Shown here in pieces: positions 1 to 12,917 of a stretch of DNA of 12,917 nucleotides. The DNA is from Kineococcus radiotolerans SRS30216 = ATCC BAA-149 (GTDB lineage: Bacteria > Actinomycetota > Actinomycetes > Actinomycetales > Kineococcaceae). Each line of letters starts with the position of its first letter. Within the stretch, counting starts at the first letter, position 1. The stretch covers positions 1-12,917 of the forward strand of contig NC_009660.1 in the NCBI RefSeq assembly GCF_000017305.1, written 5' to 3'. The translations under genes were made by a program, and so were the position numbers. The notes beneath the pieces were generated by a model. The model did no database searches, had not been told where the DNA came from, and saw nothing but the letters and a program-made list of their open reading frames with translations.

Positions 1-428
1 TGATGGCTGCTCACGGGCCCGGTCAGCAGGTCCTCGGCGTGCTCGGCCAGCAGGTGCCGGGCCAGGGTGCCCACCTGGTCGGTGGCGGCCACCACGACGT
101 TGCGGTGTTCCTCGGCGGCGGCGATGCGCCGGCGGGCGGCCAGCAGGTCGTCGGCGGCGTTGGCCGGCACGTCCTCGCCGGCCAACAGCGCCTGAGCGCC
201 GGCGTGCACCAAGGCGGCGGTGTCGATGCCCGGCGTGGTGGTCATGGACGCCAGCTGCGCCATGCCGCGCTGCCAGGCGCGGGTGGCGGTCAGCAGGTCG
301 GTCGGGGCGGCGTCGGCCAGGTGCTCGGCCACCGCCTGCAGCGCGGTGGCGGTGTGGCGGCTCACCTGCTGCGGCACCGCGCGCATCGTCGCGGTGGGGA
401 TCGGGGCGGGGGTGGTCTCGGTGGTCAT
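1..428 (-). CDS. Hypothetical protein, N-terminal 142 codons; the ORF runs off the left edge
   Basis: It is absent from the ORF track because it has no stop in the window. My translation from ATG 428..426 gives MTTETTPAPIPTATMRAVPQQVSRHTATALQAVAEHLADAAPTDLLTATRAWQRGMAQLASM...LLTGPVSSH, with no stop down to position 3. Codons are almost all G/C-ending. GGAG lies at 437..434, 5 nt before the ATG. The start is 14 nt downstream of the stop of the preceding gene. Confidence 0.6.
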   Translation of the reverse strand, partial: MTTETTPAPIPTATMRAVPQQVSRHTATALQAVAEHLADAAPTDLLTATRAWQRGMAQLASMTTTPGIDTAALVHAGAQALLAGEDVPANAADDLLAARRRIAAAEEHRNVVVAATDQVGTLARHLLAEHAEDLLTGPVSSH

Positions 429-442
429 GGTGTCTCCAGGTC

Positions 443-901
443 TCAGAGGACGATGCCGGTGTGATCGCCGCGAGGGCGGGGCTCGGGTTCCCAGGGCTTG
501 GCCGGCGGGCCCTGCGGCGGGGTGGCCAGCTCGCGCAGCTGCGCGGCGATGGCGTCCTGGACGCGCTGCTGCAGCGCCTGCGCGGCCTGGCTGGCGGGGT
601 CGGGCGTGACCGCCTCGGTGACCGCCGCAGCCGCCGAGCGGATGGCGGCCTCGGTCGCCGCCATGGTCGTGGGGTCCACCACCGCGCGGTTGCCCGGGGG
701 CAGGGCGGCCACCATCGCCTCGGCGTGGGCGCGCACGGCGGCGGCACGCTCAGCCCCAGGCCCGTCCTCGCGGCCGGACGCGCTGCGCATCACCGCCGGC
801 GCCGGCGGCATGGGCAGTGGCGACTGGCCCAGGGCCTGGCGCATCGCGTTCACCTTCATGGCCACCAGGTAGGGGTGGTCGGGGGGCAGTTCCTGCGGCA
901 T
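443..901 (-). CDS. Hypothetical protein (152 aa)
   Basis: This is the ORF-track frame 443..976 with the start moved to ATG 901..899. That ATG overlaps the TGA at 903..901 of the upstream gene (TGATG). GGAG at 910..907 lies 5 nt upstream. GC3 is high. I recognise no family. Confidence 0.55.
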   Translation of the reverse strand: MPQELPPDHPYLVAMKVNAMRQALGQSPLPMPPAPAVMRSASGREDGPGAERAAAVRAHAEAMVAALPPGNRAVVDPTTMAATEAAIRSAAAAVTEAVTPDPASQAAQALQQRVQDAIAAQLRELATPPQGPPAKPWEPEPRPRGDHTGIVL

Positions 902-1308
902 CAGTTCTCCAGGTAGCTGCTGAGCGAGATCACCGAGGCGTCGTCCTCGGTGGGGGCTGCGGTCGGCAGGTGCCACCGCAGGCGTTCGCGCGCCAGGGCG
1001 GACAGGCCCAGGCGGTCCTCCAGGGCGCGCAGCTCGGCCATGCGCTTGGCACCGGCTTCATCGCCACGTGCGATGGCGGTGCGCAGCAGGACCACGCGCA
1101 CCGTCACCGCCAGGTCGGCGGCGGGGTCCCACTGGCTGGCCATGGGCGAGGACCACAGCAGCCAGAACTCGGCCACGGCGTCCTTGCCGGCCTCGCGCAC
1201 GACCTCGGGCACCTGCTGGGGCCTGGACCAGTTCGGCGCCGTTCCCAGCACCGGCAGATCGGTCCACCCGGCCGGGCGGCGGTGGCTACGTGCGTCACGG
1301 GGCAACAT
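901..1308 (-). CDS. Putative phage terminase small subunit (TerS)-like protein, 135 aa
   Basis: This is the C-terminal part of the ORF-track frame 901..1953. ATG 1308..1306 is preceded by AGGAG 9 nt upstream. The motifs FWLLWSSPMASQW and AELRALEDRLGLSALARERLRW resemble, from memory and unverified, the W..W.sP.A..W and GL(T/S)P..R.RLR(W) signature of actinophage or P27-type small terminases. An alternative start is GTG 1521..1519, which forms a GTGA overlap with the upstream stop. Confidence 0.5.
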   Translation of the reverse strand: MLPRDARSHRRPAGWTDLPVLGTAPNWSRPQQVPEVVREAGKDAVAEFWLLWSSPMASQWDPAADLAVTVRVVLLRTAIARGDEAGAKRMAELRALEDRLGLSALARERLRWHLPTAAPTEDDASVISLSSYLEN

Positions 1309-1517
1309 GCGTGTGCTCTCCTGCCTGTTCTCGGTGTTCCTGAACCCCTGGGGGACCTCAGCAGCGCGACCGCGCAGAAGCCCACCCCTGCGCTGGCTGC
1401 GCCCCTCGGGACCTCGCCTTGATGCCCCCACCCGCCCCTGTACGCCCGGCTGACGGGCCCGCGGCACCTCGCCGGTGTCCCAGGACCCCGGCGAACCCCG
1501 AGCCCTCAACGAGGCGT

Positions 1518-1787
1518 TCACGCGCGACCCCCGGCCCCGGCCGAGATGGCGAACCGGCGAGGGCGGCGAGCACGGGCAGCCGCAGCGCAGCGCGAGCACA
1601 CTCCCCGGCAGCGGTCGGGGTCGCGCGGGTCGATGCCCAACGCACGCAACGTCGGCGCCGGCACCGGGTGCGCGATGACCGCGACGCACGGTCCCGAGCC
1701 ACAGCGGCAGCAGGTGGGGTCGATGGCGACCACGGCCTGCAGCAGGCCCGGCTCGGGCACCTGCTGGCGACGGCGGTACAGGTTCAC
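1518..1787 (-). CDS. Small Cys-rich protein (89 aa), possible zinc ribbon
   Basis: The GTG start at 1787..1785 overlaps the TGA at 1786..1784 of the primase-helicase gene (GTGA). GC3 is high. The Cys clusters are CCRCGSGPC and CRGVCSRC. Confidence 0.5.
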   Translation of the reverse strand: MNLYRRRQQVPEPGLLQAVVAIDPTCCRCGSGPCVAVIAHPVPAPTLRALGIDPRDPDRCRGVCSRCAAAARARRPRRFAISAGAGGRA

Positions 1788-4459
1788 TGGTCGTCCTCCA
1801 CGGTGTCCTCGGTGGGTGGTTCCCGGTGGTTCCCGGGTGGTTCCCCGGCGGTTCCCGGAACCACCCAGCCAGAGCCCTCCAGGTGGTTCCCCGGTTCCCC
1901 GGTACTAGACGGGGAACCGGGAACCACCGGGGCGGCACCACCCTCGGACCCACCTGCAGGGCTCAGGTGGTTCCCGCCGTCGAACTGGTCACTGCGCGGG
2001 TCCTGCGCCTCGCGGTAGCTACGCACCGAGCGGTGCAGCTGTGAACGGCCGGGGCCGGGGGTCGCCGCCACGTAGCCCTCGGCCACCAGGGTCGCCAACG
2101 CCTGGCTGCGGTACTGGGGCCGCCCCCGCATCACGTCCGTGTCCTTGGTGAGCAGGTTCGTGGTCAAGGGTTCGGGGCTGGCCTCCAGCACCTTGGACAG
2201 TCGTTCCATGTACCCCGTCAGCCGCGACCCGCCACCGCTGTGGCCGACGCCGGGGCCGTCGTCCTCGCCGCTCTCACCACCGACTGCTGGCGGGTCCACC
2301 ACCACGCGGATGGCCTCGCCGTCGCTGGAGTCCACCGAGACCCGCGCGACCTCGGCGGTGCGGTCGCTGGCCCGCCACGGCATCGCCGCGTGCGGGCGCA
2401 CCCCGCCGGGGCGGTCCTTGGCCACGCGCACCACCACCAGCCCGCGCATCCCACGCCCCAGCGGCAGCTTGGGTTCCACGATGTAGGCGGCGTCGCAGGC
2501 GGCGAGCTTGGCCTGGCTGCCGATGGCCCAGCGCCCCCGGGTGTCGCGGTCCTTGGTCACGTGGTCGATCAGCACCACGGCCGCGCCAGTCTCGCGCGCG
2601 ATGCGCCGGGGCACCCCACGCATCCACGCGGTCACGTCGTCGCCGTCCTTGGAACTAGCCCCGGCCAAGCCCAGGAACTCCGTCACCCCGTCGATCACCA
2701 CCATGTCCACCGGCTGCGCCAGCAACTGCTGCCACGCCTGCGCCTCGCTGAGCACCCCGGGGCTGACCTCAGGGCGCACGTAGCGGAACCGTTCACCCGT
2801 CAGCACCTCGGCCGGGGCCCCCATCGCCAGCAGCCGGGCCACGACGTTGCCGGGGGTGTCCTCACCGTCGATGTAGACCGCGCTGCCGCCGGCGGCCAAC
2901 ACCCGGGCGACCTCGGCCTGGGCCAGCAAGCTCTTGCCGCTCTCGGGTTCACCGGCCAGCGAGTGGACCCGCCCGGCGTACAGCAACCCCACCCCGTCGG
3001 TACGCGGCATGAACTCGGCCACCGGCACCACGTGCTCGCCGGCGACGACCGCCGCCAGGTCCACCGGCGCCCACGTAGCGCGTACGGGTTCGCCGCCGTC
3101 CTCTCCGGCGTGCGGGCCGGTGTCCTCCCCGCTGTCCAGGCCGGCGTTCTCGCGGCCACGTTCGGCATCGGCGGTCACGTCGTGGCGGTGCTGCAGGAGT
3201 GCGAGGGGCAGCGCCGCCGCCGGCAGCGGTGAGGATGCGCGGCTGCCCCGGCGCTGCACGTGGCGCTCCTGCAGCACCGCCACGACGTGGGCGGGGATGC
3301 CGAACGTGGCCGCACCGGGCACCCCGTTCAGCGCCGGCTGCAGCTTGTGGCAGAACGCGCTGAGGTCGCCGCCGAACCCGGCGAGGTGGGACAGCAGCCG
3401 GGGCACGTTCAGGCCCACCCCGGTGGGCAGGTCGGCGTTGTCCGACCAGTTCACGAACACGTCGTGCCCGTCGTGCCCGCTGTGACCCGACACCGGGTTG
3501 GACGGGTTGCCCGGCCGGCGCCACTGCAGTTCGCCGGTGGGGCTCTGGGCCACCGCGGTCCAGCCCGCGGCCTCCAGGACCTCGCGCACGCTGAGGTGCG
3601 CGGCGAGGGTCTCCAACAGGTTGGTGCCCCCGCCGGTCTCGTCGGCGAGGAAGCGCCCGGTGTTGGTGGTCGGCGCGCTGCGCGCCGGGGCGCCGACGGA
3701 GAACGCCGACGGCGGCGTCCTGGACACCGACACGGGGTGGCGGGCGTCGAGGTCGGCGCTCCACTGCTGGAGGTGGGCGAGGGTGTAGCGGGGGCCGTCG
3801 GCCAGCAGGATGCGCCGCAGCACCGGGCGCCGCCCGGGCTTGCGGCTCACCGTCCCCGCGGCGCCGAGGACCCGCGCGAGGTCGTGGGGCTTGGGGTCGT
3901 AGACGAACCCCTGGGCGGCGAACCCCCGCGCCACGCCCTCCCCGAGCCGGCGCAGCAGAGCAGCGACCGCGGCGCGGTTGCCGTCGTCGATCAGCTCGGG
4001 GTGCTCCAGCAGGAGGTAGGGGTGCTGGCCGTGGCCGCTGTCGACCAGCAGCGACGGGGGCGGCAGGACCTGGGAGAACAGCTGCGCCAGCTGTTCGCTG
4101 TCGCGCGGCAGCACCAGGCCGTCTTCGCGTTCGGGGGTTTCGTGCGCCAGCAGGGTGTCGCCGTCGAACCACGCCCCGGGCAGCACCGCCGAGGCGGTGT
4201 CACCGCCTCGGCCGCGCTCGGGACGCTGACGCTGCGAGCACACCCGCAACCAGACACTGCTGGCCGCACTACTCCAGCTGGAGGCGATGGCCTCGGCCTG
4301 CTCCGCGGTGTCCAGGTGGACCGTCCACGGCACCGCACGGTCGGGGAAGGCACCCGTCAGCGAGACCAGGAAACCGGGCGGCACCAGGCTCTGGACGTGC
4401 TGCAGGAACTGCGCACCATCGTGTTGCGGCAGGTAGCTGACCGGCTCCACCGCGCTCAC
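1784..4459 (-). CDS. Bifunctional AEP primase-polymerase / RecA-like (RepA/DnaB-type) replicative helicase with a C-terminal winged-helix-like domain (891 aa)
   Basis: This is the ORF-track 992-aa frame with the start moved to GTG 4459..4457, which overlaps the upstream TGA at 4458..4456.
- AEP motifs read by eye: AWFDGD (DxD), LLVDSGHGQHPYLLL (sGxGxH) and VYDPKPHD...GTVSRK.
- Helicase part: Walker A GEPESGKS, Walker B-like DMVVIDGV, and VVLIDHVTKD.
- A wHTH-like segment follows: LTGYMERLSKVLE...ALATLVAEGYV. Confidence 0.9.
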   Translation of the reverse strand: MSAVEPVSYLPQHDGAQFLQHVQSLVPPGFLVSLTGAFPDRAVPWTVHLDTAEQAEAIASSWSSAASSVWLRVCSQRQRPERGRGGDTASAVLPGAWFDGDTLLAHETPEREDGLVLPRDSEQLAQLFSQVLPPPSLLVDSGHGQHPYLLLEHPELIDDGNRAAVAALLRRLGEGVARGFAAQGFVYDPKPHDLARVLGAAGTVSRKPGRRPVLRRILLADGPRYTLAHLQQWSADLDARHPVSVSRTPPSAFSVGAPARSAPTTNTGRFLADETGGGTNLLETLAAHLSVREVLEAAGWTAVAQSPTGELQWRRPGNPSNPVSGHSGHDGHDVFVNWSDNADLPTGVGLNVPRLLSHLAGFGGDLSAFCHKLQPALNGVPGAATFGIPAHVVAVLQERHVQRRGSRASSPLPAAALPLALLQHRHDVTADAERGRENAGLDSGEDTGPHAGEDGGEPVRATWAPVDLAAVVAGEHVVPVAEFMPRTDGVGLLYAGRVHSLAGEPESGKSLLAQAEVARVLAAGGSAVYIDGEDTPGNVVARLLAMGAPAEVLTGERFRYVRPEVSPGVLSEAQAWQQLLAQPVDMVVIDGVTEFLGLAGASSKDGDDVTAWMRGVPRRIARETGAAVVLIDHVTKDRDTRGRWAIGSQAKLAACDAAYIVEPKLPLGRGMRGLVVVRVAKDRPGGVRPHAAMPWRASDRTAEVARVSVDSSDGEAIRVVVDPPAVGGESGEDDGPGVGHSGGGSRLTGYMERLSKVLEASPEPLTTNLLTKDTDVMRGRPQYRSQALATLVAEGYVAATPGPGRSQLHRSVRSYREAQDPRSDQFDGGNHLSPAGGSEGGAAPVVPGSPSSTGEPGNHLEGSGWVVPGTAGEPPGNHREPPTEDTVEDDQ
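1816..1975. repeat. Iteron array (GTGGTTCCC, direct and inverted copies); candidate replication origin inside the 3' end of the primase-helicase gene
   Basis: Copies by position:
- Exact GTGGTTCCC at 1816, 1826, 1837, 1883 and 1967.
- Degenerate direct copies at 1848 (GCGGTTCCC) and 1891 (CCGGTTCCC).
- Inverted GGGAACCAC, exact at 1919..1927.
- Inverted partial copies at 1857..1864 and 1912..1920.
The arms 1883..1900 and 1911..1927 form a 17/18-nt inverted repeat around GGTACTAGAC (1901..1910). Confidence 0.6.
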
Positions 4460-4899
4460 GCCCTGGCCCCCGTCTTGCGCTGCAGGCAGCTGGGGCACAG
4501 CCGGTAGAGCACGGCCAGCGGCCCGTAGAGCACCCGGCCGATGCCGGCGACGGCGGGGGCGTGGCACTGGTCGCACTCGGCCCGGGCGCCCGGCAGGGCC
4601 TGCAGGGCGGTCTCGCATTCGGGGCGGCGGCAGGCGTAGACGTGGGCCCCCCAGGCGCAGGTCGTGAGCATCCCGGGGCCGCGCACGTGGGCGCACCACC
4701 GTTCCTGGGCCTGCCCGCTCGCCACGGCGATGCCGGCGGCGGTCAGGGCGGCGACCATCCACAGCGGCGGGGTCTGCAGTTCCTCGGCGCGGGGGTGCTG
4801 CAGTTCACGCTCGGCCTCGGCGTCGGCCTCGCGGAACAGGGCGTCCAACTGGTCCAGCCAGGCGGTACGCGCGGGGTCGGTCGGGTCGGCGGTCATCAC
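4456..4899 (-). CDS. Cys-rich hypothetical protein (147 aa), possible zinc-binding protein
   Basis: The GTG at 4899..4897 (or ATG 4896..4894) overlaps the TGA at 4898..4896 of the upstream gene. GC3 is very high. There are 8 Cys, including CDQCH and CPSC pairs, and one hydrophobic stretch (PPLWMVAALTAAGIAVASG). Confidence 0.6.
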   Translation of the reverse strand: MMTADPTDPARTAWLDQLDALFREADAEAERELQHPRAEELQTPPLWMVAALTAAGIAVASGQAQERWCAHVRGPGMLTTCAWGAHVYACRRPECETALQALPGARAECDQCHAPAVAGIGRVLYGPLAVLYRLCPSCLQRKTGARA

Positions 4900-5207
4900 G
4901 CCACCGCCCCGGCCGCGGTGACCTCGGCTAGGGCTGCCTCGCAGTCCTGCGCAGCGACCGGGGCCAGTTCCACCAGGGTGATGGAGACGGGGTGGCGCTT
5001 GGCCAGGGCACGGTCGCGGGCACGCTGGGCAGCCGCCAGCGACAGCAGGAGGCGCTGGCGGCGGTGGCCCTCGGGGAACCAGGTCGTCACCAGCAGCGCG
5101 AACCGCGCGGGCGGGGCGAGTGTGGAGACGCTGGCGGTGCTCGCCGGCGCGGTGCTGGTCGCGTTCGCACTGGCGGTGGTCGGCACCGGGCGGCGTCGGC
5201 GGCTCAC
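4896..5207 (-). CDS. Hypothetical protein (103 aa)
   Basis: This is the ORF-track frame 4896..5288 with the start moved to GTG 5207..5205, which overlaps the TGA at 5206..5204 of the HTH gene (GTGA). GC3 is high. I recognise no family. Confidence 0.55.
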   Translation of the reverse strand: MSRRRRPVPTTASANATSTAPASTASVSTLAPPARFALLVTTWFPEGHRRQRLLLSLAAAQRARDRALAKRHPVSITLVELAPVAAQDCEAALAEVTAAGAVA

Positions 5208-5473
5208 GCGGTCATCAGGTCGGTGAGGGGCACGCCGTAGGCCGCGGCCATGCGCGCGGCCACGTCGATGCGCGGCTGGACCTCGCACCGTTCGTAGCGG
5301 CGCAGCATCCCGGCCGACTGGCCGGTGTACTGCGCCACGGTCTCGCGGGACAGCCCCGCGCCCTCGCGGGCCCGGCGGGCGGCGATGCCGTCCCAGCGCA
5401 GGCGCACGGGCCCCTCGGCCGAGGTGGCGGCCTCGGGGCTGGTCTGGACGGACGACGGCACGACGACCTCCAC
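5204..5473 (-). CDS. XRE-family helix-turn-helix transcriptional regulator
   Basis: The sequence LRWDGIAARRAREGAGLSRETVAQYTGQSAGMLRRYERCEVQPRIDVAARMAAAYGVPLTDLM matches the classic XRE/Cro-type HTH pattern. The likely true start is GTG 5461..5459, which has GGAGG 5 nt upstream; the ORF-track start is GTG 5473. Confidence 0.8.
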   Translation of the reverse strand: MEVVVPSSVQTSPEAATSAEGPVRLRWDGIAARRAREGAGLSRETVAQYTGQSAGMLRRYERCEVQPRIDVAARMAAAYGVPLTDLMTA

Positions 5474-5580
5474 CGTTGATCGGGACGACGACGCCCGGAC
5501 AGGCGCCGTGCGCGCATCAGCCCGCCAGCGGTGGCCCCGAGGGGAGATCGCCGAGCTAGTCAGGGCGGGGCGGGACCCAC

Positions 5581-5617
5581 GGGTGCGGTGCGCGGCCTCG
5601 CGCCCTGCACCGCACCC
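5581..5617. repeat. Perfect 11-bp inverted repeat (GGGTGCGGTGC / GCACCGCACCC) with a 15-nt spacer
   Basis: Read directly: arms at 5581..5591 and 5607..5617. It lies between the stop of the 375-aa gene (5837) and the start of the HTH operon. No U-tract follows on the minus strand, so it could be a terminator, an operator or a leader structure. Confidence 0.4.
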
Positions 5618-5836
5618 GCCCCTGACCCACGCCCATGCAGCGCGTGACTGGACGGTGGCATGTAGTCACAGAATGAGCAACCCCGTCTGGGCATGTAATC
5701 CGTTGCGGGAGAAGCACATACGTGTGCCAGAAAGATTGATTACGTTGCAGCGCAAGGAGTTCGCCTGTGGATAACGTGCTCACGATTCGTTCAAATTCCC
5801 TGGGACACAACGCGTCTGGCACACACATGTGATTCG

Positions 5837-6964
5837 TCAGGAGCACCGGCGCCGGGCGTTCGCCTCGCGCAGGGCGGCGAGGGCGTGCTGCGCGATGGGG
5901 GGCAACACCGCCGAGGCGGTCTGCCGCTCGGCGGCCTCAGCGGCACGCCGAGCGCGCACCGCCTCCAGGCGCTGCTGCTGCGCCGCATGGCCGGCCAGGG
6001 CCCGCTCCAGCCCCATGGCGTCGATCAGCTGCCCCCACGCCTTCAGGCGCCAACGCAGGACCGCCACAGGGTGCTCGGGGGTCGTCGCGGCGGTGCGCAG
6101 GCTGCCGTCCGGGGCGTGGCCCACGACGTAGACCACCTGGTCCGGGGTCAGCTCCAGCAGGCCGGCCTGGCGCAGCAGGCTGGCCAGCCACGGCGTGGAG
6201 ACCGCCAGCAGCTCGGCCAGCCAGGGCAGGTGCTCGGCCTCGGCCAGGGTCTGCGCCCGGTGGCGCACCTTGGCGGCCAGCAGCAGCTGATCGGTCCTGG
6301 TCTGGCCTCGCGTCGGTGATCCATCCCGGCGCAGCCGCCGCCTGGCCAGGTCGTCGTCCCGGCGTGTCGCTGCACGTTCTGCCACTGCGATCCGGGTATC
6401 GCGCACCCGCGCGTGGGTGATCTTGTTCCCTCTCTCTGTAGAGAGAGGGGGGGTGACATTTCGTAGAATCCTGTTCTGCGGCAACACCTCTGCAGAGGTC
6501 TGCTGGGGTGCGTCAGCGGGGTCCACCGGGATGGTCAGGGCGTAAACGGCGCAGCGGTTGCCGTCCTGGCCGGCGGCCGGGTGGTGCCCGCCCCGGGTGC
6601 TGGGGGTGCTGCCGTGCTCCAGGACGACCAGCAGCCCCAACGCCTCCAGGCGGGCGCGCAGGCGGGCCACGGTGCGCTCGGTCAGGCCTAGCTGGTCAGC
6701 GGCCTTGGTGCGCACCAGGGTCGTGGTGCCGTCGCCGCGTGCGCTCTTGGCCAGCAGCCAGGCGTAGGCCAGCAGGTGCTCGCGCAGGTCGCGGCGCCCG
6801 GCCTCGGCCGTGATGACCTCACGCACGTGGCGCCACCAGGCCGGGGCGTGCCGGCGCCGGCGGAGGCGCCCGGCGGCGTGCGGCGAGGTGGGCAGGTCGT
6901 GGTCGCGGGGACCGTGCTGGACCTGGAGCGAGGGGGCGGCGCTGCGGTGCGCCGTGGCGAGCAC
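5837..6964 (-). CDS. Winged-HTH domain protein (375 aa), possibly a plasmid Rep- or regulator-type protein
   Basis: This is a long, high-GC3 ORF. The N-terminal wHTH-like segment is TKAADQLGLTERTVARLRARLEALGLLVVLEHG. I cannot assign the family by eye. The GTG start at 6964 is uncertain. Confidence 0.7.
   Translation of the reverse strand: MLATAHRSAAPSLQVQHGPRDHDLPTSPHAAGRLRRRRHAPAWWRHVREVITAEAGRRDLREHLLAYAWLLAKSARGDGTTTLVRTKAADQLGLTERTVARLRARLEALGLLVVLEHGSTPSTRGGHHPAAGQDGNRCAVYALTIPVDPADAPQQTSAEVLPQNRILRNVTPPLSTERGNKITHARVRDTRIAVAERAATRRDDDLARRRLRRDGSPTRGQTRTDQLLLAAKVRHRAQTLAEAEHLPWLAELLAVSTPWLASLLRQAGLLELTPDQVVYVVGHAPDGSLRTAATTPEHPVAVLRWRLKAWGQLIDAMGLERALAGHAAQQQRLEAVRARRAAEAAERQTASAVLPPIAQHALAALREANARRRCS
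6428..6499. repeat. Two perfect palindromes in a local low-GC patch inside the 375-aa gene
   Basis: CCCTCTCTCT-GT-AGAGAGAGGG lies at 6428..6449 and ACCTCTGCAGAGGT at 6486..6499. The codons here are atypical for the gene (ATT CTA CGA AAT ... ACA GAG AGA). Confidence 0.7.
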
Positions 6965-7043
6965 GTCAGGCGGCCGTCAGCCGTCCCGGCGAGGTGTCGG
7001 TAGGGCTCGGGGGCCCCGTCCAGGTGTCGTTCCGGCCACGGAA

Positions 7044-7068
7044 GCGTGTCAGGGACACCCTGACACGC
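7044..7068. promoter_or_regulatory. 25-bp palindrome GCGTGTCAGGG-ACA-CCCTGACACGC upstream of the 375-aa gene; candidate operator or hairpin
   Basis: It has perfect 11-bp arms and a 3-nt centre, about 80 bp upstream of the GTG at 6964 on the minus strand. Confidence 0.4.
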
Positions 7069-7294
7069 CGAGGGGGGCGCGTAGTTCTCGCGCCGGCAGG
7101 GGTTCCCTGCTTACTCTGGTCCTGCACCGCTGCTCCCGAGGGGCTACTCGTGAGTTGTGGAAGGGCCCTCGTTGTTGACGCAACGGGGGCTCTTGGCTGT
7201 CCGGGGTCGGACAGGTGCCCTGACCCTGCCCGCGATCACGCTTGGGACCTACGCGACACGCCGCACGTCAGGGCAGGGTGGTCCACCACGACGA

Positions 7295-7332
7295 AGGCCC
7301 TGGCGCCGGCTGCAGTCCGGTCACCAGGGCCT
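7295..7332 (-). terminator. Hairpin AGGCCCTGG-(20 nt)-CCAGGGCCT immediately after the stop of the AT-rich small ORF
   Basis: The 9-bp perfect stem spans 7295..7303 and 7324..7332. On the plus strand it is followed by TCATCTTATTT, and on the minus strand by TTCGTCGT. It sits exactly at the G+C / A+T composition boundary. Confidence 0.45.
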
Positions 7333-7336
7333 CATC

Positions 7337-7477
7337 TTATTTAGCTCTAAAATACTTTATAACTTCCAGAATTTGGGCAATCAATTCTGGTGAAACTGGC
7401 CCAATATGTTCAATCGCTTTAAGGCTCAATTGAAATGCCATATAGATTAGTAGTAGAAATACGCCTTCAATTCCCAT
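7337..7477 (-). CDS. Small hydrophobic peptide (46 aa) encoded in the low-GC island
   Basis: ATG 7477..7475 is preceded by AAAAGGA (7492..7486) 8 nt upstream. The peptide is MGIEGVFLLLIYMAFQLSLKAIEHIGPVSPELIAQILEVIKYFRAK, with one TM-like segment and a charged tail. The ORF-track version (85 aa, TTG at 7594) would include its own putative promoter. Confidence 0.35.
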   Translation of the reverse strand: MGIEGVFLLLIYMAFQLSLKAIEHIGPVSPELIAQILEVIKYFRAK

Positions 7478-7533
7478 AATAGTTATCCTTTTCGTTAGTT
7501 GAATTACATTATTCCTCGGCCAAAGGAGATTAC

Positions 7534-7563
7534 ATCTTAGCACGCCGACCATGATCACGTCAA
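7534..7563 (-). promoter_or_regulatory. Sigma70-like promoter candidate for the small ORF (TTGACG, 18 nt, TAAGAT)
   Basis: On the minus strand the -35 TTGACG lies at 7563..7558 and the -10 TAAGAT at 7539..7534, with an 18-nt spacer. Such hexamers arise easily by chance in AT-rich DNA. Confidence 0.3.
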
Positions 7564-7614
7564 GTCCAAGGAAAGCCAACGTGTTGTGCCACAACGAATC
7601 TCGACGCCTTTAAA

Positions 7615-8187
7615 TCAATTGTTTAAACTGCGATAAAGCGTGGCCCGACTGACCCCCAGCGCCTCGGCGGTCTCGCGGACGCTGTGGGCCTCGCCGGCGA
7701 GCATCGCGCGGGCGGCGGCGATCTTGGCTGGCGTCATCACCGTGGGTCTGCCCCCGCGCCGGCCTCGGGACCGCGCCGCTGCCAGCCCGGCCTCGGTTCG
7801 CTCACGCACTAGGTCGCGCTCGAACTCGGCAAGAGCGCCAAAAAGGTGCAGCACCAGCCGGCCGGTGGCCGTGGTGGTGTCGATGGACTCGGTGAGGCTG
7901 CGGAAGCCCACGCCTCGGGCGGCCAGGCCGTCCACGACCTCCAGCAGGTGCCGCAGCGACCGCCCGAGGCGGTCCAGGCGCCAGACCACCAGGGTGTCCC
8001 CCGGGCCCATCCCTTGCAGCGCGACCTCCAGCTGTGGCCGGCTGGTCAGCGCCCCCGACGCCATGTCGGTCAGCACCTGGGCGCAGCCAGCGGCTACCAG
8101 GGCGTCCTGCTGCAGGGCGGCATCCTGGTCGCCGGTGCTTACCCGGGCGTAGCCGATCAGCCGGCCGGTGGTCGTCAGCGTCGTCAT
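7615..8187 (-). CDS. Small serine recombinase (resolvase/invertase family)
   Basis: The catalytic motif is GYARVSTGDQ. The VVWRLDRLGRSLRHL and GALAEFERDLVRERT motifs are present, with a C-terminal HTH (SVRETAEALGVSRATLYRSL). The start is taken as ATG 8187; an in-frame GTG at 8205 is also possible. Confidence 0.9.
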   Translation of the reverse strand: MTTLTTTGRLIGYARVSTGDQDAALQQDALVAAGCAQVLTDMASGALTSRPQLEVALQGMGPGDTLVVWRLDRLGRSLRHLLEVVDGLAARGVGFRSLTESIDTTTATGRLVLHLFGALAEFERDLVRERTEAGLAAARSRGRRGGRPTVMTPAKIAAARAMLAGEAHSVRETAEALGVSRATLYRSLNN

Positions 8188-8434
8188 GAGCGCGGACCCT
8201 GCCACCTGTCTCAGACGCCGTGGCCGTCAACGCAGCGTTGCGGACACGGGTTGTGCGACGGCGTGGCGCGGTGGCCGGGCGCGTCGCACCAGTTGTCTCG
8301 CAACCGAGCGGTTCTGAGACGCCCGGAAGGGCCCATGTGACTGCCACAGCCGGGGCACCCATTCACCGTGCAGCTGGCGGTCGGCAGCAGGTCGGCCCCA
8401 GCACGACACCGGATACCTACCGAGAGGCACGACC

Positions 8435-8671
8435 ATGCAGAACAAGATCACGACCGCGCAGAACGCCGACCGCAACGACCAGCGACTGGTGGCCACCATG
8501 ACCAAGCTGGCGCCGGCCATCGCGCGCCAGCTGACCCGCAAGGCCAGCCAGCGCACCCCCGACCGCGTGGAGGTGTTCGTGACGCTGCTGTGCGACCGCC
8601 TGCGCCCTGGCCGCGAGAACCGGCTGAGCGTGCGGGATGCGTGGGAGGCCAGCGGCCTGGCGACCCGCTAG
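8435..8671 (+). CDS. Hypothetical small protein (78 aa)
   Basis: The start is ATG 8435, with GAGAGG (8422..8427) 7 nt upstream. Codon usage is good. It is divergent from the recombinase gene. A GC-rich 10-bp stem (8699..8708 / 8722..8731) follows. Confidence 0.55.
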   Translation: MQNKITTAQNADRNDQRLVATMTKLAPAIARQLTRKASQRTPDRVEVFVTLLCDRLRPGRENRLSVRDAWEASGLATR

Positions 8672-8754
8672 GCCAGGCCGCACCGCCGCCGGCCGCCGGC
8701 CGCCGCAGTCGCTCACCACGGCTGCGGCGGCGGGGCGCCGGGCATGATGCCGTC

Positions 8755-9039
8755 ATGCCCGTGACCTACCGTGCCGCTGCGGTGCGCCCGAGGTCGCCCC
8801 GGCCAACCTGCGCCAGACGGCACCCTGACCTCATGCAGCAACGTCGGCTGAACATGGGCCCCAAGCGCAAGGCGTGGGGCGTGGAGCGGGTCACCATCCG
8901 TGGCCGGGACCGTGGCCTGGAGTACCGCCAGCGGGTGATGCGAGTACGCATGCCCGGCTGGGGCAGCTGGCTCAACATCCCGCTGGGGCGTCGTGTGTGG
9001 GTGCACGACTACACCCACCTAGGACCTGGCGGTCTCTGA
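8755..9039 (+). CDS. Hypothetical small protein; start uncertain (ATG 8755, 8833 or 8854)
   Basis: This is the C-terminal part of the ORF-track frame 8368..9039. GC3 is about 80% by my count, and the sequence looks protein-like (KAWGVERVTIRGRDRGLEYRQRVMRVRMPGWGSWLNIPLGRRVWVHDY). No clear SD is present. Confidence 0.35.
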   Translation: MPVTYRAAAVRPRSPRPTCARRHPDLMQQRRLNMGPKRKAWGVERVTIRGRDRGLEYRQRVMRVRMPGWGSWLNIPLGRRVWVHDYTHLGPGGL

Positions 9040-9102
9040 CCTGCATGTTTACATGCATACATGCCATCTTGCTGACCTGCAGGCATGTCTGCATGCAGGA
9101 AT
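9037..9102. repeat. Low-GC CATG-rich repeat cluster downstream of the partition operon; candidate centromere-like site
   Basis: It contains GTTTACAT (9047..9054), GTCTGCAT (9087..9094), TACATGCC (9058..9065), the direct repeat CTGACCTGCA (9037..9046 and 9072..9081), and the palindromes CCTGCAGG (9076..9083) and CTGCATGCAG (9089..9098). Confidence 0.45.
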
Positions 9103-9103
9103 G

Positions 9104-9484
9104 TCAGCCGTCGTGGCGCTCTAGGTACTCGCTCAGCGCGGCGGCGGTCAGGGCCTGCACGGTGGTGTCGTTCTCGGCCGCCCACCGCTTGACCCGCCGG
9201 CGCAGCGTGGGGTCCATGCGCACGCTGAACATGGGCAACGCCGCCGCCGGCTGACCTGCCGGCGCAGCCGGGCTGGTGACGGGCTCGGCCACCGACTCGG
9301 CAGCCGGCGCGGACTCAGGTGCAGGCGCGGCGTCAACGGCATCCGAGGGCGCGGGGTCGAACCCGGGCAGGAACGGGTCCTGCAGGTCATTACCGGCCAG
9401 CGCTGCTGCCGGCGCCGGCGGTGCGACGGGGTGCACAGCGGCCGGGGCCTTGCGCAGCGCGGTCTTGGGGGCGGGCTTGGCCAT
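9104..9484 (-). CDS. Ribbon-helix-helix (CopG/ParG-like) protein; likely centromere-binding partner of ParA
   Basis: ATG 9484..9482 overlaps the parA TGA at 9486..9484. The N-terminal half is disordered and Ala/Pro-rich. The C-terminal RHH is FSVRMDPTLRRRVKRWAAENDTTVQALTAAALSEYLERH. Confidence 0.7.
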   Translation of the reverse strand: MAKPAPKTALRKAPAAVHPVAPPAPAAALAGNDLQDPFLPGFDPAPSDAVDAAPAPESAPAAESVAEPVTSPAAPAGQPAAALPMFSVRMDPTLRRRVKRWAAENDTTVQALTAAALSEYLERHDG

Positions 9485-10275
9485 CAGGACACCTCCACGG
9501 TGCTCGGGGTGCTCAGGGTCTGCAGGGCCAGGACGCGCTCGGCCAGGGCGTCGTAGACCTCGGCCACGGGCTTGCCGTCCGCGCCGTAGTCAGCCACCGA
9601 GGCGGCAGCGCCCATCGCCGCCGCCACCACCGCGCGGGCGGGCACGTAGGGCTCCCACACGGCCGCGCCGTAGACCTCGGCCACCTCGGCCACGCGCAGC
9701 GCCGACTCGGTGGTGCGGTTCTGGTGGTTGACGACGATGCCGGCCAGCTGCAGCTTGCGGTTGTAGTGCTCGGCCACCACGTCCCGGGTGCGCAGGACGT
9801 TCTCCACCCCGCGCAGGCTCGCCGCCGAGGGCTCGGTGACGACCACCACGTGGGTGGCGGCCACGAACCCCAAGACGACCAGCCGGCCAATACTCGGAGG
9901 GCAGTCGATCAGCACTACGTCGTAGCCGCTGAGCCCGTCCAGGGCCTTGGCCAGGCGGAACTCGCTGCCGGGGGACAGGTCGGTCTCGCGCTCGGCCAGG
10001 TCCAGCGTGGAGCCGATTACGTCGATGCCCGCACCCCAGCCGGCGTGCTGGATGGCCTCGGCGGCGATGCCTCGGGTGTCGGCGTACACCGCGTCGTTGA
10101 CGTTGCGCACGTCGTCCAGCGGGTCCAGGCCGAGCCACTGCGTCAGGTCGGCCTGCGGATCCAGGTCGATGCAGAGCACCCGCAGGCCCCGGCGGTCCAG
10201 GGCGGCGGCGATGCCGACGACGGTGGAGGTCTTGCCCACCCCGCCCTTCTGGTTAGTGAACGCGACGGTCAGCAT
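9484..10275 (-). CDS. parA: ParA/Soj-family partition ATPase
   Basis: The deviant Walker A is MLTVAFTNQKGGVGKTS. The LCIDLDPQADLT and VVLIDCPPS motifs are present. The protein is 263 aa. Confidence 0.95.
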   Translation of the reverse strand: MLTVAFTNQKGGVGKTSTVVGIAAALDRRGLRVLCIDLDPQADLTQWLGLDPLDDVRNVNDAVYADTRGIAAEAIQHAGWGAGIDVIGSTLDLAERETDLSPGSEFRLAKALDGLSGYDVVLIDCPPSIGRLVVLGFVAATHVVVVTEPSAASLRGVENVLRTRDVVAEHYNRKLQLAGIVVNHQNRTTESALRVAEVAEVYGAAVWEPYVPARAVVAAAMGAAASVADYGADGKPVAEVYDALAERVLALQTLSTPSTVEVS

Positions 10276-10317
10276 GTCTACATACCTACATGTCTACATG
10301 TTGGCATGCAAGGACAT
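10268..10317. repeat. Tandem 8-bp iterons phased on CAT, overlapping the parA start; candidate parC/operator
   Basis: The units run consecutively from 10268: GTCAGCAT, GTCTACAT, ACCTACAT, GTCTACAT, GTTGGCAT, then GCAAGGACAT. Confidence 0.5.
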
Positions 10318-10537
10318 CGACAGCGCGCCGATCTGGTGGTGCGACACGCCGCACTTCAATCACGTTGCGTGAGAACAGGTCACGGAGGGTTTCCATCTCG
10401 CCGGTTTGGCTCTACCGTCACTGCATCGAGGGCCAGCCAGTCCCCGGATAAGGCAAGGGCCCCGACAGGCGGCAACCCGTCGAGGCCCAAGAGCACATCA
10501 CCAGTGGTCGCCAGATCTGCACTCGGAAAGGTCCGCC

Positions 10538-10744
10538 ATGTCTAAGCGTCTCCCCACCCCCAAGTTCAACACGCCCGACCCGGAAGACCGCAACCCCCAA
10601 GTCATCCTCGGTTGGTGGATCACGCTGACCGCTCCCGTCGTGGCGGTGGTCCTCCACGACACCGGAGCCATGACTCTGCAGCTGGCCGCCGGCCTGGCAC
10701 TGCTGGGGCTTCCTCTCCCCGGCGGCGACCGACCGGCGACCTGA
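10538..10744 (+). CDS. Small membrane protein (68 aa)
   Basis: The start is ATG 10538, with GGAAAGG (10525..10531) 6 nt upstream. Hydrophobic segments are VILGWWITLTAPVVAVVL and LQLAAGLALLGLPL. GC3 is about 82%, higher than the antisense ORF. Confidence 0.5.
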   Translation: MSKRLPTPKFNTPDPEDRNPQVILGWWITLTAPVVAVVLHDTGAMTLQLAAGLALLGLPLPGGDRPAT

Positions 10745-10816
10745 CAGGTACTTCATCACCGAGGTCGGACACTGGCCGGCGTACAGCAGCCCGCTGCGCG
10801 CCGGCCAGGCGTCGTC

Positions 10817-11137
10817 ATGATGAAGGACCCACCCGGCCGCGCCGATCATCCAGGGGTGAGCACGACCACCCCCGCCGGCGCGACCAGCCAACGCGCCCGA
10901 TAGGCCCGCACGGCGGTCACGGCGGTCACGGCGGTCACGGCGGTCACGGCGGTCACGGCGTCGCGGCACGGTCAGCCGTGGACCGCGACCGAGGACGTCG
11001 AACTGGCCGCCTGCGTCAATGACGACGACCTGGAGGCGTTTGCGTGGCGGTGGGGACGACGGTTCCTGTCCGTGAAGCAGCGGCGTCGCCGTCCCCGCAC
11101 GGGGACGACGCGAACCGGCACGGGCTGGGTCCGATGA
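10817..11137 (+). pseudogene. Myb/SANT-like (W-T-x-x-E-D) small DNA-binding ORF interrupted by an in-frame TAG at 10901..10903
   Basis: My translation is MMKDPPGRADHPGVSTTTPAGATSQRAR-TAG-ARTAVTAVTAVTAVTAVTASRHGQPWTATEDVELAACVNDDDLEAFAWRWGRRFLSVKQRRRRPRTGTTRTGTGWVR. No ATG, GTG or TTG lies between the TAG and the conserved W. The stop TGA 11135..11137 overlaps the next ATG (11134). Confidence 0.4.
10909..10960. repeat. 9-bp tandem repeat CACGGCGGT, 5 full copies plus 7 nt
   Basis: Read directly. The units start at 10909, 10918, 10927, 10936 and 10945, with a partial unit at 10954. In the three plus-strand frames it encodes (TAV)5, (HGG)5 or similar. Confidence 0.95.
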
Positions 11138-11517
11138 CCGACGACACCGACACCGACACCGAGGCCGTGGCGGTCAAGCTGCTGCCGACCGATCCCCAAG
11201 ACATGACCCCGCCGGCAGTGGCCTGGGCCAAGGCGGTGCTGGCGGAAGTGCGGACCATCCCGCGTGCGCGGCTGCAGGCATCGGCGCGTACATCGCTGAC
11301 GGCGGTGACGTGGACCCTGGCCGCAGCGGCAGACTGGCTGTACACGATCCTGCCGAGTTTGCCGCCGCGGTCCTCGCGGCTCTGGGCACAGCATTTGGGG
11401 ATGGAACGGCCCCCGGAACCCCAGGTGTTGTGGACTGAGGGGTGGACAAGGCGGGGACCGGCTGCCGTCCCCCTGTGGAGGACACGCCGACACGACACGA
11501 CACGCCGAACACGCTGA
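11134..11517 (+). CDS. Hypothetical protein (127 aa)
   Basis: This is the ORF-track frame 11044..11517 with the start moved to ATG 11134, which overlaps the upstream TGA (ATGA). The N-terminus is acidic (MTDDTDTDTEAV). GC3 is high. Confidence 0.55.
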   Translation: MTDDTDTDTEAVAVKLLPTDPQDMTPPAVAWAKAVLAEVRTIPRARLQASARTSLTAVTWTLAAAADWLYTILPSLPPRSSRLWAQHLGMERPPEPQVLWTEGWTRRGPAAVPLWRTRRHDTTRRTR

Positions 11518-11815
11518 GTCACGACCACTGACGACGGGTGGCCGCCAGGGGGGTGACGACGGAGCAGAACCGCAGGTCAGGGGTTTTGCACGCTCAGATG
11601 GCGTGCGGCGGAGTCCGATGCGTGAATGACATTCTTGTCACACACCATCTTGTGCCGGTTTTCCACACGACCCCGTAAGGGTAGTGTCCAAGTACCTGGA
11701 TCACCCAGGCGCGGAACAGGAAAACCCCGGTCAACGCGGCGTCCTAGGAAAACTACGCGGCGACCAGGGTCCCTGTACTGCTTGCTTCGCAACACCCACA
11801 TGGAAGGGATCCCAC

Positions 11816-12043
11816 ATGGGCATCTCGTACGACCGACGTTACCCGATGTCCGCTCAGGCGTCGATCCTGGGCGCGCTGCTGATTCTGGTGGTGCCGGTGC
11901 TGATCTACCTGCACCCGCTGATGGACCCGGCTCTGGCTGCCGTACCGGCGGCCATCGGGTTCCGCTTGTTCTGGCCTCGCCAGGGGCGTCCCCGGTGGGG
12001 GACCGGCGGGGCTGGTGATCGCCGCCGGCGTCCGCTGACCTGA
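11816..12043 (+). CDS. Small membrane protein (75 aa)
   Basis: This is the ORF-track frame 11684..12043 with the start moved to ATG 11816, which has GGAAGGGA (11802..11809) 6 nt upstream. The hydrophobic core is ASILGALLILVVPVLIYL. Confidence 0.5.
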   Translation: MGISYDRRYPMSAQASILGALLILVVPVLIYLHPLMDPALAAVPAAIGFRLFWPRQGRPRWGTGGAGDRRRRPLT

Positions 12044-12052
12044 CGGATTGCT

Positions 12053-12079
12053 GACCCGGGCAGAACTCTTGCCCGGGTC
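12053..12079. terminator. Bidirectional hairpin between convergent genes (GACCCGGGCA-GAACTCT-TGCCCGGGTC)
   Basis: It has a perfect 10-bp stem and a 7-nt loop. It starts 10 nt after the TGA at 12041..12043 of the plus-strand gene and overlaps the stop (12078..12080) of the minus-strand gene. Confidence 0.6.
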
Positions 12080-12308
12080 AGTTCCGCAGCTCAGCCAGGA
12101 AGTCCACCAGCGCGTCGGGCTGCAGGTAGCCCAACGGGCCCTCATCCACCCCTGAGCGCCCCAGCGGGATCACGGTGACGCCGGCCATGGCCAGGCCGCG
12201 CTGCATGTCCTCGGGCAGCAGGTCGTCCTCGGCCAGGCGCAGGGCCCGGCGGCGGGTGGGTTCGTCAGCGTCGGCCCACCAGTCGGCCACGGCGTCGCGT
12301 TGGTTCAC
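12078..12308 (-). CDS. Hypothetical small protein (76 aa)
   Basis: The start is GTG 12308. GC3 is high. The sequence is acidic and helical-looking (ADWWADADEPTRRRALRLAEDDLLPEDMQRGL). I recognise no family. Confidence 0.5.
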   Translation of the reverse strand: MNQRDAVADWWADADEPTRRRALRLAEDDLLPEDMQRGLAMAGVTVIPLGRSGVDEGPLGYLQPDALVDFLAELRN

Positions 12309-12445
12309 CTGCCCATCGTGGAGCCTGCGCGCCGGCGCTGGTCGGGGTCTCCAGCACCCTGGCCATCCGGTCCAGCTCCCGGCAACGGCGTCGCGGGATC
12401 GGCCGGGCTGGTGAGGTTGACGCCGGCGCGCAGGCGTTCAGGGGA

Positions 12446-12917
12446 TCAGGCCGCCGGGGCGCCGTCCTGCGCGTCCAGGGCGTCCAGCCAGGCGGTGGCG
12501 ACCTGCTGCGGCGTGGGCGTCCACGACCCGTGCGCCACCAGCGTCAGCAACTGCTGGACGGGCCCGCCCTGCCAGGGGCTGGCCGGTTCCGGGGTGCCCG
12601 GGGGCACCAGGGGGCGCCGCCAGGCCGGCCACGCGGTGGCGAACCCGGGGCACCACAGCACCCGGGCCCGGGCCAGCGCCGTCATCGTCGCGGCGGTGCC
12701 CGGCACCACCTCCCGGTCGCGCCCGGCGGTCAGGTAGGCGAACAGGGCCAGGTGCACCCGCCGCACCGTCTCCAGCTCGGCGTGCAGGGCGTGCAGGCGG
12801 GCCACCGCCGCGCGGGCCCGGTCGCCGGCCGCGCCGTTGGTGCGCAGCAGATCGTCGGCGGTCAGCGCCTGGCCGTGCTCACCGACGACGGCGCGCACCT
12901 GGACCATCAGCGCGTCG
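12446..12917 (-). CDS. Hypothetical protein, C-terminal part; the frame is open to the right edge
   Basis: This is the ORF-track frame 12446..12907. The frame stays open upstream (GAC GCG CTG before ATG 12907), with base 12917 as the third base of a codon. GC3 is very high. It probably continues the 1..428 ORF across a circular junction. Confidence 0.6.
   Translation of the reverse strand, partial: DALMVQVRAVVGEHGQALTADDLLRTNGAAGDRARAAVARLHALHAELETVRRVHLALFAYLTAGRDREVVPGTAATMTALARARVLWCPGFATAWPAWRRPLVPPGTPEPASPWQGGPVQQLLTLVAHGSWTPTPQQVATAWLDALDAQDGAPAA

Follow-up and report, generated by a model that had tools for sequence, protein, structure and literature searches.

A Terminase_7 small-terminase gene on the Kineococcus plasmid pKRAD02: a candidate plasmid-resident phage satellite

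What does pKRAD02 encode?

The window, by which we mean the whole stretch of 12,917 nt that was analysed, is the entire 12.9-kb circular plasmid pKRAD02 of Kineococcus radiotolerans SRS30216. That it is closed follows from a 299-aa reading frame that runs unbroken across the record junction (N-terminal part at 1..428, C-terminal part at 12446..12917, minus strand) and is one gene in Logan contigs, and a free closed circle has also been described in the literature (PMC2587704). The genes that concern us here are read from the minus strand, and their operon is headed by an XRE-type helix-turn-helix protein of 85 aa (HTH_3/HTH_31) and two small ORFs of 103 and 146 aa (together 4456..5461, from gene calls), the latter two being without a match in family searches that included Pfam, PHROG and PADLOC. 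There follows a primase-helicase of 891 aa (1784..4459, minus strand; gene model from an independent caller), which consists of an N-terminal primase-polymerase-like region and a C-terminal AAA_25 helicase (Pfam, E 3e-16), matches the DNA polymerase/primase families of PHROG and has a single remote match among viral contigs. Eight copies of GTGGTTCCC, in both orientations, are embedded in the 3' end of its reading frame (1814..1975) and form an iteron array that is presumed to be the replication origin.

Downstream of the primase-helicase lie, in this order, a degenerate HNH-like ORF of 89 aa, a non-coding gap of 209 nt, a gene for a small-terminase-like (TerS) protein of 135 aa, a 152-aa ORF (443..901, minus strand) whose ATG overlaps the TerS stop, and the 299-aa ORF. 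The preliminary description of this DNA had remarked that no large terminase (TerL) follows TerS and that the next genes encode unknowns of 152 and roughly 299 aa, and all of this holds. For the 152-aa protein there is no match in Pfam, PHROG, NCBIfam or PADLOC at curated cut-offs and no relative among viral contigs; it had been proposed that the structures of both downstream proteins be compared with those of known packaging-interference factors, and the single-sequence AF2 model of the 152-aa protein is of such low confidence (pLDDT 66, pTM 0.25) that a fold search with it would not be meaningful. The 299-aa protein likewise has no detected homologues and no family match in Pfam, PHROG or PADLOC.

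Elsewhere on the plasmid, a ParA protein (263 aa; Pfam AAA_31/CbiA/ParA) and an RHH protein (126 aa), whose Antitox_RHH match falls slightly under the curated Pfam cut-off, make up a partition module (9104..10275, minus strand), and there is a small serine recombinase of the resolvase type (196 aa; 7615..8205, minus strand; Pfam Resolvase, E 5e-43, plus HTH_7). Pfam searches found neither a tyrosine nor a large serine integrase, so that partition and resolvase genes without an integrase, as previously described, are indeed what the plasmid carries. A 375-aa winged-HTH protein is a candidate initiator, with all of its Pfam and PHROG matches below threshold. Searches of pKRAD02 found no relaxase and no FtsK-like transfer gene, a six-frame HMM search of the circularised sequence returned no TerL, Pfam and PHROG returned no portal, capsid, tail or other virion gene, and no capsid-size or interference gene could be recognised. 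Megablast of the whole plasmid yielded a resolvase fragment in an Iamia plasmid as its sole match and nothing in phages; scans for Rfam families, tRNAs, promoters and terminators were empty.

Is the 135-aa protein a small terminase?

By comparison of protein sequences, the similarity of the 135-aa product (Krad_4700; 901..1308, minus strand) to small terminases is well beyond chance. The motifs on which the original assignment was based, FWLLWSSPMASQW and AELRALEDRLGLSALARERLRW, are both found in the minus-strand translation that ends at 901, and the protein matches the Pfam family PF25673 (Terminase_7) over profile positions 23-134 of 139, with 32.7 bits (E 8.5e-8) against a curated gathering cut-off of 27 bits; a precomputed PF25673 annotation is also present on P0001. 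A family HMM that we built from 36 members, with the two Kineococcus proteins left out, gives 92 bits (E 3e-28), a score that carries some selection bias because those members had been chosen as matches to the pKRAD02 protein. With phmmer there are 174 matches at E<1e-3 among 1.84 billion representative proteins, and all 38 aligned relatives match Terminase_7. The protein has the signature of this family, being of the usual length (~130-150 aa) with a W..W.SP.A core and an E.R.LEDR.GL...RL.W C-terminal block, and it retains 16 of the 16 invariant columns of a 49-sequence alignment; neither Kineococcus protein has the N-terminal GPxPKP..RRRN motif of the family.

The P27-type membership that had been suggested for it finds no such backing, since Terminase_4 shows no match to the pKRAD02 protein at E<=10 and is matched by just one of the 38 relatives (8.5e-4). 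A longer version of the gene, 901..1521, had also been considered and is likewise unsupported, because family homology spans the 135 residues and stops short of the 71 upstream codons; moreover, the ATG of the shorter version is preceded by GGAGAG at a spacing of 7 nt, and an independent gene caller predicts the identical 135-aa product on Logan contigs.

The proposed check by HMM thus gave a significant match, to Terminase_7. As to structure, the AF2 model is an all-helical monomer (pLDDT 80) for which solved structures in the PDB provided neither a sequence nor a fold match, and the top matches of a fold search in BFVD, mostly small terminases at E 0.06-1 with a best E of 0.06, are none of them significant. 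Direct tblastn with the pKRAD02 protein against GenBank phages and PLSDB plasmids also found no match, and cultured phages were reached only with a typical family member as the query. The ORF of the gene is intact and GC3-rich, it overlaps the start codon of its downstream neighbour, and it is under purifying selection (dN/dS 0.30 at dS ~1.2 against the chromosomal Kineococcus homologue).

By its genomic neighbourhood elsewhere, Terminase_7 is a true small-terminase family. The next gene downstream is a TerL homologue in 77 of 78 IMG/VR contigs (74 flagged by script and a further three whose TerL frame overlaps the TerS start), and 16 of 22 genome loci show this arrangement too, with no more than a split or fragmentary TerL in two of the 16. 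In cultured phages of Arthrobacter, Streptomyces and Tsukamurella the family member is gene 1, its start lies 55-188 nt inside the left physical end and TerL follows it, and in many phages of Arthrobacter, Gordonia and Streptomyces the GenBank label is ‘terminase small subunit’. Genomes of phages with a TerS of this family measure 37-56 kb. The pKRAD02 gene does not share this synteny with TerL, which is no criterion for membership of a protein family. There are also members in less orthodox places, for example in locus L018, where two tandem copies are flanked by an AAA_25 helicase and a tape-measure-like protein. As an aside, the family is recurrently mis-annotated as ‘minor tail protein’.

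What lies upstream of the small-terminase gene?

The HNH-like ORF (1518..1787, minus strand), which had escaped notice in the preliminary description, has a start that overlaps the stop of the primase-helicase (GTGA). It matches the 125-aa HNH protein of a chromosomal Kineococcus island (L001, see below) with a BLASTP E value of 4e-8, and an HNH profile built without it recovers it at E 1e-5 in a search of all loci and at 1e-9 in a single-sequence check. The alignment covers only profile positions 55-115 of 121, that is the C-terminal half. The N-terminal zinc knuckle is lacking and the D of the DH pair and the final H/N are replaced, whereas the CxxC pairs and one His are retained, so that an intact HNH motif, with its zinc-binding cysteines and catalytic His/Asn, is not what this ORF encodes.

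Its position, however degraded the protein, is that of an HNH gene in related phages. Of the 59 loci with enough upstream DNA to be counted, 38 have a co-directional HNH homologue at most 1.2 kb upstream, and close HNH genes are commonly separated from TerS by ~110-220 nt. In phage Persistence the HNH gene is the last and TerS the first gene of the genome, and the physical ends therefore fall inside the gap between the two. The order of HNH remnant, 209-nt gap and TerS on pKRAD02 is thus the phage layout of HNH, cos gap and TerS, and the gap (1309..1517, minus strand), placed where cos is found in related phages, is a candidate packaging-recognition region.

Two kinds of element in this gap deserve mention. 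The motif GGGTGGGGG, followed by CATCAAGG, occurs at 1425..1433 (minus strand) and nowhere else on either strand of pKRAD02; 15 of 76 loci have its general form, GGGTRGGGG, upstream of TerS, where 0.6 would be expected, an enrichment of ~25-fold, and in phages Dubu and Persistence the distance from it to the right physical end is 25-49 nt. In addition, three GAGGTSCC repeats, starting at 1352, 1408 and 1463 and hence 55-56 nt apart (1352..1470, minus strand), are the only copies on the plasmid and are candidate TerS-binding repeats with weak statistical support, an equally spaced triplet of some kind being present in 14% of random gaps. The commonest cos-region box of the family, TGTACGGGTTC, was absent in a PWM scan from the gaps of pKRAD02, L001 and L012. 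Conservation between the pKRAD02 and L001 gaps is weak (local alignment z ~3, with the best of 300 shuffles not exceeded), and the DNA fold of the pKRAD02 gap has a z of -1.6. Searches of IMG/VR with the gap repeats and with a composite of the G-motif returned 35 and 100 matches, respectively, none of them adjoining a TerS, TerL or HNH gene of this family.

Are there other elements with this cassette but no large terminase?

The closest homologue of the pKRAD02 protein, and the only close relative that was found, is P0002 (66% identity), which comes from L001, a TerL-less chromosomal island in another strain of K. radiotolerans. Here the order is tyrosine integrase, HTH, HTH_17, three small ORFs, Prim-Pol, HNH and TerS, with AIPR and HNH_2-domain genes (Pfam names only) further downstream. 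The replication proteins of the plasmid and the island have no detectable similarity (tblastn, E<=1e-3), and therefore the cassette of HNH, gap and TerS is all that they have in common. That a plasmid and an integrative island with replication genes that are not detectably similar should carry one and the same cassette suggests that packaging-recognition cassettes may be modules exchangeable among mobile elements. In Corynebacterium there is a third island without TerL, in which a serine recombinase and a replication initiator accompany HNH and TerS, and a phiRv1/EPIP-like contig (L069) encodes a Terminase_7 TerS with no detectable TerL within 1.6 kb downstream.

How does pKRAD02 compare with known satellites?

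Measured against the core set that SatelliteFinder uses for phage-inducible chromosomal islands (PICIs; PMC10085698), pKRAD02 has a regulator and a primase-replicase with an origin, in the form of its XRE-type HTH, primase-helicase and iterons, and it has its own TerS without TerL; it departs from that set in being a free circle whose only recombinase is of the resolvase type, with neither integrase nor chromosomal integration. Indeed, PICIs and SaPIs with their own TerS are similarly small, and run from regulator and small ORFs through primase-replicase and adjacent iteron origin to TerS and small unknowns, so that the PICI-like gene order to which the preliminary description drew attention (an XRE-type HTH, two small ORFs, primase-helicase with eight iterons, then TerS) is borne out. 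L001 is PICI-like in a further respect, since it has an integrase and an excisionase-like HTH_17 gene. Unlike these islands, pKRAD02 carries ParA/RHH partition and a resolvase and has no recognisable capsid-remodelling or Ppi-like gene; and whereas the TerS of SaPIs is of the pac type, that of pKRAD02 belongs to a cos-type, HNH-associated actinophage family.

A second comparison is with the PISP and cf-PISP satellite-plasmids proposed in Vibrio crassostreae, which are read as satellites persisting as plasmids (PMC13230959). PISP elements have parA, repA and TerS and no integrase; TG93 has no detectable integrase, and TG54 has none either but does have a distinct tyrosine recombinase (PMC13230959). 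Like these extrachromosomal circles of 11-16 kb with parA, a replication gene and a small terminase (PMC13230959), pKRAD02 is a small circle that has genes for replication and partition but lacks an integrase. Capsid and protease genes are a further part of the Vibrio elements, with a full head module in cf-PISP; of such phage-derived genes that could serve hijacking, pKRAD02 has TerS and an HNH remnant and neither capsid nor protease; it differs, too, in the phylum of its host, in its TerS family and in the HNH remnant itself.

P4 resembles pKRAD02 in its size of ~12 kb, its primase-helicase replicon and its ability to exist as a plasmid. As background, drawn in part from PMC10690885, P4 is packaged at a cos site by the terminase of its helper. 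It has no TerS, using the cos of P2 instead, and it carries an integrase as well as Sid, Psu and Delta, to none of which homology was seen in pKRAD02. Among actinobacterial satellites, phiRv1/phiRv2-type elements, EPIPs, MiniFlayer and MulchRoom are likewise small, live in high-GC hosts and encode TerS (PMC12822802, PMC10085698), but they carry capsid, portal, scaffold or tape-measure genes, MiniFlayer and MulchRoom also a TerL and all except MiniFlayer an integrase, none of which was detected on pKRAD02, and none of them has been described as a partitioned plasmid. Finally, HK97-like phages have HNH-dependent cos packaging modules (Kala et al. 2014, as cited in PMC10085698), in which HNH adjoins the terminase genes across cos, just as it does for the Terminase_7 family in Persistence; unlike those modules, pKRAD02 has a truncated and motif-poor HNH and is missing the TerL partner.

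Could pKRAD02 be a satellite that lives as a plasmid?

A real TerS, a decayed HNH gene, a gap at the cos position and no TerL or capsid genes make pKRAD02 a candidate for a plasmid that hitch-hikes in helper particles, and we give roughly an even chance to its being a plasmid-resident phage satellite whose TerS directs the terminase of a helper phage to the plasmid. Besides the features just named, and the homologous cassette in a PICI-like island, the lack of a relaxase or FtsK-like gene, the low dN/dS and the precedents for plasmid satellites speak for this. A more detailed proposal, which we hold with somewhat less conviction and would put a little short of even, is that pKRAD02 is a capsid-less, minimal satellite of tailed phages, partitioned as a plasmid and packaged as a multimer via its own cos-type TerS, HNH remnant and private site, and that within Kineococcus plasmid and integrative backbones exchange the cassette.

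In such a scheme the plasmid would replicate by means of its own primase-helicase and iteron origin and would be maintained in the cell through ParA/RHH partition and the resolvase, while its packaging-recognition cassette would be a copy of part of an actinophage's cos region. When a suitable helper siphovirus grows in the same cell, the plasmid TerS would bind a site within the gap and recruit the large terminase of the helper, probably along with the helper's own HNH protein; that terminase would then cut plasmid concatemers at a predicted site and package them, three or four 12.9-kb units filling a head sized for the genomes of the phages that use this TerS family. The 152-aa and 299-aa proteins may have parts to play in this too. 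The outcome would be the transduction of an otherwise non-transmissible plasmid.

There are of course points against the satellite reading, namely the truncated HNH, the lost N-terminal motif of TerS, the missing TGTACGGGTTC box, the weakly conserved gap, the want of a capsid-size or interference gene and of a significant structure match, and several of these fit equally the idea that the cassette is a decaying relic. Here a plasmid, or a PICI-like ancestor turned plasmid, would have captured part of a phage cos region, and TerS would no longer serve packaging and would simply be carried along in the replication operon; that the sole close relative is one chromosomal copy could be added in its favour. 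We consider this unlikely, though the strongest of the rivals, in view of an intact TerS gene with a good ribosome-binding site, every invariant family residue and a dN/dS well below one, and of a cassette that has been kept, its position unchanged, in a second element with unrelated-looking replication genes. Less probable again is that TerS acts mainly against phages, as a decoy that sequesters or misdirects the TerL of an infecting phage and lowers its yield, plasmid transfer being a side effect or absent. Satellites are known to disturb the packaging of their helpers (PMC10690885), one prophage system is reported to act on the terminase complex (bioRxiv 10.1101/2025.02.27.640495), and the AIPR and HNH_2-domain neighbours of the chromosomal homologue sound defence-like by their Pfam names. 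PADLOC, on the other hand, matched neither TerS nor its neighbours, and interference alone leaves the retention of an upstream HNH remnant and a cos-position gap unexplained; this reading and the satellite reading are not exclusive.

The same remnant, at its phage-like spacing, weighs against a purely plasmid role, in which the TerS-like protein would have been exapted as a DNA-binding factor of the plasmid itself, such as a regulator of origin or operon, with no link to phage particles. The gene does lie within the replication operon beside the iteron array, and the tandem copies in L018 show that family members turn up in odd contexts; yet across the family it is tied to TerL and a cos end, and replication functions are already supplied by the primase-helicase and the candidate 375-aa initiator, so that we think exaptation quite improbable. 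Least probable of all is that the window represents, in fragmentary or miniature form, a phage-plasmid, meaning a complete temperate phage kept as a plasmid. ParA partition and a phage packaging gene do occur together here, and the PLSDB plasmid phiCmus45274, which has a TerS of the same family, is just such an element; but at 42.8 kb it has the full set of TerL, portal, capsid and tail genes, all of which are missing from the closed circle of pKRAD02 (12.9 kb; PMC2587704). Complete virion genes on a plasmid replicon define a phage-plasmid, and the gene content of pKRAD02 already contradicts this reading.

Why would it matter?

The satellite reading does not lack precedent. The preliminary description had supposed that a combination of this kind is not an established class in high-GC Actinobacteria, and in the literature that we searched no plasmid-borne satellite has been described from Actinobacteria; as to the class in general, plasmid-borne satellites are by now precedented by the plasmid state of P4, an inovirus satellite plasmid and the PISPs and cf-PISPs of Vibrio (PMC13230959, PMC12282955), and a recent review expects that more of them probably exist and are so far largely unknown (PMC12282955). 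If pKRAD02 is a satellite, it would be the first example reported from outside Vibrio of a plasmid satellite with a TerS, and it would provide a concrete transfer route for plasmids currently classed as non-transmissible, many plasmids having no known means of moving between cells. It makes a concrete and culturable test case, with a public strain, a length of 12.9 kb and a predicted recognition region of 209 nt. As a by-product, the analysis has yielded two DNA motifs that are conserved in the cos region of a large family of actinophage small terminases.

Is the plasmid complete, and what does it lack?

The 135-aa protein encoded in the window is identical to Krad_4700 of K. radiotolerans SRS30216, on a 12,917-bp contig, which is the circular plasmid pKRAD02, CP000752 (PMC2587704). 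The window is a complete circle, because a 299-aa ORF reads without interruption over the end-to-start junction of the record and is called as a single gene in Logan assemblies, which are differently permuted. The record origin (window 1 / 12917) splits this ORF in the public record, so the full-length protein is absent from protein databases, and searching them with it returned nothing. As the preliminary description had proposed, genes for a large terminase (TerL) and a capsid are missing: searching the circularised plasmid in all six frames with a TerL HMM gives no match, and Pfam, PHROG and PADLOC searches find no capsid gene, nor any portal, protease, tail, relaxase or FtsK-like protein.

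Is the 135-aa protein a small terminase?

Both motifs that had suggested a small terminase (TerS) are present in the minus-strand translation ending at 901, and the suggestion of a TerS-like protein held up in a profile search, in which Pfam Terminase_7 (PF25673) is matched over nearly the full length at 32.7 bits, beyond the curated cut-off of 27. The family had been guessed wrongly, as P27/Terminase_4 gives no match in the Pfam search; NCBIfam profiles do not match either. The longer 901..1521 version of the ORF is unsupported, since homology (confined entirely to the 135 residues with both Pfam and the family HMM), the start site (ATG at 1308, with GGAGAG 7 nt upstream) and an independent gene caller, which gives the same product, all favour 901..1308 on the minus strand. 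The coding signal in third-position GC spans 901 to about 1300 and becomes ambiguous farther upstream.

Run exhaustively against 1.84 billion representatives, phmmer returned 174 matches at E<1e-3, mostly of about 90-180 aa; all 38 aligned family members match Terminase_7, and the window ORF reaches 92 bits with an HMM from which the Kineococcus proteins were left out. We assign the family its TerS function because of its synteny with TerL, a homologue of which lies directly 3' in 77 of 78 IMG/VR contigs with enough sequence (74 flagged by our script, with L073, L091 and L095 added since there the TerL frame overlaps the TerS start) and in 16 of 22 genome loci, two of these having only a split or fragmentary TerL. 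About 28 of 80 viral contigs start within ~320 nt of the TerS frame, and four cultured phages have their TerS start 55-188 nt inside the left physical end. AF2 predicts a helical structure (pLDDT 80); sequence and structure searches of the PDB gave no match, and the top BFVD structure matches are mostly small terminases, at E 0.06-1 only.

The protein also matches PHROG_226 (E 8e-12), whose label, ‘minor tail protein’, is an annotation error. In GenBank, Arthrobacter, Gordonia and Streptomyces phages have this gene named terminase small subunit, and in those checked it stands as gene 1 with TerL next, while RefSeq copies of the same genomes name it minor tail protein. The RefSeq records with that name are NC_030916, NC_070828, NC_070833, NC_070834 and NC_070835; the GenBank originals of the three Arthrobacter phages among them have terminase small subunit, and those of Dubu and TPA4 have hypothetical protein.

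How is the region upstream of TerS organised?

The preliminary description overlooked an 89-aa HNH-like ORF (1518..1787, minus strand) that separates TerS from the primase-helicase and whose GTG start overlaps the primase-helicase stop codon. It is homologous (E 4e-8) to a 125-aa protein in the same position in L001, a chromosomal island of another K. radiotolerans strain, and that protein is a clear HNH endonuclease (PHROG_589, 1.4e-10). An HNH HMM built without the window ORF finds it at 1e-5 in an all-locus search and at 1e-9 in a single-sequence check, with the alignment confined to the C-terminal half; the ORF lacks the N-terminal zinc knuckle, the DH-pair Asp and the terminal His/Asn. 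Across the family, 38 of the 59 loci with enough upstream DNA have an HNH homologue on the TerS strand, no more than 1.2 kb upstream, and where it is close the gap is commonly ~110-220 nt. In Arthrobacter phage Persistence the last gene is an HNH gene ending 49 nt from the right end and the first is TerS, starting 55 nt from the left end, which places cos in the HNH-TerS gap for this family, since the ends fall between the two genes. pKRAD02 has the same layout, with a gap of 209 nt, but no TerL follows TerS.

Motifs were sought in the TerS-upstream regions of L003-L104, the further family loci from genomes and IMG/VR, and at the ends of MW712719, KR053196, MK937595 and GQ379227. Two of them, GGGTRGGGG (15 of 76 loci against 0.6 expected), which forms the 5' arm of a G/C hairpin following HNH, and TGTACGGGTTC (23-25 of 76, again against 0.6), are each ~25-40x enriched upstream of TerS in the Terminase_7 phage family. 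Both flank physical genome ends in cultured phages, GGGTRGGGG 25-49 nt from the right end and a GGGTTC(A/C)AA-like box 17-37 nt from the left. In pKRAD02 the sole GGGTGGGGG of the plasmid (1425-1433) falls within the gap, with CATCAAGG after it, and L001 has GGGTGGGGGGTTCAAAGG; the canonical TGTACGGGTTC box is in neither gap. Three copies of GAGGTSCC, 55-56 nt apart, occur in the pKRAD02 gap and nowhere else on the plasmid, with the caveat that 14% of random gaps also give some equally spaced triplet. From its sequence, we regard the gap as a candidate recognition region.

Do other elements carry TerS without TerL?

The closest relative of the window TerS, 66% identical and the sole close protein in a collection of 5.8 billion clusters, is P0002, encoded in L001. 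The order there is a tyrosine integrase, HTH, HTH_17, three small ORFs, an 891-aa Prim-Pol, HNH, the gap and TerS, and no TerL was found in the island. Directly after TerS (L001 10443-15092) come two opposite-strand HNH_2-domain proteins and an AIPR protein, which by their Pfam names look like defence-like cargo, as in other satellites. The cassette appears to have moved between backbones, because pKRAD02 and L001 have only TerS and, weakly, HNH in common. The two Kineococcus TerS genes show a dN/dS of 0.30 at a dS of 1.18.

A TerL-less Corynebacterium island carries a serine recombinase, a replication initiator, a strong HNH and TerS. L069, a 10,062-bp IMG/VR contig with an HTH_36 protein, HK97-type capsid, portal, Terminase_7 TerS and a large serine recombinase predicted from sequence only, has no TerL within 1.6 kb downstream of TerS and looks like a phiRv1/EPIP-type satellite in a virus collection. 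In a Solirubrobacteraceae MAG (L018 9824-17608), two tandem Terminase_7-like ORFs without TerL are flanked by an AAA_25 helicase and JAB protein and by a 2042-aa PhageMin_Tail and SLT protein, recalling the TerS and tape-measure content reported for EPIPs. The TerS of these other TerL-less loci are only 31-37% identical to that of the window, so such use of this TerS probably arose several times. When PLSDB was searched with a typical family member, the sole matching plasmid was phiCmus45274, a phage-plasmid of 42.8 kb that encodes TerL, portal and capsid.

What might pKRAD02 be?

The most economical reading, which we consider evenly poised between right and wrong, is that pKRAD02 would be a satellite-plasmid: a self-replicating and partitioned backbone would carry a packaging-recognition cassette, whereby the plasmid's own TerS would recruit the TerL of a helper phage to it. 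The genomes of phages carrying this TerS measure 37-56 kb, equivalent to three to four plasmid units, and by analogy with P4 and cosmid multimers we infer that this size would be compatible with packaging as a multimer. It is unlikely that the cassette is a decaying relic, rather improbable that TerS is a terminase decoy acting in defence, and quite improbable that it is an exapted DNA-binding protein; all three explain less well why two different elements keep an intact, selected TerS together with an HNH remnant spaced as in phages.

Satellites described earlier include predicted PICI-type elements of Mycobacterium and Rhodococcus (PMC10085698), EPIPs obtained from Mycolicibacterium (PMC12822802), the Streptomyces isolates MiniFlayer and MulchRoom (PMC10690885), and PISP and cf-PISP, proposed as satellite-plasmids in Vibrio (PMC13230959). 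According to a recent review, one plasmid satellite has been proven, that of an inovirus, and more are to be expected (PMC12282955). pKRAD02 is unlike any of them: on comparative sequence evidence, this actinobacterial element combines a plasmid lifestyle with a cos-type TerS and HNH remnant, and has no capsid gene.

Other features of the plasmid

The iteron core GGTTCCC(C)GG (window 1816-1975) resembles the core of one variant of the phage family's cos-region box (ACGGGTTCCCAGG or ACGGGTTCCGGG), and candidate ligands of the array are the replicase, TerS or both. GCGACCCCCGGCCCCGGCCG and its complement (1524-1543 and 2046-2065, 502 nt apart) form a perfect 20-nt inverted repeat that has both arms in coding sequence and brackets the iteron array and HNH-like ORF; its estimated chance expectation is ~2e-5 in an 851-nt region, and origin architecture or a recombination substrate are possibilities. 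At 10909-10960, where there is no convincing ORF, the 9-mer CACGGCGGT is repeated perfectly in tandem 5.8 times, an array that could be centromere-like or Rep-binding, and CATGTCTA (3.6 copies, 10273-10301), which covers the start codon of ParA and the bases immediately before it, is a candidate parS or operator. A low-GC island at 7250-7600 (GC ~0.3-0.55 against 0.72 for the plasmid), between the genes for a 375-aa winged-HTH protein and the resolvase, could be the vegetative origin, a res site or inserted foreign DNA; the 85-aa low-GC ORF within it (7337-7594, minus strand) has no family match. The winged-HTH protein itself (5837-6964) weakly matches the phage replication-initiator families phrog_391 (0.003) and phrog_270 (0.02), and the plasmid may therefore have two replication systems. 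HTH-type initiator-like proteins (phrog_270 and HTH_36 matches) also lie near TerS in L069 and in another family locus, L012.

What the first reader, a model, noticed from the sequence alone, without database searches (positions are those of the whole stretch)
1816..1975. Iteron array embedded in the 3' end of the primase-helicase gene: candidate origin that dictates the protein tail
Within 160 bp I count five exact direct GTGGTTCCC copies (1816, 1826, 1837, 1883, 1967), two degenerate direct copies (1848, 1891) and inverted copies (exact GGGAACCAC at 1919..1927; partial at 1857 and 1912). The first four copies are spaced 10, 11 and 11 bp, close to one helical turn. Two arms (1883..1900 and 1911..1927) form a 17/18-nt inverted repeat around GGTACTAGAC, the only A/T-containing patch. 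The coding frame therefore reads repeated GNH / PGNH peptides, and the other frames read WFPG repeats, which points to a DNA-level constraint. A winged-helix-like segment sits just upstream in the same protein. Known analogies are the SaPI/PICI ori iterons next to the 3' end of rep, and P4 alpha binding iterons through its C-terminal domain.
Basis: partly seen in the sequence, partly recalled or inferred. Interest (0 to 1): 0.7.

Follow-up and report, generated by a model that had tools for sequence, protein, structure and literature searches.

The report
Replication origin inside a primase-helicase gene
The last ~190 bases of this plasmid's primase-helicase gene hold short repeated binding sites plus a palindrome that are very probably the plasmid's replication origin, and the same hidden origin sits at the same spot beside related genes in well over a hundred other actinobacterial plasmids, prophages and islands.

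Summary
GTGGTTCCC occurs 6 times exactly (0.13 expected), only in 1816-1975, with about 6 degenerate copies. The layout is 4 tandem copies 10-11 bp apart, one inverted copy, a doubled-arm palindrome around GGTACTAGAC, then more copies.

The window is the whole 12,917-bp circular plasmid pKRAD02 of Kineococcus radiotolerans. The array is the last 63 codons of an 891-aa primase-polymerase / AAA_25 helicase / winged-helix protein.

The decisive evidence is comparative. In 70 genome loci and 51 independent viral contigs encoding relatives, locus-specific 8-mers pile up only in the 200 nt after the winged-helix coding region (mean maximum 4.2-4.75 copies against a baseline of 1.75). The architecture is the same but the sequences differ. 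In 41 loci the array lies inside the ORF, always read in two or more frames and in both orientations. In 20 loci it lies after the stop codon. Iteron similarity tracks winged-helix similarity, not ATPase similarity.

The array is therefore a DNA element, most likely the cognate origin, and the disordered protein tail is its by-product. Streptomyces plasmid pWTY27 gives experimental precedent: same gene order, GGGAAC-type iterons, RepA binding, and a requirement for replication. Function in pKRAD02 itself is untested.

The parts
1784..4459 (-). Gene for the 891-aa replication protein (P0001, 'AAA family ATPase [Kineococcus radiotolerans]'). Its domains in order are an N-terminal primase-polymerase-like region, an AAA_25 RecA-fold helicase domain, a winged helix and an array-encoded tail.
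   Evidence: ORF and translation. 100% match to P0001. Third-position GC frame signal. Relatives carry PF09250 Prim-Pol plus PF13481 AAA_25.
3764..4309 (-). Primase-polymerase-like (AEP) region, aa 51-232.
   Evidence: phrog_2478 'DNA polymerase/primase', E = 1.8e-8. tblastn similarity to the N-termini of P0002, P0003 and L003. Pfam PF09250 itself is not hit in this protein, but it is hit in most relatives.
2543..2989 (-). AAA_25 ATPase/helicase core.
   Evidence: PF13481, E = 2.8e-16. phrog_695 and phrog_239 primase/helicase. Weak RadB, RecA and RAD51-paralogue matches.
1988..2227 (-). Winged-helix DNA-binding domain, the presumed iteron reader.
   Evidence: AlphaFold2 model residues 21-100 of the fragment have pLDDT 89-97 with H-b-H-H-b-hairpin topology. 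All the top Foldseek matches are known winged-helix domains. Its similarity between loci covaries with iteron similarity.
1787..1975 (-). Array-encoded C-terminal tail (63 codons), predicted disordered: GGNHLSPAGGSEGGAAPVVPGSPSSTGEPGNHLEGSGWVVPGTAGEPPGNHREPPTEDTVEDDQ.
   Evidence: pLDDT 53-62 with no secondary structure. GC3 is 0.730 here against 0.931 in the rest of the gene. The 9-mer is read in three ways.
1816..1856 (+). Tandem block of four direct iterons, GTGGTTCCC at 1816, 1826 and 1837 and GCGGTTCCC at 1848, with steps of 10, 11 and 11 bp.
   Evidence: An equivalent block of 3 or more copies at 9-12 bp is present in 45 of 64 related loci.
1856..1864 (-). Single inverted iteron (CGGAACCAC on the + strand) closing the tandem block.
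   Evidence: The same 'tandem block then one inverted copy' arrangement is seen in L090, L091, L009, L010 and L077.
1883..1927 (.). Doubled-arm palindrome. Two abutting iterons (GTGGTTCCC, CGGTTCCCC), the centre GGTACTAGAC (1901-1910), then two inverted iterons (GGGGAACCG, GGGAACCAC). This is the proposed melting, helicase-loading and priming site.
   Evidence: Hairpin energy -28.3 kcal/mol, z = -6.15. A doubled-arm palindrome with a C-run, an A/T core and a G-run is present in 43 of 64 related loci.
1934..1953 (-). Two degenerate inverted copies, GGCACCAC at 1934-1941 and GGACCCAC at 1946-1953.
   Evidence: at most 1 mismatch to the 8-mer GGAACCAC.
1967..1975 (+). Distal direct iteron, GTGGTTCCC.

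Best explanation
The array 1816-1975 is most likely the origin of replication that belongs to the plasmid's own primase-polymerase/helicase protein. The proposed mechanism has five steps.

1. **Site recognition.** The protein's C-terminal winged helix recognises the 9-bp iteron. *(Inferred from covariation and from pWTY27.)*
2. **Loading platform.** Several subunits occupy the four helically phased tandem sites and the two inverted pairs of the palindrome. This brings AAA_25 helicase rings, probably two facing opposite ways, onto the palindrome. *(Inferred.)*
3. **Melting.** The short A/T-containing centre between the C-run and the G-run melts or extrudes as a hairpin. In a 72% G+C replicon this is the only weak point. 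*(Inferred; the hairpin potential is shown.)*
4. **Priming.** The N-terminal primase-polymerase domain primes on the exposed strands, so initiation needs no host primase or host initiator. *(Inferred from the domain content.)*
5. **Coding by-product.** Because the origin lies in cis at the 3' end of the gene, here inside it, the last 63 codons are simply the origin read as protein. They form a disordered tail whose sequence is dictated by the DNA sites. *(Shown: reading in several frames and both orientations, loss of codon bias, and relatives whose array lies after the stop codon.)*
For: **In the window**
- Six exact copies against 0.13 expected, all within 160 bp.
- Helical phasing of 10, 11 and 11 bp.
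- Palindrome hairpin with z = -6.15.
- GC3 drops from 0.931 to 0.730 in the tail.
- The tail is predicted disordered and sits directly after a confident winged helix.
- No Rfam family, promoter-like site or terminator-like site explains the region.

**In the family**
- An exhaustive HMMER search found 6,723 relatives.
- In 70 genome loci the maximum 8-mer multiplicity per 200 nt rises from 1.75 across roughly 9 kb of flanks to 4.20 and 3.75 in the two 100-nt bins after the winged-helix coding end. 64 of the 70 loci have 5 or more copies there.
- This was replicated on 51 non-redundant IMG/VR loci: 4.75 and 4.28 against about 1.75, with 42 of 51 loci having their maximum there.
- The repeat sequences differ between loci but the architecture is shared. 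Neighbour spacing peaks at 10-11 bp and at 7-8 bp. A tandem block is present in 45 of 64 loci and a doubled-arm palindrome in 43 of 64. The block has the same orientation as the nearer palindrome arm in 25 loci against 4.
- The array lies inside the ORF in 41 loci, all read in two or more frames and in both orientations. It lies after the stop codon in 20 loci. The module lies either way round relative to the gene, 14 against 15.
- Iteron similarity correlates with winged-helix identity (Spearman 0.21; 0 of 2000 permutations reach it) and not with ATPase identity (-0.03).
- No other pKRAD02 gene travels with the array.

**In plasmids and AICE-like elements**
- The same module lies in non-coding DNA directly after the AAA_25 gene of Streptomyces plasmid p-XQ-29-C.
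- It also lies there in two Streptomyces AICE-like islands that have separate Prim-Pol and AAA_25 genes.

**Experimental precedent**
- pWTY27 has the order repB (Prim-Pol), repA, then a 300-bp region of GTGGGAAC/TTCCCAC repeats with a long inverted repeat.
- That region is required with repAB for replication in S. lividans.
- RepA binds it in EMSA and footprinting, leaving the loop free, and replication is bidirectional (PMC3583192).
Against: - There is no experiment on pKRAD02.
- There is no classical A/T-rich unwinding element, only a 10-nt A/T-containing centre.
- Cumulative GC skew has its minimum at 3159 and its maximum at 7217, not at the array. It is weak, and it is confounded because almost all genes lie on one strand.
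- The plasmid has a second candidate region. A 375-aa winged-HTH protein (5837-6964) has a faint 'replication initiation O-like' match (E = 0.0028), and a 230-bp island of about 33% G+C lies at 7330-7560. I found no iterons there.
- I could not test whether pWTY27 RepA is homologous to this protein, because its sequence is not in any collection I could reach.
- The covariation is modest. It could also arise because the winged-helix coding region and the array are inherited as one linked block.
Confidence: 0.8

Rival explanations
1. The array is a protein-level feature. It would be a low-complexity repeat tail (GNH, PGNH, VVPG) produced by replication slippage and kept for a protein function, with no role for the DNA.
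For: The tail is translated and stays open to the stop codon. In many relatives the ORF runs through the array to a conserved CxxCG...H..C or TGEIxxG C-terminal motif, so the stretch does serve as a linker there.
Against: - The same 9-mer is read in two frames and on both strands, giving three unrelated peptides.
- This holds in all 41 loci with an internal array.
- In 20 loci the array lies after the stop codon.
- Spacing is 10-11 bp rather than a multiple of 3.
- GC3 falls to 0.73 in the tail.
- The tail is predicted disordered.
Confidence: 0.03
2. The array is a packaging recognition site (pac/cosB-like), bound by the small-terminase-like protein encoded about 500 bp downstream (901-1314). 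pKRAD02 would then be packaged by a helper phage.
For: The ORF 904-1314 hits Pfam Terminase_7 (E = 7e-8). A small Cys-rich HNH-like ORF lies between it and the array. Repeated sites upstream of a small-terminase gene are the known layout of lambda cosB (own knowledge). Some related elements carry a large terminase and a capsid gene.
Against: - The terminase-like gene has no tblastn homologue in any of the 80 related loci, yet the array is there.
- Downstream genes are not conserved.
- The array also occurs in Streptomyces plasmid and AICE-like elements that show no called terminase or capsid gene in the stretches read.
- Iterons covary with the helicase's own winged helix.
- PHROGs labels the same ORF 'minor tail protein', so even its identity is unsure.
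Confidence: 0.05
3. The array is a regulatory or copy-control site rather than the initiation site. The winged helix would bind it to autoregulate or terminate transcription into the downstream genes, or to handcuff plasmid copies, while replication starts elsewhere (for example near the A/T-rich island at 7330-7560 under the 375-aa winged-HTH protein).
For: Iterons in known plasmids also act in copy control by handcuffing (own knowledge; reviewed in PMC4980987, seen). A second winged-HTH protein and an A/T-rich island exist. The GC-skew maximum at 7217 lies next to that island.
Against: - No iterons or repeats occur at 6900-7700.
- The 375-aa protein has no relative in 72,556 plasmids.
- Relatives, which are small islands and a 7.9-kb plasmid, have no such second system, yet they keep the array.
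- In pWTY27 the equivalent region is needed for replication itself.
- Control and initiation roles are not exclusive.
Confidence: 0.1
4. The array is a partition site (parS-like centromere) for the plasmid's ParA and ribbon-helix-helix pair.
For: Centromeres of small ParA systems are arrays of short direct and inverted repeats (own knowledge). The plasmid has a ParA gene (9484-10275) and an RHH gene (9104-9484).
Against: - The array lies about 7 kb from the par genes.
- Better-placed repeats exist: CATGTCTACAT three times at 10273-10299, right at the parA start, and a 9-bp tandem array at 10900-10964.
- The related loci have the array but no ParA homologue.
Confidence: 0.02

Closest known systems
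Streptomyces plasmid pWTY27 replication locus (repB Prim-Pol, repA, iteron region; Wang et al. 2012, PMC3583192)
   Same: - The order along the transcript is the same: primase-polymerase, then a second replication protein, then the repeat region at its 3' end.
- The repeats are one 7-8-bp motif on both strands (GTGGGAAC / TTCCCAC), with almost the same GGGAAC/GTTCCC core as GGGAACCAC/GTGGTTCCC here.
- It has a long discontinuous inverted repeat whose loop stays unprotected.
- The region is essential for replication and is bound by RepA.
- Replication is bidirectional.
   Different: - In pWTY27 the two proteins are separate and the repeats lie in 300 bp of non-coding DNA. Here the proteins are fused and the repeats are translated.
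- pWTY27 RepA (522 aa) was reported as a 'hypothetical protein', and I could not test its homology to the AAA_25/winged-helix part.
Phage lambda ori inside the O gene (and other lambdoid phages)
   Same: - The origin iterons lie within the coding sequence of the initiator itself, in a linker between domains.
- Iteron sequence and the DNA-binding domain vary together between relatives.
- Transcription of the initiator gene runs through the origin.
(Own knowledge; the O/ori interaction is treated in PMC7466680, listed.)
   Different: - Lambda O is not a helicase or primase. It recruits host DnaB through the P protein.
- The lambda origin has a clear A/T-rich region.
- There is no sequence relation. 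The only 'O-like' hit in the window is a faint one in a different protein.
SaPI/PICI origins next to the 3' end of pri-rep
   Same: - The origin lies at the 3' end of a primase plus self-loading helicase gene whose C-terminal part gives iteron specificity.
- The elements are small, mobilisable and phage-related (own knowledge; SaPI Rep helicases are treated in PMC9371898, listed).
- Relatives of the window's gene sit in small integrase-bearing islands with HNH, terminase and capsid genes.
   Different: - SaPI origins are non-coding and flank an A/T-rich stretch.
- The hosts are low-G+C Firmicutes and the proteins are not detectably related.
- pKRAD02 is a free circular plasmid with ParA and a resolvase and no integrase.
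Phage P4 alpha and archaeal plasmid pRN1 ORF904
   Same: - One polypeptide carries a primase, a helicase and a C-terminal winged-helix-type DNA-binding domain.
- P4 alpha binds short iterons through its C-terminal domain (own knowledge).
- The pRN1 minimal replicon needs 166 bp just downstream of orf904 (PMC4234260 abstract).
   Different: - P4 alpha has a different primase type (Toprim) and an SF3 helicase, and its ori and crr lie away from the gene.
- pRN1 has an SF3 helicase and a stem-loop rather than an iteron array.
- Here the helicase is a RecA-fold AAA_25 type.
IncQ (RSF1010) oriV with RepA, RepB' and RepC
   Same: - The three activities are the same: an iteron binder, an AAA_25-type hexameric helicase (RepA) and a plasmid primase.
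- That primase starts on two hairpins on opposite strands, ssiA and ssiB (PMC8567376 abstract; the rest is own knowledge).
- The origin is a tandem iteron block followed by a large inverted structure, and initiation does not depend on host factors.
   Different: - RSF1010 has three separate proteins, 20-bp iterons, an A/T-rich segment, and ssi hairpins unrelated in sequence to the iterons.
- Here there is one fused protein and the palindrome arms are made of the iterons themselves.

Membership tests
Iteron-type replication origin | Three or more copies of one short motif, directly repeated and in helical phase | tested here: met
   Four tandem copies at 10, 11 and 11 bp, and 12-13 copies in 160 bp; 6 exact copies against 0.13 expected. 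Across the family, neighbour spacing peaks at 10-11 bp.
Iteron-type replication origin | Lies next to or within the gene of its own initiator, which has a sequence-specific DNA-binding domain | tested here: met
   The array is the 3' end of the Prim-Pol/AAA_25 gene. A winged helix is predicted immediately upstream of it. The position is conserved in 64 of 70 genome loci and 42 of 51 viral loci.
Iteron-type replication origin | Iteron sequence co-varies with the initiator's DNA-binding domain | tested here: met
   Spearman 0.21 with winged-helix identity (0 of 2000 permutations reach it) against -0.03 with ATPase identity. The effect is modest and linkage could contribute.
Iteron-type replication origin | Adjacent A/T-rich DNA unwinding element | tested here: inconclusive
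   There is only a 10-nt A/T-containing palindrome centre (GGTACTAGAC). Relatives likewise have 4-8-nt A/T cores between a C-run and a G-run. No long A/T-rich tract is present.
Iteron-type replication origin | Supports initiator-dependent replication, and the initiator binds the repeats | not testable with these tools
   This needs mini-replicon and EMSA/footprint experiments. The only evidence is by analogy with pWTY27.
pWTY27-type replicon (repB Prim-Pol, repA, iteron) | Primase-polymerase, then a second replication protein, then the repeat region at its 3' end | tested here: met
   pWTY27 coordinates are 3283-2195c, 2189-621c and ncs 620-321. The window has a fused Prim-Pol/AAA_25 gene followed by the array. 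Split versions followed by non-coding arrays are seen in L087, L090 and L091.
pWTY27-type replicon (repB Prim-Pol, repA, iteron) | One motif on both strands plus a long discontinuous inverted repeat | tested here: met
   Direct and inverted copies and the palindrome 1883-1927. The motif core GGGAAC/GTTCCC is shared with pWTY27 DR1/DR2.
pWTY27-type replicon (repB Prim-Pol, repA, iteron) | RepA homologous to the protein encoded here | not testable with these tools
   GU226194 is not in the collections. Primer-based scans returned unrelated DNA. It is not among the named hits of the last protein search.
Lambda-type origin embedded in the initiator gene | Origin repeats lie inside the initiator's coding sequence, in an inter-domain linker | tested here: met
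   In the window the repeats form the last 63 codons. In many relatives they lie between the winged helix and a CxxCG...H..C motif.
Lambda-type origin embedded in the initiator gene | Initiator homologous to lambda O | tested here: not met
   The primase-helicase has no O-like hit. The only faint phrog_391 hit (E = 0.0028) is in another protein, 5840-6964.
SaPI/PICI origin | Element integrated by an integrase, with the origin 3' of pri-rep as iterons flanking an A/T-rich region | tested here: not met
   pKRAD02 is a free circular plasmid with no integrase gene found, and there is no A/T-rich tract. The position at the 3' end of the primase-helicase gene is shared. Many relatives are integrase-bearing islands.
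Prim-Pol + AAA_25 replication protein family | PF13481 AAA_25 domain with an N-terminal primase-polymerase | tested here: met
   AAA_25 E = 2.8e-16. The N-terminus matches phrog_2478 and the N-termini of P0002, P0003 and L003. PF09250 itself is below threshold here but present in most relatives.
Plasmid centromere (parS) | Repeat array next to the parA operon, found together with it | tested here: not met
   The array is about 7 kb from parA. Other repeats sit at the parA start. Relatives have the array but no ParA homologue.
Terminase recognition site (pac/cosB) | Found together with the small-terminase gene it serves | tested here: not met
   The Terminase_7-like gene has no homologue in the 80 related loci that keep the array. 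Downstream genes vary.
Known structured RNA or intrinsic terminator | Match to an Rfam model, or a hairpin followed by a T-run | tested here: not met
   No Rfam match in the window. No terminator-like site in 1300-2300.

The most novel reading that the evidence does not exclude
The overlap may be functional rather than incidental. Every round of transcription and translation of the replication gene has to pass through its own origin. Expression of the initiator would then be mechanically coupled to origin opening or occlusion: RNA polymerase passage would activate the origin, as in lambda, and bound initiator would block or terminate its own message. In relatives the array-encoded disordered linker tethers a zinc-ribbon, and its sequence would be forced to change whenever origin specificity changes. 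That would make this a widespread family in which one DNA stretch is origin, autoregulatory site and coding linker at once. It would also give a way for new incompatibility groups to arise by changing a single 200-bp segment.
Probability: 0.15. Interest if true: 0.75.

Novelty: new variant of a known kind. Interest (0 to 1): 0.6.

Why it matters
**A testable origin for pKRAD02.** The origin of this plasmid was never assigned; the genome paper only lists the replicon.

**A simple rule for a large family.** The family had 6,723 detectable members in the library searched, found in actinobacterial prophages, satellite-like islands, AICE-like elements and plasmids. In the 121 loci examined, the 200 nt after the winged-helix coding region usually held the element's own iterons and palindrome (64 of 70 genome loci, 42 of 51 viral loci). 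The rule could be used in three ways:
- to annotate origins automatically;
- to predict incompatibility or specificity groups from the iteron word;
- to design minimal, host-primase-independent vectors for high-G+C bacteria.

**A clean example of non-coding constraint on a protein.** These tails show up in protein databases as odd repeats such as 'PGNH', 'QVLPSAS' and 'DTVTRS', and a recurrent 'SP[LYI][RG]G' motif that I read as the translated palindrome centre. They are translated origin DNA, so they should not be read as protein motifs.

The general idea of an origin in or beside the initiator gene is old (lambda, SaPI, pWTY27). This extends a known principle rather than introducing a new one.

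Tried and rejected
**Searches that found nothing useful**
- Whole-window megablast against plasmids and phages gave only a resolvase match and no match.
- The first word-indexed protein search found only 2 distant relatives. The single-sequence genome scan found none. The family appeared only with the exhaustive HMMER search and with profile-based scans.

**Attempts to test homology with pWTY27 RepA**
- The accession is not held and the pFP1/pFP11 paper is not held.
- A 21-nt published primer found nothing in viral contigs. It found two unrelated metagenome contigs with neither the second primer nor the iterons.
- A Streptomyces-focused profile search returned only 'AAA family ATPase' and 'DNA primase' names.
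- The homology is therefore left open.

**Analyses that were uninformative or negative**
- Cumulative GC skew was uninformative.
- Rfam and promoter/terminator scans were negative.
- I considered that ORF 1518-1787 is the detached zinc-ribbon seen at the C-terminus of relatives. I set this aside because it has no tblastn similarity to them and only a faint HNH-like PHROG hit.

**Interpretations considered and rejected**
- parS, a pac site and a pure protein repeat; see the rival explanations.
- An attachment site: the arrays are internal to the islands, next to the replication gene and not next to the integrase end.

**A flaw in one of my own checks**
- My first regular expression for zinc-ribbons was too strict and counted only 4 tails. 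Reading the tails by eye shows the CxxCG...H..C motif in about a dozen.

Full report
**What the window is.** The large minus-strand ORF is 100% identical to an NCBI protein of Kineococcus radiotolerans whose longest contig is 12,917 bases. The genome paper lists a 12,917-bp circular plasmid, pKRAD02 (CP000752), and says nothing about its replication. The window is therefore very probably the whole replicon, at 72% G+C.

Frame-specific G+C, Pfam and PHROGs give the following genes, all on the minus strand:

| Coordinates | Product |
|---|---|
| 4459-1784 | Primase-polymerase / AAA_25 protein |
| 1787-1518 | Small Cys-rich ORF overlapping the stop codon of the gene above (GTGA) |
| 1314-901 | Terminase_7-like protein |
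| 5473-5204 | HTH_3 protein |
| 6964-5837 | 375-aa winged-HTH protein |
| 8205-7615 | Serine recombinase |
| 10275-9104 | ParA plus a ribbon-helix-helix protein |

- GTGGTTCCC occurs exactly at 1816, 1826, 1837, 1883 and 1967, and inverted at 1919-1927. It occurs nowhere else. Shuffles give 0.13 copies on average and never 6.
- With degenerate copies (1848, 1856-, 1891, 1912-, 1934-, 1946-) there are 12-13 copies in 160 bp.
- Read along the + strand, the layout is: four tandem copies at 10, 11 and 11 bp; one inverted copy; a spacer; two abutting copies; the centre GGTACTAGAC; two abutting inverted copies; two weak inverted copies; and a last direct copy.
- The palindrome folds as single-stranded DNA at -28.3 kcal/mol (z = -6.15).
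- This is the most repeat-dense 200 nt of the plasmid.

**The array and the protein.**
- The array is exactly the last 63 codons of the 891-aa protein.
- The 9-mer is read as GNH, as EPP in a second frame, and as VVP when inverted.
- Third-position G+C is 0.931 in the body of the gene and 0.730 in the tail.
- An AlphaFold2 model of residues 725-891, built on 45 relatives, shows a confident winged helix (pLDDT 89-97; H-b-H-H-b-hairpin) directly followed by a tail with pLDDT 53-62 and no secondary structure.
- The Foldseek neighbours of the folded part are BlaI, Fur/Zur, MarR, ArsR, PadR and Cdt1 winged-helix domains.
- The middle of the protein is an AAA_25 RecA-fold ATPase. The N-terminus matches phage 'DNA polymerase/primase' families.

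**The comparative test.**
- The word-indexed search found almost nothing. An exhaustive HMMER search found 6,723 relatives, 1,585 of them below 1e-30, typically 45-50% identical over the ATPase and winged helix. Most carry PF09250 Prim-Pol plus PF13481 AAA_25.
- Their C-terminal tails show different short repeated peptides in each protein.
- I fetched 80 genome loci from across the Actinomycetota. I anchored each at the position aligned to the end of the 'YREAQDPRSDQF' motif that closes the winged helix. I then measured, in sliding 200-nt windows, the highest multiplicity of any 8-mer on either strand.
- The mean is 1.62-1.88 everywhere from -5.0 kb to +3.8 kb. It rises to 4.20 and 3.75 only in the two 100-nt bins just after the anchor.
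- 64 of 70 loci have 5 or more copies (at most one mismatch) of a locus-specific 8-mer there.
- The result repeats on an independent set. In 51 non-redundant IMG/VR contigs the means are 4.75 and 4.28 against about 1.75, and 42 of 51 loci have their maximum there.

**A shared architecture with different words.**
- The repeated words differ between loci, for example GACCTCGC, ACCGTCTC, CCTCATCC, CTGGTTCC, GGGAACCA, GGACACAC, CCGTGCCC and GGAAAAAC. The plan is the same.
- The distance between same-strand neighbours peaks at 10-11 bp (106 of 465) and at 7-8 bp (65 of 465).
- 45 of 64 loci have a tandem block of three or more copies at 9-12 bp. 43 of 64 have a palindrome whose arms are doubled iterons around a C-run, a short A/T core and a G-run, such as CCCCTTTACGGGG, CCCCTAAGGGG or CCCTATAGGG.
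- The block points the same way as the nearer arm in 25 loci against 4.
- The whole module lies either way round relative to the gene, with the block 5' in 14 loci and 3' in 15.
- The window has the block on the far side of the palindrome from the winged-helix coding region.

**Coding or not.**
- In 41 loci the array is inside the ORF. In all 41 it is read in at least two frames and in both orientations.
- In 20 loci the ORF stops at the end of the winged helix and the same array lies in non-coding DNA.
- The same holds in the 7.9-kb Streptomyces plasmid p-XQ-29-C. There, ACCTGCCC repeats and a ...CCCC-TCTA-GGGG... palindrome begin right after the stop codon of a 370-aa AAA_25 protein.
- It also holds in two Streptomyces AICE-like islands with separate Prim-Pol and AAA_25 genes. 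There the array reads GACCTCGTCC three times, then an inverted copy, then GACCTCGTCCCTCGTCCCAC-TTCTTTAG-GTGGGACGAGGACGAGG.
- Where the ORF continues, it often ends in a CxxCG...H..C motif or a TGEIxxG motif. The array-encoded stretch is then a real linker. In pKRAD02 only nine more codons follow it.
- The constraint is therefore on the DNA, and the peptide follows from it.

**Which protein reads it.**
- Iteron similarity between loci correlates with identity in the winged helix (Spearman 0.21; no label permutation out of 2000 reaches it). It does not correlate with identity in the ATPase domain (-0.03).
- Loci with GGAAC-type iterons share distinctive wing sequences.
- None of the other pKRAD02 genes has a homologue in the 80 loci. 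That includes the terminase-like gene, ParA and the 375-aa protein. Genes downstream of the array vary: capsid, large terminase, SNF2 helicase, SSB, Spd, or nothing recognisable.
- The array travels only with the helicase/winged-helix gene.

**Precedent.**
- In Streptomyces plasmid pWTY27 the minimal replicon is repB (Prim-Pol, 362 aa), repA (522 aa) and the 300 bp that follow repA.
- That 300-bp region holds five GTGGGAAC and five TTCCCAC repeats, which are one motif on the two strands, plus a long discontinuous inverted repeat.
- RepA binds it specifically and protects the inverted repeat but not its loop.
- The locus replicates bidirectionally.
- The gene order, the layout and even the GGGAAC core match the window.
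- I could not obtain the pWTY27 sequence, so homology of RepA is likely but untested.
- The AICE review notes that the role of Prim-pol proteins in these elements was unknown.
- My full-text searches found no description of an origin at this position for this family.

**Most likely mechanism.**
1. The winged helices of several subunits bind the phased tandem sites and the inverted pairs.
2. This loads AAA_25 helicase rings on the palindrome.
3. The small A/T core between the G/C runs opens or extrudes.
4. The Prim-Pol domain primes both strands.

In functional terms this is RSF1010 RepC, RepA and RepB' in one chain, or P4 alpha and pRN1 ORF904 built with a different helicase. The binding, loading and priming steps are inferred. 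The DNA-level conservation, the position, the architecture and the covariation are shown.

**Weak points.**
- There is no experiment on pKRAD02.
- There is no long A/T-rich unwinding element.
- GC skew is uninformative.
- A second candidate region exists, made of the 375-aa winged-HTH protein and the ~33% G+C island at 7330-7560. It has no repeats and no relatives among 72,556 plasmids.

**Verdict.** The thing is a new variant of a known kind: an iteron origin placed in cis at, and here inside, the 3' end of its own initiator-helicase gene. It was found to be typical of a large actinobacterial family. Confidence that it is the cognate origin is 0.8.

Noticed in passing
window 7330-7560: There is a 230-bp island of about 33% G+C in a 72% G+C plasmid, between the 375-aa winged-HTH gene and the serine recombinase gene. 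It holds a small minus-strand ORF (7337-7594, 85 codons from TTG) with a hydrophobic stretch (GVFLLLIYMAFQL). It could be foreign DNA, a small membrane or toxin peptide, or an unwinding region. No repeats were found in it.
   Followed up: partly
window 10900-10964: A perfect 9-bp tandem repeat (CACGGCGGT, about 6-7 units) lies about 630 bp upstream of the parA start. It is the second most repeat-dense spot of the plasmid. It may be a centromere-like or slippage array.
   Followed up: no
window 10273-10299: CATGTCTACAT / CATACCTACAT / CATGTCTACAT lie at 8-bp steps, overlapping the first codon of parA (which ends at 10275). This is a plausible operator or partition site for the ribbon-helix-helix protein encoded at 9104-9484.
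   Followed up: no
window 901-1787: Downstream of the replication gene lie a Cys-rich 89-aa ORF (1518-1787) and a 137-aa ORF. The first starts with a GTGA start/stop overlap and has a faint HNH-like PHROG hit. The second matches Pfam Terminase_7 (E = 7e-8), although PHROGs labels its family 'minor tail protein'. No large terminase or capsid gene is present. The plasmid therefore carries what looks like a remnant, or a hijacking piece, of a phage packaging module.
   Followed up: partly
window 5837-7068: A 375-aa winged-HTH protein has a faint 'replication initiation O-like' PHROG hit (E = 0.0028) and no relative in PLSDB. Upstream of it lies a perfect 11-bp palindrome, GCGTGTCAGGG/CCCTGACACGC, at 7044-7068. 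It may be a regulator or a second initiator.
   Followed up: partly
L002 9046-9305: A distant relative has a DUF927-type helicase instead of AAA_25 (P0003). Directly after its stop codon it has GCTACGCA iterons in both orientations around an A/T-rich patch (TCACTCTCAAATTTTCAGACATAACA). The 'origin at the 3' end' rule therefore seems to extend beyond the AAA_25 family.
   Followed up: partly
Protein tails of relatives (P0003-P0040; L003-L082): After the array many relatives end in a CxxCG-x(10-20)-H-x(1-3)-C motif (zinc-ribbon-like). A Brachybacterium/Cellulosimicrobium group ends in K..TGEI(H/W/I).G instead. pKRAD02 has neither and ends in an acidic TEDTVEDDQ. The recurrent 'SP[LYI][RG]G' peptide in tails appears to be the translated palindrome centre (for example CCC-TAT-AGG-GG).
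   Followed up: partly
L003-L171 iteron words: Iteron words from distant loci fall into a few recurring cores: GGAAC/GGAAA, GGGAC(A/G)C, ACCGTCTC and ACCTCG. Unrelated hosts reuse identical 8-mers, for example ACCGTCTC in Brachybacterium, Arachnia and Oryzobacter. This hints at a limited recognition code for this winged helix.
   Followed up: partly
L122-L171 (IMG/VR), about 1.1-1.3 kb upstream of the anchor: A small second rise in 8-mer multiplicity (2.2-2.7 against 1.75) appears inside the helicase gene of a large group of closely related ~60% G+C viral contigs. It is probably one repeat inherited by many near-identical sequences.
   Followed up: no

Follow-up and report, generated by a model that had tools for sequence, protein, structure and literature searches.

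A low-GC block begins within the last codons of a Gin-like recombinase gene

The Kineococcus radiotolerans plasmid pKRAD02 carries a compositionally foreign low-GC island, one edge of which lies within the final codons of a serine recombinase gene. With moderate confidence, we favor the reading that this island is a horizontally acquired cargo mini-gene on pKRAD02, the 3' part of a portable module of ~1 kb that would comprise a res-like site, the Gin-like serine recombinase and a small ORF. The window analyzed here is the whole of pKRAD02 (12,917 bp, 72.3% G+C overall), for which a literature search turned up the genome paper alone; that paper gives replicon sizes and is silent on the island region.

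The island (7333-7640, with no strand assigned) has a G+C content of 38.3%. Direct recomputation bore out the estimates of the initial annotation, about 39% G+C for 7341-7640 and about 34% for 7341-7520 between flanks of about 70%: the values are 38.7% and 34.4%, with 70.0% in the left flank (7000-7332) and 74.7% in the right flank (7641-8000). The lowest 260-nt window of the replicon, a global minimum at 38.1% G+C, begins at 7332 and lies ~5.4 standard deviations below the mean of all such windows (72.2%, sd 6.3%). A hairpin with a 9-bp stem had also been placed at the island’s left edge, and its two 9-nt arms (7295-7303 and 7324-7332) are indeed 100% complementary.

At the right edge, the minus-strand gene at 7615-8187 encodes an intact small serine recombinase of 190 aa, 100% identical to an annotated K. 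radiotolerans protein (P0001). Both of its expected domains are complete in Pfam: a Resolvase domain (PF00239, E=4.7e-43, residues 17-149 of a 196-aa reading), which places the protein in that family, and an HTH_7 domain (PF02796, E=2.3e-7, profile positions 1-43 of 45 matched). The nearest solved structure is the Gin DNA invertase 4m6f (E=2.6e-52), with gamma-delta resolvase following at 9e-24. Compared with its homologues, the recombinase has a normal C-terminus; a GVSRATLYRxL end is common to them, and several stop 1-3 residues past it.

The last seven sense codons and the stop (7615-7638, minus strand) read CTT TAT CGC AGT TTA AAC AAT TGA. A/T-rich as they are, these codons still specify LYRSL, the conserved residues that close the recognition helix, and the recombinase has therefore not been truncated by the island. 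The switch to A/T-rich codons over the last eight positions, pointed out in the initial annotation, is real and far beyond chance because the same codons are rare or absent among 1,841 codons of the other pKRAD02 genes. There, TTA is used for none of 193 leucines and CTT for two of them, TAT for none of 24 tyrosines, AAT at 2/29 and AGT at 8/106. We also considered programmed -1 frameshifting at an in-frame slippery heptamer in this stretch (T_TTA_AAC) and rejected it: the -1 frame meets a TAA (7612-7610) three codons on, so the recombinase cannot be fused to the open frame downstream.

The island encodes a putative small transcription unit

On the minus strand, the same strand as the recombinase gene, the island appears to be equipped with a promoter, a Shine-Dalgarno sequence, a small ORF and a terminator of its own, a set of signals that the initial annotation overlooked. 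Together they would make the block a compact transcription unit, with a promoter at 7563-7534, a leader of ~55 nt containing the Shine-Dalgarno sequence, an ORF at 7477-7337 and a hairpin at 7332-7295. The predicted promoter is a sigma-70-like TTGACG-18-TAAGAT with a TG extended -10 (7534-7563, minus strand), the sole promoter-like site that a consensus scan returned in 7000-8400; the promoter and terminator calls alike are consensus matches only. A putative Shine-Dalgarno sequence, AAGGA (7486-7490, minus strand), can be read 8 nt ahead of the ATG of the small ORF.

The small ORF, MGIEGVFLLLIYMAFQLSLKAIEHIGPVSPELIAQILEVIKYFRAK (7337-7477, minus strand), spans 46 codons at 34% GC and was annotated by neither gene caller. 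Its GC3 is 0.26 vs ~0.9 in plasmid genes, and 29/47 codons are rare on the plasmid. The frame stays open upstream to 7609, giving 71 codons from an ATG or 85 from a TTG, and this open frame is longer than in shuffled sequence (p=0.007-0.023). AlphaFold models the 46-aa peptide as a two-helix hairpin (mean pLDDT 80.5) with helices at residues 3-25 and 30-45. If the ORF is transcribed and translated, its product would thus be a hydrophobic or amphipathic two-helix hairpin peptide.

The GC-rich stem-loop at the island’s left edge (7295-7332, minus strand) probably terminates the transcripts of the small ORF and of the recombinase gene alike. Its extended form as minus-strand RNA has a predicted energy of -35.9 kcal/mol (z = -6.4); a scan for canonical terminators found none, and the hairpin has no U-tail. 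Between the recombinase stop and the small-ORF promoter there is no structure (z +0.8). Since no terminator separates the two, the recombinase transcript would probably read through the small unit and end at the same hairpin.

One relative shares the module, and others carry different cargo in the same slot

The closest relative of this locus is a metagenomic one (L004/L005), whose recombinase is identical at 78% of amino acids and 80.7% of nucleotides. In L004, the recombinase likewise has 190 aa, with its end at the same position, and is directly followed by an island of 45% GC. This island has a predicted promoter, TTGACG-18-TACCAT, as its only promoter-like site, a GGAGGA Shine-Dalgarno sequence with a 37-codon ORF (GC3 0.29), and a hairpin formed by a perfect 30-nt palindrome (-33.7 kcal/mol, z -7.0). 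The peptides of the two loci are 31% identical, a weak similarity (shuffle p~0.007), and the L004 open frame is no longer than expected by chance (p 0.19-0.54). That just one independent relative has the small ORF counts against the mini-gene.

Homology between the K. radiotolerans and L004 loci starts at a res-like site upstream of the recombinase, and homology at the nucleotide level ends at 7631, where the GC content drops; what the two have in common is a module of ~1 kb made of the res-like site, the recombinase and the small ORF. Beyond the hairpin they have nothing in common, their flanks being unrelated with no neighbor gene common to both. The recombinase genes of the two loci are separated by a dS of ~0.57, a value with which either of two explanations of the island’s AT-richness is compatible: it may be under selection, or it may simply not have been ameliorated yet.

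Among ~165 related loci, the island is present only in K. radiotolerans and L004/L005. Relatives at 70-76% identity (L006, L020, L024, L029 and others) lack it and use CTG or CTC and TAC at the same terminal codons. Other lower-GC cargo lies in the same downstream slot in L106, L007, L019, L169 and L168, making the position just 3' of the gene a recurrent site of low-GC cargo in this clade of Gin-like recombinases. The 375-aa gene downstream of the island on pKRAD02 was found in no relative, so there is no ‘empty-site’ comparison and the insertion point is not definable by synteny. We looked around the island and the ~1-kb module for terminal inverted repeats and target duplications and found none that were credible; no transposase was found.

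Two features of a horizontally acquired island, deviant composition and codon usage and a patchy distribution, are present here, and an identifiable donor is not. No donor lineage or matching sequence emerged from any DNA or protein collection searched; searched as DNA, the island matched neither plasmids nor phages nor E. coli genomes, and the fetched loci and proteins included no low-GC donor recombinase ending in ...LYRSLNN or with the same 24-nt 3' end. The initial annotation had proposed a recombination junction or acquired foreign cassette, or else a cis site for the recombinase. The former fits the deviant composition, the boundary in the last recombinase codons and the islandless relatives at 70-76% identity; the cis-site part is not supported. 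The compositional junction lies in the last ~8 recombinase codons.

This arrangement resembles the compositionally atypical cargo found beside res/resolvase modules of plasmids and Tn3-family elements, in which passenger genes are carried and modules are exchanged at res. Here too, the segment next to a small serine recombinase gene is foreign by its GC content and its codon usage, the homology to L004 starts at a res-like site and ends past the cargo, and other relatives have different lower-GC cargo in the slot. Unlike that cargo, it is tiny (~0.3 kb with one 46-codon ORF), it lacks any transposase or terminal inverted repeats that we could find, and its compositional junction is found within the terminal recombinase codons, not in a spacer between genes. 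The peptide may be a small plasmid-maintenance or regulatory accessory protein that travels with the recombinase, a guess in which we place low confidence. The island would add an unannotated small gene to a sequenced reference plasmid, and a functional peptide would be a new small protein linked to a recombinase. As the evidence stands, the locus is a tidy case of mosaic plasmid evolution that calls for no new mechanism, and its interest is modest.

Alternative readings of the island

The most serious competitor of the mini-gene, though an unlikely one, is that the island is an inert remnant: a decaying foreign low-GC fragment, such as a piece of a HEAT-repeat gene, left beside the recombinase by an old recombination event, with the promoter and ORF incidental. 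In its favor is the lack of recognizable homologues. The small peptide found no homologue in sets of 5.8 billion and 1.84 billion proteins and no match in Pfam, NCBIfam or PHROGs, and plasmid, phage and viral-contig sequences gave none either; the 85-aa reading matched no protein, and tblastn of the peptide against plasmids gave nothing meaningful. The L004 peptide matched itself only, a profile HMM search of all six-frame ORFs from ~170 fetched loci found only the two known peptides, and Foldseek found no match in the PDB for the helical-hairpin model. Also in favor of a remnant are the chance-level length of the L004 ORF, the omission of the K. radiotolerans ORF by gene callers and the ease with which -10-like hexamers arise in AT-rich DNA.

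Kinship with HEAT repeats, a further point for the remnant, was raised by a two-sequence profile, which among 1.84 billion representatives matched only multi-repeat HEAT proteins, their unit AIGHIGP..TPE.LA.LAELL resembling the second half of the peptide. We judged these matches to be driven by composition and repeats and rejected the kinship. The peptides reach no Pfam HEAT model, and indeed match no Pfam family even at E<=10, which leaves them outside the HEAT and PBS-lyase HEAT-like families. Further against an inert remnant, L004 repeats the same ordered signals (an identical -35 and spacing, a Shine-Dalgarno sequence, an ORF and a strong hairpin) despite saturated nucleotide divergence, the K. 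radiotolerans open frame is unusually long, and the similarity between the two peptides is seldom reached by shuffles (p~0.007).

A bolder possibility, which we regard as doubtful, extends the mini-gene in the opposite direction. The 37-46-aa two-helix peptides could found an unannotated family of small proteins coupled to the Gin-like recombinases of actinobacterial plasmids, acting as a recombination accessory or regulatory factor in a Fis-less host or as a new addiction peptide. The extreme AT-richness, which reaches into the terminal recombinase codons with a TTA among them, would then be kept by selection, for example to gate expression through Lsr2-type silencing or rare tRNAs, and would be no transient signature of transfer. 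Lsr2 in Actinobacteria prefers sharply AT-rich tracts. Binding of the island by Lsr2 is plausible from its composition only: like known Lsr2-bound xenogeneic DNA, it is an AT-rich tract in an actinobacterial replicon of >70% GC, and it differs in being only ~300 bp long and on a 13-kb plasmid. If the AT-richness is selected, the island would be a compact case, on a plasmid of small size, in which to test xenogeneic silencing.

We find it improbable that the island is a type I toxin-antitoxin or small-RNA locus, in which the hydrophobic ORF would be a membrane toxin under antisense-RNA control, or else the RNA would be the functional product, and which would serve in plasmid addiction. Much of the layout recalls Hok/Sok and Fst/RNAII: a short plasmid ORF with a hydrophobic helix at its N-terminal end (KD ~2 over residues 1-15), a strong predicted promoter of its own, a structured leader able to pair with the start region, and a location beside the maintenance genes parAB and the recombinase. 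Against this reading, no antisense RNA signal was found. The plus strand has no promoter match of >=9/12 and only two of 8/12, in a sequence scan that does not by itself exclude an antisense transcript, and a scan of the island against Rfam gave no credible match. The hydrophobic stretch covers only ~15-17 residues and is broken by Arg/Ser in the L004 counterpart, a transmembrane segment is not clearly conserved, and the peptide has no sequence relationship or likeness to known toxin families.

Quite improbable as well is a replication-origin element, with the island acting as a DNA-unwinding element upstream of a putative initiator, the 375-aa protein encoded at 5837-6964 on the minus strand. 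That protein is weakly similar to phage O-like replication initiators (PHROG E=0.003) and has a winged HTH, nothing else on the replicon comes near the island in AT content, and the cumulative GC skew reaches its maximum at ~7200-7300. However, 7000-7700 holds no iterons, direct or tandem repeats or DnaA boxes, as an iteron-type oriV would; repeats resembling iterons are located at 1814-1903 instead. The L004 island, placed after the recombinase, has a convergent HTH gene and not a rep gene on its far side, and an origin would leave the small-gene signals unexplained.

We give very little credence to the proposal that the palindromic DNA over the recombinase stop, or the whole island, is a res, hix-like or crossover site of the adjacent recombinase. 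The sequence TTTAAA-T-CAATTG-TTTAAA pointed out in the initial annotation is present (7609-7627), within an imperfect 28-nt palindrome (7605-7632, without strand) of DraI/MfeI-type hexamers and an AT centre, and its half-site TTTAAAYMA occurs nowhere else. Invertase sites (hix/gix) are 26-bp palindromes with A-rich half-sites, and the recombinase is Gin-like. The palindrome is nevertheless statistically unremarkable given how this DNA is composed: island shuffles reach its 10/14 pairs, the best over 28 nt, in 14% of cases, and the island has six 6-nt palindromes vs 5.6 expected, leading us to judge it a chance feature of AT-rich DNA. Elsewhere on the plasmid we found no second copy of its half-site and no partner site or accessory subsite, also when mismatches were allowed, and L004 has no such palindrome at its stop codon though the recognition helix, GVSRATLYR, is identical. 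The region 7600-7640, put forward as a cis site, thus loses out to a res-like cluster on the other side of the gene.

That cluster, which precedes the recombinase gene (8210-8325, minus strand), may be a res or crossover region and on sequence grounds is a better candidate than the stop-codon palindrome. It includes a 26-bp site, GTCTCAGAACCG-CT-CGGTTGCGAGAC, and additional inverted GTCKCRNAACC half-sites, of which three match exactly, all at 8249-8320 and none elsewhere on the plasmid. The cluster is conserved in L004, with a 15-nt exact match in a collinear alignment, and the upstream end of the homology lies here. The candidate site has a 12-2-12 geometry with ..AACC near its centre, as in the 26-bp gix/hix sites of the Gin/Hin/Pin/Cin invertases, and a position upstream of the gene is canonical for res. 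The setting differs from that of those invertases in that no second inverted site or invertible segment was found on pKRAD02 and Fis is not known from the host phylum.

An assembly chimera or vector contamination, which the abrupt GC change and the abundance of restriction-type hexamers at the junction might suggest, can be dismissed: E. coli, plasmid and phage sequences returned no island match, a natural relative (L004) has the same layout, and both junctions occur at 100% identity in three independent public assemblies (Logan assemblies of SRR5887280, SRR5887262 and SRR5887119, among 13 contigs on record), which also close the circle.

A low-GC island beside an intact recombinase gene

The best explanation of the low-GC tract at 7333-7640, hereafter the island, is a very small cargo segment of foreign composition that encodes an unannotated small gene and sits within a portable recombinase module. 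Acquired low-GC DNA beside a recombinase is a familiar class, and the island belongs there. G+C content is 38.3% across the island (34.4% over 7341-7520), in a replicon of 72.3%, and its flanks stand at 70.0% and 74.7%, values that agree with the sharp low-GC block between ~70% GC flanks described in the initial annotation. Plasmid-wide, the 260-nt window of lowest GC begins at 7332 and lies more than 5 sd under the mean. The 9-bp-stem hairpin reported at the left boundary also holds up, with arms (7295-7303 and 7324-7332) that pair exactly. The island and both junctions are 100% identical in three independent assemblies of public runs, and no similarity was found between island DNA and E. coli, plasmid or phage DNA. 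Together, these results rule out a vector artefact or an assembly chimera, the latter a concern raised initially about the junctions.

Judged by its sequence, the recombinase (7615-8187, minus strand) is whole and has not been truncated by the island. It is 100% identical to the annotated 'recombinase family protein [Kineococcus radiotolerans]'; its Resolvase domain is complete (E=4.7e-43), and its match to HTH_7 reaches profile position 43/45. Among solved structures, it is much nearer the Gin DNA invertase (E=2.6e-52) than the gamma-delta or Tn3 resolvases (E~1e-22 to 1e-24). The final codons, CTT TAT CGC AGT TTA AAC AAT TGA, do show the abrupt switch to A/T-rich codons that had been noted: TTA (0/193 Leu), TAT (0/24 Tyr), CTT (2/193) and AAT (2/29) are essentially absent from other plasmid genes. 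Homologues share a conserved GVSRATLYRxL followed by a short variable tail, and several end 1-3 residues past the Leu of this motif, like the pKRAD02 recombinase. Those A/T-rich codons thus specify the usual end of the recognition helix, the LYRxL that homologues share. Low-GC DNA at the last codons could have come from a low-GC homologue whose equivalent 3' end was brought in by recombination; a search of the fetched loci and proteins for a low-GC donor of this 3' end found none. Alternatively, it could reflect in-situ drift or selection spreading out of the island.

The end of the gene also contains an in-frame T_TTA_AAC (7619-7625, minus strand), a classical -1 slippery heptamer that holds the sole TTA codon among the plasmid genes counted. 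A frameshift fusion of the recombinase to the downstream frame was rejected, as the -1 frame meets TAA three codons past the heptamer and an extended product is impossible.

The island contains a small ORF with predicted expression signals

On the recombinase strand, a scan of 7000-8400 returned a single promoter-like site, TTGACG-18-TAAGAT with a TG extended -10 (7563-7534). AAGGA lies 8 nt ahead of the ATG at 7477 that opens a 46-codon ORF, MGIEGVFLLLIYMAFQLSLKAIEHIGPVSPELIAQILEVIKYFRAK (7477-7337, minus strand), and a strong hairpin starts four bases past its end. With inner pairs included, this stem-loop (7295-7332) folds at -35.9 kcal/mol (z -6.4). The ORF is 34% GC with a GC3 of 0.26, and codons rare on the plasmid make up 29 of its 47. 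An open frame covers the entire island (90 codons stop to stop), unusually long for AT-rich DNA (p=0.023; longest ATG-ORF, p=0.007). AlphaFold predicts a two-helix hairpin for the peptide (pLDDT 80.5). Past the recombinase stop, nothing terminator-like was found ahead of the small-ORF unit (fold z +0.8), so the recombinase transcript probably terminates at 7295-7332, the same hairpin as the small ORF.

A proposed portable module with a probable recurrent cargo slot

For comparison, ~165 loci encoding recombinase relatives were fetched. The nearest, L004/L005 from JGI metagenomes, encodes a recombinase with 78% amino acid and 80.7% nucleotide identity; in L004 it is 190 aa with the same end position, and A/T-ending codons pile up in its last 13. 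The L004 island is 45% GC vs 75% for its recombinase gene, and has a sole promoter-like site on the same strand (TTGACG-18-TACCAT), a GGAGGA Shine-Dalgarno, a 37-codon ORF, MEVLVFLTAAGLIRSGIAHSPEIIQALAELLKVILNR (GC3 0.29), and a hairpin that is a perfect 30-nt palindrome (-33.7 kcal/mol, z -7.0), with CTGCAG as the hairpin centre in both L004 and pKRAD02. The two peptides share 31% identity and a common core, ..I.H..SPE.I....E..K.., with an alignment score equalled by 0.7-0.8% of shuffles. The recombinases have diverged to dS~0.57 and dN~0.15, and the small ORFs much further (dN~0.74), their DNA being not alignable.

Nucleotide homology with L004 runs from 8204 to 7631, ending 16 nt short of the recombinase stop, at the point at which GC drops. 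Upstream of the recombinase, ~140 bp are collinear and conserved, beyond which similarity ceases, and no neighbouring genes common to pKRAD02 and L004 were found. This bounded homology without common neighbours points to a ~1-kb unit, comprising a res-like site, recombinase, small ORF and hairpin, that occurs in two otherwise unrelated contexts.

Relatives with 70-76% identity (L006, L020, L024, L029, K. gypseus and K. terrestris loci, and others) lack the island and encode the same terminal residues by CTG/CTC and TAC, making the island a lineage-specific acquisition. Along with the loss of L004 homology at the GC boundary, this supports the earlier proposal of a foreign cassette or recombination junction. 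Directly 3' of the recombinase, several actinobacterial relatives have different lower-GC cargo (45-57% GC vs ~74%): a ParA-like gene (L106, 3553-4450), an unannotated 244-aa ORF followed by a convergent NYN-domain gene (L169, 1230-2025), DUF6978 and DUF1828/DUF1829 genes (L168, 1657-2825), and other cargo in L007 and L019. Such variety suggests that the position 3' of this recombinase clade is a recurrent cargo slot.

A candidate recombination site lies upstream of the recombinase

The initial annotation had placed a possible cis site for the recombinase at 7600-7640, among palindromic units at the stop codon. Such units do occur there but are unexceptional: the island contains as many 6-nt palindromes as expected, and its best 28-nt palindrome matches 10/14 pairs, a level reached in 14% of shuffles. 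No further copy of the half-site was found on the plasmid, and L004, though its recognition helix is identical, has no counterpart; the proposed site is thus disfavored. Upstream of the recombinase, a res-like cluster (8210-8325) contains three exact GTCKCRNAACC half-sites, found nowhere else on the plasmid, including a 26-bp 12-2-12 inverted site, GTCTCAGAACCG-CT-CGGTTGCGAGAC. Homology with L004 begins, at its upstream end, at this cluster, and the conserved upstream block includes a 15-nt exact match. Given the chance-level stop palindrome and the conserved half-sites, the recombinase site most likely lies upstream of the gene, where res is canonically placed, and not in the island. A 13-bp palindrome, GTTGTG-C-CACAAC (7583-7595), falls past the recombinase stop and ahead of the small-ORF promoter; the CACAAC core of those upstream half-sites recurs in it, in opposite relative orientation.

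Alternative readings of the island

The island may be an inert remnant: no peptide homologue was found beyond L004, and the sole profile matches are HEAT-repeat proteins, whose repeat unit is like the peptide's helix-turn-helix. We regard these matches as repeat-driven, since the small-ORF peptides themselves match no HEAT model. Residues 17-46 of the small ORF (7340-7420, minus strand), LKAIEHIGPVSPELIAQILEVIK, closely resemble a HEAT/PBS-lyase-like repeat unit, e.g. AIGHIGPAAATPEMLAGLAELLRD in protein P0122, a resemblance that could reflect helix-turn-helix convergence or preserve a sign of where the fragment came from.

As for base composition, the 38% of pKRAD02 and the 45% of L004 would fit descent from DNA of ~30-35% GC, with partial amelioration in each lineage; AT-richness of the tract could also be held by selection. 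By its composition, the tract may be a target of Lsr2-type silencers, as suggested in the initial annotation.

A replication origin is a less likely reading. Searches for iterons and DnaA boxes in or next to the island found none, and the L004 island accompanies a recombinase, not a rep gene, even though the pKRAD02 island is the most AT-rich DNA of the plasmid, precedes a 375-aa gene with faint replication-initiator similarity and lies near the peak of cumulative GC skew. Iteron-like tandem repeats at 1814-1903 (GGGTGGTTCCC x4.2 and GGTTCCCC x2.4), at the 3' end of the gene for an 891-aa AAA_25 helicase-like protein, are a better candidate origin than the AT-rich island. A type I toxin-antitoxin or sRNA locus, suggested by the small, hydrophobic ORF, is also a less likely reading: no convincing antisense promoter, Rfam match, family match for the peptide or transmembrane segment conserved between the pKRAD02 and L004 peptides was found.

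Other landmarks of pKRAD02

SRS30216 carries pKRAD02 (CP000752) as a 12,917-bp circular plasmid (PMC2587704), and circularity was confirmed by a Logan assembly that joins position 12917 to position 1. Besides the recombinase and the helicase-like protein, the plasmid encodes parA (9484-10275), a ParB-like RHH protein, an HTH regulator and the 375-aa protein (5837-6964, minus strand), which faintly resembles phage O-like replication initiators (PHROG E=0.003); nearly every gene in this set lies on the minus strand. A 135-aa protein (901-1308, minus strand) has a Terminase_7 small-subunit domain match (E=7.6e-7) and, together with the initiator-like protein, hints that parts of pKRAD02 may have a phage-related origin. 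Cumulative GC skew is lowest at ~3100, within the helicase-like gene, and highest at ~7250, adjoining the island, and gene orientation is uniform over this span.

At 10909-10960 there is a perfect 9-bp tandem repeat, CACGGCGGT x5.8, whose copy number could be variable. Position 10938 is a break point in 3/3 independent short-read assemblies, the longest of which is without 10939-11639, a gap that the repeat probably caused. Copies of a ~26-nt motif, CTGACCTGCATGTTTACATGCATACA (8-nt unit CATGTCTA), occur on both sides of the parA/parB-like operon (9036-9097 and 10265-10306) and are candidate centromere or operator sites.
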